Source of the DNA: Hyaloraphidium curvatum SAG 235-1
Lineage: Eukaryota; Fungi; Monoblepharomycota
Direction: 5' to 3'
Assembly: GCA_025558095.1 (NCBI GenBank)
Contig: JAIVFI010000029.1
Coordinates: 496,001-560,000 of the forward strand
DNA: 64,000 bases
Part shown: positions 1 to 64,000 of the stretch, one piece after another
Layout of the letters: every line of letters begins with the position of its first letter
Numbering within the stretch: the first letter of the stretch is position 1
Notes under the pieces: generated by a model
Database searches by the model: none
Told to the model about the DNA's origin: nothing
The model's input: the letters and a program-made list of their open reading frames with translations, nothing else
Translations under genes and position numbers: made by a program

Positions 1-4
1 CGTC

Positions 5-1578
5 ATGTGGAAGCTGCTCAAGGCCGTCGGGCTGGCAGGTGACAAGAAGATCCAGGTTGGCGAAGCGAGGCCGCTAGGACATCTCGAAACACGACTGATC
101 CTCCCTCCAGCGAATGGCATTCGAGGAGCAGCCGCAGTACCTCCTCCCCGAGGACGTCCCCGAAGCCCTCCGCGACGACCAGGACGTCGGCACCGTCCCC
201 CCCCCCCCCCGCCAAGCTCTCCGGCCCCCGCGGCCCGGCGTACCTCCTCGCGCACCACATCAAGGCGGTCGACGTGTCCTCCGAGGCCGAGATCTGGGAC
301 CGCGTGGGCGGGGTGATGTCCTCGGACCCGTTCGACCCCGAGCTCGCGCTGTGGAGCATCAGGATATACCGCGGCGAGGGCGGGCACAGGAACGCGGTGG
401 TGTTTGGGATCAGCCACATCGTGGGGGACGGCATCTCGCTGATGAAGCTGGCCACGTCGTTCTTTGCCGAGGCGGGCACGGGGAAGCAGCTCAAGTTCAC
501 GCCCCCGCCGAGGTGGAACCCGACCTTCAAGTCGTGGGCCGAAAGAATTGGGTTCTTCCTCGCCGACGCGTGGTACATGGTCAGGGCCTTCACGCGCGTC
601 GCGGGGTTCCTCTTTGGGGCGGACACCAAGACCGAGATCAAGTGCGGAGTGGGTCGCTCCCTGCCCCCCCTGGGATGAAATCTCACGCTCTTCCGGTGCC
701 AGTACTACCCGGACTACAAATACGTCCCCACGCGGCGCTGCGTGCAGTTCCGTCCCATCCCCTTCGACGTCCTCAACAAGGTGCGCGAGCTCGCCCAGGG
801 CAAGCTCGGCTCGACGCGCAAGCCCACGATCCACGACGTGCTGCACTCGCTGTTTGCCGGGGCCATCGCGGCGTACCTGGAGGAGAGGAAAGACGAGGGG
901 TTCAGGAAGGCCGGGAAGGGAGCGCTGGTGCGGATTTGGACGCCTTTCATGGTGGGTTCCTGCGCGCCGTGGCCACCCCCAGCGCCGGCTGATCGGTACC
1001 CGCAGTTCCCCCACCCCGACTTTTCCCAAGACCCTTCGGACGACCTCCACAACATGTGGTCCATGTCCTCCACCGCGCTTCCCGTCACGGAGCCCGACCC
1101 GCTGCGCCGCCTCGCGAACTCGCAGCGGGTCAACTCGAACCTGCTCCGCTCGGGGCACGACGCTCGTGCCGTGATGATGACGCAGCGGTGGTTCTCGACG
1201 CTGTTCGGGTGGGAGATCCAGGGGATCATCAACCTGAGGTTCGCGCGGTCGCTGCTTCCCGCACCGACATCGTCTCACCTCCGCGTTTCCCGCAGGGCCA
1301 CCACCGCCCACACCCTCACCTGGTCCAACGTCCCCGGCTTCTCCCGCACCCCCATTGCCGTGTATGCCCCCAATGGCGGCCCCCTTCGCACCGTCGACGA
1401 CGCCGTCTTTGTCCTGTCGGCGCCCACCCCCTACGTGACGAGCCATTCCTACGCGGGCAGGCTGAACACGGTGATGATCGCGGATCCGGGGCTGGTCAAG
1501 GACATGGAGAGGTTCGGGGAGCTGTTCTACGAGGGGTTCAGGGAGCTCGCCGGGTGCGTCGGCGTGGAGGTGGAGTGA
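5..1578 (+). CDS. Wax ester synthase/diacylglycerol acyltransferase (WS/DGAT)-like protein, multi-exon, possibly 5'-truncated
   Basis: Catalytic-like motif 'SHIVGDGISL' (HHxxxDG variant), 'TIHDVL', and C-terminal 'TWSNVPG...SHSYAGRL'. Introns at 56-110, ~649-702 and ~1240-1295. Frame change at the C-run ~196-208. Confidence 0.7.
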
Positions 1579-1779
1579 GCGGGCAGGCGCAACGAGAAAG
1601 GAGGGGTGCTGGGCCACGGGAAGGAAGCTGTCGTGCGCTTCGCAACAAGGAACAAGGGCATGTAGGACTATCAAACAATCGTGGAAGTTCGCCTCTACTC
1701 TAATGATGCTTTTCGATCCGACAACTTATCGATACATCATCTCTTTCCGACAAAGCCAAGATCTGCTGCGGGCCGGCGA

Positions 1780-2823
1780 TCACCACCCGGGCTCGGTGCA
1801 CGCATCCCCCTTCCAACCGACGATGCAGACGCAGGTGCCGCCGACGCACCGGCCGGTGGCCCAGTGCACGCCCTCGCCGCACCCGGCGGGGCATCCCGTG
1901 CCCGAGTCGGACTCGAAGGTGGGGGCGGGGGCGGAGGTGGGGCGGCGGTAGCGCGTGCGGGTGTTGGCGGGAGCCGGGGCGGGGGCGTCGGGTTGCGGGG
2001 CGGGGGCGTCGGGCTGGGGCTGCGGGGCCGAGGGCGGTTGCGGGGAGGGAGCGGGCTGCGGCTCGGGAGTGGGTGCGGGAGCGGGCTGCTGGGGAGCAGG
2101 AGCGGAGCCGCAGAAGCTGTCGACGGAGAAGAGGATCAGCGGGTGACGATCGAAGGCGCCGGCGGAGACCCACGACCAGGTCACAGGCATCCGGCCAACG
2201 CCGAAGTCAGCCAGCTGCGAGAACACGGAGGGAGTCATATCGATGTCGCCCGAGGCGCAGCCGTCGCAGCTGGGATTGGAGGGTTGTCAGCGCGGTCGGA
2301 CGCCCCGTCGGCGCGCAAACGCACCGGTCCTGCAGCGTGCAGCTCGCCGAGCGGCCTTGGTACGAGATGGTAATGCACGACCCGCACAGCGAGTTGCGGT
2401 TCGGGTTGCCGCCGGGCGTGTAGGGGTCGAAGTCGGCGCCTGCGGATGGGGCGAGTCAGCGAGAAGCCACCGGGCGGTTGGGGGCAGCACGGACCGGAGA
2501 TGGCGCAGATGGCCTGCGAATCGTAGACGGGGGTGCCGCAGGCGCCGAGACCGCCGTTGCCGTTGTACCTTAGGGGCAGGGAGTTGAGAAAATAGAGGGG
2601 GAAGACGGACGGAAACGAACCAAGTGCCGGAGCCCGACGCCCGCTTCTCGAGGCCCGAGGCGCCGAGGGAGTTCACGACGTTGGCGTCTGCGAGTGCGGA
2701 AGATGGTGAGCAGTTGTTGCTTCCGGTGAGGCAGCGGAACCCACGGCCGGTGTGGACGGCGGCGGCGTCGGCGAGGGCCGCGGTGGCCAAGACGGCGAGG
2801 GCGACGGCCGCGGCGGAGCGCAT
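1780..2823 (-). CDS. Secreted expansin-like/loosenin (RlpA-like double-psi beta-barrel) protein with Pro-rich linker and C-terminal EGF-like domain
   Basis: Signal peptide MRSAAAVALAVLATAALA. Spliced DPBB motifs 'GTWYNGNGGLGACG', 'NSLCGSCITISY', 'QDRC..CASGDIDMTPSVFSQL'. PQP-rich linker, then 'CPAGC...GRCVGGTCVCIVGWKGDAC'. Confidence 0.75.
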
Positions 2824-3109
2824 CTCGGCGGTTTTGACGTGCTGGCGGTGGAGTAGCAGCAGAGCGCTCTGTGGTGCGTCCGAGAGGCGCGTCAGAGGTG
2901 TGGCCGCGCCTCGCCGGCGAGTCGGGGGTCAGCCCCCACGTCAGCACCGAAACCGACGCCAGTGGAAGCCCTCGCATCATTCCCGATCCGTCCGATCGCC
3001 CCACAAACAAACAAATCTCGAGCCCAGGGCGGCTATATCTGCCCCAAAATCATCAGACCACGCCGTTCCATCACTCATTTCGCCCATCACACGCTCAGCC
3101 GCCGCCGCC

Positions 3110-3843
3110 ATGCTCCCCCGCGCCCTCCCGCTCGTCCTCGCCCTCCTCGCCCTCCTCCCGGCCGCCTCGGCAGACGTCATGGTGTGCCTCGTCAACAACC
3201 TCCGCGCGCGATACGGCGTGCCCCCGCTCGGCGTCTCTTCGGCGCTGCAGGCCGTCGCGTACAAGCAAGCGGCCGACATGGCGCGGATGGGCGCGACGAC
3301 GCACTCGGGCGGGTGGGTAGCGGGTGCCATGCTGGACAACCTTCCGATGTGCGAATGCTGATTGCCGTGCACTTCGCAGCGACGGATCGGACCCGATCTC
3401 GCGGCTGCAGGGCCTCGGCTTCAGCAAAATGGGCGAGAACGTCGCGGGCGGGCAGACGACCGCCGAATGGGCCGTCGGTGGGCACGCCATTACCGATCGC
3501 CGGATGCAAGCATGCTGATCGCGGACGTGCGACGCAGACTCGTTCTTCAACTCGCCCGGGCACCGCGCGTCCATGCTCGACCCCGGGTTCACGTGCTTCG
3601 GATCGGCCAATGTCGGGGACAAGTGGGCTCAGGGTGGGCACGCAGCGGGTCAGCAACGATGGCGATCGTCGCTTACTCGTCTTCGGTCCCACAGAGTTCG
3701 GCGGAGGCGTCTACTGCCCCCCTCCCTCGTGCGGCGGATGGCGCCGCAACAGGCGCAGAGCGGACGAGGACTTGCCGGAGCCGTTCGTGGCCGAGTTCGG
3801 GCCTGCGGCCGAGGCGGATGCGAAGGAGGATGACTCTTCTTGA
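3110..3843 (+). CDS. Secreted CAP/SCP (PR-1-like) domain protein, 4 exons
   Basis: Signal peptide, 'LVNNLRARYGVPPL', 'THSG', 'GENVAGG', 'NSPGHRASML', 'KWAQEFG' joined across three short introns. Confidence 0.8.
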
Positions 3844-4064
3844 TTGAGTGGGCAACACTTGGGCTTGGATGTGATTGGACTTCGTCTGGAGAGTTAGAGA
3901 GAGTGGGACCTAGATCGAGCTTTCGTAAACGGCAATGGCCGAGCTATAGACAGGACTTTGTCAAATGATCGCGGACCTCTTGCTCGTCCGACGTTGCTTT
4001 GTTCGCTTCACGATGCTGTCGACCGAAGCGTGTCTTCCCCTCTCCCAATCAGATACACCCCACC

Positions 4065-5694
4065 TCACGCCGGGCACGGGACGTCAAGCACAACCGACAC
4101 CCCCGCACCCCTCAGCACGCTCCACAACCCCACGCCCAGCGTGAACAGCGTGATCGCACACGTCCTCGCCGTATCGTACCGCACCACGAACCCCGCGAAC
4201 CGCGCCTCGCACCCGTCCGCCGCGGCGTACGATAGCATCACCTCGGCGTGGCGCGCGAGCGCAGCGGCGGCTGGGGTCTGCGAGAGGCCCAGCGCCGACG
4301 CGCGGGCGAGCAGCTGCTGGGATTCGCGGGCGGCGCGGCGGAGGAGGGAGGAGGCGGCGCTGACCTGCGAGTTGGAGGAGGCGAAGTTGACGAGGTCGGT
4401 GAAGACGAGGAGGAGGCCGTAGGAGAACTGGAAGAAGAGCCAGGCAGGGATGCAGGAGCCCGAGATCTGGTGTGGGCGGGGTGTCAGGTGACCAGGAGCC
4501 GTGCCAGGCTCTGAAGCGCCGAGACACCCACCATGACCACAATGGCGATAGTGAACGGCATCAGGAGGTAATTCCGCAACACGTGCGGCGTGGCCGATCG
4601 GCTAGGGAACCGGTTCCGCCAAAGGACGTCGAGCCTCTCGCAAAGGTCCTCGTACGGTTCCGTACCGGCGTCAACGCTTACGCCATTGAATATGGCTGAT
4701 TCGTAGCAGTTACAGGGAGAGGAGGGAGGTGAGCGCCAGCCGGAGGCCGCGGCAATGGAGCCGCAGGCCGAGGCGTAGGGAGGAGATGTTGCTACCTGCG
4801 ACTGCGATCGCAGGCAGGAAAGGATGCCCAACTGCCGAGACGGCTTCAAAAGCTCTTCAGGGACGAGATTCGAGCATCGTGACGCCATGCACCTACCAAT
4901 GATCGCTGCAAAGAAGGCAGACCATCCCGTTGTCCAGGTCTGCGGGCCAAAGGTGACCATCGCGGTGTACCCCATGAGGATGAATCCTACAAGGAGGATC
5001 AGGTACCGCGCTGCAATGTCCAGCCAGCGCAGGCTGACAGCGGGGCCGACGAGGGAGCCGCCGCAGGAGGCTTGGAAGCACGGGCACAAGGGGTCATTCT
5101 CCTGGTGGCGCACCAGCGGAGACCCTTCGGGCAGCTGGCGCCAGCGGGCGAAAGGGGCGAACGGGAGGGAGCCCAGGTCGCCGCCTTTCGTGGAGAATGT
5201 CCGCCGCCGGACGAGCGAGCGTGAGAACGAAAGGATCGTCAGCCAAAGTATGCCCGCGACGGAGAGGCCTCCGCCGATGGCCAAGTTGCGCACGCCGAAC
5301 GTGCCGGCCGTAGAATCGAAGACGAAGCAGGCCGCAAGCGCCCCACCAAAGCCGCCGTCTGGATAAGTATCCACCACTTGATCCCTGCGTTCCAGATTGG
5401 TACGAAGAGCAGCTGCAGCCGCGCCAGGATCCGGAGCCCCGGGAATGGGGCGAGCCCGCGCAGGAGCGCGTCCGCGGTGAGCGGTTCGGCCTCCCGGAGC
5501 TCGGCAGCCGGGTCGGGAGCCACCTCCGCGGGCAGCAAGTAGTCTGGAGCGGGTTGCGCCACGGGAAACATGGCGAGGAGCTCCGCACCCGAGAAGAAGG
5601 GGGGCGCGGCGGTGGCGGCGGGGGACGCGACTGGCGCTCCGTCCACGGGCCGTTCCGTCCCGGCCTGGGCCGCGGATCCTTCTTTGAGCTCCAT
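4065..5694 (-). CDS. Polytopic (~7 TM) membrane protein, gustatory-receptor-like/7TMIC candidate; two apparent frameshifts
   Basis: Seven hydrophobic segments reconstructed over the exons. C-terminus 'ARFAGFVVRYDTARTCAITLFTLGVGLWSVL'. Frame breaks at ~5341 and ~4715, both in short homopolymers. Confidence 0.55.
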
Positions 5695-5842
5695 TTTGTC
5701 CCGCGGGATCACGCCCGAACGGTGGCCCCGGCGTTCTGGGCGTGGGAGTTCTGGGCCGTCTGCTAGCTGGAGCCTCAAGGTCTCTCATCCTCTGCCACAT
5801 CAGTCTCATCAGCCCAGGTCATCTTCCATCCATCTAATTGGA

Positions 5843-7432
5843 TCACCCCCTGAACCCCTGCCTCCGCATCTCCCCCTCCATCCACCTCGCCATCACCCAC
5901 CCAAAGAGCAGCGCACCCGGCAGCAGCACCATCCCCGCCCTCAAGAGCCACCCTCTCACCCACACGGCGGCCAGAAAGCACATCGCCCCCGCGATCCACC
6001 CCGTCCGCGCGCCGTAGGGCGGGGGGAGGAACCACGATGCCCAGCCGAGGATGGAGGCGGCGAGCGGGCGGCCCGAGCGGGAGAGGAGGAGGAGGAGGGC
6101 AAGGAGGAGGAGCTCGCCGAGGAGGCGGGGCCACCGGATCGTGCGGCGGGTCGCGGCGGCGTGCTGTTCGCGCGCGGTGGAGGCGTGGGACCAGAGGTCC
6201 CGAATGCGGAGGAGCACCGCCTCGGCGTCGGGTTCCACTTCGGGGCCCCGGTCGCCGCCGGGGAGGCGGTGCTCCTCCCTCCTGCGGCGGAGGTACTCCA
6301 TCCACGCGGGATCGGCGGCCGACGCCTCGGCGAGCTCGAGCGGGGTCTGCCCGTCCCCGTTCTTCGCCACGGCGAGGTCCGCCCACGCGGGACCGGCGGC
6401 CTGCAATACGATGTGCACCGCGCGAGGGTCCAGGAAGCGCGCGGCGTAGTGCAGCGCGTTGTTACCGCCGCCCCAGTCCTCTCCCGCGTCGGATCGGAAG
6501 TTCAATTCCAGACCCAGGGTCGCGTACGAGCGCGTGCGCATGGCCACCGCGACGGGGTTGTCCGCGAGCCTGAACTCGTCCTCCGGTTCGGGCGGCGGCG
6601 GTGCGCCGCCGAAGCTCCGCGCCACGTCGTGCTCCGCCTCTTCCCGAGGGGTCCGTTTGTACGTCTTCTGCGGGTGGTTGGCCTGCCGCCTGGCCGAGAT
6701 CTCTTTCTCGCGCTCGCGGAGGCGCTCCTCGAACCGGGCGCGCCGCTCGGCAGCCGCTTCGCGCTGCTCGCGGGCGAGCCGCTCGCGCTCCATGCGCCGG
6801 GCTTCCTCCTCGAGGTGGCGGAGGGCCTCGTCGGTGGAGTCGCGCCGCTTGCCCCGCCGGCGCCGGCCGCCCTTGGTCTGCTGCGGTTCCGGTTCCGGAT
6901 CCTCTTCCTCCTCCGAATCTTCCGCAGTTCTGCTCTCCGACGGCCCGCCATTGTCCTCCTCTCCCCCACTGCCCTCCAGCGCCCTCAGACACGCGTCCTT
7001 TGCCCTCCCCAGCGCAAGAAACCGCTCGTGGGCCCCCGGCGACGGGTCCCGGTCCGGGTGCACGGCCAGCGACGCCTTCCTGTACGCCGAATTGACCTCG
7101 GCCGCGGTGATTTCCCCCCTGGGCCGGTCGGCGAGCCCCAGGAGCTCGAAAGGGTCGCCCTCGGGTTCGGGCTCCGGCGGGGGAGGCGGGCCGAACGACG
7201 CGTCCTCCGCGCTCCCCCCCGCGCCGGCTCGAGGGAAAAGGCCATCGAGCGCGTCCTTGACCAGGACAAACAGCAGAATGGGGATGGGCGCGAGAACGCG
7301 GATCACGGACCAAAGCGTGTCGCGGAACCCGGAGCCGCCGCCGTCCTCGGGGGGGAAATGCCGCGCGTCGAAATCGAAGGTGAATGGCTGGGAGGGGCGA
7401 CGGCGCGGGCCGCGGTTGCGGCCGCGAGCCAT
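5843..7432 (-). CDS. J-domain (DnaJ) protein with ankyrin-like repeat and C-terminal transmembrane helices
   Basis: Single 529-aa ORF. 'DPFELLGL...EVNSAYRKASLAVHPDRDP' (HPD motif). 'GNNALHYAA...KNGDGQTPLELA'. Hydrophobic C-terminus. Confidence 0.75.
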   Translation of the reverse strand: MARGRNRGPRRRPSQPFTFDFDARHFPPEDGGGSGFRDTLWSVIRVLAPIPILLFVLVKDALDGLFPRAGAGGSAEDASFGPPPPPEPEPEGDPFELLGLADRPRGEITAAEVNSAYRKASLAVHPDRDPSPGAHERFLALGRAKDACLRALEGSGGEEDNGGPSESRTAEDSEEEEDPEPEPQQTKGGRRRRGKRRDSTDEALRHLEEEARRMERERLAREQREAAAERRARFEERLREREKEISARRQANHPQKTYKRTPREEAEHDVARSFGGAPPPPEPEDEFRLADNPVAVAMRTRSYATLGLELNFRSDAGEDWGGGNNALHYAARFLDPRAVHIVLQAAGPAWADLAVAKNGDGQTPLELAEASAADPAWMEYLRRRREEHRLPGGDRGPEVEPDAEAVLLRIRDLWSHASTAREQHAAATRRTIRWPRLLGELLLLALLLLLSRSGRPLAASILGWASWFLPPPYGARTGWIAGAMCFLAAVWVRGWLLRAGMVLLPGALLFGWVMARWMEGEMRRQGFRG

Positions 7433-8361
7433 TTTGAGGAGGGTGGAGAAGGACGCGGCGGATGGAGTGACGGCGGGAGCCGAGCATGAGGCTGTTCCCG
7501 GACTCCGATATGGTTACCCAGCCGATTCATTAGGAATGGCAGGGAGCCTTGATGTCTGAGCTACAATCTGTCTCGGAGAAGGGAGGAATGCTCGGCCAGT
7601 CGGCTTCACCTCCTGAAATGGTCGCGCCCAGTTGGGTTGGTCAATCCCATCCCGTGGATACCGAACTTCAGAAGCTGCACCATCTACGGACTTCCAGATG
7701 AGAGCTCGATGATCCAATTGTGTGGATTCCTCCTTTCCTTGCCACGGCACGCCGAAGGCGGTCCGATGCCTACTCCAGGGTCACAGAACGCGTCTCGAGA
7801 ACTGCTCCAGGCATTGGCATCGCGAGCACATCATTGACAGTTGCCCTTCTCGCCCAGCCCATATCTCCCACGCTGTGCTGGGGGAGACACGGCCCCGGGC
7901 TTCTCCGACCGGGTATGATCACCGTCCGCGACGCCATCCCAGGGCAGATTCAAGCCCATCGCTCTCCGACGTATTTCCGAGGGGGTCTCTTGTCAACAGT
8001 GGCTCACCCAGTGGCCCGATTCCCCGCGCGACGTCGGGCGGACAGTCGGACACCAGCCCGCGACGCCGAGTCGCACAACTCCCGGCGCAACGCCCTTGCC
8101 GTTGGAGCAGCACCGCCTCGGACGTGCGGGCCTTCCGATTTCTCGGGCGAACTTCCGAGCGCCCGCGGCCCGGGAGGCAGAGCGCTTCGCCGGCGTCGGC
8201 AGCGTCCCGACTTCGCCCTGACTAAGAACGCGGTGGAACTCCGCCGAAGTCCCCACCCTCGGAGGCACTGAGCGGGAGACCCCGTGCCTCCCACCCCTCG
8301 GCGCCCTCGCTGCCCTCCGGACTCGCCCCCGCACGCTCTCCCACCCCGCCCACGGCGCGCA

Positions 8362-9007
8362 ATGTCGCCGCTCGGCCCCTCCTCCGATGCCCTCCCGGCC
8401 CTTCCCCCCCGCTCGGTCCTGCGGCTGGACAAGCGGTTCATGAACACCCCCGAGTCGGTGGGTGATCCGAACTTCCCCACTTGTCCGCTTGGCGCTGACC
8501 GGCCCGCTCCGGAAGGCCGCCATCATTCTCACGCTCTTCGTCGTCGGCGTCCTTGCCGCCATTTTCACGGCCGTCTACATCTACCTCAAGGTACGTCTCC
8601 TACCGCCTCCTGAGTCGCTGTGAGACTGATCGTTGGCCCCGCGGGGACACCAGGGCTCCCCCATGCGCCGCAAAAAGTGGCACAAGTTCTTCTGCCCCTG
8701 CGTGCCCCTCTCCGCCGTCGGCCTGGACGGCGCCGACGACCCGGACGCCAAGGTGTACAACGGTTACGGCGAGGAGCTCGTGCGGCCGCCGCCGGCGGCG
8801 GTGGACAAGACGATGTGGGGTGAGGTGGACGGGAGCAAGATGACGGCGGACGAGGCGATCGAGATGATGAACAGGACGGCGGCGGAGAAGGGCGTCACCG
8901 TCAGGGCGGAGATGGTGGTGCCGGATTCGGTCAAGGCCATCGAGCTGGCGCAGGAGGTGCTGCCCGTGGTGCCGGGGACAAAGGTGGCCCCGGACGCCAA
9001 TGCGTGA
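8362..9007 (+). CDS. Small single-pass membrane protein, unknown function
   Basis: Spliced model with TM segment 'AAIILTLFVVGVLAAIFTAVYIYLK', then an intron and the codon-biased ORF 8633..9007. Confidence 0.45.
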
Positions 9008-9257
9008 GCCACATACCGGCAGAGCTGCTGCTGGCGAGCTTTCGAACATTCTCTGCTCCAAGGGAGCGAGCACACGGGGACCGGATAGACCTGCGACACG
9101 AGACAAGACACGATCACGTATCGACGCCCCACCAGGGGCGCCAGTGTAGACACGCCGTTGGTTCCAATGACTATTGCTATTGCCATGCTTTCTCCGCCTT
9201 CTTTGCCCTTGCTTCCCCTCATCTCGCGCATTCTTCCCCGATCCGAGTCCCCGAGTG

Positions 9258-9640
9258 TCAGATCACACGGAACAGGTTCTTCCGGACGCCCCTCGGCAGC
9301 CCAGGCATCTCGCCGGCCTCCATTTCCACGCCCGAGATGCCGCCGTCGCGGTCCTGGAGGGCGGCGAGGAGGGCCGCGTCGCGGGCCATGGCGGTGACGG
9401 TGCTTTCGTCCCGAGCGGGCGAAGTGGCGTCGGAGGGGGGTGGGCCGGTGTCCCCGTGCTGTTCTACCAGGGTGTGGGAGGCCGAACGCTCGGACGGTCC
9501 CGAGTCGTCCGTGCCTCGGGCGGCCCCCGTTGTTGCGGTGCCGCGGGCAACGTCGGCCTCGAATTGACGGGCCCGCGCCGGCGCGGGCTCGGACGACCGC
9601 ACGTCCGTACCCACCTCTTCGCCGTCGTCCGCGTCGCCAT
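9258..9640 (-). CDS. Small hypothetical protein, C-terminus resembles a conserved small fungal protein
   Basis: Ends 'DRDGGISGVEMEAGEMPGLPRGVRKNLFRVI*'. Start is uncertain (ATG at 9640 plus a short intron). Confidence 0.4.
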
Positions 9641-9824
9641 CGTCCGGATGGGGAGAAGCCGGAAAGCTCGCGGAACGCGGGGCGGCATCTCAAAGTCGGC
9701 AGAGCAATGCGGTGACTCGGCGCGGCTGCCTTTCGAGTCCCGGAGCCGCCTCCGACGGCAGCGCAACCACGGCTCCTTCTACCCTCCACCATCCAAGCCG
9801 ATCCAATTCCGACGGCAGCCGCCT

Positions 9825-10193
9825 GCAACGCGGATCTTCAACGGCGGCATCGTGGTCGAGGGCCAGCAAGGACATGGGCGCGCCGCACTTTGGCGCCGTC
9901 CTTACGTCCTTCCCTCGAGGCCCGGCGCGTTCGTGTACAAGGAGGTGCAGATCAACGTGCCTTTCGAGCAGGCGCAGCCGGGGATCCTCGGCAAGACGTG
10001 GCTGGCGGGGCTGGGGACCAACACGCTGGGGGGCATCTACGCGTTCGACAGTGTCGAGAATGCGGTCAGGTTTTCGAACGAGTATTTCCCGACCGAGGCC
10101 AGGGCGTTCAACGTGGCGTTCACGGCGAGGGTGTTTGATGCGGCGTGGGTGGAGGAGGCGAGCAGGGAGATGGGGTCGCCGTTCTTCGCCTGA
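9825..10193 (+). pseudogene. Relic of a tandem-domain YdhR-like (dimeric alpha/beta barrel) putative monooxygenase
   Basis: 'QPGILGKTWLAGLGTNTLGGIYAFDSVENA...ARVFDAAWVEEASREMGSPFF' is preceded by a frameshifted copy of the same domain end, 'TRIFNGGIVVE/ASKDMGAPHF'. No intact 5' half. Confidence 0.55.
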
Positions 10194-10581
10194 GGACGCT
10201 CGCGTGGGTGACCAAAAGTTCCTTTTGAACTTTGGTTGAATTTATTGGGGATCAAGCATGCTTTCAATGCCGTCCGCGTCGGGCCGAAACCCGGCCACTT
10301 CGGACCGTGAACCAGCCCGAATCGAGGGATGCCGAGCCCCGGCCCGTCCGAGGGATCCCGGTTCGCAGGACGGAAGCGGCCTGCTCTGCATTTGAATTTC
10401 GACGGGACGAAAATCCACATCTAAGTGCTGGCCGCGCGTGGCCGGCCGCTTTGGAGCGGCGAACATCGCCACGCTGCGGCGTTTTCGGCCTAGCTGCCAA
10501 TCAAGGGACGGGAGTTCGAAAAGCACCCGGACCGCCTTCGCCCGAGGAGACCCTGCCGCCTGCTTCAGCTCCCGCGCCGCG

Positions 10582-11673
10582 ATGTTCCGGCGGCTGCCAG
10601 CAGCTGGCGCGCTCGTGCTTGCGGCAATGGGGGCGCTCAACGCCGCCCGCGGCCCCTCCTGCGCGGCCGCCTTCGGGCCGCACATCCGCGCGCCGCGGCT
10701 GTTCCGCGCGCTGGACGGCGACAACGCGCGGTGCCCCTCGCCGGACTTTGCCCGCGAGGCGCTGCGCGGGGCCGCGGACGGCGGGCTCGTCGTGCTCGTC
10801 GGCTGCAATAAGGGATACGGGCTGGCAGGCGCTCTGGGCGTCCTGGCGCCGCGGCACAGCATAGTCAACGGCGCACAGTGGCTCGATGCGCTCCCGGAAT
10901 CCGTGTCCCAGCCGAGGGGCGCGTGCGACGACGCCGGCGACGTCTACGTCCCCCTGGAACCCCCCCCCTCCCGCACACCGGACGTGTTCTGCTTTGACCC
11001 CGTCGACGGCAACACCCTCGCCGTCCGCGCAGCCCTCGCAAACCTCACCTCCTCGCTCCCATCGATCCGCATCGAGACCGCCGCCTTCTCCGACACACCC
11101 CGCGGCCCCGGCCCGCACACCGCCACCTTCCCAGGTTGTGCCCCGGGCCTCGAGACCTGCGGCTTCGGCATCCCGCACGATCCTGCGTTCCCGCCTTCCC
11201 CCCCTCCGGGGCCGCCCGTGCCGCTCACGTCCGTCGACGCCTTCCTCGCGACTCAGCCTCCCGATACCCGCATCGCATTTCTGAACATCGACACCGAGGG
11301 CCACGACCCCGCCGTGCTCCGCGGCGCCTCACTCGCCCTCTCCTCCGGCCGCGTGGACGCCCTGCGGTTCGAGTTCCACTCGATCGGGCTGTGGGCGCGG
11401 CAGCGCCTCCTGCCGATCGTCCGCGGGCTCGCGCGGAGCAACATGACCTGCTACTTCGCCTCCCGCGCCGGACGCGCGTACCACCTCGACCCGTGCGCGT
11501 GGGCGGACGAGTGGGAGGACAAGCGGTGGAGCAACGTCGTGTGCGCGCGGGAGGGGACCGGGTTCGGGAGGTGGCTGGCGGGGAGGAGGGTGGCGGAGGG
11601 GGACGCTGATGGGATCGCGGCGAGGGAGGGTGTGAAATGGATCGGGGGAGGAGCGCAAGACAGTGCGGGGTGA
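10582..11673 (+). CDS. FkbM-family (Methyltransf_21) SAM-dependent methyltransferase, intronless, N-terminal signal/anchor
   Basis: 'LVGCNKGY' motif I, 'VFCFDP', 'TSVDAFL', 'FLNIDTEGHDPAVLRGA', 'LRFEFH'. Confidence 0.75.
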   Translation: MFRRLPAAGALVLAAMGALNAARGPSCAAAFGPHIRAPRLFRALDGDNARCPSPDFAREALRGAADGGLVVLVGCNKGYGLAGALGVLAPRHSIVNGAQWLDALPESVSQPRGACDDAGDVYVPLEPPPSRTPDVFCFDPVDGNTLAVRAALANLTSSLPSIRIETAAFSDTPRGPGPHTATFPGCAPGLETCGFGIPHDPAFPPSPPPGPPVPLTSVDAFLATQPPDTRIAFLNIDTEGHDPAVLRGASLALSSGRVDALRFEFHSIGLWARQRLLPIVRGLARSNMTCYFASRAGRAYHLDPCAWADEWEDKRWSNVVCAREGTGFGRWLAGRRVAEGDADGIAAREGVKWIGGGAQDSAG

Positions 11674-11841
11674 TCGATGCGGATTGGCAGAGAGGAGCGA
11701 TCGGGGCGACGGGCGCGAATGTTGTGCCGGCTACGGACCCAGACTACAGCGCATCCGCGAACTGCATCCCCTCCGTGCGTGTCCCGAAGTCAGATCCACC
11801 ATCCCGCGCGTCCGTCCCATCTCCGCCCGCTCCGCAGCCAC

Positions 11842-14800
11842 CTACGGACGCGGCGGCACGGTCGGCCGGCCCGGCACCGGCGGCCTCTCGGACACCGCGG
11901 GCCGATCCGGCACCGGCGGCCTCGCCCTCGGCGGCACGGGGATCGCCGGTCCCAGCGCCGGTGGGGGCACGGGGATCGCGGGTCCCGGGGACGCGGGGGT
12001 GGGCACGGGCAGGGCGGAGGGAAGCGTGCCGCCGGCAAACGGCGGAGGCGCCGACGGCGGCCTCGCGATGCCCGGCACGATGCCGCCAGGCGAGGGAGGC
12101 TGCGGGTCCGGGCCCTGGAAGCTGCCGGCGCGCGCGAGCGGGAGGGCGCCCAAGGGCCTCGGGAACCCGGACGGACCCGCGCGGGGGAAGGTGCCCGGGG
12201 CGGCCGGCCGCGCGGGTACTTCCGGGGGCGCCCTGCCGCCTCCCAGGCCCCACAGGTCCCTGGTTGGCGGCGGCGCGGCCGGCAGCCCCCCGCGCGGGGG
12301 ATCCAGCGCCGCGGGACCGAGCGCCGCCGACGCCCCGCCCGACCTCGCCAGCTGCAGCTCGCGCTCCAGCTCGTGCACCCTGTCCATCAGCTTCCGGTTA
12401 CGCTCGCGCAGAGCGAGGATCATGATGTCCTTCTCGCCGCACTCGGGGCACGGCCGCACGGCGGCCGCCTCGCTGCGGCGCCGCATGGCAGCCAGCCGCG
12501 CGGCGTTGATCCGCCGCCGCTCGTCCTCGTGCGTCCGCCCGCCCACGCCGAAATCGCCCGCGGCCGAGTCGTCGAAGTCGTCGCCGTCGGCAAAGTCCTC
12601 CGAGTCCGTGGTCTCGGTCGACGTGGTGCTCTCGGACCTGTCCTCGGACCGCATCGACACGGAGCTCAGATCCGCCAGCCGCCCGGCCCCGCTCGACGTC
12701 GCCGACGACTTGCGCGCCGACCCCGAACCCGAGTGCGAATGCGAATGCGAGTGCGAGGTGCCCGTGTGCGGCTTGGAAAGCCCGCTCGAGGACGACGTCT
12801 CGCCGACGATGAGCTCCCCGACCTCGGTCCGCAGCCTGCTGGAGCTCTGCTCGTGCTCCCTCCGCCCGCGGGACCGCTCCGCCGTAGGCGACCCCGCGAA
12901 CCGCGCCGTCCGCCCGGCGCTGCGGCCCCGCATGGACGACCCGGCCGTCGACCTGCTCGACGAGATCGACGCGTTGCCCAGGTCCCCCGTGGCCGACGAC
13001 GCACGCTTGCGCTCGCCGGGCTGCCCGCGAGAGCTGCCGAGGCTAGGCGTGGTGTTGGAGCGGCGGTACATGGCCGCCTCGTGGTCCCGCAGGAGGTCGC
13101 AGACCATGATCTCGTTGGCCGTGGGCCGGTCCTTGGGGTCGTGCGCGATCATGCGCCTCAGGAGCATCCACTCGGACGGGTACCGCGCGCGGAAGCTGTG
13201 CGGGACGACGCCCTTGCGCAGCTCCATCAGCGTGTAGACGCGCTCCACGGCCGAAGCAAAGGGGTAGTAGAGCTCGAAGAAGAGCACGCCGAGCGAGTAG
13301 ATGTCCGTCTTGCTGTCGTACCGCCTCCGCGAGAGCTGCTCCGGCGACGCGTACAGCAGCGTGCCCACGCCCAGGGTGAGGTTGGTCTGCGTCACGTTGA
13401 GGTTGGGGTGGTCCTTCTTCTCCTCCTCGGCGAGCTTGCGCGCGAACGTGTCCTCCCACCCCTCCTTGAGCACCACCGAGCCCGACGCCTCGGCGCCCGA
13501 CTCGGACCCGCTGCCGTCGTCGGTGCGCACCACCATCTCGTTCCAGAACTCGCGCGCGTCCTCGGCGTCCTGGTCCCCGCCGTGCCGCGCGCGCTGCGAA
13601 ATGTCCTTGGCCAGGCCAAAATCGCCCAGGAACACGTGGTCGCCCTCGAGGAACACTGTGGGCGGACAAAGACACCGTCCTGTCAGACCCAATGGAGCGC
13701 GACGCGCATCGCTCGCCACCCACCGTTCGCAGGCTTGATGTCCCTGTGGATGAACCCCCCGTTGTGCACGTGCGCGAGCCCCGAGCAGATCTGCCTGAAG
13801 ATCTGCAGGTTCGTCTGCGGGTCCACCACCACGCTCCGGGCGCCGTTGCGGGCCTGCAGCCACTTGTGCAGGTTGGAAGGCGAGCACAGCTGCATCTGGA
13901 TGAAGAGGATCGTCGAGGCCTCGGTGCGCCGGTCGCCCGAGCGGTCGCGCTTCCTGCGTTCCTTGTCCTTGTCCTCCTTGCGCGAGGCGCGCGAGGGGGC
14001 GCGCTCGTTGGCGCTCGGCACGCGGATGGGCGGCGCCACGCTCGCGCGGGCGGGGACAGGGGGAGGCGTGGGGCGGGGCGCGGGCTGCTCCAGCACCGCG
14101 GCTGCAGGGCGGCCGGGGGGAGGCGGCGGGGGGCGGGGAAGGTCCCTCTCCTTGCCCTTGGCGGCGGCGGCGGGCATACCGGCGAGGCTCATCTCGGCCG
14201 AGTCGTTGGTGGTCCCCGTGGTGTCGCTGCTCACGTCCACGTCCCGGCCGGCGGCGGCGGCGGCCACGACGGCGGGGTTCAGGGCCGGCGCCGAGTTGTC
14301 CACGGCCTCGAAGGAGGCGTCGTTGCGCAGCACCACCTTGACCTGCGGCGCCGGCATCGCCGCAGCCGCCGCAGGCGCCGCTGCGGGTGCGCCCGGCACG
14401 GCAGGCGGAGGCCGCCTGTCCCCGACCGGGAACTGCCTCCTGTTCCGCATGATGTCCTGGATCGAGCGCATCTGCTGCGGCGTGTAGAAGTTGCGCGAGA
14501 CCTCCTCGGCCGCGAGCTCGCCGGCGCTCATGTCCGCCGCGGCCAGCCCGCCCGGTGCCGACAGCTCAATCGTATCGCCCTCCTCCTCGGCCGGCGGCCG
14601 CGCCGCGGGCGGGGGAACGGGGATTGCCGGCGCGTTCTCGGGTCCCGGAACCGACGCAGGCGCAGGCGGAGGCGGAGGCGCCGCCTCGGCGGGCTTCCCC
14701 CTGTCCGGCGTCCCCGGCCTCCTCTCCCTCCCCCCGGCCCCCTTCTCCCTCTCTTCGCTCGACGAGCTCCCCCTTTTGTCCCCGTCCTCGTCCCACACCG

Positions 14801-16595
14801 CCTCGACCCACGAGTTGTAGTACCGCACCACGTTGGGGTGGTTCGAAATTCGCGCGAACGTCTTGACCTCGCGGATGATGCGCAGGTCGTCCGGCGAGAG
14901 CGACCCCGAGCCGGCGGGCATCTGCGCCCCCGTGGCGTTGGTCCCCGCCGTGTCCGTCGCCGACCCCGTCTTGCTCGGCCTCTTCTCTGACTCGACCGAC
15001 CCCGCCGACGCCGATCCCCCCGCGGACCCGCTGCCCGCCGACCCCACGCTGGCCTCGGCGCCGCCGTGCCCCGTGCCCGTGGACCCGCTGGCCGTCGACC
15101 CGCCGCCGACGTGGTTGCCCATGGCGGACTGGTTGATGTTGCTGCTGGATTGCAGCGCCGACATGGCCATGGCGTAGTCGGCGGGGTGGCACTTGAGGCG
15201 GATCTTCTTGATGGCGTACTCCTGCCCGTCGAGGCGGTTGCGGGAGCGGTAGACGGCGCCGAAGCCGCCCTTGCCGAGGAACTCCATTTCTGCAAAGCGG
15301 GGGAAAGCCGATGAGTCGGAAGGTCGCAACGCCCGCCGGCAGGCAACCCACCCTCGAACTCCTTGGCGTACCGGCTCGTCTGGCCCCACTGCTCCATCTC
15401 CTTGTGCTTCTGCGTCACGTCCCTCAGCGTCCCCACGAACAGCCCGCCCGCGAGGTACCGCTCCATCTCGTCGTCGCGGAGGTTGGCCAGCCACTCCTTG
15501 GGGAACTGCCCCAGCGACACGTCCACGGGGAACTGCGTGCCGTCCTTCCTCAGCCCGCGCAGCGTGCGCGTGACGCCGATCAGCTTGGGCGTGCCCCCGT
15601 TGCGGTACTCGGACATGTATCGGTCGTGGTGCTTGGAGTACCGCTGCGGCATGAGAATGTTGAGGGGCTTGATGCCGATCACCTCCTCCTTGGACCAGCC
15701 GAACATGTTGACGGCGGCGCGGTTGAACTCGAGGATCAGGCCGCGGCCGTTGGCCACGATGACGGCGTCGATGATGGTGTCGAGGGTCATGGAGATGAAG
15801 GGGGGGAAGATGGGGAGCGCAGAGACGGAGCCGGAGCCGGTGGAGGAGATTGACTCGGCGGAGGAGCCGGGGTCCCGGGCGGGGGTGCCGCCGCCGGGGT
15901 GTGGGACGGGGACCGGGGAGGGGCGGTGCGGGATCGAGAAGAGAGAGTGCGAGGCCGAGCCGACCGAGTGCGAGAGGGAGTTGCTGGCGTTGGTGTTGGG
16001 GGTCGAGGCATCGGCGGACGAGTCGGTGGTGGAGAGCGAGTGCGCCGAGTGCAGCGATGCCTCGGAGGCCATGGATGCCTGGCGGGCGCGGGCGCCGGCG
16101 TCTGCGGACCCGACTTCACGTGATCAGGGAGGCGGGAGACAACGAAAAGGTGAGTCAGATCCCGGCTGCGGGCCATCCGGGCGACGCACCCGAGTTGTCC
16201 GAGAAGGACGCCGAGGGCACCGACGGCGGCGACATGGACAGCGAGCGGTCGTCGCCCGAGGCGGCGGCCCGTCCCACGGCGGCGTCCAGCACGTCCGCCC
16301 GCAGCAGCGAGCGGGCGCTCGTCGCGCTGCGGTCCGAGTGCGTCTCCGAGGGCGCCCTGTGCGTGATCGCGGGCAGCGGCGCGAGCGGGGGGTCGGGCGA
16401 GAGCGGCGCGGGGGACGGCGCCGACGGCGTGCCGGGCCCGCTGCCCGCCCCGCCGTCGTCTGCCGCCGCACCGTTCCCGCCCTCCCCGCCGAGGGCCGCC
16501 GCCGCCGCGCTGAGAGGCTGTCCGCCGACGGGCGCCGCGGGCGGGAGCGCCCGCGCGGGATCGCCCGCCGATGCCGCGCCGCCGACCGCGTCCAT
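11842..16595 (-). CDS. eIF2-alpha kinase (HRI/PEK-like) with N-terminal FixL-type PAS domain and C-terminal coiled coil, ~4 exons
   Basis: 'SRYAKEFE|EMEFLGKGGFGAVY', 'YAIKKI', 'HPNVVRYYNSWVE', long kinase insert, 'LFIQMQLC', 'IHRDIKPAN', 'GDFGLA', 'GVGTLLYASPEQL', 'DIYSLG'. PAS at ~15410-15790. Introns at ~16114-16189, ~15292-15351 and ~13658-13723. Confidence 0.88.
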
Positions 16596-17371
16596 CGCCG
16601 GCCCGGCCGCTGAGTCCCCCCGCAGTCCGCGAGAAACGCGCCCTCAGCGCCGGCCGCCGCGCCCCGAAGCGCCCATTCGACTGCTCCCGCCTTCGCGCAA
16701 GGGCAGCCCCGGCAGAAATCGCGTGTAATCCCTTGCCCAAACAAGGTGCCGATTTTGCCGATTGAATCGCGCGAATCGCCGCCCAGCGAGCTACGCCGAC
16801 ATGCTGCTCGCTTGAAAATCCGTCAATCAGGCTCGCACGCACCGTGTCCTGGCCCGACCTCGCCCCGTCCGTCCGAACGGACCCGCGACCAACCATCAGC
16901 CCCCCCGTCTCCCGGTCCAGACCCGCCAAACCGGACCCATCGGAACGCCCATCCGAGCCGCGGGTCGCGGAGGGAATGCGACCGGATCGCGGGGACGGGT
17001 GTCCGCAGGGCGGCGCATCGCTGTCCGATGCCCCGGCGCCCAGAGGCGGAAACTGCCCTGACGGCAAAGGCTTCTCCTGTCCGCACCGGCGATCCCTCGG
17101 CGTGCGGGCTTGTCGCTGCGGGGCGCATCATTGCTTTCGTTGGGATGGATCGCCTCGAGGCGCGCCCGGGTGATGCTCGGCGGCGCGATCGCCCTGGCGC
17201 CCCGTTCTTGCCACCACGCGCGGGGATCGGGATCCGCACTCGGCCCCGCAAATCGGACGAGCAGCCCCAGGCAGGCGGATGAAGCCGCCGGACGAGCGGT
17301 CACTGAACAGTTTTCTTCTAGACTCGCAAACTGCAGCACACGCGACATAGCTCCCCCGCTCCGCACCCCGA

Positions 17372-20118
17372 TCACTTGCCCCGCCAGAACGACTTGAGGT
17401 CCGGCAGCGGCTTGTCCCCCGTTTTCGGCGGCGCCCCCAGCACCACCGAGAACCCCAGCGCGGGCTTCTGCTCCTCGCGCTGCTCCAGCAGCATCGCCAG
17501 CGCCTCTGTGCCCGACGGCCGCTGCACCCCCGCGTCCTCCTCCTCGTCCGACCCGTCCTCGTCCGCCGCCTCCTCCCGCGCAAACATGCTCCGCGCGGGG
17601 TACTCCTCCTTGGAATACGTCTCGCCGATCACCGCCAGCGACGCCGCCCAGCGCACCTTCTTGCGGCCCTGCACGCCCACGGCCGACCCGCCCTCGACCG
17701 CCGTCCCCGTCGCCGAGATCACCCCCGACCCGAACGACGCCCCGGCCCCGAGGTGCCTCAGATTCGCCGGCACGGGAATGCTCGCCAGCGGATCCTCCTT
17801 CTCCTCCCCCTCCCCCCCCCTCCATCCCCCTCTCGGTCGCGCAGATCCAGCACGCACCCGCGTCCCCGCCCGTCTGGTGCGGGCACCTCCGCGCCAGCTT
17901 CTCCGCCACCGCCATCATCTGCAAATCGGCACCCGTCAGCCGGACCCTGTCGCTCTCGAGGAACCCCTGCAGCAGCGCGCGCGCGGCGAGGTGCTCGGGC
18001 CGGCCGGAATGCTCGAGCATGTCCATGCAGCTCCGCACGTCGGCCAGCAGCGCGGCATGGAGGTGCGCCGCGCCCGCCTGCTCCGAGGACGACGCGGCCC
18101 CGAGCAGCGCGCGGAACCGCTTGAGAACGAGCAGGTGGAACCACGCCGCCGCCGCCGCCGCCTCGCTCGCGGCGACCGCGTACACGTTGGCGGCGATCTC
18201 GTCCCGCGTGTAGCGCGCCATCTGCATGCGCACGTTGGCGGAGATGATCATGGCGTTGCGGCTGGCTTCGCGGAAGGAGGGGCTGGCGAACCAGAGCTGC
18301 AGGAGCACGTCGCGGTCCCGGTCCGGGGGGAGCGAGGCGCCGAGCGCCGACCCGGTCTCGTCGTCCTCGTTGGCCGCCTCATCCTCGACGTCCTCGAACG
18401 CGCCGGGGGACGAGAGCAGCATCACCAGCTGCCGCATCATGGTCAGGTGCCCCAGCAGCTGCTGCTGCGCCGGCGGCGCGAGGAACGACACCGCCGCGCA
18501 GACCCTCTCGGCATCCGACGCCCGCGCGCCGGCGGCCACCTCGGGCGGCAGCTTGCTCTCGATCAGGTCCAGCGAGTCCCGCAGGAAGGCGCGCCGCCGC
18601 ACGGCTTCCTTGAGCAGCGGGTTGCCCAGCACCGAGCCCACGTACCCGGGCGCCACCCCCTCGACGTCGCCCTCGCCGGCCTGCCCGCGGCGGATGAGCT
18701 CCTCCGCCACCAGCACGTCGATCAGCCGCAGCCCGGCGTCGTCCTTGAGCCAGGTCGAGAACTCCTGGATCTTGAGCGCGGCGTACCGCAGCAGCCCGAT
18801 GAAGTGCATCACCCCCGACTCGCGCAGCTTGGTGACGCAGTTGAGCAGGACGATGTCCCGCACGTGCGGGTCGGCGGCGACCCCCGTGATCGGGTCCAGC
18901 CAGCCGATGTACTCGATGGCGCGGAACTTGGGGTCCGGGGGCAGGAGGTCCATGGGGATCTCGCAGTTCTGGGTGCGCAGCGAGGGCGGGGGGAGCCGCG
19001 TCAGGGTGAGCCCGGGGTGGGGGAAGGGGACGGTGGGGAATTCCTGGCCGGGGTCGAAGAGGGTTGGGGTCTGCGTGCGCGCGGCCAGGAAGCTGTCCCG
19101 GGGGAGCCGGGGGGTCAGAATTCGGATCGGCGGCGGGGGGCCCGGGATGGACCCACAACTCGAACATGGTCACGATCCAGAAGATGGCGACCCAGCTGTG
19201 GTACACGAGAAAGTCGTCCAGCCCGCTGATCTCGGGCTCGAAGCCGTCCTCGCCGGGCACGCGCATCGCGCGCCATATGGCGATGCAGTGCCGGATGAAG
19301 GCGCGCGCGGCGGCGGGGCGCTGCATCTGCATCGAGACGAACGTCATGCCTGCAAGGGAGCGGGCCGATCGGATGTCAGTGGCGCGCGAGAGAGGCGAGG
19401 GAGGGTGCCGCCCACCGATGCCGAGGGCCCACTGCAGCGCCAGGTTCTCCTCCGTGTGCAGCGCCTTCAGGTCGCCCTCCTCCTGCGCCTGCTCGGCCTC
19501 GTCCCAGAAGCGGTCCAGCTCCTCGCGCAGCAGCCGCTCGAACCGCTTCTCGTGCCTGTCCACGACCTCGGCCACGGTGAACTCGGACGAGTACTGCCTG
19601 TCCCCCGGATCGCCGCGGTCGCGCAGCACGCGGGCGCCGACCCAGTGCACCACGCAGACGAACAGCGGGTGCAGGTAGAAGCGGCGCCACCGGGGGTCCG
19701 CGTGCGGCCACGGGGCGCCCGAGTAGTGCGCGTGCGCCTCGAGGAAGGTGGTGCGCAGCTCGACGGCCGAGCCGGGCGGAATGACGGAGAGGAAGGCGGC
19801 GACGAAGGCGGGGGCGGCGGAGGGCAGCAGCTTCGGGTCGTCGTCCGCGTTGGGCGGCGTCAGAACGAAGGGGAGCAGCGCGGGGTGGCGGGCCACGGGC
19901 ACGGGCGCGCCGCGGCGGCCGTCGGCGGAGGTTGCGCGCCGCAGCGGCGCGATCGAGCGCGCCATCGGGTCCGCGCGGTCGCGGCCGCCCCATTCGGAGC
20001 GCGCGGCGAGGTCGGCGTCGGTCTCCGTCTCGGTGGCCGTCGCGTCGTCGTCGTCGGGGGGCGCAAAGGCGCGCGGCGGCGGCCCGCGGGCGAACGGCGG
20101 CCCGACGGCGGGCGACAT
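17372..20118 (-). CDS. Large alpha-helical protein of unknown function with a C-terminal PP1-docking-like motif
   Basis: Codon-biased exons from ORFs 18379..20319, 16896..18953 and 17372..17857, joined by introns (~19351-19401, ~19095-19155) and a frame change in the C-run at ~17812-17820. Confidence 0.55.
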
Positions 20119-20937
20119 GGCGCGGGGGAGAGGGGCCGGCAGAGTCTGCGAGTCAGGCGGCGGGCGGGGCGGTCCAGGCAGCCAACCCTTTGTCCCCTGG
20201 CCGACCGCCCCGACCGGCCACGCGATGCAGCACCCGGCCGGGTCCGGTGCGGAAGCTCCCGCCGCGTGGATCGCTGCGTGGCCGTCCCCGCGGATGGCCG
20301 GCCGTCGCCGTGCCGGCACCGTCCGTCAGCTGCCCGGTCCCTTCCCTGTCCCAGGCGGTTGGGCGGCTTGCTCATCCTCCGTCCCCCGGTCCAACCCCCG
20401 CTGCCCGCCCCGCCCGCCGGCAAGACCTCCGCCCGGGCAATCCGCACGGAATCCGCGGGCAAGCTCCGCCCGGGCAGCCCCGGCCGGCCGGCAGCCGTCC
20501 CCGGCGGGAACCCTTGGCGGTGGTGGGGCGGTCCAGGCCCGACGGCGCCGAAACTCGCCCGCCCCGCCGACCGATTACCGGCGGAGGGGCTTCCGGGCGC
20601 GCGTTGCAAATCGGCCCCCGGGGGTCGCTGGGCCGCGGTTTCCGGGCGCGGGGGAGGAAACTCCGCCCAGTCACCGGTCCCCCTGCCGCCCCGGGGCTTT
20701 TGCCGCCCCCGGCGATCGGTGCGGGTCGGTCCGGGGCGCGGCGAAACGCGTCCGACAGCGCCCAAGGGCGCACAGCAGGGGTCGGAGTCGTCTGTCCGGC
20801 CCGCCGCGCCCGGCTGCGGGGGAAGGCGTCCGGTGTCGCGGCCGTCGCCCAGTACTTCGCCCCGGGCTCTCCGCACCGCGCACGCCAGCTCTGCCCGTCC
20901 ACGGCCTCCTTGCCTGCACGTGCCATTATTCCCCAAC

Positions 20938-23086
20938 ATGGACAGGCCGAGGTAAAACTCCGGAGCCTCCGGTCGTCGCCTGTCGATCGGCTCCTCTCCA
21001 GCGACGATCACCCGCACTTGCCACAATTCCCATCGCCCGCGTCGCTCCTTGCCGCTGGTCTGGTAATCGCATCCGCGGCAGCCACCACCGCAAAGCTCGC
21101 AAAACCGTCGCTTATGTTCCGTGCTCGGCAGGAAACCCGAGCGCTCTCGGCGATGAAGGACGCTGGCCTGCCCGTGTGCGTGCCGCCTCCCGATCCTTCT
21201 GGTCCCCGCCAACCATCCATCGAGGACCTCGGAACGCGATTTGCCATCCGCTGGCCCCACTCGAGGGGCATGACGGTGATCGCAGCGCTCCCGCGGCGCT
21301 GCGGGCAGACAGGGTCCAGGCGGAGGCGGGCGGGCAGTCAACGGGGTCCGCAGGGATCCAGGCCCGGCGTGCTCGGAAGCGGCCCACGACACCGCCTGCC
21401 GAGCGGATCCGACTTTCTCCCTACCGCTTCCCCCGATGGCACCCGCAGCGATGGTAGCCCCGCCCCGCGGTACCTCTCCCGCATCCGCCTGAATCCCGCG
21501 CAGCGCGGCACCCCGACGCCCTTCGTCGGCGACACCGCCGCCGCGGACTGGCGGAAGCGCCCCGGGTTCCTCTCCGCGGGCCAATCGACGGCCGAGGCCG
21601 TGCACGTGCTCATGGGGACGTTCCTGCGGGACCGCCATTCGCCGTCGCCGCTGCCGCAGCGGGAGCTGTTCGCCGACGGAAGGTTCGAGTGGGGCCTTTC
21701 GGCGCCCCTGGAGAAGGTGATCCCGGCCTCCATTCACGCGATACGGTGCTCTTTTTAATCGGGATCGGCCGTCCGAAGGTGATCCGCTCCCGAGGCGACC
21801 TCCTGTACCTCCTCGAGAACCCGCGGCTCGCGAGGACGACGGCCTTCATCATCGAGCCGTGGGAGCACGTCGGCGTGAACCGCAAGGTCGGCGACCCCGG
21901 TGAGGACGTGCAGGCGAGCAAGAACGCGGCTTTTGTGCTGCAGACCATCGCCGACTGCGATTCGGTGCTGTTCCCGCTGTGGAAGACGGGCGTGATCGAC
22001 CCTGAGCTCGTGGTCCCCCTGTTTTCTGCCGGGCTGGCGGTGATCATCGAGGGCGGCGATCCGAGCGTGCAGAAGGCCGAGACCTTCTCCCACCCCGAGT
22101 GCCCGCGGGACGACGTGTTTGCCCTCGTGGAGGGGCTGCTCCTCGCCCGGGGGCCGATCTCGGCGCCGCAGCTGTACATCTGCCTGGGTCACCAGCTGGC
22201 GGCCGAGTGCAACGTGCGGCTCGTCAGGAGGGCGGTGGGGGAGATCGAGGCCTGCGGGGGGTTGCTGGGCGAGGCAGGGGCCAAGGCCCTCAAATCGCTC
22301 AAGCACGTCGCCGCGCGGATCAAGGCCGTGGGCAGCGGCGCAAAGGTAACCAAGGGCGACGGCCGCGTAGCGGCGGACGGGTGGATGCACTCCGATTTCG
22401 CGGTGACCAAGAACGAGGTCGGCGAGGTGGGCAGGAAGACGCTGGTGCTGTACGAGACGCCGGAGCCGGAGGACTGCGGGCTGCCGCTGGAAGTGCTCGA
22501 GGCGCACCGCAAGATCGCAGACAGGTAACCGTGCGATCGGGACGGGACCTGGTCGGGAGCTGATCGGCGTGCCGTCCAGGCACGAGGGTGTGATCGACAC
22601 GGCAGTGCAGTACGAGAAGAACGTTGAGATTGCCATGTTCCACAACGACGAGGTCAACCAGGTGGGCCGATCGCCCTACCGCGCTCCCCGTCCCCTGATC
22701 ATCCCCGACCCCCCGGCGAGCAGGAAGCCGTCCTCTTCGCCAACTGGGCCTACAACCTCCTCCACGACGCCTGCACAAACCACCGCGCCGTCCTCGCCGG
22801 CTCCCCGCTCTCGTGGCTGCTCGGGCTGCCCCTCGGCATCGAGATCCTCTGCTCCACCGCCGACGACGCCGGCAAGGTGGTCACCGAGGTCTCGGCGACG
22901 TGCATCTACTACGAGGACCACGAGACCAAGAGGGTGAGGAGGTCTTTCTCGTGCCAGTTCCATCCGGAGCTGCTCGAGGACCTGAGGGAAATGGGGAGGA
23001 GGGGTCCGGTCAGCTATGCCGAGCTCAAGGACGACGACGGGATCAGGCTGTTTACGAGGCTGCTATACGCAGGGATGCAGGACTAG
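20938..23086 (+). CDS. Class I glutamine amidotransferase-fold protein, copy 1 (start uncertain)
   Basis: Nucleophile elbow 'LYICLGHQL' and 'SCQFHPELL' (Cys-His-Glu triad), 'IIEGGDP'. Introns at ~21717-21778, ~22525-22579 and ~22662-22722. Confidence 0.7.
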
Positions 23087-23377
23087 GCGGACGGTGTCTT
23101 AGGGACCCGGGACAAAAGGCGTGCCGTGCCGACCTAGGTCCGGGCGGCATGGGGCTTCACCAGACGGAGTGTCGCGAGGAAACCAGCCGTCCCGCACCCC
23201 AAATGCTGCTCAACGGATTCCTTCCACGGGAGTGACTTGTGTGCGGAACGGGCATCCTTTCCCCGTCGGGAGGTTCTGATGTTCAGGGTCCGCCGATAAG
23301 GCGGTCTGGGCCGAAGCCGTCAGCATCGCCAGAACCCTCGACCCTCTTTCTCGCTCGCCGCCGCTTTTCCCTCCAAC

Positions 23378-25029
23378 ATGGTGCGCCATGGCACGCGGCT
23401 CCTTCCTCGCCGCAGTCTGACGCCGCCGTTGCCGCCCAGCCCGCCGCGCTCACGCCGTACGTCGGCGACACCACCGCGGAGGACTGGCGGAAGCGGCCGG
23501 GATTCCTTTCCGCGGGGGAATCGACGGCGGAGACCGTCCACGTTCTGATGGGGACGTTCCTGCGGGATCGCCATTCGCCGTCGCCGCTGCCCGAACGGGA
23601 TTTGTTCTCGGACGGGCAGTTCGAGTGGGGCCTGGCGGCGCCACTGGAAAAGGTGGGCCGCCCCGCTGGCCCCGCTCCGCATTCCGTGCTCATGTCATAT
23701 GTATTTTCTTGCTCCCAGGTGATCCGTTCCCGAGGCGACCTCCTGTACCTCCTCGAGAACCCGCGGCTCGCGAGGACGACGGCCTTCATCATCGAGCCGT
23801 GGGAGCACGTCGGCGTGAACCGCAAGGTTGGCGACCCCGGTGAGGACGTGCAGGCGAGCAAGAACGCGGCTTTTGTGCTGCAGACCATCGCCGACTGCGA
23901 TTCGGTGCTGTTCCCGCTGTGGAAGACGGGCGTGATCGACCCTGAGCTCGTGGTCCCCCTGTTTTCTGCCGGGCTGGCGGTGATCATCGAGGGCGGCGAC
24001 CCGAGCGTGCAGAAGGCCGAGACCTTCTCCCATCCCAAGTGCCCGCGGGACGACGTGTTTGCGCTCGTGGAGGGGCTGCTCGTCGCCCGGGGGCCGATTT
24101 CCGCGCCGCAGCTGTACATCTGCCTGGGTCACCAGCTCGCGGCCAAGTGCAACCTGAGGCTGGTTCGGCGGGCGGTGAAGGAGATCGAGGCCTGCAAGGA
24201 ACTACTCGGAGAAGCCGGGGCCAAGGCCCTCAAATCGCTCAAGCACGTCGCAGGGCGGATCAAGGAAGTGGGCGAGAAAGCCAAGGTGACCAAGGGAGAC
24301 GGCACAGTGGCAGCGGACGGCTGGATGCACACGGATTTCGCGGTGACCAAGAACGAGGTCGGCGAGGTGGGGAGGAAGACGCTGATCGGCTACGAGACGC
24401 CCGAGCCGGAGGACTGTGGGCTGCCACTCGAGGTGCTCGAGGCCCACCGCAGAGTTGCCGACAGGTGAAGGACCGACATTGCCAGGTCTGGATAGCCTGG
24501 CGGGCTGACGGAGCTCCACCACAGGCACGAGGGCGTGATCGACACGGCGGTGCAGTACGAAAAGAACGTCGAGATCGCAATGTTTCACAACGACGAGGTC
24601 AACCAGGTGCGATGGCCGAATAGCGCGCCCTCGGTCTCGTACTCATCAGTGTTCTTTGGCGAGCAGGAAGCCATTCTCTTTGTCAACTGGGCCTTCAACC
24701 TCCTCCACGACGCCTGCACCAACCACCGCTCCATCCTCGCCGGTTCTGCCCTCTCGTGGCTGCTGGGCCTCCCGATGGGCATCGAAATCCTGTGCTCCAC
24801 ATCGGATGAGCAGGGAAACGCCGTTACAGAAGTCTCGGCGACCTGCATCTACTACGAGGACCACGAGACCAAGCGCGTGAGAAGGTCGTTCTCGTGCCAA
24901 TTCCATCCCGAGCTGATGGAGGATTTGAGGGAGATGGGAAGGAGGGGACCAGTCAGCTACGCGGAGCTGAAGGACGACGACGGGATCAGGCTCTTTACCC
25001 GGCTCCTCTACGCGGGCATGCAAGACTAG
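23378..25029 (+). CDS. Class I glutamine amidotransferase-fold protein, copy 2 (tandem paralog)
   Basis: Same motifs and the same three intron positions as copy 1. Identical C-terminus 'RLFTRLLYAGMQD*'. Confidence 0.7.
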
Positions 25030-25335
25030 ATCCGCTGGTAAGGCCAGCCATCGTTGGACCGACGGAATGGAATCTCGGATTTGACTTTTGAAGACATTAT
25101 GAAAAGCAGGGTAGACTTGTCCAGTAGACGAAGAATGCGGGATCGAGCGGGTTGCTCAATCCGAGGTCGCCAGCGACGCGAATCTGTGGCCACCGTGGCG
25201 CTCTCCGTCCTCTTCCACGTCCTCCTCCCCGCCGGGGCCGCGCTCCTCCTCTTCCGCCTGCTGCCGCTGCTTCGGCCCGGCTCCCTTCCCTTGTCCTTTG
25301 CGCTGTTGGAGCGCGTCAAGGTCTCGGGCGCGGGC

Positions 25336-27960
25336 ATGGAGGCCGTGGAGCGGCCGGACCCGAACTCGGCGTCGGACACGGACGCGTTCGTCGTCATAGA
25401 ATCGCACTACGATTGGCTCGTGGATTTCGACAGGGTGGGCAGCTTCCGCTGCCGGGGGAAGGGGAAGGGTGCTGACCCGATCCCGCGCCGGCGCCTGCCC
25501 GCCGCGATTCCACGGTTGCGACGCGTTCCGCCAGCGCATCGTCTCCGGATATGTCGAACACACCGTCAACGTTCGTGCGGACGCGTCGGAGCTCATCCTC
25601 GATACCGCCGGGCTCGTGGTGCACGGGGCCTCCATCCTGTCTGGGAGGGAGGGGTTCCTGCCGATCCCCGTGAGATTTCTTCCTTCTTTGCACCCTTTTG
25701 AAGCCATTCCTGACGACCTGCACCGCGATGGCCCCTCAGTTTGAGCTCCTCCCGCCGGATCCGCCTTACGGACGCGCACTAAAGCTATCGGTCACGGTAC
25801 CGCCAAAGTCTTTGATCAAGGTGCGGGTGGACTATGAGACGACGGCGGAGGGAACGGCGCTCCAGTGGCTCAGCAACGAGCAGGTGTGTCCCCTGTGCTG
25901 GAGGCGGTGAACGGGGCTCACGCTTCGTACAGACTGTCGGGAAGAAGCACCCTTACCTCTTCACCCAATGCGAGGCCATCCACATGCGCTCCCTCGCGCC
26001 CGTGCAGGACACGCCGCTCGTCAAGTCGGCCTACACCGCGACGGTCCGGGTCCCGGCGGGGTGGGCTCTCTCGGAACGTCCCTCGCGGATCCCTCTGATG
26101 CTGTTCCAGGATGACGGCGCTCATGTCGGCCGTCCAGGACGGCGAGCCCACCAAGGAGACGAAGGACGGCAGGGAGCTTAGCGTGTGGAAGTGGAAGCAG
26201 AAGGTCGCCATCCCCGCCTACCTCGTCGCCCTGGCCGTCGGCAACCTCGCCTCAGTGGACGTGTCGCCGCGCTCGCGGGTGTGGAGCGAACCCGAGGTCG
26301 TCAAGGCGGCGGCGTGGGAGTTCGAGGAAACGGAGAAGTTCCTGGCGGCGGGAGAGGAGCTGGTGGGGGAGTATGTGTGGGGGAGGTACGATTTGCTGGT
26401 GCTGCCGGGGAGCTTCCCATGTGGGTGATCTGGGCGTCGGAGCGACGGGTGGCGGTATCTGATTCTTTCCCCTCTCTTCTTGTTGCTCCCTGTTCGCCCC
26501 ACCAGATGGCGGAATGGAGGTGGGTTCTTCCGTCTCGCCTGATACCGGCCCTAACTTCGCCGCTGCAGAACCCCTGCCTCACATTTGTGACTCCCACTTT
26601 GCTGGTGAGCTAGCTCGAGAGGCCTTCCTAGGCGGAGGTTGAGTGCTTTGCAGGCCGGCGACCGTTCCCAGGTCGACGTCGTCGCCCACGAAGGCGCCCA
26701 CAGCTGGACCGGCAACCTCGTGACCAACGCCGGGTGGGGCCACTTCTGGCTCAACGAGGGGTTCACCGTCTTCCTTGAGCGCAAGATCGTCGGCCGCGTG
26801 TACGGTGCCGCGGAGCAGCAGCTTTCTGCGCTGCTGGGCCTGGAGGCGCTCAAGGCGGACGTGGACAACATGGGGGAGACGAACGAGATGACCAAGCTGG
26901 TCAAGGATCTGAGGGGGAAGGATCCCGACGATGCGTTTAGCAGGTTCGGCCTCGTTCGACGTCGGAGGTGTTTCCTTGCACTCACGTGCTTTCTCAGCGT
27001 TCCCTACGAGAAGGGCTTCAACTTCCTCTACTTTCTCGAGCAGCTCCTCGGCGGCCCCGAAGTCTTCGAGCCCTATCTCAAGCATTACATCGCGCGCTTC
27101 GCCTACAAGTCGCTGACCACGGACGAGTGGAAGGCGGACCTCTTCGCCTACTTTGCCGACCCCAAGAACCCCGGTGCGGGGCCCGCGGCGACGGAGAAGC
27201 TGGAAAACGGGGTGGAGTGGGACGCGTGGTTCTTTGGCCTCGGCATGGTGGGCATCGCCGTGCCGGTGGGTGGCATATGCTGACGAGGAATAGCCCCCGG
27301 TGAAGAACAAGTTCGACGACACGCTGGCCAAGGAGGCCGACGCGCTGGCAGCGCGGTGGAAGGAGGCGATGGCGTCGGCACCGGCCGACACCGCCGCGGC
27401 GCCGGCCTACTACGCGGGGCTGTTCAAGCCGGACGACATCGCCGACTTCAACTCGGCGCAGCGGAGTTGGTACCGCTTTCGTCGCGGTCGGCAGGAGCTG
27501 ACGTTGCGCACAGTGCGGTGGCTGGATCAAATCGGCGACGCGGCGCCGCTGCCCGTTGTGGCGCTCGACTCGCTGGATGCGATCTACGGGATGGGAAGGA
27601 TCAAGAACTCGGAGGTCAGGTTCCGGTGGGAGAATGCGTGCCTCAAGTGGGTGCATCGCACGGCGCTCCGGGCTGGCACTGACCCTGCTGTTTGCGCAGG
27701 TCCTCGTACGAACCCGTGCTCCCCTCGGTGCGCGACTTTCTGGGCCTCCAAGGGCGGATGAAATACGTGGGTGCCCCACTGCATTCCAGCGCGGGCCCCC
27801 AGCTCACGATGGCCTGGCTCAGATCCGGCCGCTCTTCCGGGCGCTGAACCGGTACCGCCCCGAGACGGCGCGGGCGTGGTTCGCGGAGCTGCGGGAGACG
27901 TACCACCCGATCGCGGCGTCGCTGGTGGCCAAGGACCTGGGGTTGGCCGGCAAATCGTGA
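25336..27960 (+). CDS. LTA4H: Leukotriene A4 hydrolase / M1 family zinc aminopeptidase, many exons
   Basis: 'DPNS', '[12 protein letters not shown]', 'QDTP', spliced 'FPYGGMENP', '[17 protein letters not shown]...WLNEGFT', 'VPYEKGF', 'GRMKY', 'YHPIA...VAKDLG'. Confidence 0.93.
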
Positions 27961-30328
27961 AGGGACAATGGTCCATGTTTCATCTACATGCCAAATACAG
28001 CCCCTCTCCTCGACTTGTCATGTCACAACTTCTCCTGCGCCTTGCTGGCGAGGTTCTTCCCCCTCTTCAACACCTGCATCAGTCCGACCTGTCTGCTGGT
28101 GAACAGGGGCACCCCGCCTTCGGGGCTCCAGCACCTGTACTCGAACGTGCAGAACGGCCCGTTGCCGACGTAAGCGCAGCCCCCGCGGACCCAGCGCTCG
28201 TCGGGGTCTCGGGGGAGGGAGAGGAAGGTGTGGGAGAGAGAGACCGTAGGGACTAGATGCCGTCGTCAGCGGCGGAAGGAGGTCGGGCAACGCAAGTCAC
28301 CAACAGAAGTGGATCTCCTCCGCGGTCTCCCGGTTGGGAAACAGATCCTCGAAGAGCTTCGCGGACGGAAACGGAAAGTCGCCGAGGAAAGCCAGCGTCT
28401 CGAACGACAACACTGCAACCTCCTGGGCGCTTGGACCTACTCAGCTTCGCAGGGCCGGGAGCTCCCAGCAGCTGGGCACAGATCAACGCCGATTAGCCGC
28501 GGATTCGTAGGCCGGCCGTTGCGCTGGCTCCAAACAAGCGACCTGCCGCAGCAGACCTGAATGCAAAGACTTCTAGTCCTCTCTTGTGGCCCCTTTTGTT
28601 ACTCCGTGGTTACACCCACCGTGCTGGTGGCAAATCGGAGATCGCGTCTTCCCGTTGACGCCATGCTCCGCCAACTCTCCCCCCTCTTTCATCCTTCACC
28701 CCATTCGCCTTGCCATGACCCACGACGCGAACAAGAATACGGCCCCCGCCTCCGCACCCCATCCCGCCCGGGCTCCGCCGCCCCGGTTCATCGCCGCGCC
28801 GCGGGAAAGCGTGCCGTTCTGGCTCCGCGACCCCGGCGCGGGTCGGATCTGCCCGGAGCCACAAACCCAACGGACGCCTGCGAACGGGACTGCAGCGAGC
28901 GCTCGGCGGAAATTCGAGTGGAGGCCGGAGCACCTGGGAGGGTGGTGGATGTGACGGGCCGCCGTGCCCGGGGGGTGTGGACAACGCCAGCCGAAGCCGG
29001 ACTTTCGGCTCGGCACCGAACGGATGCGGTCTGCCGGCCGTGTCGACCGGCATGGTGTTGCGCGTTGCCCGACGAGCGGTTGTGCTTCGGAGGTGGTTAC
29101 TTCGGGCCGCGAGCGGCCTGGGCAGCGCGTTGCGGATCCATCCGGGCGCAGTCACCCATGGGCATCAGTGCCAGCCATTCGGCGAAGAGTCATTGGAGGG
29201 CTTTGGTGGCCCTTGGCGTCGGCGATGGAGGCATGGCTGGTCGAAGGAGACGAAGGTGGAGTGAGGCGGCGACGAGTGCCCCGGATGGGGTTGCTGTACG
29301 GCGGTGAGGTGCACGTCCCTGCGTCTGGCATTGGCCTGGCCCGATTCTGCTCGATCGGCTCCTCGGCCGCCTATCTGCCGTTGAGTCCCAGAGCTTTCAG
29401 CCCGTGGTTGGATTCGTCAACGAACAGCATACCCTCCGGGTGGCCAGACGGAATCGCAGCCCGCAGGACCCGCAAGAGGAAGCGACTGTCGTTACAGGAC
29501 GTCGGGAGGCGGACGGAAGTAGGGGAAGCATGCGCCCCCTGCTTCGGAGGCGGATCGGCTTTCGGGCCGGGCCGGCACTGCCGAAGAAAATCGGGATGAG
29601 CTCCCGATGAAAATCGTACATCGGAGCATTGTCTTCTTCTTCCCGCTCTGTACGCGCCGCTGCATCGAGCCGGTCCCGATAACTAGCTGCCGCTGCCGTA
29701 GCATCGGCGGGCGGCTCGGGCGCCTCGGGTGTCCTTGCGTGCCCACCTTTTGCCTCCGTACCGCACGCGGTTGCTGCGCCCGACGGATCTGTAAGAGAAC
29801 CGCCACATTCGGGGTCGGAAACGGCGCCACGATGTCCTGCATGGCGGCGGACGAGGGGGTCCGACTGCGGGGATCGCGGGGCCGTTGTCCAGCTCCTTGC
29901 AATTCCGTCAAGAACGCGCTCGGCACGCAGAGCATCCGTTGCGGCCGATCATGTGATTCCACTTGCACCTGCCGGCGGGATTGTTTGGTGGCGGAATCTG
30001 CCGGAGACGGAGTGCACGGCGAGCTTGCCGGGTTTGGCAAAGGGCCTCGGGGGAATCGCCGCGAGGGATCACGCGCGGCAATGCGCGCCGGGGGAACCAT
30101 GCCTCGCAATGTGTCGTGCAGGGGGTGATGAGCAGCGCACGGGCATCAAAAAGCCGCTGCATGCATGGCCCGTCTGTCGCGGAGGCGGAAGAGAACTAAA
30201 CATGGGAGGCTGACGTCAGCATGCATCGTCGTTTGGATCCCAAGGGGATCCGCCCGACGACGACGGCATCAGCGCTGCCCTGAGCCCCCACGGCGTCCCG
30301 CGCCCTCCGCCTCGGCCGGACGACGCGC

Positions 30329-30942
30329 ATGCCGGCGCCGCCAGCCGCCCCGCGGGCCGGGGCGCGCGATGCGGCGGCCGCGGACGGCCGGCAGCCCGAC
30401 GGCCACCCGCCCGCCGCGACGACCACCGTCGACGCCGCGTCGGGCATCGCGCGCACGTCGCACACGCTGAAGCAGACCGCCGAGGGAGCGGGCGGCACGC
30501 GGGGGGACTCGCCCCGCTCGCCGCCCCGCCCGCCGCCCTCGCCCGGCAGGAACGCCCTCCTCGGTGGGTCCCGCACGCACATCCCTCCCCAACCCCGAAC
30601 CCCCTAACCTGCCTAACCCTGCCAGTCGCCCGCCTGCTCAACCTCAGCGAGGACCTCGCCAACCCGGCCAACCCGCACATCCCGCCCACCCGCCGCACCT
30701 CGCGCTCCTTCCCCGTCGGCGTGGACTTCCCGCTCTCGTCGCCGTGCGAGGCGCGCAGGGCGCGCGAGGCAGATACAGGGGCGCCGCCGGCGGCGACCCC
30801 GGGGACAAAGAGGGGGAGGTGGTTGAGGGACAAGACCCCCGACGGGGGACCGGCCGGGCAGGATGGGGATGGGAAGCCGCCCCCGCAGGGCGATGGGATG
30901 GAGCCGGCGATGCCAGCGGGGGAGATCATGCTGGGGGCGTGA
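30329..30942 (+). CDS. Possible small low-complexity protein (2 exons)
   Basis: ORFs 30329..30607 and the frame of 30721..30942 can be joined by a GT..AG intron (~30563-30647). No recognisable domain. Confidence 0.25.
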
Positions 30943-31200
30943 GGGGTTTCGGATGCGTGATGGGGATGGGTTGCCGGATGCGCGGGGAAAGGTGCTGGCA
31001 CCTTGTCCTGGGGATCGGCTCGGACCGTGGGGACCTTTGTGTCGGCTGTTTCGGGATTCCGCGGGGCGGAATGGGGTGCATTGAATACCACGCGCGGGAT
31101 GCCGCACGCGGCACCCGCGTCTTGCTTGCCCTCCTCACGCCCATCCCCCCCCCCCCGCCGCCCGTCCGACCTTCCCCCGCCCCCCTCCCCCCGTGTTCGA

Positions 31201-32842
31201 TCACGCAAAGTTCTCCCACTGCTTCGACTCGAGCTCCATCGACCACTCGTCCTCGTACGTCAGCACGATGCTCGCCGCCTCGTACATCAAGCCTGCAAAG
31301 CTCTCGGCGGTGATGCCTCCTTGCTCTTTTTCGCGGCCCTGCCGTGGAACACGAGCTCCTCCAGCTTGGGCGCCTCGAAACCGTCGAAAAAGTGCGGGAG
31401 GTTCCGCGACATGACGTCGTAGTCCCCGCGGTTGGTCTGCGACCACGAGGTGGGCAGGTGGTGCATCTCGAGCCTCCTCAGGGCGGGGAAGCTTCCGTAG
31501 AGCGCGACCCCTACGCTGCAGTGCACCACGAGCTCCTCGAGCGCGTGTCCCGCGAGCACGCCCAGGGGCGCGAAGAAGGCGAACGCCCTGTCCCTCGTCA
31601 AGCGGCCGTGCTCTTCCGTCCGCACCGTGAACTTCCTGAGGCGTGCGAGCTCCCCCGCAGCTCTCTTGCCCGCCAGCCTCGCGGCCTCGCCCGCCGGCAG
31701 CTCGGGCACCTGGAGCGAAAGCGGCTCCGCGCGCCCCCCGATCGGCCGGAGCACCGTCCGCGCCCCGCCGCCTCCGGCCCACGCCGGGGGTGCTGGAAGC
31801 ACCCCACCTCGAGCGACTCCAGGACGACGAAGCTCTCGAGCACCGCCGCGATGTCCTGCGCGGAAACGTGGGTGCCGAGGGACAGCCGCCGCACGAGCGG
31901 TGGTAGCCCGCCGCCGGCTTGCCCGGCAGGAACTCGGCGCGCGCCCCGGCACCCGCGATCCGGAAATCGACCGACAGGAGCTCGATCCCCCCGTGGGCGG
32001 CCAGGAACGCGCAGAAATAGCCGGTGATGGGGTGCGAGTTGCCGCGGAGGTTCCAGTCGAGCACCCTGAGCGCGCGCATGTGGTTGAACCGAAGCTTGGG
32101 CCACCCGAACGTGGGGGAGAAGAAGCTCGCGCCGACGAGGTTGAGCTCGCGGAGTTCCGAGAGGGAGGTGGGGAGGGGGAGGAAGATGGAGCGGCCGATG
32201 TAGCTGCGGTTGACCGAGAGGCGGCTGCAGGGGACGGGGGTTAGGAGGGGAGCGGGGAGCCTCGAGGGCCGCCAGCGTACCGAATCGACCGCTTGGGCGC
32301 CCACTTGATAACTGCTCCACCGTGCAGTTCGGCTTGATCCACGCGAATCGGTCGGTCCCCCTTTTGGCTTGATCTACGCGAACCGGTCGGTTTCCCCCTT
32401 TTTCAGCCCGGCCTTGAGGAACGCCGCGTCCGCCAGCGCCCCGCCCTCCTTGACGAACCCGCGGAAGTACCTGCACGTGCGCAGCGCGAGGATGCGGTCG
32501 CGAGGGGGGGGGGGGGGGGGGGGGGGTACCCGAAGATGGCGGAGCCTGGTCGGCGGGGTGAGAGGGGGAGGGACGGCCGCCCCGGCCCGCGCACGCGCAC
32601 CTCGTCGGGCAGCGACCCGATGCCCCTCTTGCGGACGGCCGACAGCGCGTGCTCCGCGTCCTCCGCGTGATGGGCTTGCCGTCCGCGCACGAGGCGAGGA
32701 CGAGGTCGGCGAGGGCCGCGGGAGGGAGCTGCGCGACGAGGGCAGCGAGGGGGTCCGCCGGGGGCGCGGCGGGCGGCGGGGGGGCGGGTGGAGCGGGGGA
32801 TGACGGTTTTGCAGAGGGCTTTTTCTTCGCGCCGCGGGCCAT
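31201..32842 (-). pseudogene. F-box/LRR-like protein paralog A, disrupted
   Basis: 'IGSLPDEV...RDRILALRTCR' F-box-like segment. Family motif 'GETDRFAWI'. Internal ~35-nt tandem duplication with an in-frame TAG (~32330-32400) and several frame changes. Confidence 0.6.
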
Positions 32843-33206
32843 TTCGATTTCGACGGGGGAGCGTACACAGAGCGGGTCGGAGGGGTGGGGGAGTTGTTTG
32901 AAGTCTCGGCGAAGCAAGGCGCCATGCACCATCCCAACTGCCGGTTTTCAGGCACGTTCGTCGTGAACCCTGATGCTCGCGGATGGCGTCATCGTAGATC
33001 GGCGATGGCCGCCTCCCGGGCGCCCAGGTGGGACTTGACTGCAGGTACGACGAACCTACGAGTGGTCCGGCGTCAATACGGTAACATCGACTCCTTTTCG
33101 CTCTACAAAGATTCCAGAATTATGATTTTCTCCGCTTCCCCGCCGGAAGCACGTATAGATATCTTGCGACGGCATGACACAGACGACGCTCCCCACGCCC
33201 CTTCGT

Positions 33207-35001
33207 TCAGCGGCAGACCTCCTGGTAGGGAGCGCCGCTGTTGAAAACGTTAGCGGCGCGAGCGCACCAGCTGCCCGATCCGCCGGCCTGGTTCTGGGGG
33301 CATTTGACACCCTGACCGGCGACAGGAGCCTTCCCCGGCGGCTTGATGACGGTGCAGGCTGCGCGAGGATGGATTAGCTCCACCGCACGCGTGCGGAGAG
33401 TGAGTACTTACCGGAATCATAGTACCAGCTGCAAGTGTTGGGGTCGGGACCGCAGCAAGCCACGCCGCCGGTGTCGGTCCTCTTCCCCCAGAAGAAGTCG
33501 CCGCCCGCGTCGGCGCACGAGTTGATGCACAGCCAGCACTCAGACGGCGTCACGGCGCCGCAGTTCTCCTCGGGCAGGGCACCGTCGATGACCTGGTAAG
33601 TGGCCTCGGCGCACCACGACCCGGGGGCGTTCTGCTCCGGGCGCGGGGGGCAGGTGACGCCCTGGCCCGAGACCGGGGGGCGGCCGGGGGGTACGATGAT
33701 GTCGCAGTTGGGGTCGGCGTACTGGCGGTGCGGGCAATGGGCAGATCAGCCACCGCCCCACTTTCGTACGTTGACATGGCTTACCCAGGTGCAGGTCCCC
33801 GAGTCGGGCCCGTCGCACTTGATGACCCTCTCGCGCCAGTCCAGCACCACGACCGAGATGTAGTTCCCGTTGTTGGAGCAGCTCCTGGCGCAGGTCCTCG
33901 TCGTCGGCGGGGGCGGCGGCGGCGGCACGCCGCACTTGGACGGGACGTTGAGGAACTGGTTCTCGAAGACCTCGCGACACCAGCCGGTCCACTTGAGCGG
34001 GTCAGAGCCCTGGAAGTTCTGGCAGTTGACGCCGTTGTCGAAGGTTGGGGGGAGGCCGGGGGGCTTGATGTAGTTGCAGCTGGCGGGACGGCCATCAGCA
34101 AAATTCGAGGACCAAACTGGCAAATCCAACTCACTTGGGGTCCGAGTACCTGTAGGCAATTTCAATGGGTCATGATGCAGTGCCGGAAGTGGGATCAGAC
34201 GAGTAGTAGAGATCAGGATGATCATTGATCAGCGTGATCACGGGCAAGGCGGGCGAAACAGCAGTCAGAAGAGCGTGCACAAGGCCGAAAGCGATCATGC
34301 AGCCACGCACCAGGTGCAGGTGCCGAGCTCGGCGCCCTGGCAGATGACGTTCGGACCGAACGAGGTCTGCTGCGTCCTGACGCCGATGTACGAGCAGCCG
34401 TCACTCGAGGAAGCCACACACTTGCTGCCCCTGGCGAACAGCCCGGGGCATCTTATCACGGACGGGTGAGCCGCGATCCCAATGAGCCCATTTTCGCGGG
34501 GACCCACGTCGCGTCGTTCTCGAGCCTGGCGTTGTTGAGCACGCCCTTGTCGGGGCCCTCCCAGACCCAGCGCGAGTCGTACTTGATGTTGTCGAACGGG
34601 CAGGGGCCGGGGCAGAGCAGGTCCTCAGTGTAGTCGATGCCGGCGCGGGGGACCACGACTGCGGAGCGGAGGTGGCGTCGATCAGCGAGGGTCCGGAGGT
34701 TCGGCCGGCGATGGCGGCCACCGACCTCGGGCGCGGTTGAGGCAGTTCTTCGTTCCATCTCCCATCTGATGTTGTCCGCGGCGTGCGGCATTGCGGCGGT
34801 GATGAGGGGAGCGGAGAACGGGTGGAGCGGCGGAGGATCAGACCGGGAACGGGGGGCGAGGCGGCCAGCCGGACAGGGACAGACCTGGTACTCCTCGATT
34901 CTGATGAGGTTGTAGCCCCACCCGTTGTTGTCGCCCTGGGCGAGCACGGCCGGGACGCCGGCAAGGGCGGCTGCGGCCGCAGCGAGGGCGGCGAGCTTCA
35001 T
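33207..35001 (-). CDS. Secreted Cys-rich protein with three tandem ~80-aa repeats, multi-exon
   Basis: Signal peptide MKLAALAAAAAALAGVPAVLA. Repeats of 'C.G....CTW...C..I.PPG.PP....GV.C........WC'. Confidence 0.65.
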
Positions 35002-35607
35002 GGTGGCGGAAACGCTGCGGCGGCCGGCGCGAGCGCGCCAGATGGCTCCGGAGAGCGCTCCGGCCACACGTCGCGAAGCTGACTCGTACATTTGAGGTCG
35101 ATGGCGGTCGTGCGGGAGACGAAAGTGTGTCCTCGAAGAGGTCGTGCGTCCCTCAAAGGGAAGCGGTCCCTGAGCGCGATAGCCGATGGCTGGAAGCCGT
35201 CGAAGAAACCCCAAATTGGGTTTAAGCCGCGAATGGGGCCTCGACGCACATCGAACCAGCGGAGAACTGGGTTTTGTAGGAACAGCGCCGACCTCGTGGC
35301 TGTCGGATGCACATCGAAGCGTGCTTCAGCACGTCCGCCGAAGGCCCCCAAGCTACCACCGACATCAAATGATAGCTCCAAAAAAGAGTCCGAGCACGTG
35401 AATCCATATCACATACGAAGCTCCACGTCATCGAGCTGCTCCATTCTGATGTGCTGTGACGGACATCTCGCCATTCCGGACGCTAGACATGCCTCGACAA
35501 AGCTTTCATTCGCCTCGCCCAAACCCACGAGCGACACTGAATCTGAGGTGTACAATCTGCATGCTGGAGGCTCGTCGTTCTCTGCTGTGCTCCCGCGAAG
35601 CCCGGCC

Positions 35608-37381
35608 TTACGACTTGTGGAGGCTGCTCGACGAAACCGTCCGGTACACCGTGTCCAGGTGCTTCGATTCCTCGTCCACGAGCGCGAATTCTGGCGGGAA
35701 TGATCGAATGAGCAGACGAAGAACAAGTCCGGGCGGAAAGAAACCCACCGATCACGGCAAACACCTTGACCGTGTCCCACCACTTCTTGGCCTTGCCGTC
35801 GTTGCGCTTGGGCGGCAGGTCCTTCTTGTCCGAGCTCCCGCCGCCCGACGTCGTCCGCGAGTGCCCAAGCGACTTGCGCCGGCCGATCGAGGCCATGAAC
35901 TGCATCGTGTTGCCGCGCGCGAGGTTGGGAGGATGCCGGTGGCCGAGCAGGTACAGCGTGAGGGGTTGGCCGTTGATGTACTTGGACATGTCGACCTGAG
36001 AAGACGGAGGAGGTAGATGCCGGGGTCGGGGAGAGGCGGGGGATCGGTCAGGGCCCGCGTTGACGACAGAACGGACCCAAAACCCACCGAGATCCCCAAG
36101 TTGAGATTGTGCGTGTTCAGGTCAACGAAGCTAAAGGCATGACAGGTAATGTGAGCGACAGGGACCCCGCCGGGGGGCACCGGCGGACCCACGGAGCGTA
36201 GATCTCCATGTCGACCACACGGTCCTTCTTGAAGATCACCGAATGCCGGTTCTCCGAGTCCTTCATCCACTTGCGCCGCGCCTTGCTGTCCGACGTCGAG
36301 CATGGCGGCTCCTCGTAGCTGCTGTCGGCAAACAGCAGCCGCGTGTCCTCGACCAGGTCGATGTCCGAGTCCTTCGGGGGGACAATCCACTTGCCCAGCG
36401 TCGGGTGGGGTTCGTAGGTTTCGGCGGGGGTCATGATGCGGGAAGAGGCGGTGGGGTATGTGGGGAGGGTGCGCTGAAGCGGAGGGCCGGGATGGGGCGG
36501 TCGAGCGGCGGCGGCCTCCTTGGCGGCCGAGTCGTCGTGGTCCGGCTCGCCGTCCGCCGACGATGCTCCGGGAGGGGCAGCAGGAGGAGGGGTGACGATG
36601 ATGGCGTTCATCGAAGTTCCCAAGTTGCTGCAGAAGAATGAAGCGTATCAGACTCGAGGTGGAGCACGCCTCCAGAGTCGAAACTTGCCTGAGAACCCAG
36701 GGCACGTTGACCTCTAGATCCGATTGCAGCGAAGGGTCGATGTAATTGGCGGCTCTGAGGCCGAAACGATGAGGAAAAGCGAAAGCATGGCCCGGGAACG
36801 GACGTACTTCAGCATCAGACTGGTGCCGAACGGCGGGCTGATTTTGCGGTCAAACACGCCGCCAAAGAAGATCTCTCCCGCGTCCCAGTCCGCCTAAGAC
36901 AGCGGAAAGATGTGTAAGTTCCGGTTGCAAGAGAGACAGCGGTCGGCCGGCATGTTGGCGAACTGTCCGTCGAAACCAGGCCAACAGAGTTCCACGAGAA
37001 GGCAGCTCGGTCCAGGTCCAGACCCCAAGCAACTCCCCAACCCTTAGATACGACATTCACCTTAAACCTGCCCTGAATGGTGATCGAGAAGCGCCGGTTC
37101 CTCCCAGGCTTCTCGAAGTACGGCGTCGTCTTCTGGCAGCCGGCCTCGTCCTTGCCGATCTCCACGCCAATCTCGGTCGGGCACACGCCAACAAAGTCCT
37201 TGACTCGAACCATGATCCGGCCCTCGAATTGGTCCGAGTTGACGTAGGTGGGCCGGGCGGGGTTGTTCACGAAGGAGGGCAGCAGGTGGTCGGGGTCGGG
37301 GCCGATGGAGACGCGGAGCCGCCGTTCGACGGGCGGCGCCTCATCCTTCGCCTTCTTGCCGCCGAAGCCCAGCCACGACAT
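35608..37381 (-). CDS. DUF1769-domain fungal protein, multi-exon
   Basis: 'RLRVSIGP...VNSDQFEGRIMVRVKDF...YF...RRFSITIQGRFK', 'EIFFGGVFD', 'SKARRKW', 'DMSKYINGQPL'. Confidence 0.75.
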
Positions 37382-37834
37382 GGCGGCAATAGTTCAGGGG
37401 AGAGGGAGGTTCGGGGCGGGGACCGCGGTGACGGTGCGAGGCGACGGGGCCCGAGCACCGCAGCGGCCGGCCGCTGTTGTCTGCTCGAGCAAGTTCCGCT
37501 CGATATCAAGCCCCGAGGCCGCCTCAGGAAGAACGGCGGCCGCGGGAAGGTCCGGCGCGAGGTGGCGGTGACTCCGGCCGACGCGTTCAAGGCGCGGCGG
37601 GGAGCCCGATTCCCTCCTCGACAACGCCTTCAGCGTCCTCCTTCTTCCTCGAGCAAGCGTCCGTCTGCAACCCTTGCCCCGAAGACGACGGGATGGGGCT
37701 CGTTCCGTCAGGGCTGGTCAGGGCACAAGCGGCAGGCGGCAGGCGGCCAAGGGGCCAAGCATTCGGGTTCCCCAGGCTTTCTATTTCAACACCTCGGTTC
37801 TGATCGAGTCGCCATGCTCGCCCCATTTTCTAGA

Positions 37835-40416
37835 TCAAGTAAGCTGGTACTTGGGTCCCTCGCCTCCCTGCGGAGTCTGCATCCCAACGTTAGTCAGCGC
37901 CTGGAGCCAGCCCGACACGCGAGAGACCACGAACCGTCCACTGGATGTCCTGGTTGGGATCCTTGATATCGCACGTCTTGCAGTGCACGCAGTTGGAGAA
38001 GTTGACCTGCCACCTCTTGCCGCTAGGGTGCGTCGACTCGGGGTCGTCGACGAACTCGTAAACGCCGGCTGTAGTCACAGGGCGGGCCCATCAACAAGGC
38101 AGCCATCAAGGACCATGGGTGGGCACCTACCAGGGCAGAATCGGCCCTCAGGCCCGCCCCACTTCTCGTAGTTGTCCAGGTGCACCTTGGCATTGGTCTT
38201 CAGGTGCATCACCTGGTCGTCCTCGTGCCCCGTCCCGCTCCGAGACACCGATTCGAGGATGTCGAAGGTCACGACGCCGTCGGGCTTGGGGTAGTCGATC
38301 GGCTTGGCGTCCTTGGCCGGGATGAGCGTCGCGTGGTCCGGCTTGGGGTGCTGGAACGTGAAGGGCACGCGGCCCTTGAGGAAGTACATATCGAGCGCCG
38401 ACCACACGAAGAAACCGTAGAGGCCGAGGGGGTTGTGGAACGAAGGTTTGACGTTGCGCACCGAGTGGAGCTCCTTGTAGAGCCACGAGTCGCGGAACTT
38501 TTCGTCGTAGTTGGAGAGCACCACGGGAAGGGGGACGTCGGTGGGGGTCGACTCCGTCGAGCCGGCGGGGAAGAGGGTCTCGTACGTGGCCTCGGCAGCC
38601 AGCATGCCTGTGAATCGACCGGAAACAATGGTCAGCGGCGCACGCCGCGAACCGTCCGCCTGAGACCCACCGCTCTTCATGGCGTTATGGGTGCCCTTGA
38701 TCTTGGGCATGTTGAGGAATCCAGCCGTGTCGCCGATCAGCGCGCCGCCCGGGAAGTAGAGCTTCGGCAGGCTCTGGAGCCCGCCCTCGACGAGGGCCCT
38801 CGCGCCGTACGAGACCACCTTGCCGCCTTCCAGCATGCTGCGGATCTTGGGGTGCGACTTGAACCTCTGGAACTCCTTGTACGGGCTCATGTAGGGGTTG
38901 GTGTAGTCCAGGCCGACGACGAGGCCGATGGAGCACATGTTGTTCTCAAAGTGGTAGCACCAGGAGCCGCCGTAGGTGTGCGAGTCCAGCGGGTAGCCGG
39001 TGGTGTGCAGGACAAAGCCGAGATCGTGTTTCGCGGGGTCGAGCTCCCAAACCTGCAAATCGCGGACCAGATCAGAGACGACCGAAGACAACTCTACACT
39101 GGCGGCAACTCGCCTCCTTGATCCCGATTCCGTAGGTCTGGAACTTGCCCTCCTCACGCAACCCAAACTTGCGGATCAGCTGCTTGGTCAGGCTGCCGTG
39201 GCAGCCCTCGGCAAAGAGCGTGACCTTGGCGCGGAATTCCATGCCGCGCGCAAAGCTGTCCTTGGGCTTGCCGTCCCGGCCGATGCCAACGTCGTTGGTG
39301 GCCACGCCGATAACCGAACCGTCTTCGCCGTACAGAATCTGGAGCAAAGACATGTGAGCCAACCTGGCCACTCGGTGTGTGCTATAGAGCTCACCTCGCT
39401 GCCGGCGAACCCGGGGAAGACCTCGACGCCCACTTCCTCCGCCTTCTCTCCCAGCCACCGTACCACGTTCCCGAGCGACACAATGTAGTTCTTCCCCGCG
39501 TTGTTGAGGATCGGAGGGTGGGGTAGCGGGATGGCGTGCTTCTGGGTGAGGAACCAGAACTTGTCCTTCTTGACGAGCGTCTTGACGGGCGAGTCCATCT
39601 CGCGCCAGTCGGGAAGGAGCTCGTTCAGGGCGGTAGGCTCGATGACGGCCCCCGAGAGGATGTGGGCGCCTGGGAAATGGTCGGTTTCAGCGAGGCGACG
39701 CGAGAGGGCGCGCGAGCTTGACGCACCGAGCTCCGAGCCCTTCTCCAAGAGGACCACACGGATCTCCTTGCCGTTCTCAAAAGCGAGCTGCTTGAGCTTG
39801 ATGGCAGCGGAAAGGCCAGACTAAACACGGCAATGCGGAATCAGCGTCAGGCTCGTCCATGACCACGCGGCGACCAATCGCCCCGCAGACGGTGGCAGCG
39901 GACATCCATGAAGAAAGTCTAGCAAAAGCCGGCAGATCCAAGCTCCGTTTGTGCCGGTGCAGCCCCCAGCGGCAGGACGCCGGGATCAGATGGTTCGCCG
40001 CGTCCCCGCCCGCGACCCCCCATTTCGAGCCGCCCCACAAGTATCCTGCTGCCTGCCATCTCCAAAGTTCTACTTACCGGGCCGCCTCCGATGATCAGCA
40101 CGTCGACCTCGTCCACGAAGCGCTCCTCGTTCAGTGAGTTACTGGAGTCATCCTCCTCCTCGCCCTCCACGGCCCGCACGGTGGCCGAGGACGAGAAAGA
40201 CGCCGTCTGCGAGAGCGACGGCAGACGCGCCAGCGGCGACACGGCGGGTGCGAGGGCCGTCGGTGCCGGTGCCGGCGCCGCGGAGCAAACGCCGCGCGGC
40301 CGCATCGCCGACGCGAGGAGTGCCACGGCGGAGCGGCGTGCCGGGACCGGGCCGGCAGGCACGACGAGCAATGCACGTCGGCATGCAGCAGCGGAGAGGC
40401 GCATTGGCGCGGCCAT
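37835..40416 (-). CDS. ETFDH: Mitochondrial electron transfer flavoprotein-ubiquinone oxidoreductase
   Basis: Arg/Ala-rich presequence, 'DVLIIGGGP', 'AHILSGA', 'FAEGCHGSL', '[12 protein letters not shown]', 'RFCPAGVYE', 4Fe-4S motif '[13 protein letters not shown]', terminal 'GPKYQLT*'. Confidence 0.96.
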
Positions 40417-40579
40417 GGTGTGGCAGCTGGGAATCCGCAGAACGTCGGCAACTCGGCAAAGAGATCGGTCAAATTCCGCCCCGGCGCCTGACGCACTGCG
40501 CGCCTCAACTCGATTGAGGGTCTCGGACTTCAAGAGCGAATCTTCAATCTAATGCCAGGTGCGTCGTAGCAAACAGGCT

Positions 40580-42538
40580 CTAGAGGACTTCGATGTCGAC
40601 GTGCTTCACCTGTGTAGCGAGCGACAAGCGAGGCGTCAGGGGACTTCACAGTGGGAGCCCGACAAGTACCCACCTCTGGCGCGATATCAAAGACAATCTT
40701 CTCGAGTCTGTCGATCTCCAGTCCGACCTGCTCGAGGATGCCCCGTCCGTGCGCCTCCAGCCACTTGCTCGCGTCCGCCTCTGACTGGAGCCCCTGACCC
40801 TTCATCAGGAAGTCGAAGCTCATCCCCGCGAGCGCCTCGGGCGGCAGATCGGACGCCGCCAGGCGCTCGCGGTAGCGGCGCACCACCTGGGCGCCGTCAA
40901 AGTTGATCTCGGCCTTGAACCGCGCCCAGTTGGACCCCCGCGTGATGGACTTGACGTCGTGCACGCTCAGCACGACGGGGTCCTTCTTGAGCGCCGACAC
41001 GATGGCGTTGAGCTTCTGCGGGTTCATGCTGGTCCCGACTAGGCCGTTGACGTTCTGCCGGATCAGCCTGACGGCGACCCAGGCGAGGATGGCGCCGATG
41101 GCGATCGAACCCGCCGAGTCGTAGAACGGGTTGCCCGTGACGTGCGACAGCCCGATGCAGCTCAGCGCAATGACCACGCCGCCCAGCGCGGCCAGGTCCT
41201 CGTAGAAGACCGCGGTGGTCGTCGGGTCCACGCCCTTGGTGACGTACTCGAGGGGTTTCATGCCCTGTTCCACTGCCTTTTCCTTCACCTCGTTCCAGGC
41301 GGTGTGCAAAGAGTACGAGTCGACGGCAAAGTTGGCCGCCAGCACGCCGATGGCCGTCCCGACGGCTCCGATCGCTTCAGGGTGCATGAGGCCGTGGATC
41401 CCGTGCTGGATCGAGACGCCGCCTGAAGAAAGCGCCGGCGCGTTAGCCAAGCATGTGGGGTCATGTTCGAAAGAGACCGACCGCCAAGGAAAAAGATGCC
41501 CACGCCCGACACCAGCGCCCACGCGAACCTCTCGCTCTGGAACCCGTACGGGTGCAGCGGGTCCGGCGCCTGCATGCTCCGGTAGATCCCGTACGCGAGC
41601 AGGCACTGGTTCAGCGAATCCGCGAGCGAGTGGAGGGCCTCCGAGACCATGGAGCTCGAGCCCGAGGTGTAGGCGGTGTAGGCCTTGACGATGAACATAA
41701 CGAGGTTGCTGTGGGTACATTCGAGGGCAACCGTCAGCGGAGAGCCGACTGCCGTGATTGAATTGCCCACCCTGCCATCGCGATGGCCACGACCTTGAGC
41801 GTCGACTCCATCCCGCTCTTCTGCCCCTGTGCACTCGCCAGACGCGCCTCCTTCTTCCGCATAGACTTCCACTCTCCCAACCAGATCTGGTAGGCCTCCG
41901 GGTCCGTCGGGAGGGGCACGAACTCGGGCTCCACGTTGAGCTTGTCCTTCAGTGTAGGCTGGATGGGCCGCGAAGAGGCCGGCACGGGGGGAGGTAGGGT
42001 GCTGATGGGGAGCGGGGAGTCGGGTGCCGTAGGCGGGGCGCTTGCGCCCGATTGAAGGGGAGAAACGCGGAAGAAGCGAGTCTGGGAGACGCCGGTGGCA
42101 GCTGGGCATGTCGGCCGTCAGAAGGAGACGGAGGGTACTCAGAAGCAGTCACGCACCTCCAGCGACATCTTTCCGACGAGCCGAGCCGCGAAACGAGGTG
42201 ACGGTGACGGACTCCGGAGAAAACGCGCCTCTCGTGGGCTGAAGCAAGGCCGTTCCCCGCTGCTCCGAGACTGATTCCCGAATCCCGCCAGCCAAGTGCG
42301 CAAAACCTCGCGCGTCCGGTGAAGATGGAGCAAGAACACCATCGGCGCGTCCTCTCGCGGGCTCCGGTCCTCTGGGGCGCGCTGCCGCCGTCAAGGCGGG
42401 CAACGTCAAGCTACGCGCTCCGGGGACGGTGGCCGCCCCATTCCGCGGCAGTGGCGGGCGCGATGGTCCGGCGCTTTCCGAAAGAACGCGATAGGCAGTC
42501 CGGAGAGGCCGGAACAGCCGGATCGACGGCGCCGACAT
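40580..42538 (-). CDS. Cation diffusion facilitator, ZnT9/SLC30A9-like, probably mitochondrial
   Basis: Presequence MSAPSIRLFRPLRTAYR, 'TSGSSSMVSEALHSLAD', 'HPYGF', 'EDLAALGG', 'RFKAEINFDG', 'EIDRLE', 'VKHVDIEVL*'. Confidence 0.88.
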
Positions 42539-42675
42539 GGCCGGACCCTGATGTTTGGCTCTCGCGGAGGGCGGCCGTTGCCCGCTCCGACGTCTCCTCG
42601 ACTCTGGATCACTGGATTCGCCGAACATCATCTTTTGGCCAACTACCCACGACTTGATCCGGGCAACAAATCTGC

Positions 42676-44300
42676 TCAGACGAAAGCCTCGAACTCCTTG
42701 GTCGTCCACGGGTCCCTCTCCCTCGGCCCCACCAGCTCGATCCGAGCCGCTTCCGAGAAGATCCCCTCCAGGTCTTCGGCACAGACCGGCGTGCCACTCG
42801 AGTAGTAGCTGTAACGGTCCGTGTTCCTGTAGATCCTAACCGTCTGCAGGTCGGGCGCTTCGAACTCGTGGAAGAACTTGCGCATCCTGGAACCGCCGCC
42901 GGGAGGGGAGGGACCGAGGCCACCATGGACCTCCAGCTCGAGCGTCCGAAGGGCGGGAAACGAGCCGGTGGCGGGTTCGAAGACGCTGAGCGAACCGAGG
43001 ACGAGGCGCTCGAGGGTGGGGCCCGCCGCGTCGGCGATCCAGGGGCACGGGTTGACGACGCCCCTCCAGCTATAGCTTGACTGGTCGATGGCCAGCGCTT
43101 TGAGGCGAGGCCATTGCGGGGTCGGGAGCGAGCGCTTCTTGGCGATGACCGCGGCTTGAGCCGGTGATGGGCGGGCGCACTTGACATCCTTCGGTCCGTT
43201 CGGGCCGGCGACTTGCTGCGTGGCCACGATGCAGTGATCAGGAAGTTCGCGGTCTTCGGTGCTCAATTCGAGCGACCGAACGGAGACATCCTCTAGGTTG
43301 AAGAACGATTGGAGGATCCTGTCGAACACCCGGAGCGGTGTTTTTGCCCACATGTCCAGCTTCTTCAGAGAAAGGTGGATAGGATGAGGCGCAGTCCCAT
43401 CCTGAAGAAACTCGTTGGGTCCCAAGGGAGCTTCGAGGGCGAGAAAGTCGAGCCTGTGCCGCAGGAGGAAGGCGCTCGCCGACGAGCCCAGCCCGTCCAA
43501 ACGCGGATACGATTCCACGGACACGAGTCGCAGGCGCCTTAACTGAGGTAGCTCGACGCCGGAGTAGTTGAACGTGGTGGAAAAGCTCGTTCCCACCTGC
43601 GGCCTACAGTAAGCGGCGATCGTTTTCGAGCGCACGGGCCAAAAGCTCACGAGATTCAGTTCGACGAGGTCCTGAAGCTTGTTGAGCGACTTGCTGAGCA
43701 CCGTCTTGGTGATGAGCGAGTGCTGAATCGCGAAGGATCTGGGAAGCCGGGTCATGTGTGACACGTTAGCTGCGTGAGACGTCCGAGGAGCCTACTTGAT
43801 GGCCCCCGGCGGCACCATTTCCAGGAACTCCTTGACCGTCGAGGATCCGATCCACGCAAATCGGTCTCCCTCCCCACGCTTGAGTTTCGCCTTCATGATT
43901 TTGACCTCCGCCCAGATCCCGCCCTGTGCGCCGAGGCTGCGAAGGTGACGGCACGTCCGTAGGCTCAGCAGCGGTCCCGAAGCGGGAGCATCGAAACGAT
44001 CTTGACGAGGAGCTCGGCCGGAAGGCTCTGCAGGTTGCTCGCGTGGAGCTTCGACGTCGCGCGTTCCACCTCGGCACGCTCCAGGGCACGCCCCTCCCGG
44101 ATGGAGCTCAGCACCAGTGACTCAAGCACCTCCTTCGGAAGAGATCTCGCAGTCCGCTCGAACATGTCCGACGGCGATAGCAGCGGGACCACCTGCGACT
44201 CGGAGCTCGTGAGACGCGGGTCCCACGTCTCGGGCACGGGCAGGCCCACCTCCGCCGCGGGCGCGGCCGCCTTCTTCTTCGCCTTCGACTTCGGAGGCAT
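42676..44300 (-). CDS. F-box/LRR-like protein paralog B (1-nt frameshift at ~43970)
   Basis: 'NLQSLPAELLVKIVSMLPLRDR' F-box continues in another frame as 'LSLRTCRHL...GEGDRFAWI'. LRR-like 'LPQLRRLRL', 'FPALRTLEL'. Confidence 0.65.
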
Positions 44301-44490
44301 GGCGGCAGCCGCGATGAGGGCCCGAGGAGCAACCGCGACTTCACGGTGTTCGAGGTGTGGGATGGGCTCGCTCCCGTCAAACCGTCCGCCTCGGCATCAC
44401 GAGCTCGGGAGCTAGCATAGAACGATTCGCTGAAGAAGATCTCTTGCATAAATTACAATCATAGCCCATCGGGAAAAGAAGCTAGATTTG

Positions 44491-45884
44491 TTAGGCAACA
44501 GCCTCGAACTCCTTGCTCGTCCATGGATCCTTCTCCCTCGCCGCGCCCACGATCTCGATCTCGGCCTGTTCCGGGAAAATACCCTCGACGTGCTCGCGGA
44601 GGATCTCGTTGATCCTCGCGTAGGTGCTCCTAAAGATCCTCACAGTCTCTAGGTTCGGCGCCTCGAACGCGTGGAAGACGTTTCGTATCCGCGAGGGGGC
44701 CGGGGGCCGGAAGCCCAAGCGGCGTTCGACCTCGAGCTCGAACGTCTCGAGGGCGGGGAACGATCCTGTGATGGGCCCGGCGAAGATCGAGTCCAGGGCG
44801 AGGTGCCGCAGGGTGGCTCCCAAGGCGTCGGCGATCCAGGCGCACGACGAGTTCACGTCCCAGCCGAAGCTGTCGACCGAGAGCTTCCGTAGATGGGGCC
44901 ACCGGGGGTTCGGCATCGCGCGCATCTCATTGATGGCGGCCAAACGGGCCTTGGTGGACCGGTAGCACCTGACCTCCCGGCTTTCGAGGTCCGTATCGAA
45001 TGCGATGGTGGTGACGTCGCAGGCTGCGGGGATCGCGTCGGGACCCGCCATGCCGATGCTCCGGATGGAAAGCTCCTCCAAGTTGACGAAAGTGGCGAGA
45101 ATCTTTTCCAGCAGGCGGAGGGTTGTCTCGCCAAGGCAGTCCTCTTCAGAGCGGTATGGAACGGCAGACGCGCGTTTGAGCCCTCTTCGACGAGCTCGGT
45201 CGGTCCCAAGGGAGCATCGAGGGCGAGGAGGTCGAGCTTGTGTCGTAGGACAAAGGCGCTCGCGGAAGCGCTTAACCCGTCCATGCGCGGATTGATCTCC
45301 GAATGTAGGATCCGGAGGCACTTCAAATTGGGCAGGTCGACGCCGGAGAAGTTGAAGGAGGTGGCAAAGGTGCTGCCAACCTGCGGTCGCCGATGAGCGA
45401 AGCACGGACGTGGGTGGGTGAACAAAGTGCTCACGAGATTGAGCTCGACGAGCTCCTGAAGAACAGGGACCGCCTTGGCGAGCACCTTCTTGCTGATGAA
45501 CGAGTGTTGAATCGTGACAGATCTGCCAGCCGCGTCAAAGGATGTTTGCACACTTCGCGCATCCTCGACCCACTTCACCGCTCCCGGTGGTACAATTTCC
45601 AGGAGCTCCTTGGCCACCGACGGTCCAATCCAGGCGAATCGGTCTTCTTCTCCACGGCGCGTTGCAGAGCACGCTGCTCCCGAATGGACCTCAGCACCAG
45701 CGCCTCGAGCACATCCTTGGGCAAGGATCTGGCCGTCCGCGCGAACAAGTCCGATGGCGGGAGACTCGGGGGGACCTGCGAACCCGAAATCGCATAAGAC
45801 AAGGTCCGAGAAACGGGCAGCCCAACAAACCTCAGACGCGGCTGCTGCGGCCTGCTTGTTCGCCTCATCGTTCTCCGGCTGCAT
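44491..45884 (-). pseudogene. F-box/LRR-like protein paralog C, F-box deleted
   Basis: Collinear with paralog B ('PSDLFARTARSLPKEVLE'-like, 'DRFAWIG', 'DPWTSKEFEAV'). The segment encoding the F-box is missing at ~45655 with a frame change, and there is a further frame change at ~45150. Confidence 0.6.
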
Positions 45885-46006
45885 GATTGGGAAGACGATG
45901 AGACTCCCAGGGGGATCCTGCACTTGCGATTTGCCTGTTTGTGAGGGACTCCGCGACGCCATCACCGACACCAGTGCCCTCGCGCGCCAAACAGCGCTGG
46001 GACGCG

Positions 46007-47083
46007 ATGGCGACGCGGCGGCTGTTCGATACGCTGCCGGTTGACCGCGATGTCGTCGCCCGCGCCGTGTCGGAGAAGTGGAACGTCGCCCTGGGGGACC
46101 TCCTCAAGGCGTCCCAAAACAGCACCTTCCTGGGAACGGACGCGTCGGGCGCAAAGGTCATCGTGCGGGTTACGCCCGACAGCGAAGGCACGGAGCACCA
46201 GAGGATCGCGGACGAGCTGCACTTTATCAACTACCTGGACCGGCGCGGTCTGCGACGCGTCTGCCCGCCCGTCCCCATGCTCGGCGCGTCGGACGCGGAA
46301 ACGGGCGACGAGTCCCAGCGGTTCATCGCCAAGGTGGACAAGCTCAACATTGTCGTGTTCCAGCACGCGGCGGGGGAACTCGTGGACTTCATCTCGTGGA
46401 AATGGATCTCCGACGAGGTTCTGGCCCGCATTTGGGGGAGGTGGACCGGCGAACTGCATGCCCTGTCGCGCGCCTACGCGTCCGAGTTCCCGGCCATCAT
46501 CGCCCGCGCGAGGTCCTGGGACGAGCTGCACGATTCGATCATGCGGGGGGCCCCGCTGGCCCCCGAGGACGTAGCCCTCGCCGCGGACCAGCGCCACTTC
46601 GGCCTCCTGCACGGAGACATCAACATCTCCAACTTCTTCTACATCGCACCGTCGGCGGACGATCCCCGCGGCACGCTGCACGTCTTTGACTGGGATCAAA
46701 TCCAGCGCGGGTGGTTCCTCTACGACCTGGTGATGTGCGTCTACTTCCCGTACATGCTGAGCCGCGCGGGCAAGTTCCTCGACGGGAGCGTCGCCCCGAG
46801 CCGCGAGGCAGCCGAGCGCTTCATGGACTGGGTCGTCGCCGGGTACGAGCAGGGCCTGGACGAGTCGTTGCCTGACGAGGCCCCGCACCGCGTTGACCGG
46901 GCGGCGCTGGACCGGATGATCGAGCTCCGGAAGCTGTTCTACGAGCGTTTCTGCCGCAGGGCGATCGTGGAGCTGGATGAGGACGAGGCCAAGGGCGCGG
47001 ATCCCAAGCCGGCGATGAGGGTTTTCATGACCTGGGTGGTGGACTGGCTTGACCGCGAGGCCAGGGGGGAGATTCCGAAATGA
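46007..47083 (+). CDS. Aminoglycoside phosphotransferase / type II homoserine kinase-like (APH superfamily) enzyme, intronless
   Basis: 'VIVRVT', 'DELHFINYL', 'GELHA', Brenner motif 'LLHGDINISNFF', 'VFDWD...GWFLYDL'. Confidence 0.8.
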   Translation: MATRRLFDTLPVDRDVVARAVSEKWNVALGDLLKASQNSTFLGTDASGAKVIVRVTPDSEGTEHQRIADELHFINYLDRRGLRRVCPPVPMLGASDAETGDESQRFIAKVDKLNIVVFQHAAGELVDFISWKWISDEVLARIWGRWTGELHALSRAYASEFPAIIARARSWDELHDSIMRGAPLAPEDVALAADQRHFGLLHGDINISNFFYIAPSADDPRGTLHVFDWDQIQRGWFLYDLVMCVYFPYMLSRAGKFLDGSVAPSREAAERFMDWVVAGYEQGLDESLPDEAPHRVDRAALDRMIELRKLFYERFCRRAIVELDEDEAKGADPKPAMRVFMTWVVDWLDREARGEIPK

Positions 47084-47263
47084 TTAGCTGGGAGGCAGGA
47101 TCGTCGCCTTCTAGGCAGAAATGTGATTCGATGGATAATTTGGACAGCAGCGCTGGACATCGTAGGGCCCTGCGCGATGCTGTGTTTGTGGCTTCCGCTG
47201 AACCGCGCACAGTCACCCATCGGCGAGCAACGCAACCACACCTCCTCGCGGTCGACCACCGAA

Positions 47264-50169
47264 ATGAGCTCCGAAAACGCCGAAGAAGCGGACCGCCGCA
47301 CGGCCCACCAGGTCCTCGCCGTAGCCCAGGCGCTGGCCGAGGGCAAGCTTCCCACGACCGGGCAGGCGACCGCTGCGATCCAGAAGCTCGAGGACCGCGG
47401 TACCCTCCTCGAAGCTTCGCGGGGCATGTCGATAGAAGGCCACACGCTCGTGCGCGACGCGGAGAAGCTTCTGGACACCTCCAAGCGGCTCCTGCAGGAG
47501 AAGAGCCCGGACGACCAGATGCAGAAGCTCATCTTCTACGCCAGCCGGGCCGGGCAGACCACCGCCGCCACCGCGGAGCGGAACGACATCCCGGTGGACG
47601 TGAGGGAGGAGATCAAGGGCGTGCTCGAGCAGCTGCGCAAGGGGGTCGACCAGGGTGCCCGGCTGGCGAGGCTGCTCGTGACCTCGGGCGAGTTCCGGCA
47701 GCTGCTCAGCGAGTCGTGGGAGCTGATCAAGGACACGTGAGTGCTCGATGGCGTCGATCACGTACTTCAGAGCCCCTGAGTGAGTGTTGTGGCTCCGCAG
47801 GCTCAAAACGCAGGGCGGCGAAGCCACGCGGTCGACCATCGAGGCCATCGAGCAGGGTAAGCCGCAGGAAGCCGTCTCCGCCGTCATGCAGAAGGCGGGC
47901 GAGACCAAGGACGTCCTCATGTCGTCGCATCTGAGCCACGGCGAGAAGCTGGACCACGCGATCGCCAAGGCCAAGGAAGCCGCTGGCGAGGCCGCCGCAC
48001 GCGTTCCGCAGCCCGTGAAGGACTCGGGCGCCGAGACCGCTGGCAAGATCGCCCCTCAGGTGGCTGGCCGCAGCGAGCGGCGCGGATCGGGCGACTCTGC
48101 CGAGACCTTCGCGGGCGGGCATCCGGTGCCGCGCCACGAGAAGCCCGGGCAGGACGCGGACTTTGCGACGACGTTTGCCGCCGGACACCCGCTGCCCGAG
48201 CCCGAAGAGGGTCAGGAGCCGGTGAAAGGTGCGGCGTCAGCGGCGACAGAGTCGGCCAAGCGCGCGGCGGAGGAGACGGGCAAGACGGCGCAGGGAGACC
48301 AATCGGGCGGACAGGCGGTCGACAAAGCCGAGGCTGCAGCCCGTGATGCTGCAGGCGCAGCCGCCGGGACGGTTCCGCAGGGCATCAAGGACGCTGCATC
48401 CAAGATCGGCACCGAGGAAGGCCGCTCGGAGCTCGCCGGCCGCGCATCCGAAGCCGCCGGGTCCGCCGCCGCCACCGTCGCGGACTTCCGCATCCCCCAG
48501 GACAGGATCGATGCCCTCGCCGACCGATTCAGGGCGCTCATGGTCGACGGCTTCGGATCGCGGGACGACTTCAGGCGCGGCCTCGAGGACCTCATGGCCG
48601 TCGTGGCGGACGCCTACGGGCGGACGAGGAACCTGCAGGAGCAGATGTCGAGCGTGGCGAGGGAGTGGACGATCGAGGCCAACGCCGACGCTTCCATCGC
48701 ATTGCGAGGTGAGGATTGCCGTCAATCCGAGGTGAAAGTCCATGATTGGTTGCATCCTTACAGCCGCCAAGGAGCTGGTCGAGAACTTTGCCGACGGCAA
48801 GTCCACGGATGAGCTTCTCACGGCAACGAACCAAACGCTGAAGGAGCTCGGTAATGCTTTTTTGCGATCACCTCCGGGGTCAGATCTGATCGCTCCGCGA
48901 CAGCCAACGACCTCAAGGTCTTCGACCTCCTCGCCGACGCCGAGTCCCTCGTCCGCGAGTCTCTCTCGGCCGACCTGCCCCAGGAAGAGTTCCGCACCCG
49001 CGCCTCGTCCCTCATCTCGCGCACGCGCGACGACCTCCTCCCTGCGTACTCCTCCAAGCTCGACGACCTGGCCTCCATGTACTCCTCCTTCCTCTCCGCG
49101 CTCTTCCTGCAGCGCGACGACACCGCCGCCGAGCTCGCGCAGGACTTCCAGGCGCTTTTCAGGGACGCGGCGCTGGACGCCTCGGGGAGGCCGACGTTCA
49201 AGCCCAGCCTGGTCAGGGACCTGGCGGGGCTGCTGCCGAGGCTGGCGGGGGCGCTGGCGTACGTGCCCGTGCCGAAAGTGCGGTACGAGGACGAGGACTA
49301 CCTCGTGGTGCTGGACAACATCGTCGTCAAGGTCGGTTTGGCGTGCTCCTTCGGCCGATCGCTGCTGACCGACACGCGGCCGCGAAGTGCACCGACATCG
49401 TGCCCACCTACATGCGCGTCCGCACGGACACCCTCGTCGACACCAAGAGGCCCGCGGACGACCAGATTGTCAACGTCGTCGAGATCACGATGTGCGTTTG
49501 GCTCCTCTGCTGAACCGGATCGCTCGCTCATCGGTGTCGGCTATCCAGGTCCCGCATCAAGGCCAGCGCCAAGGACATCGCTTTCATGTACAACAAGCGG
49601 ACGGGCCTCGTGCAAATTGGCGACGTAGGCATGGCTCCCCCGTTCCCGGTGCAGCTTCCCGCTCACGCATGCCCCCACACAGGTCGGCCTGCTCGACTTT
49701 TCCGTGACTGGCGAGGACGGCCTGACCATCCGCATCGTGCTCGAGCCCGCCCCCGCGGACGCCGCGGAGCCGGTCAGGATCGTCAGCTGCGAGGCGTCGG
49801 TGGACGACATGGACTTTGTCCTGCACGACACCAAGCATGAGTGGGCTTTTTGCCTGTCTTCACCTTTTCGTTTCGTCGCTGAACCGCGGATCCTGCAGCA
49901 CCCTCTACGCGGTCCTCAAACCCTTCATCCACCCCTTCATCAAGTCGCAGTTGCAGGCCGGCATCGCCGACGCCGCGTCCAAGTTCATCGGGTCCTCGGC
50001 CAAGAAGCTGGCGGCGGCGGCGGCGGGGGAGACCAAGACCGTGGAGGTCGGGAAGATCGCGGGGCCGGTGCCGGAGTACGGTGCGTTCTGCGGCCGGAGG
50101 GGTGGGGAAGGGGAGCTGACGTCCACGACAGCGAGCAAGGCATACCACGTGACGGCCCAAGGAGCTTGA
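47264..50169 (+). CDS. HAM1-like (DUF5923/DUF4449-type) fungal protein, multi-exon
   Basis: 'ALAEGKLPTTGQ', 'LLQEKSPDDQMQKLIF', 'LLVTSGEFRQLL', 'YVPVPKVRYED...VVLDNI', 'TLYAVLKPFI'. Confidence 0.7.
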
Positions 50170-50252
50170 AAGAGGGTTCAATCTCCATTCAGAAGAAGCT
50201 TGTACAACATCAGTAGGCAATCTTGCTAAGACACAGATGAGCAGAAGAAAGT

Positions 50253-50824
50253 TCACGAGCTCCCCGAGCTGGAGGAGGAGGAACCCGTGGACGAGCTGCC
50301 GCGGCGCTTCCCATCGCGGCTGGCCTGCTTGGCCGCCTTCTTCTGCGCCTTCTCGGCGCTCTTTTGGGCCTTCCGCGCGTCCTTCTCGGCGTGCTTGTTT
50401 GCTTTTCGGAGCGCCTTGGCGTCCGCCTTGGGCATCGACATGGTGCGGGGATCCACGAACCCGGCTTTGTTGCAGACCTTGCAGGGACTCCCACCGACGC
50501 GTCCCGAGCCTGATTTCGGCGAATGGCGGTGAGAAACGCGTAAACCAGCCGAGGGGGAGCACGGGAAGCCCGACCTCCGCATGCCGGACAGGGCACGAGG
50601 CCGCCCGGAGGACCCCACGCCATGGACGGCGGCGGCGGCAACACCTGCGCGCCGTACGGTGGCGGCATCGCGGGTTCCCCGAACGCAGGCGGCGACGGGC
50701 CGGGGGGAGGCGGAGGGGGGAACGCGGGCGGCGGCGCGTGTGACGGCCCGGGGACGGCGTCCTGGTAGGGGGGGGGCATCTCCGAGGGGGGAATGTAGTT
50801 GGGGAAGGGCGGTTTCTTCGACAT
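50253..50824 (-). CDS. Small Pro-rich protein with a CxxCxGxG-type zinc-finger pair and Lys/Ala-rich helix
   Basis: 'PPPY' motifs, 'CPACGG|SGRVGGSPCKVCNKAGFV' across one intron (~50513-50572). Confidence 0.55.
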
Positions 50825-51259
50825 TTTGTCTGAGTACGCGGCGGAAACTCGGGTTGCGTAGCGATGTCTGATGTCCGCGCTGGATCGCGGACGGAACAAC
50901 TTGGAGCGTCTCCCGCAATGGCCCCGCCCCACGAGGATGGCCCGCGTTGAAATAGAGAGGACGACTGATCGACTGTCGCCGCGGACGTAAATCACCCGAA
51001 TCTTCCTTGGTTCTCTTCTGGCACGGCGTTCCCAAGTGAGCATCCCAGACAGTGGCGCCCGGGTTGATCCGGCAGAGATGCAAGCCGGCACACTTGTTCC
51101 TACCCCGGCATCCGGCAGATTTCGCTGATTGAGCCACTGCACACATCGGCAAGTGGTGGCCGACCGTCGGAGGTTGATCGGAACACCAGCCCATTCCGGC
51201 GGTGCGAGTAAAGGCCGCCCGCGGTCGTTCCGCCATTGGCCACGGCACCTGATCCCGCG

Positions 51260-51891
51260 ATGTCCCGCCGGTCGCACACTGCCGGGGCCTTTGCCCTGAC
51301 CGCACTGCTCTCCGCCGCCGTGCTCGCGGCGTGCTTGGGCCCGAGGTGACCCGCCCGCCGCGCAACGCCGTCCGCGAGCTGACCGGCAGCCCCCGCAGCC
51401 CCGCGGCCGCTGCGCCCACCACGCCCGCTGACGCCGGTGCGGTGCGTGTCCTTTTTGCCCGCTCCTGCGGCGATTGCGGTGATTCGAGCTACTGGTGGGC
51501 CGCTCCCCCGTCCCCCGCCGCCTTCCCTAGGCCGCTGACGGCCATGCCCCGCAGCGAGTTCGCCTACCCCGGCGCCCCCGAAGGTCACATCGCGTGCGTC
51601 GATGCGGACCCCGACGACCGGCACGTCCTCTTCCGTCGGTACACGCGCAGCTACACCGATTGCCGCGGAACAATCCTCCCGGCCACCATCTGCTGCGACG
51701 GCGGGAACGCGGAGTTCCCGACCGTCTTCAACGTCGGAGGCTGCCGGGACGAGTGCGACAAACGAACGGGGTGCACCCACTTCCTGTTCGAACCGAGCGA
51801 CCTGTTCCCTTTGTGCGTCACCTACACGAGCTGCAGCCAGGGGGTGAGTGCGGAAGGTTATCAGCTCTACGCCCTGGGAGGGTTCGGGTAG
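51260..51891 (+). CDS. Secreted protein: shared N-terminal header plus PAN/apple-like Cys domain
   Basis: Exons 51260-51345, 51399-51494, 51555-51891. Hydrophobic leader, header 'RVLFARSCGDC...YCEFAYPGAP..HIACV...HVLFRRY', then 'CRDECDKRTGCTHFLF...LCVTY'. Confidence 0.65.
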
Positions 51892-52460
51892 TGTCCGACA
51901 ATCCAGGGGAGCTGCAGCTCGCCATTGAGATAGCTGAGGACGACGTGCGCTGCGGTCAGTGCGGGCGGCTGCGCGTGACACCGGGAACGGACGGGAAAGG
52001 GGAGCGAGCGACGGAGCATGGACGCGGAGGCGTCCCGCGGATGCAGGCATGATTCTTGATTGACGATGCCCTTGGTGCGTCGACCGGCGGTACACCCGCA
52101 GCTACTCCAAGTGCCCCACGGCGGCCAGCTACTGTTGCACCGCCCCTTTACTTCCAGTTCGACTTCGGATCGATACCAATTTGTGTCACCTACAACGCGA
52201 CCTGCAGGACGGGCTGCTTCGACGTTAATCTGCACCTTCACGCTCTGCAAGGGGTCGCGTGCCCAACGCTCCCGGCTAGCTGCTCGTCTCCGTATGAGTA
52301 GCTGAGGACCAATTCGTGCCTGTGAGCTTGGGCGAGGGCCTCTCCCTGCCGAAACGCGCGGGACAGGCACAATCGGGCGGCGGGAAGGTAACAGATTGTT
52401 AATGTTTGGTTCAGATCTACATGTTCCTTTTCTCTCCTTCTTGCTCTCCTTTGGTGCATT

Positions 52461-54420
52461 TCACACCATGTCCACGTCCGTCGTGCTGCTCGCCGCGCTG
52501 CCGTCGTGCCCGTCGTGCCCCGCGCCCTCGATCTCGATCGCCGCGTGCTGCGCGGCCGGGTGCGCCGCCTCGGCGGCCGCGGGCTCGTCGGGCACCTCGG
52601 CGCCCTTGGTCCCCGCCACGACCATGTTGACCATCTTGCCGCCCTCGCTCTGGGCGGGCATGCTGACCACCGGCCCGGCGGCCTCGACGTCCGCGGCCTG
52701 CACCGCCGACGACATGGCCGCCGTCCTCTTCCGCAGGTGGAACGTCTCGACGTCGTTGTTGTCCAGGTGCGTCCTGGTCCTCGCCAGGTCCTCCTTGGCC
52801 AGCCCGTTGTCCCGCGCCAGCTGCTCCTCGATCTCCTCCACCGTCGCGGGCTGCACCACCGCCGACCACACGCGGGCGGGGGCCACGGGGTGCTCCACGA
52901 AGAAGTCGATCTCGCGGCGGACGGTGGTGACGAGCTGGGTGAGGGGGAGGTCGTTGTCGTCGAAGCCGAAAGGGTTCTCGAGCTCCAGGCCTGCACGGGC
53001 GGGGGGAGATCAGCATCCGCGGCGGCGGGGGCGGGGGCGCGAGGGCGACGCACCCATGCTCTCGAAACCCCAGATGATGAAGGAGCTGATGAACATCAGC
53101 AGGATGTTCCACCATCCCCAGTTGAGGAACTGGAACGGCAGGATGAGGAAGTACACCAGCAGGGACTGCTTCAGGTGGATCGAGTAGATCGGGGGCATGG
53201 GGGTCGACAGGATGCGCTCGAGCGAGACCTGCGTGTTGGCGAGGTCCACGAGCATGCCGGGGGCCGATTTTCCCGCGCCGATGTATTCGCAGTCTTTCGA
53301 AAAGGTCAGCAAGGCAATCGGATCGCGGCACCGGAAGACCCACAGGAGTAGAGCAGCGTGATCATCTGGCTCGGCACGGACCACGAGTGCGGGTTCCTCC
53401 ACGTGCCCGGCAGCTTGAAGTTGGTCATCCTGTTGGCGCCCTTGCCCTCCCAGCTCACGCCGGACGCGGCGCGCTGCTCCGAGGTCTCGAAAAAGTACCG
53501 TGGGACGGAGTGGTCCGACCATTCGGTGGCCAGGGAGCCGTTGGCCTCGCGCGGGATCAGGTCGACGCAGTCCGGGTGCTCCATGGGGTCTGCGGATGCG
53601 TCAGCCCGGCGACACACCCCGAGGCAGGGGCAGGGAAACCCACTCTCGTCGCGGAGGTGGTACATGAGCGCGTACAGGTACCCCACCGCGCACCGCATGG
53701 CCGAGTACTGCTTCTCCCTCTCCTCCTCGTTTTTGGGCGGGTAGAACACCGTCACCCACCGCGTGAACTCGCGCACGCGGGCCGTCGCCGTTTCGAAGAG
53801 CTTGCGGCCCTCGTACCACCGCTCGTAGGCCGAGTTGGTGCGGAAACCGAGGAGCAGCGAGACGGCGAAGCCGAAGATCGACAGGGCGGCGGCGGAGGGG
53901 GGGGACATGGCCTGGCGGTATCCGCCCAGCTCGGCGATCAGCTCGATGGCGACGGTGTAGAGGGTCCCTGCAGGGATGCGGGATCAGTGCGTGATCGTGG
54001 GGCAGGAGCAAGGTTGCGCCCACAGAAGACGACGGTGGCCCACACCCGCGGCCACACGCTGCCGCTCCACCGTATCCAGCGGAAGGTCCAGCCGTTGGCG
54101 GCGGAGAGGTTGCCGCCCGGGAAGGGCGAGAGGAGCTTGTCCATGAAGGCCGAGTCATCTGCACCACGGGTGTCAGCGGTGCGGGTGCACGGGGCCGGCG
54201 CGGAGGGGGCTTACAGTTCGCCTTCTTTGAGGCCTATTGGGCGAGGGACGGGGCGAGAAGAGCGAAGGCGAGGGGGGCCGGGAGGGGAGGGCGGGCGGGA
54301 TGAGGACACCGTTCCCCCGCCGCGCCGGCGCCGCGGGCCACCCACCCGCGCCTCGTTGGCGTAGACGTCCGCATTGGGCGCGCCGTGCGCGGCGGAAATG
54401 ACCCCCTTGGCGGCGCTCAT
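52461..54420 (-). CDS. Bestrophin-family (UPF0187/YneE-type) anion channel, multi-exon
   Basis: 'GSVWPRV', 'VSLLLGFRTNSAYERWYEGRK', 'LERILSTPMP', 'ELENPFGFDDNDLPL'. Confidence 0.9.
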
Positions 54421-55314
54421 TCCGGTGTCGTGTGGGTGCCGCGTGCGACGAAGAAAGCGGGTGTCGCGTCCCTTGGTCTGGACCGCGGGCGGGCTGGTGC
54501 CGACGGCGATGCGATCGAGGACGCGGCGCGGGCCGAGTGGGGGATGCAGTCGGCTTGGAGAGATGGAGTGATGGCGCCGGATTGAGTCGGGATGGCGTCG
54601 GCGGGCGACGGAGGGTGGCAGGGGTTGCCTCGCGAGTTCGGACGAGAGCTTTGAGGGTTCCATCGCTCCAGGGTCCGGCAACAGACTTCAAACACCACGG
54701 AGCAGTGCACGGTCCGGCGGCCCAGAACAGTCGCAGAGGCAGAGGTGACGACATGATACCGGTCCGTCGCTCTGCGGCGCGTCCTGGTCCCGCGGCCGTC
54801 ACTCCGGCTCCCCGTCCGCCTCGCCGCCGCGACGCCGCCCGCCCGCCCGAACCCGTCCTCGGACGGTACGGTCCGAATGGGCGGTGCCCGGAGGAACAAG
54901 GGGCACCTGAGCCACGGGAGCAGCATGGAAACCACCGGCCGAATGGGAATCCCGGCAGGGCCGCACGGCACGGCGCCGGACCGTATCTCCCTGGACCGCC
55001 CCGAGAGATCGTGGCCATCCGCGCCCGAGGCGCCCCTTTTTCGCGATTACCGGGTTACATCCGCGTCCAAAGGCAATAGATTACGCGCCCGCGGCGCCCG
55101 CAAAAGTCCGTCGTCCGCCGTTCGCCGTCCGAGCGAACCGAGTCAGCTCCAAGTCGAGAGTGGGAAGGAAGAAAGAAGTAGGAAGGAGTCCAGAGGAGAA
55201 AGGAGAAGAAGGAGGAGGGGAGGAGGAAGGAACGGGTCCGAGGAGGTGTCCGAGGAAGCGTCCGGGCAGCTCGTTCCGGCCCCGCCCCCGAGGCGCGACC
55301 CCCGGTCCGCCCCG

Positions 55315-55991
55315 TCACGGCTCCGGCATCAGCAGCGCCACCTGCGCCAGCAAATCCAGCGCCACCTTCTCCCCCGCCCGCCTCCTCGCGCTCGCCCTGC
55401 TCGGCTCCCTGCTGCCTTGCTGCTCCTCCCTCGGCGGCAGCGGCCCGGCCTCCTGCCTCCGCACCGCCTGGCCCGCCCGCCGCGAGCGCAGGGTGGGGAA
55501 GGTGTTGCGGTACGCCTGCACGATCTTGCCGCGGGTTTCCTTGGAGGCGTGCTCGAGCGGGGGGTTGAGGAGGACGAACTTGCACACCTGGAGGTTGAAC
55601 TCGAGCTGCCCCCGGCACGCCGTCAGCGCCCGTCCCGGGCCGCGGCAGGGAGCAGGGGTACCTCGTGCTCCGTCCGCCGTCCGCCCCGCCTCCTGCGCGC
55701 CGCCCCCAGCGCGCCCGGGTAGTGCGCCCACCGCCGCACGTCGCCCTCGTGCGCCTCGACCTCCTCCAGCGCCGCATCGAGGTCGAACAGCGTGCCGCCC
55801 ACCACCACGCGGAACCGCTCCCTGCCCGCCGAGACGTATCTCCGCGGCTCGCCGGTCCACTCGGCCGGCAGCCCGTCGGGCTCCGTCGGGGGAACCGACG
55901 CCGGCGAGCCCGGGGCGTCGGCGGGGGGAGGGCTCTCCTCGGAGCGCAGCACCGGCGGCGCGGAGGGGGGCGCTTCGACGGGGGAGGCCAT
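55315..55991 (-). CDS. Hypothetical protein, 2 exons
   Basis: Codon-biased exons 'FRVVVGGTLFDLDAALEEV...' and 'LEFNLQVCKFVLLNPPLEH...' joined by an intron at ~55605-55661. Confidence 0.45.
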
Positions 55992-57522
55992 TGCGGGGGC
56001 CCGAGAGGTGGAGTGCGGGGCGGGCCGGGAGGCAGGGAAACAAAACGCGCCGGGGGCCATGCAGGCTGCAATCCGCCGCGCAGTCGCCAACGGGCAATAT
56101 ATTCCGGCTCCAACAAGTGCGACGCACGCGTCCGGCGCCACGCAGCGCGGGATTCCCTCCCCCCGCTCTCTCCCCCGGCCCGAGTTGCCCCGCCACCGCC
56201 CAACCTCGCCACCCCCCGCCCGGGAGCACACCCCTTCCCCCGGTGGGCGCTCCACCGATCCCCGTAGCGTGCACGACGGAAAGACGGCGGGTCGCCGGGG
56301 GTGTTCCGGGGGTGGGGAGCGGGCGGGGGCCGGGGCCGGGAAAACCTTCGGTGGGGGTCCTTCGGGTTCCGGGGGGCGGATGGGCGCTCGTACGGGCGGA
56401 TGCTGCTTCAGAATAGTGATTTATCTCGATTCCGATGCGCAGTGTGGGGGTTCCGGAGGGCGAACGTGAGCGAGCCGGGCGGGAGGTACCCGCGCGCCGC
56501 CAGCACGCACCAATCCCCGTCCGGGCCCCCGTCCCGCCCAGGTATTGCTTCCCCTCGTTCCAGGGGACCGAGAGGAAAGGAATGCCGTCCTTCGCCGGGC
56601 GCCGCGCGCGCTGCCGGACAACTGGCGCTTCCCTCCGGCCGTGCGACGGGACGTGCGCGTGGGTCGAAGGGGGACGGTGGATCCTCGGAGTCATGCGGGA
56701 AGCCGGCCATTCCTGCAACCGCCTTCCCGTCGCCGATCCGGAGACGGGACGGGCCCGCGGCCGTCCGCAGGTGGCCCGGGGAGCACGCGGCAGCCGGTTC
56801 GTGACGGACAGGCAGGTATCGTTGGAGCCGGCGGGGATCGGGACCGGGAACGCTACGGGTACGGCGGGCAACGAAGCCCGCGCCGGGGGCGCGACTTATC
56901 TCCGGGTCCTGTATGCGGCGGGGCTTCCCGTCCCTCGACGGCATCCGCGGGCAAACGGCTTCCCCTGCCCGGGCAGAGCGCCGTTACCTGCCCGTCGCTC
57001 ACGCCAGAGCGGCAGGATCGGCGCGGAGGAAGAGATGTGTTCCTGACTGCCAGTAGGGTCCGGGTTGGCCGGCGGGGGAGGTCCCCTGATTTCGGGCGGT
57101 TCGAACGGTCGTTGATGGACGGGAGATGGACGTCGTTCCGAGGAGATCGTCGAGGCCCGCAGCATCACTGTGTCCGCACGGGATGGAAGCGTCGGATGGC
57201 GGGCGGCCCCGGTGCGGCCGCGGCTCCGGGATCCAGGCCAAGGACACGCCGGCATCGTCGGCCAGGCGAGATAACCCCCGCTGGCGCCCGCGAAGCCCGG
57301 GGAAGGCACCACCGAGGTGGCCGCTGCTGTGCCGGGGGTGGCCGGCGGGGATTGCGGCGGGGGACGGGGAGGCCGGCGGGTATCGGTCGTGGCCGGTTGC
57401 CTGAGCACAGCCCCGGTTCCCGCCGTCATCCGACGGTTCAAAAGTCCCTACCGGCCTCCAAACATAAGCAACTCCGTGCGGCCGCCGCAACCGCACCTTC
57501 CCTGCCCCCCGCCGCAGAAAGC

Positions 57523-58305
57523 ATGGCGGCCTCCGTCGCAATGCAGCAGCCCGCGGCGTGGCCCGCGCCGCAGCAGGCGTGGCTCGCGTACGCCCCGCAC
57601 GACTTTTCGCCCTTCGCCGGCGCCTCGCTGCCCGCACAGGCGTACCACGCCACGCCGCCCGCCGTGCCGTGGCTCCCCGCCGCGCCGCCGCCCGCGCTGC
57701 CCGCCGCCGCCCCGGTGCCGCCGCCCGCGTCGCCCGCGCCCTTGTGCACGCACTCGGCCGGCGGCGATTCCGACGAGGGGTTCTGCTACTCGTGCATGCT
57801 CGAACGCTCCTCCACCCCGCCCTCGCCGCCCTCCCCCGCCTCCCTCCCCCCCGCCGCCTTCGCCCTGCCCCGCGGCCCGTCGGAGTCCCTCCCCGTCGCC
57901 CGCTCCTCCTCCCTCCTCCCCTCCCTCTCCCCGGACCTGCTCCCCTCGGCCTCCCTCCCGCTCGTCCGTGGGCCCTCCGCCGCACTGGCGCAGTCGGGAT
58001 CCCCGGGACTGCACCCCCTCGCCCGCGCGCGCACAGCCGACTTTTCCCTGCACGCCTCGCGCACCCTCCCCGCTTCCTTCCCCGCCGCGGACCCGGTGCA
58101 CGGGTTCCCCCCCGGCATGCCCTACGCGCAGGGCGGATCGCCCGGGCTGCATCCCTTCCCGGCCCACCAGTACCCGGCCGGCAACCAGGCCGTGTCGCTG
58201 AAGCTGAAGCAGTACCGCAGGGAGCAGGCGCGCAAGATCGAGGAGGTCAGGCGGAGGGGGGAAGCCGAGAGGGGCAACGGGCTCAAGAAGGCGTTCTCGG
58301 TCTAG
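57523..58305 (+). CDS. Pro/Ser-rich hypothetical protein
   Basis: ORF MAASVAMQQP... with 'CTH...FCYSC' and basic C-terminus 'LKLKQYRREQARK'. Confidence 0.45.
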   Translation: MAASVAMQQPAAWPAPQQAWLAYAPHDFSPFAGASLPAQAYHATPPAVPWLPAAPPPALPAAAPVPPPASPAPLCTHSAGGDSDEGFCYSCMLERSSTPPSPPSPASLPPAAFALPRGPSESLPVARSSSLLPSLSPDLLPSASLPLVRGPSAALAQSGSPGLHPLARARTADFSLHASRTLPASFPAADPVHGFPPGMPYAQGGSPGLHPFPAHQYPAGNQAVSLKLKQYRREQARKIEEVRRRGEAERGNGLKKAFSV

Positions 58306-58571
58306 AGGGTTCCGACCGGGGATCAGGGGTCGATGGAGTTGGATTGGACAGCGTGGTGTGGGGCCGGCCTGCAGTGTGCAGCCGGGGAATACACGGGGCG
58401 CCGAGTGCGATTCGCGGGAGCCCATGGCGGGCGACGCGGTCCGGACGGGCCGTCCGCCCGAAACCGGGGGATGCTCACGCGGCGAGGATCGCATTCTGTC
58501 CGAAATCATCGACGGAGGATCGTGGGGAACAGGCTTGGGTGGGCCGCCGCCTCCCGTCGATCGAGCGCGGA

Positions 58572-61514
58572 ATGGACGTCAGCGCCGAGCCGTACGACGA
58601 CGACGAACCGTACCGCGATGACCTCTTCCCGGACCGCGGGCGGGAAATGGCGCGCCGCGCGCTCTCTGCGGCCGGCCCGACGCGGCTGGCGTACGCGCGG
58701 CGCCCCGGCGGCGAGCGCACGCGGACCTTCGGGGACGACCGCCTCGGCCCCGACGGCGCCGCGCAGCTGGCCGCGGGGCTGGGGCCGCAGCACGCCGCCA
58801 TCGCGGAGCTGGATCTGTCGCACAACGGCGTCGGGCCCGCCGGGATTGCGGCCCTCGCGCCGGCGCTCGCGCGGCTGCCGCTGCGGACCCTGGACATCCG
58901 CGGAAACGCGCTCGGCGGCGGCGGCGTGCGCGTGCTGGCGTCGGCGCTGGCGGGGAAGGCGTCCCTGGAGGTGCTCAGGCTCGGCGAGAACGCCGTCCGC
59001 GACGGGCGCGCCCTCGCGGCCGTGGCCGAGCTCGCCTGCTCGCTGCCGTCGCTGCGGACATTGGACCTGGATCGGCTCGCTCAGGACGGCGGCGAGGCGG
59101 ACTCCGAAACATTCGCGGGGAAAGATCAGGACGAGGCGGTGTCTGCGCTTTCGGCGATGCTCGCCGTGCACCCGACGCTCGAAGAGCTCGGGCTGCTGGG
59201 CTTCCCAGCTGCGCACACGGCAACAAACGTGGAGCTCCAATTGAACGGGAACTTTCCGGCCGACGCGACGCCGCGCGATCTGCTGGGCCTCCGCCTCGAG
59301 GCACCATCGATGGAGCCTTTCGCGGACGCCATTGTGCGGGCGACGAGCTTGCGGACTCTGCGCCTCGGCGGACAGGGCGCGCTGCCGGGCGGCCAGCTGG
59401 CGGCCGCCTTGGCGCGCGCAGGGCGGCTCAAGGTGCTCGTCCTGGAGGGCCGCGCGACCCTCGCCGAGTTCGAGGCTGTGTGCAGCGCCCTGGCATCGAG
59501 CGACACCCTGGAAGACGTGTCCCTGCAGCCCACGTTCCCCCGCGGAAGGAGCGATCCCAACATCAACGTGCGCGAGGCCGCGCTGCTGATCGTCGGCCGG
59601 ACTTTGCTCACCTGCGCGTCGCTGCGGCGCCTCACGGTGGAGGACGAGCCGTACAGCAGCATCGAGTTCGATCTGAAGCATTCTGACGAGGCCAACCGGG
59701 GCGTTGCGGCCCTCGCGGAAGCCCTCGCCAATGAGTCCCCACTGGAGGAGCTGACGCTGCTCAACTTCTGCGTCAACGATGCCGGCCTCCGCCTCCTTGC
59801 ATCGGCACTGCAGAGCAACGAAACCCTGAAGGTGCTCACCCTGGATCCGAGCGCGGGCGGCGACGACTCTAACGACGGCGGGGCAGCGGCCATGGCCGCC
59901 GCGCTGGCCGGCGCGAACCGCAGCCCCCGGTTCCGACCCCCGCTTCCCCTGGAAGTCCTGCGGCTCGGCCACCACCGGATCGGCCCCAAGGGTGCGGACG
60001 CGCTGGCCGACGCGCTGCCGCGGACCACATCCCTGAGGGAGCTCGACCTGTCCAACAACAGGATCCGCTCCCGGGGCGCCGTCCGCCTGGCGCAGGGCCT
60101 GAAGCGCAACGGCAGCCTGAGGAGGCTCCGCCTGGGGGACAACCAGATCGGATCCCTCGGCGCCGCGGCGCTGGGTTCCTGCCTCGCGGCGAACCACACC
60201 CTGGAGGAGCTCGGCCTCGCGGGCAACCCGATCGGTGCGGACGGGGCGGAGGAGCTCGCGGCGGGGTTGGCTAAGAACAGGGGCCTGGTGACGCTGGATC
60301 TGTCCGGGTGCCAGCTTGGGGAGGAGGGGAGGCGCGCCCTGGGCGAAGCGGTCGCGGTGAACGACACCCTCCGGAACCTCGTGGCGGAGTTTTCCTTTTT
60401 CGGGGACGACTTTTCGGATGCCCTGTCAAAACCCGAAAGGGCAGCCAACGCCCAGCAGATGAGGCGGACCCTCGAAGCCCGCGACCAGCCTCCGCAGGGC
60501 CTCGCCTGCCGCTCCGGAAATGGCTCCGGGTTGCCGACCTGGACGTGGACAGGACGGCCACCCTGGGCTCCGGCGGCTTCGGCAAGGTGTTCCGGGGGCG
60601 CTACCTGGACCTCGACGTGGCGGTGAAGGAGCCGCTCCTGCGGGGCGACGAGGAGGCCGAGGCGGTCCTGGAGGCGGAGATCGCGGCGTCGATGGACGTG
60701 CCCCTGCACCCCAACGTCGCCGAAATCCTGGGATACCACATCCGGCCGACCTTCCTCGTCACCCGCCTCTACAACGGGGACCTGGCCGGCTTCCTCAGGG
60801 ACCGCGGCTGGAACCGTGCCCTGGCGCTGCGCCTCCTCGGCGATGCCGCCCAGGGCGTCCGCGCGCTGCACGCCGCCGGCATCGTGCACGCGGATCTCAA
60901 GCCGGGGAACGTGCTGGTCGACCTGGCGCCGGGGGATCCCGACGGCCGCGCGGTGGCCAAGATCGCGGACTTCGGGCTCGCCAGGTCGCGGACCCGGGTC
61001 CGAGGGGCCCAGGGCACCGCGTACGAGTACGTCGGGTTCGGGGGGTTCTCGCTGCGGTACGCATCGCCGGAGCAGCTGCTGGGGGATGGCATCGGACGCG
61101 CGTCCGACGTCTGGTCGTTCGGAATGCTCTGCTACGCCATCCTCTCCGAGGGCACGGAGCCGTACGCGGGCCTGAGCCGCGGCGCCGTACGTCTACGCCC
61201 GCGGTGTTACCGCCGGACGCCGCTCACAGCCGCCCCAGGTCATGTTCCACGCCGAGCAGGGCACCCTCCCCAATCCATTGCTCCGCTCCGACGACTGGGA
61301 GCTGGTCCGGTGGATCTGCAGGAAGGAAAAGCCGGAGCGGCCTTCCGCCGCCGACGTCGCCGCGCGGCTGCGGACCATGTCGGCTGCTGCGGCGGAGGAC
61401 GTGCGCGCCGCGGACGCGGCGCCGTCCGGGGAAGCTTTGGCAACGGTCGAACTGGAGCCGACCTTTTCTGCTTCGGTAAATGCGCCGTTGTATGTTACGA
61501 GATCTGTAGGATGA
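58572..61514 (+). CDS. RNI-like leucine-rich repeat protein fused to a tyrosine-kinase-like (TKL) kinase
   Basis: 28-aa RI-type LRRs ('LRELDLSNNRIRSRGAVRLAQGLKRNGSL'). Kinase 'LGSGGFGKV..VAVK', 'HADLKPGN', 'DFGLA', 'ASPE', 'SDVWSFG'. The LRR-kinase junction at ~60425-60500 needs a weak intron or a frameshift. Last intron 61187-61238. Confidence 0.75.
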
Positions 61515-61549
61515 ACAACAGCTGACCCACCGGCAACACCTGGCCTGTG

Positions 61550-61762
61550 AGAAGACGATCGGATCCATTTAGCTTAGCGCCGAAGCTTCCGCGGACGACG
61601 ACGCGGATATGCGCCGAAGGCCCCTCCGCCGCGGCAGCCGCCATGCTCCGCAGCCGCGCGGCGATCTCCTCGACGGAAGGCCGCTCGAGCTTGTCCTTCA
61701 CCCAGATCCACCGGATCTGCTCCCGGTCCTCCCAGCGCAGCAGTGGGTTTGGGAGGGGTGCT
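61550..61762 (-). pseudogene. Orphan fragment of a TKL kinase last exon
   Basis: 'LPNPLLRWEDREQIRWIWVKDKLERPSVEEIAARLRSM' is closely similar at nucleotide level to 63730-63940. No upstream kinase exons. Confidence 0.75.
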
Positions 61763-62044
61763 CCGGATTCCTGGTCTCGGCGCCCTAGGGTGCCGGCCGC
61801 GGGCGGCGCGCGGCGCATTCCCCCCCGCGACCGATTCGGTGCTGTCGGAAGCATCCTGCTCGACCTGCCTTGCATGGCTTGCGGCAACCCATGCGCATCG
61901 TTCGGGGATGATGTCACGCGCGAGTGAGTCGACGGTCGGACTTTGTTCCCAACCCCAGGGACCAGGCCGTCCCCATCCCGGCCTTCGTTGGCGGGTCATC
62001 AGACACAACACCGCACTCTGCAAATCCGCGACACCCGCGACCGA

Positions 62045-63365
62045 ATGAAAAAGCTCCTGATCGCGCTGCTCGCCTGCGCCCTCGCGGCCGCCGTGGCAAG
62101 GTGGGCGAACGCGCGGAGGAGGCGGACCCTGCGCGGCCTTCCTGACCGCCCCCCGGCCGACAGCGCCCCGGCCGCCGCCGCTCCCACCGCATCGAACGAG
62201 CGGGCCCTCTTCCGCCGCAGCTGCGCCGATTGCGACCCCTCGGCCTACTGGTCCGTCCGTCCCCGGCCCCCGCGACCGCGCTGACCCCGCCCCCGCAGCG
62301 AGTTCGCCCACCCCGGCGCACCCCCCGACCACGTCGCCTGCGTCTCGCAAGGCACTGACGACGGGCACGCACTGTACCGCCGCTACGTCTCCCCCCGGAC
62401 CTTCTTCTGGTCCATCGGCGGCTCCCCCGACGACTACGCGGCTCTGACCGCCGTCCGCTACATCGAGCCCGCCGCAGCCAGTCCCGTCTGGACCGACGCC
62501 CCCGCACTCTCCGTCGGCAGAGGCAGTAACGGCGCAGGGATGTACTCTGGCATGGCCAACGCGCTGGGCTCCAAGATCTACGTCTATGGGGGCACCGACT
62601 CCGTGGTCTGGTTCTCCGCCGTCATGGTGAGCCTGGACGCAAGCAACCTCGCCGCCGGGTGGACCAGTGTCGCCCTGCCATCCGTTACGCGAAATCTGCG
62701 GTACAACGGCGTCACCGCGGAGCTCGGCGGGGTGTTCTACTACATCGCGGGCTTCAACGCCAACTCGGGCAACGCTTTCGTGACGACGACCGAGTCCTAC
62801 GAGCCGGGCACAAACACCTGGACCTCCAGCGTGGCCGGCGCGACGCTCCCGAGCGGGGTCGGCGACACCACCAAGAGCAACCGCGGCTGCGCCGTCTCGG
62901 CCGCGGGGTCCCTGTGGTATATGCGCAACGGCCATCTCCTCCGCTGGACCCCCGGCGACGCCGCATGGACCTCCATCCCCACCCCCCCCCCCCCTGGAAA
63001 TCCTCCGGCAACCCGTCGTGCGCCGCGCTGGACGGCAGGATCGTGCAGATGGCCGGCACCGCCGCCGCGGCCTACGACCCCGCCTCCGGACCCTTCTCCT
63101 CCCTCGCCGCGTCCGCGGGCGCGCACAACTACCCCGTCGCGGCAGGTTGCGTGGGTTTGCTTGTCGCCCCGGCCGTTTCGGCCAACCCGGTGCTGGTCGA
63201 TGCGTGCCCCGGGGGGGGCGTGGGGGGCGCTGCCGAGCTTGGCGGTCAACACCAAGGCGCAGTTCATGACGACGGTCTGCTCCGGGACCGTGCCGGCTTG
63301 ACGCTTGCGAGCCGACCAGTGGGTGTATATATTGGGGGAACGAGGTGTTGGAAAGGAACCTGTTT
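62045..63365 (+). CDS. Secreted protein: shared N-terminal header plus Kelch-like beta-propeller (3' end uncertain)
   Basis: Exons 62045-62100, 62164-62250, 62299 onward. Signal peptide MKKLLIALLACALAAAVA. Kelch motifs 'SKIYVYGG', 'FYYIAGF...ESYEPGTNTW'. Frame change in the C-run at ~62982-62995. Confidence 0.7.
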
Positions 63366-63686
63366 CGCGCGCGCCCGTGTAGTCCCGACGGGAAATGCAA
63401 GTCGGCCCAACTGCATCCGATTTCACGGCTTCAGCGACGGCAAGCCGACCCCGTCGCCGTCCCTCGTCTGGGGAGATCGACACGATGTGCGTGCCTCATT
63501 GGGCGCTGCCTCACAGCTGGCTACCCCAGTGCATGCCGCACGGCAGTAACGGGCGATCGAGGGTTGCATGGCGTCGAGAGGCCCCATGCGGTTTCCCGAG
63601 AACCGACCGCGGTGCCCGGAACGGACGAAGCAGGAGGACGCCGAGTTGTTCGTCGCTTGGTCGTCGCCGGTGACGCGAGCGTCTAT

Positions 63687-63959
63687 TCATCCTACGGATC
63701 TCGTGACGTCCGGCACGCTTGCCGCGACGGAAACGGTCCGGTCCATTTCGTTCAACGCCGGAGCTTCCGTGGACGACGCCGCGGATCCGGCGGGGGATTC
63801 CTCCGCCGCTGCAGCCGCCATGCTCCGCAGCCGCGCGGCGATCTCCTCGACGGAAGGCCGCTCGAGCTTGTCCTTCGCGCAGATCCACCGGATCAGCTCC
63901 CAGTCGTCCCATCGGAGCAATGGGTTGGGGAGGGTGCCCTGCTCGATGTGGAACATGAT
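63687..63959 (-). CDS. Last exon of a second TKL kinase paralog (gene continues beyond the window)
   Basis: 'MFHIEQGTLPNPLLRWDDWELIRWICAKDKLERPS...VTRSVG*' matches exon 61239-61514, preceded by a CAG acceptor at the same position. Confidence 0.8.
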   Translation of the reverse strand: MMFHIEQGTLPNPLLRWDDWELIRWICAKDKLERPSVEEIAARLRSMAAAAAEESPAGSAASSTEAPALNEMDRTVSVAASVPDVTRSVG

Positions 63960-64000
63960 CTGGGGCGGAGGTGAGCGGCACTCAGGATGCAGGCCAGGGA

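Follow-up and report, generated by a model that had tools for sequence, protein, structure and literature searches.

The literature search made here, thin on subscription journals, returned a single report on kinases that join PAS and PEK domains, namely the in silico description of PAS-containing, PERK-like kinases in Neocallimastigomycetes, for which redox sensing was guessed (Swift et al., 2021; PMC10512342). That account covers one class, mentions neither FixL nor heme binding by the PAS domain, and contains no assay. The gene analysed here lies in a window (the whole stretch of DNA studied) of 64 000 nt from the early-branching fungus Hyaloraphidium curvatum, and its product shares with the gut-fungus proteins (ORX55979, ORX50732 and kin, equated with the published kinases on the basis of organism, PAS domain and C-terminal membrane helix) an N-terminal PAS domain directly before a PEK kinase, the same kinase clade and a CxxC-coiled coil. 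The gut-fungus members, however, all lack both the heme His and the distal Arg, and most carry a C-terminal membrane helix found only in them within the family, whereas in the Hyaloraphidium protein the heme signature is complete and such a helix is absent. The architecture is thus not without precedent: PAS plus PEK had already been described in silico, although it was left uncharacterised there and heme was not proposed. New with respect to that description is that the heme-binding residues are intact.

Among better-known systems, FixL of Bradyrhizobium and Sinorhizobium shares the PAS fold, His200, Arg220, the hydrophobic pocket and a helix running into a dimeric kinase, but its output is a histidine kinase rather than a Ser/Thr kinase. 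HRI (EIF2AK1; fungal Hri) is likewise a cytosolic PEK kinase with a kinase insert, an N-terminal heme-related module and a C-terminal coiled coil; in contrast, the Hyaloraphidium protein has PAS as its sensor and lacks HRI2_3H, and its kinase groups apart from the HRI of animals, Mucoromycota and chytrids. In PASK and yeast Psk1,2, too, a FixL-related PAS regulates a eukaryotic Ser/Thr kinase, but PASK is a CAMK-group kinase whose PAS lies far from the kinase and has no shown heme. The FixL-like (FXL) proteins of Chlamydomonas are eukaryotic FixL-type PAS proteins reported to bind heme and O2, without an eIF2-alpha kinase output. We know of no eIF2-alpha kinase that binds O2 through a dedicated sensor domain.

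Gene structure and transcript

The features of the gene are collected in Table 1; similarity searches, folding and trees were carried out per exon or domain of the spliced model. An RNA contig of 1688 nt (run X1) spans 16186–15352 and 15289–14437 with exactly 62 nt missing between them, joining the PAS and kinase exons in one spliced transcript whose in-frame junction reads EFE/EMEF. The RNA check for a single transcript proposed in the initial annotation thus gave a positive answer, and the predicted in-frame splice was confirmed; only the 3' boundary of the intron, placed at about 15292, had to be moved to 15290, making the intron two bases longer. The gene start at 16595, by contrast, found no RNA support. 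Since 16102–16186 is retained unspliced and coverage is zero over 16250–16443, the ATG at 16072 (1366 aa) is favoured over the 1511-aa model; the longer form could be hidden by GC-rich drop-out in the RNA, and a comparable first-exon layout, without sequence similarity, occurs in relative L004. Bacterial contamination was ruled out: the PAS exon borders a spliced intron, has the GC3 of the gene (0.99) and is kept in fungal relatives.

Table 1. Features of the PAS-kinase gene (window coordinates)
Feature	Position	Strand	Remarks
PAS-kinase gene	11842 to 16072 (favoured start) or 16595	minus	Hyaloraphidium curvatum
Possible alternative first exon	16595-16190	minus	Open frame; followed by 88-nt intron 16189-16102, GT..AG fit, unspliced in RNA contig
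Ser-rich N-terminal extension	15791..16072	minus	Favoured start ATG 16072; RNA unbroken to 16186; in-frame stop upstream
FixL-type PAS domain	15418..15790	minus	Pfam PAS E 8.5e-13; BjFixL E 3.6e-22; first codon ATG 15790
His of HDRY (proximal His200 of BjFixL)	15626..15628	minus	Ungapped alignment to 1dp6; invariant in 7 homologues
Glu at Arg206 position	15608..15610	minus	Glu/Asp/Thr/Ser across family
Arg of LIGVTR (distal Arg220 of BjFixL)	15566..15568	minus	Alignment to 1dp6; invariant in 7 homologues
Short helical linker, PAS to SRY..EF motif at kinase start	15352..15417	minus	Helix 125-138 in AlphaFold model
Intron between PAS and kinase exons	15290..15351	minus	62 nt, phase 1, GT..AG; spliced in RNA; same position in L004
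Kinase exon	13724..15289	minus	Best PDB matches HRI, PERK, PKR, GCN2
Second intron, after HRDIKPAN	13656..13723	minus	68 nt; absent from second RNA contig; same position in L004
Kinase C-lobe	13030..13655	minus	Best PDB matches PERK E 1.6e-19, HRI 2.5e-19
CxxCxxKD motif, then coiled coil	12330..12455	minus	Family-wide
Pro-rich low-complexity tail and stop codon	11842..12329	minus	L004 tail similar

A FixL-type PAS domain and a PEK kinase

Bradyrhizobium FixL is the nearest match to the PAS domain both by sequence and by fold (AlphaFold model against the FixL heme domain, Foldseek E 2e-13), and the equivalents of His200 and Arg220 are present, which upholds the FixL-type heme signature first read from the sequence. 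The codon map agrees with the claimed spacing of 20 residues between the HDRY His and the LIGVTR Arg, and the codon starting at 15610 does encode Glu at the Arg206 position. In the FixL/DosP cluster, heme binding is determined mainly by a His on the F-alpha helix, as found here within a PAS fold; the FixL PAS cluster lacks this His in about 40% of its members (PMC10468136). In FixL, Arg220 hydrogen-bonds O2, the distal face is hydrophobic, and loss of Arg206 weakens O2 inhibition (PMC10765370). The Hyaloraphidium domain keeps the distal Arg together with hydrophobic residues at positions 215 (L), 216 (I), 236 (V) and 238 (L). It departs from FixL at both propionate contacts, Arg206 being Glu and His214 being Lys, so that the FixL coupling path is incomplete; both positions vary in bacterial homologues as well. 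Further differences are Thr for Gly219 and a helical insert of about 20 residues between the last two strands (about 15500–15445).

Behind the linker, the SRY..EF motif (Arg at 15373–15371) has S, R, Y and E invariant across the PAS-PEK family, S and R being present also in HRI, PERK and GCN2. The kinase exon carries the G-loop (15275), AIKK (15215), REVK (14873), LFIQMQLC (13907; the LxIQM of PEK kinases) and HRDIKPAN (13748), with a low-complexity insert of about 300–305 aa after subdomain IV, between IV and V; in the C-lobe are DFG (13623), a long activation segment with its Thr, and GVGTLLYASPE (13371). With catalytic motifs intact, PEK eIF2-alpha kinases as top PDB matches for both exons and a tree position inside PEK, the kinase is assigned to the PEK (eIF2-alpha kinase) type. 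Phosphorylation of eIF2-alpha itself is predicted; clade membership does not by itself prove the substrate. The last exon has no hydrophobic segment that could form a membrane helix (maximum 1.33).

The PAS-PEK kinases form a clade of their own (100/98), apart from HRI, GCN2 and PERK, in a final tree from which two long-branch rows, drawn into the clade in the first tree, were excluded. The suggestion that a bacterial-type sensor replaced the HRI heme domain is not supported as worded: the Hyaloraphidium kinase is not nested in HRI, although the backbone of the tree is not resolved and a topology uniting it with HRI passes the AU test (p 0.077). HRI2_3H (PF22949) was absent in a Pfam scan of the PAS-kinase exons. 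Neither the RWD, pseudokinase and HisRS-like domains and clade of GCN2 nor the signal peptide, luminal domain and membrane helix of PERK are found; the N-terminal part is Ser-rich plus PAS, and the kinase falls outside the PERK clade. That the canonical eIF2-alpha kinases (GCN2, HRI, PERK, PKR) have no PAS was correctly stated at the outset.

Possible control of translation by oxygen

The Hyaloraphidium genome encodes GCN1 and an eIF2-alpha with ELSRRRIRS (Ser51), while searches of it found neither GCN2 nor HRI nor any other PEK kinase, and HRI2_3H had no match in a genome search run without a positive control. The PAS-PEK kinase may be the sole eIF2-alpha kinase of this organism; a fungus that keeps GCN1 yet seems to lack GCN2 would be unusual.

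We lean towards a mechanism in which the ligand state of the heme-PAS sets kinase dimerization, and hypoxia leads to eIF2-alpha phosphorylation. The protein would be a cytosolic eIF2-alpha kinase switched by its PAS domain, which would bind heme b through the His200 equivalent, the Arg220 equivalent and hydrophobic pocket letting the Fe(II) heme take O2, and also CO and NO. Because about 12 residues lie between the end of the PAS and the SRY..E motif, through which PEK kinases dimerize back to back, rotation of the PAS dimer upon a change of ligand could form or disrupt the active kinase dimer, which the C-terminal CxxC-coiled coil, we suggest, would hold together. Low oxygen, which may in this way act directly on translation, would activate the kinase, Ser51 would be phosphorylated and bulk translation would fall; the presumed direction of the switch (oxy off, deoxy on) is borrowed from FixL alone. 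More tentatively, and at somewhat below even chances, we propose that eIF2-alpha kinases have a fifth class, which is old in zoosporic fungi and binds O2 directly. It would let hypoxia arrest translation with neither HIF nor a mitochondrial relay, would be the only eIF2-alpha kinase here after loss of GCN2 and HRI, and in anaerobic gut fungi would have been turned to another use, its heme ligand having been lost. If the proposed oxygen switch is real, a single protein connects oxygen level with global translation in aquatic fungi, combining a bacterial-type sensor with a eukaryotic stress kinase, and the PAS-PERK-like kinases of rumen fungi, so far unexplained, gain a candidate function. The idea is directly testable with a domain of about 130 residues and a standard yeast assay.

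A sensor of heme level or heme redox state, as in HRI, is unlikely but is the alternative to which we give most weight: PAS would bind heme reversibly or sense Fe(II)/Fe(III), and heme loss or oxidation rather than O2 binding would activate the kinase. The HRI role appears vacant, kinship with HRI is not rejected, the Arg206 switch residue is gone, the conserved CxxC could supply a thiol-redox input, and redox sensing was proposed for the gut-fungus kinases (PMC10512342). Simple heme binding, however, would need neither the conserved distal Arg220 nor an O2-type pocket, and gut fungi, which rely on an external heme supply and react to haems, have lost the His rather than kept it. Rather less probable still is that PAS serves for dimerization, as a scaffold or for binding of some other small molecule; heme, if present, would then have no regulatory part, and other stresses would act via the insert or the C-terminal coil. 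Gut-fungus members do retain the PAS in place although both His and Arg are gone, no PAS lies within 3 kb upstream of the kinase in a Nowakowskiella member, and PASK offers a precedent in its FixL-related PAS domains; yet in the aerobic members no part is better conserved than the heme signature of the F-helix and FG-loop.

That a gas-regulated kinase acts on a substrate other than eIF2-alpha seems improbable. The clade does lie outside each of the four PEK groups tested, but the top structural-database matches of both lobes are all eIF2-alpha kinases, the kinase retains an insert of PEK type as well as the SRY motif and the Thr of the activation loop, and the genome, in which Ser51 is kept, yielded no other PEK. 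That PAS and kinase are separate genes, or wrongly joined in the model, as the public Gonapodya and Polychytrium models, beginning after the PAS, might have suggested, we hold to be practically out of the question: the spliced RNA contig across the joint refutes it, the missed PAS exons lie directly upstream in both genomes, and intronless single-ORF fusions occur in four other organisms (genomic or metagenomic contigs P0005, P0007, whose product has 884 aa, P0150 and P0189).

The family in zoosporic fungi

Relatives were found in Gonapodya, Polychytrium, Piromyces, Neocallimastix and metagenomes, and all of these, like Hyaloraphidium and L004, have the CxxC-coiled coil; in the searches of this analysis the family appears restricted to zoosporic fungi. 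A PAS search of 1.84 billion representatives, dominated by multi-PAS proteins, added two members and matched bacterial histidine-kinase PAS domains at 67–79 bits, with no identifiable donor of the PAS. An alignment query gained PERK and GCN2 outgroups and no new PAS-PEK members, and the only clusters obtained from the ESM Atlas were of PAS domains from plants and bacteria, none for this family.

Loss of the heme His in gut fungi, which still need heme (PMC8561657), is not unusual given how much of the FixL PAS cluster is without it; one AT-rich clade (P0030) lacks it likewise. The loss in gut fungi represents one or two events and is no statistical correlation; ligand kept in aerobes and lost in anaerobes makes a natural pair for the study of sensor evolution. 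Polychytrium and the metagenomic members keep both residues, Gonapodya keeps the His (its Arg was not located), and both are invariant among homologues down to 49% identity. The PAS core is 81–88% identical among three species, while 57–71% of their four-fold sites differ.

Fusion of a heme-signature PAS domain to an eIF2-alpha-type kinase

The gene is real, and it is a heme-signature form of a fungal PAS–eIF2-alpha kinase family previously noted only as a gut-fungus form without the heme ligand. The spliced reading frame is uninterrupted across all exons, and in one public run a 1688-nt RNA contig (16186-15352 joined to 15289-14437) has exactly the 62-nt intron between PAS and kinase removed, which shows PAS and kinase to be one transcript, as the initial annotation had proposed; another contig of that run lacks the 68-nt intron, and none of its contigs extends over the full gene. 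The start had been placed at 16595 (1511 aa), but since 16102-16186 is retained in the 1688-nt contig and no RNA contig of the run covers 16250-16443, ATG 16072 (1366 aa) is favoured. A second organism with the gene (L004) has an upstream exon and intron placed much as in the long model, and a search for similarity between the two upstream exons found none. The choice of start has no bearing on the fusion. A 416-nt RNA contig of low depth lies at 16590-16982, upstream of the start of the long model; it may represent 5' UTR of that model or a separate transcript.

Coordinates of gene features and of PAS exons omitted from public models
Feature	Position	Strand	Remark
His200 equivalent	15628	-	mapped from FixL alignment
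Arg220 equivalent	15568	-	mapped from His200
Intron between PAS exon and kinase exon	15351-15290	-	62 nt, GT..AG
Kinase N-lobe exon	15289-13724	-	between the two introns
Second intron	13723-13656	-	68 nt
Last exon	13655-11842	-	gene end at 11842
Omitted PAS exons, Polychytrium	L036:2350-3084		directly upstream of the public model
Omitted PAS exons, Gonapodya JEL0774	L037:2063-2476		directly upstream of the public model

Searches, folds and trees used the spliced model as separate exons, excluding the joined protein. The PAS exon is a Pfam PAS match. Among solved structures it comes closest to the heme domain of Bradyrhizobium FixL (E 3.6e-22), with DosP second, and Foldseek ranks an AlphaFold model of it (pLDDT 73) likewise, so the proposed FixL match holds by sequence and fold. 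The FixL alignment has one single-residue gap, ahead of the F helix. Equivalents of His200 and Arg220 (FixL numbering) are both present as claimed, whereas Arg206 and His214 of FixL are replaced by Glu, again as annotated, and Lys; pocket positions 215, 216, 236 and 238 are L, I, V and L. Considering that the F-helix His is the chief heme determinant in the FixL/DosP PAS cluster (PMC10468136), that FixL Arg220 donates a hydrogen bond to O2 and that O2 inhibition is weakened in FixL without Arg206 (PMC10765370), the domain is likely to bind heme and may plausibly bind O2, with a predicted coupling path unlike that of FixL.

Since the nearest PAS domains outside the family are those of histidine kinases, and eukaryotes have gained PAS domains from bacteria repeatedly according to the literature, the domain is bacterial-like in origin; no donor lineage was identifiable among PAS matches outside the family. 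Two further FixL-like PAS domains, near-identical and in tandem (L002 and L003, C13:120355-122432 of the same genome), have the F-helix His (KHDYY) and lack the FixL-type IG..R distal motif.

In a structure-database search with the N-lobe and C-lobe exons, HRI, PERK, PKR and GCN2 rank above all other kinases. No catalytic motif is disrupted, and subdomain IV is followed by an insert of ~305 residues. A short helix connects the PAS to an SRY..EF motif, invariant within the family and common to HRI, PERK and GCN2, whose Arg provides the salt bridge in back-to-back dimers of PEK kinases.

The family and its loss of heme-signature residues

L004 (54% GC vs ~70% for the window genome) shares the PAS exon, kinase exons and intron positions amid different adjoining genes, and four metagenomic proteins (P0005, P0007, P0150, P0189) carry PAS and kinase in a single intronless frame. 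Among three species the PAS core is 81-88% identical despite differences at 57-71% of four-fold sites, which shows that purifying selection acts on it. The members with a name include Gonapodya JEL0774 (KAJ3342743), the nearest named relative, which suggests a monoblepharid as the source of the window; the others are Polychytrium (KAI9208925) and, among gut fungi, Piromyces and Neocallimastix (ORX55979, ORX50732, ORY74940). The first two public models omit PAS exons that lie directly upstream in both genomes, with the heme His in both and the Arg in Polychytrium; consequently, domain-architecture searches miss the family.

In the kinase phylogeny that the initial annotation had proposed, in which the C-lobe exon of the window formed a separate row and long-branch and near-duplicate rows were excluded, family kinases form one clade (support 100/98) separate from HRI, GCN2 and PERK; a joint clade with HRI was not rejected (p 0.077) and not supported. 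Members share a CxxCxxKD motif and coiled coil at the C-terminus, usually followed by a membrane helix in gut fungi. The 7 closest PAS domains all retain His and Arg, which are missing from all gut-fungus members and one AT-rich clade. In Piromyces finnis the family counts at least two paralogues (P0022, P0025); P0030 represents a third clade, the AT-rich one (26% GC), without His or the CxxC motif. The Nowakowskiella JEL0407 kinase (L038) has a partial CxxC motif and no PAS within 3 kb upstream, possibly through secondary loss of the sensor.

The architecture is uncharacterised but not novel: in Neocallimastigomycetes, Swift et al. (2021) reported PERK-like membrane kinases with PAS domains at the N-terminus, calling the role of these domains unclear and suggesting redox sensing (PMC10512342); those domains lack the heme ligand, in contrast to the window protein. 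The literature searched holds no report of the FixL heme signature, aerobic members, the separate clade or the CxxC-coil.

Proposed switch and genomic setting

We somewhat favour an O2-switched heme-PAS eIF2-alpha kinase, active in the deoxy state by analogy with FixL and lowering translation in hypoxia. Heme would sit on the His200 equivalent and O2 be held by the Arg220 equivalent; ligand state would turn the PAS dimer and, via a ~12-residue linker, the kinase dimer, and Ser51 phosphorylation by the deoxy form would reduce translation in hypoxic water or sediment. That the PAS instead senses heme level or redox, as in HRI, seems unlikely: gut fungi require outside heme (PMC8561657), and haems trigger their zoospore release (PMC7609409), yet they have lost the His, a loss of one or two evolutionary events that leans weakly towards gas rather than heme sensing. 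A module working independently of heme is somewhat less probable still, and a substrate other than eIF2-alpha is improbable.

Genes for eIF2-alpha, complete with its Ser51 motif, and for GCN1 (C32:161780-162544) are present in the genome. It was queried exon by exon, to a limited depth, with chytrid HRI, two GCN2 proteins, the HisRS-like region of GCN2 and the Pfam models PF22949 and PF12745; no other PEK kinase turned up and, with four queries, no GCN2, GCN1 notwithstanding. GCN2 is reported to be ubiquitous among fungi (PMC10512342); the negative result here may reflect a true loss or a search gap.

Downstream, at 10438-11673 (+), lies an FkbM-family methyltransferase gene (Pfam E 3.4e-6), not syntenic with the PAS-kinase in L004. 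The upstream gene encodes KKVRW followed by TYSKEEYPAR (17570-17668, -), resembling an RVxF-plus-Arg PP1-docking motif of neurabin/Bni4 rather than GADD34 type; since it too is not syntenic in L004, it probably stands beside the kinase by chance.
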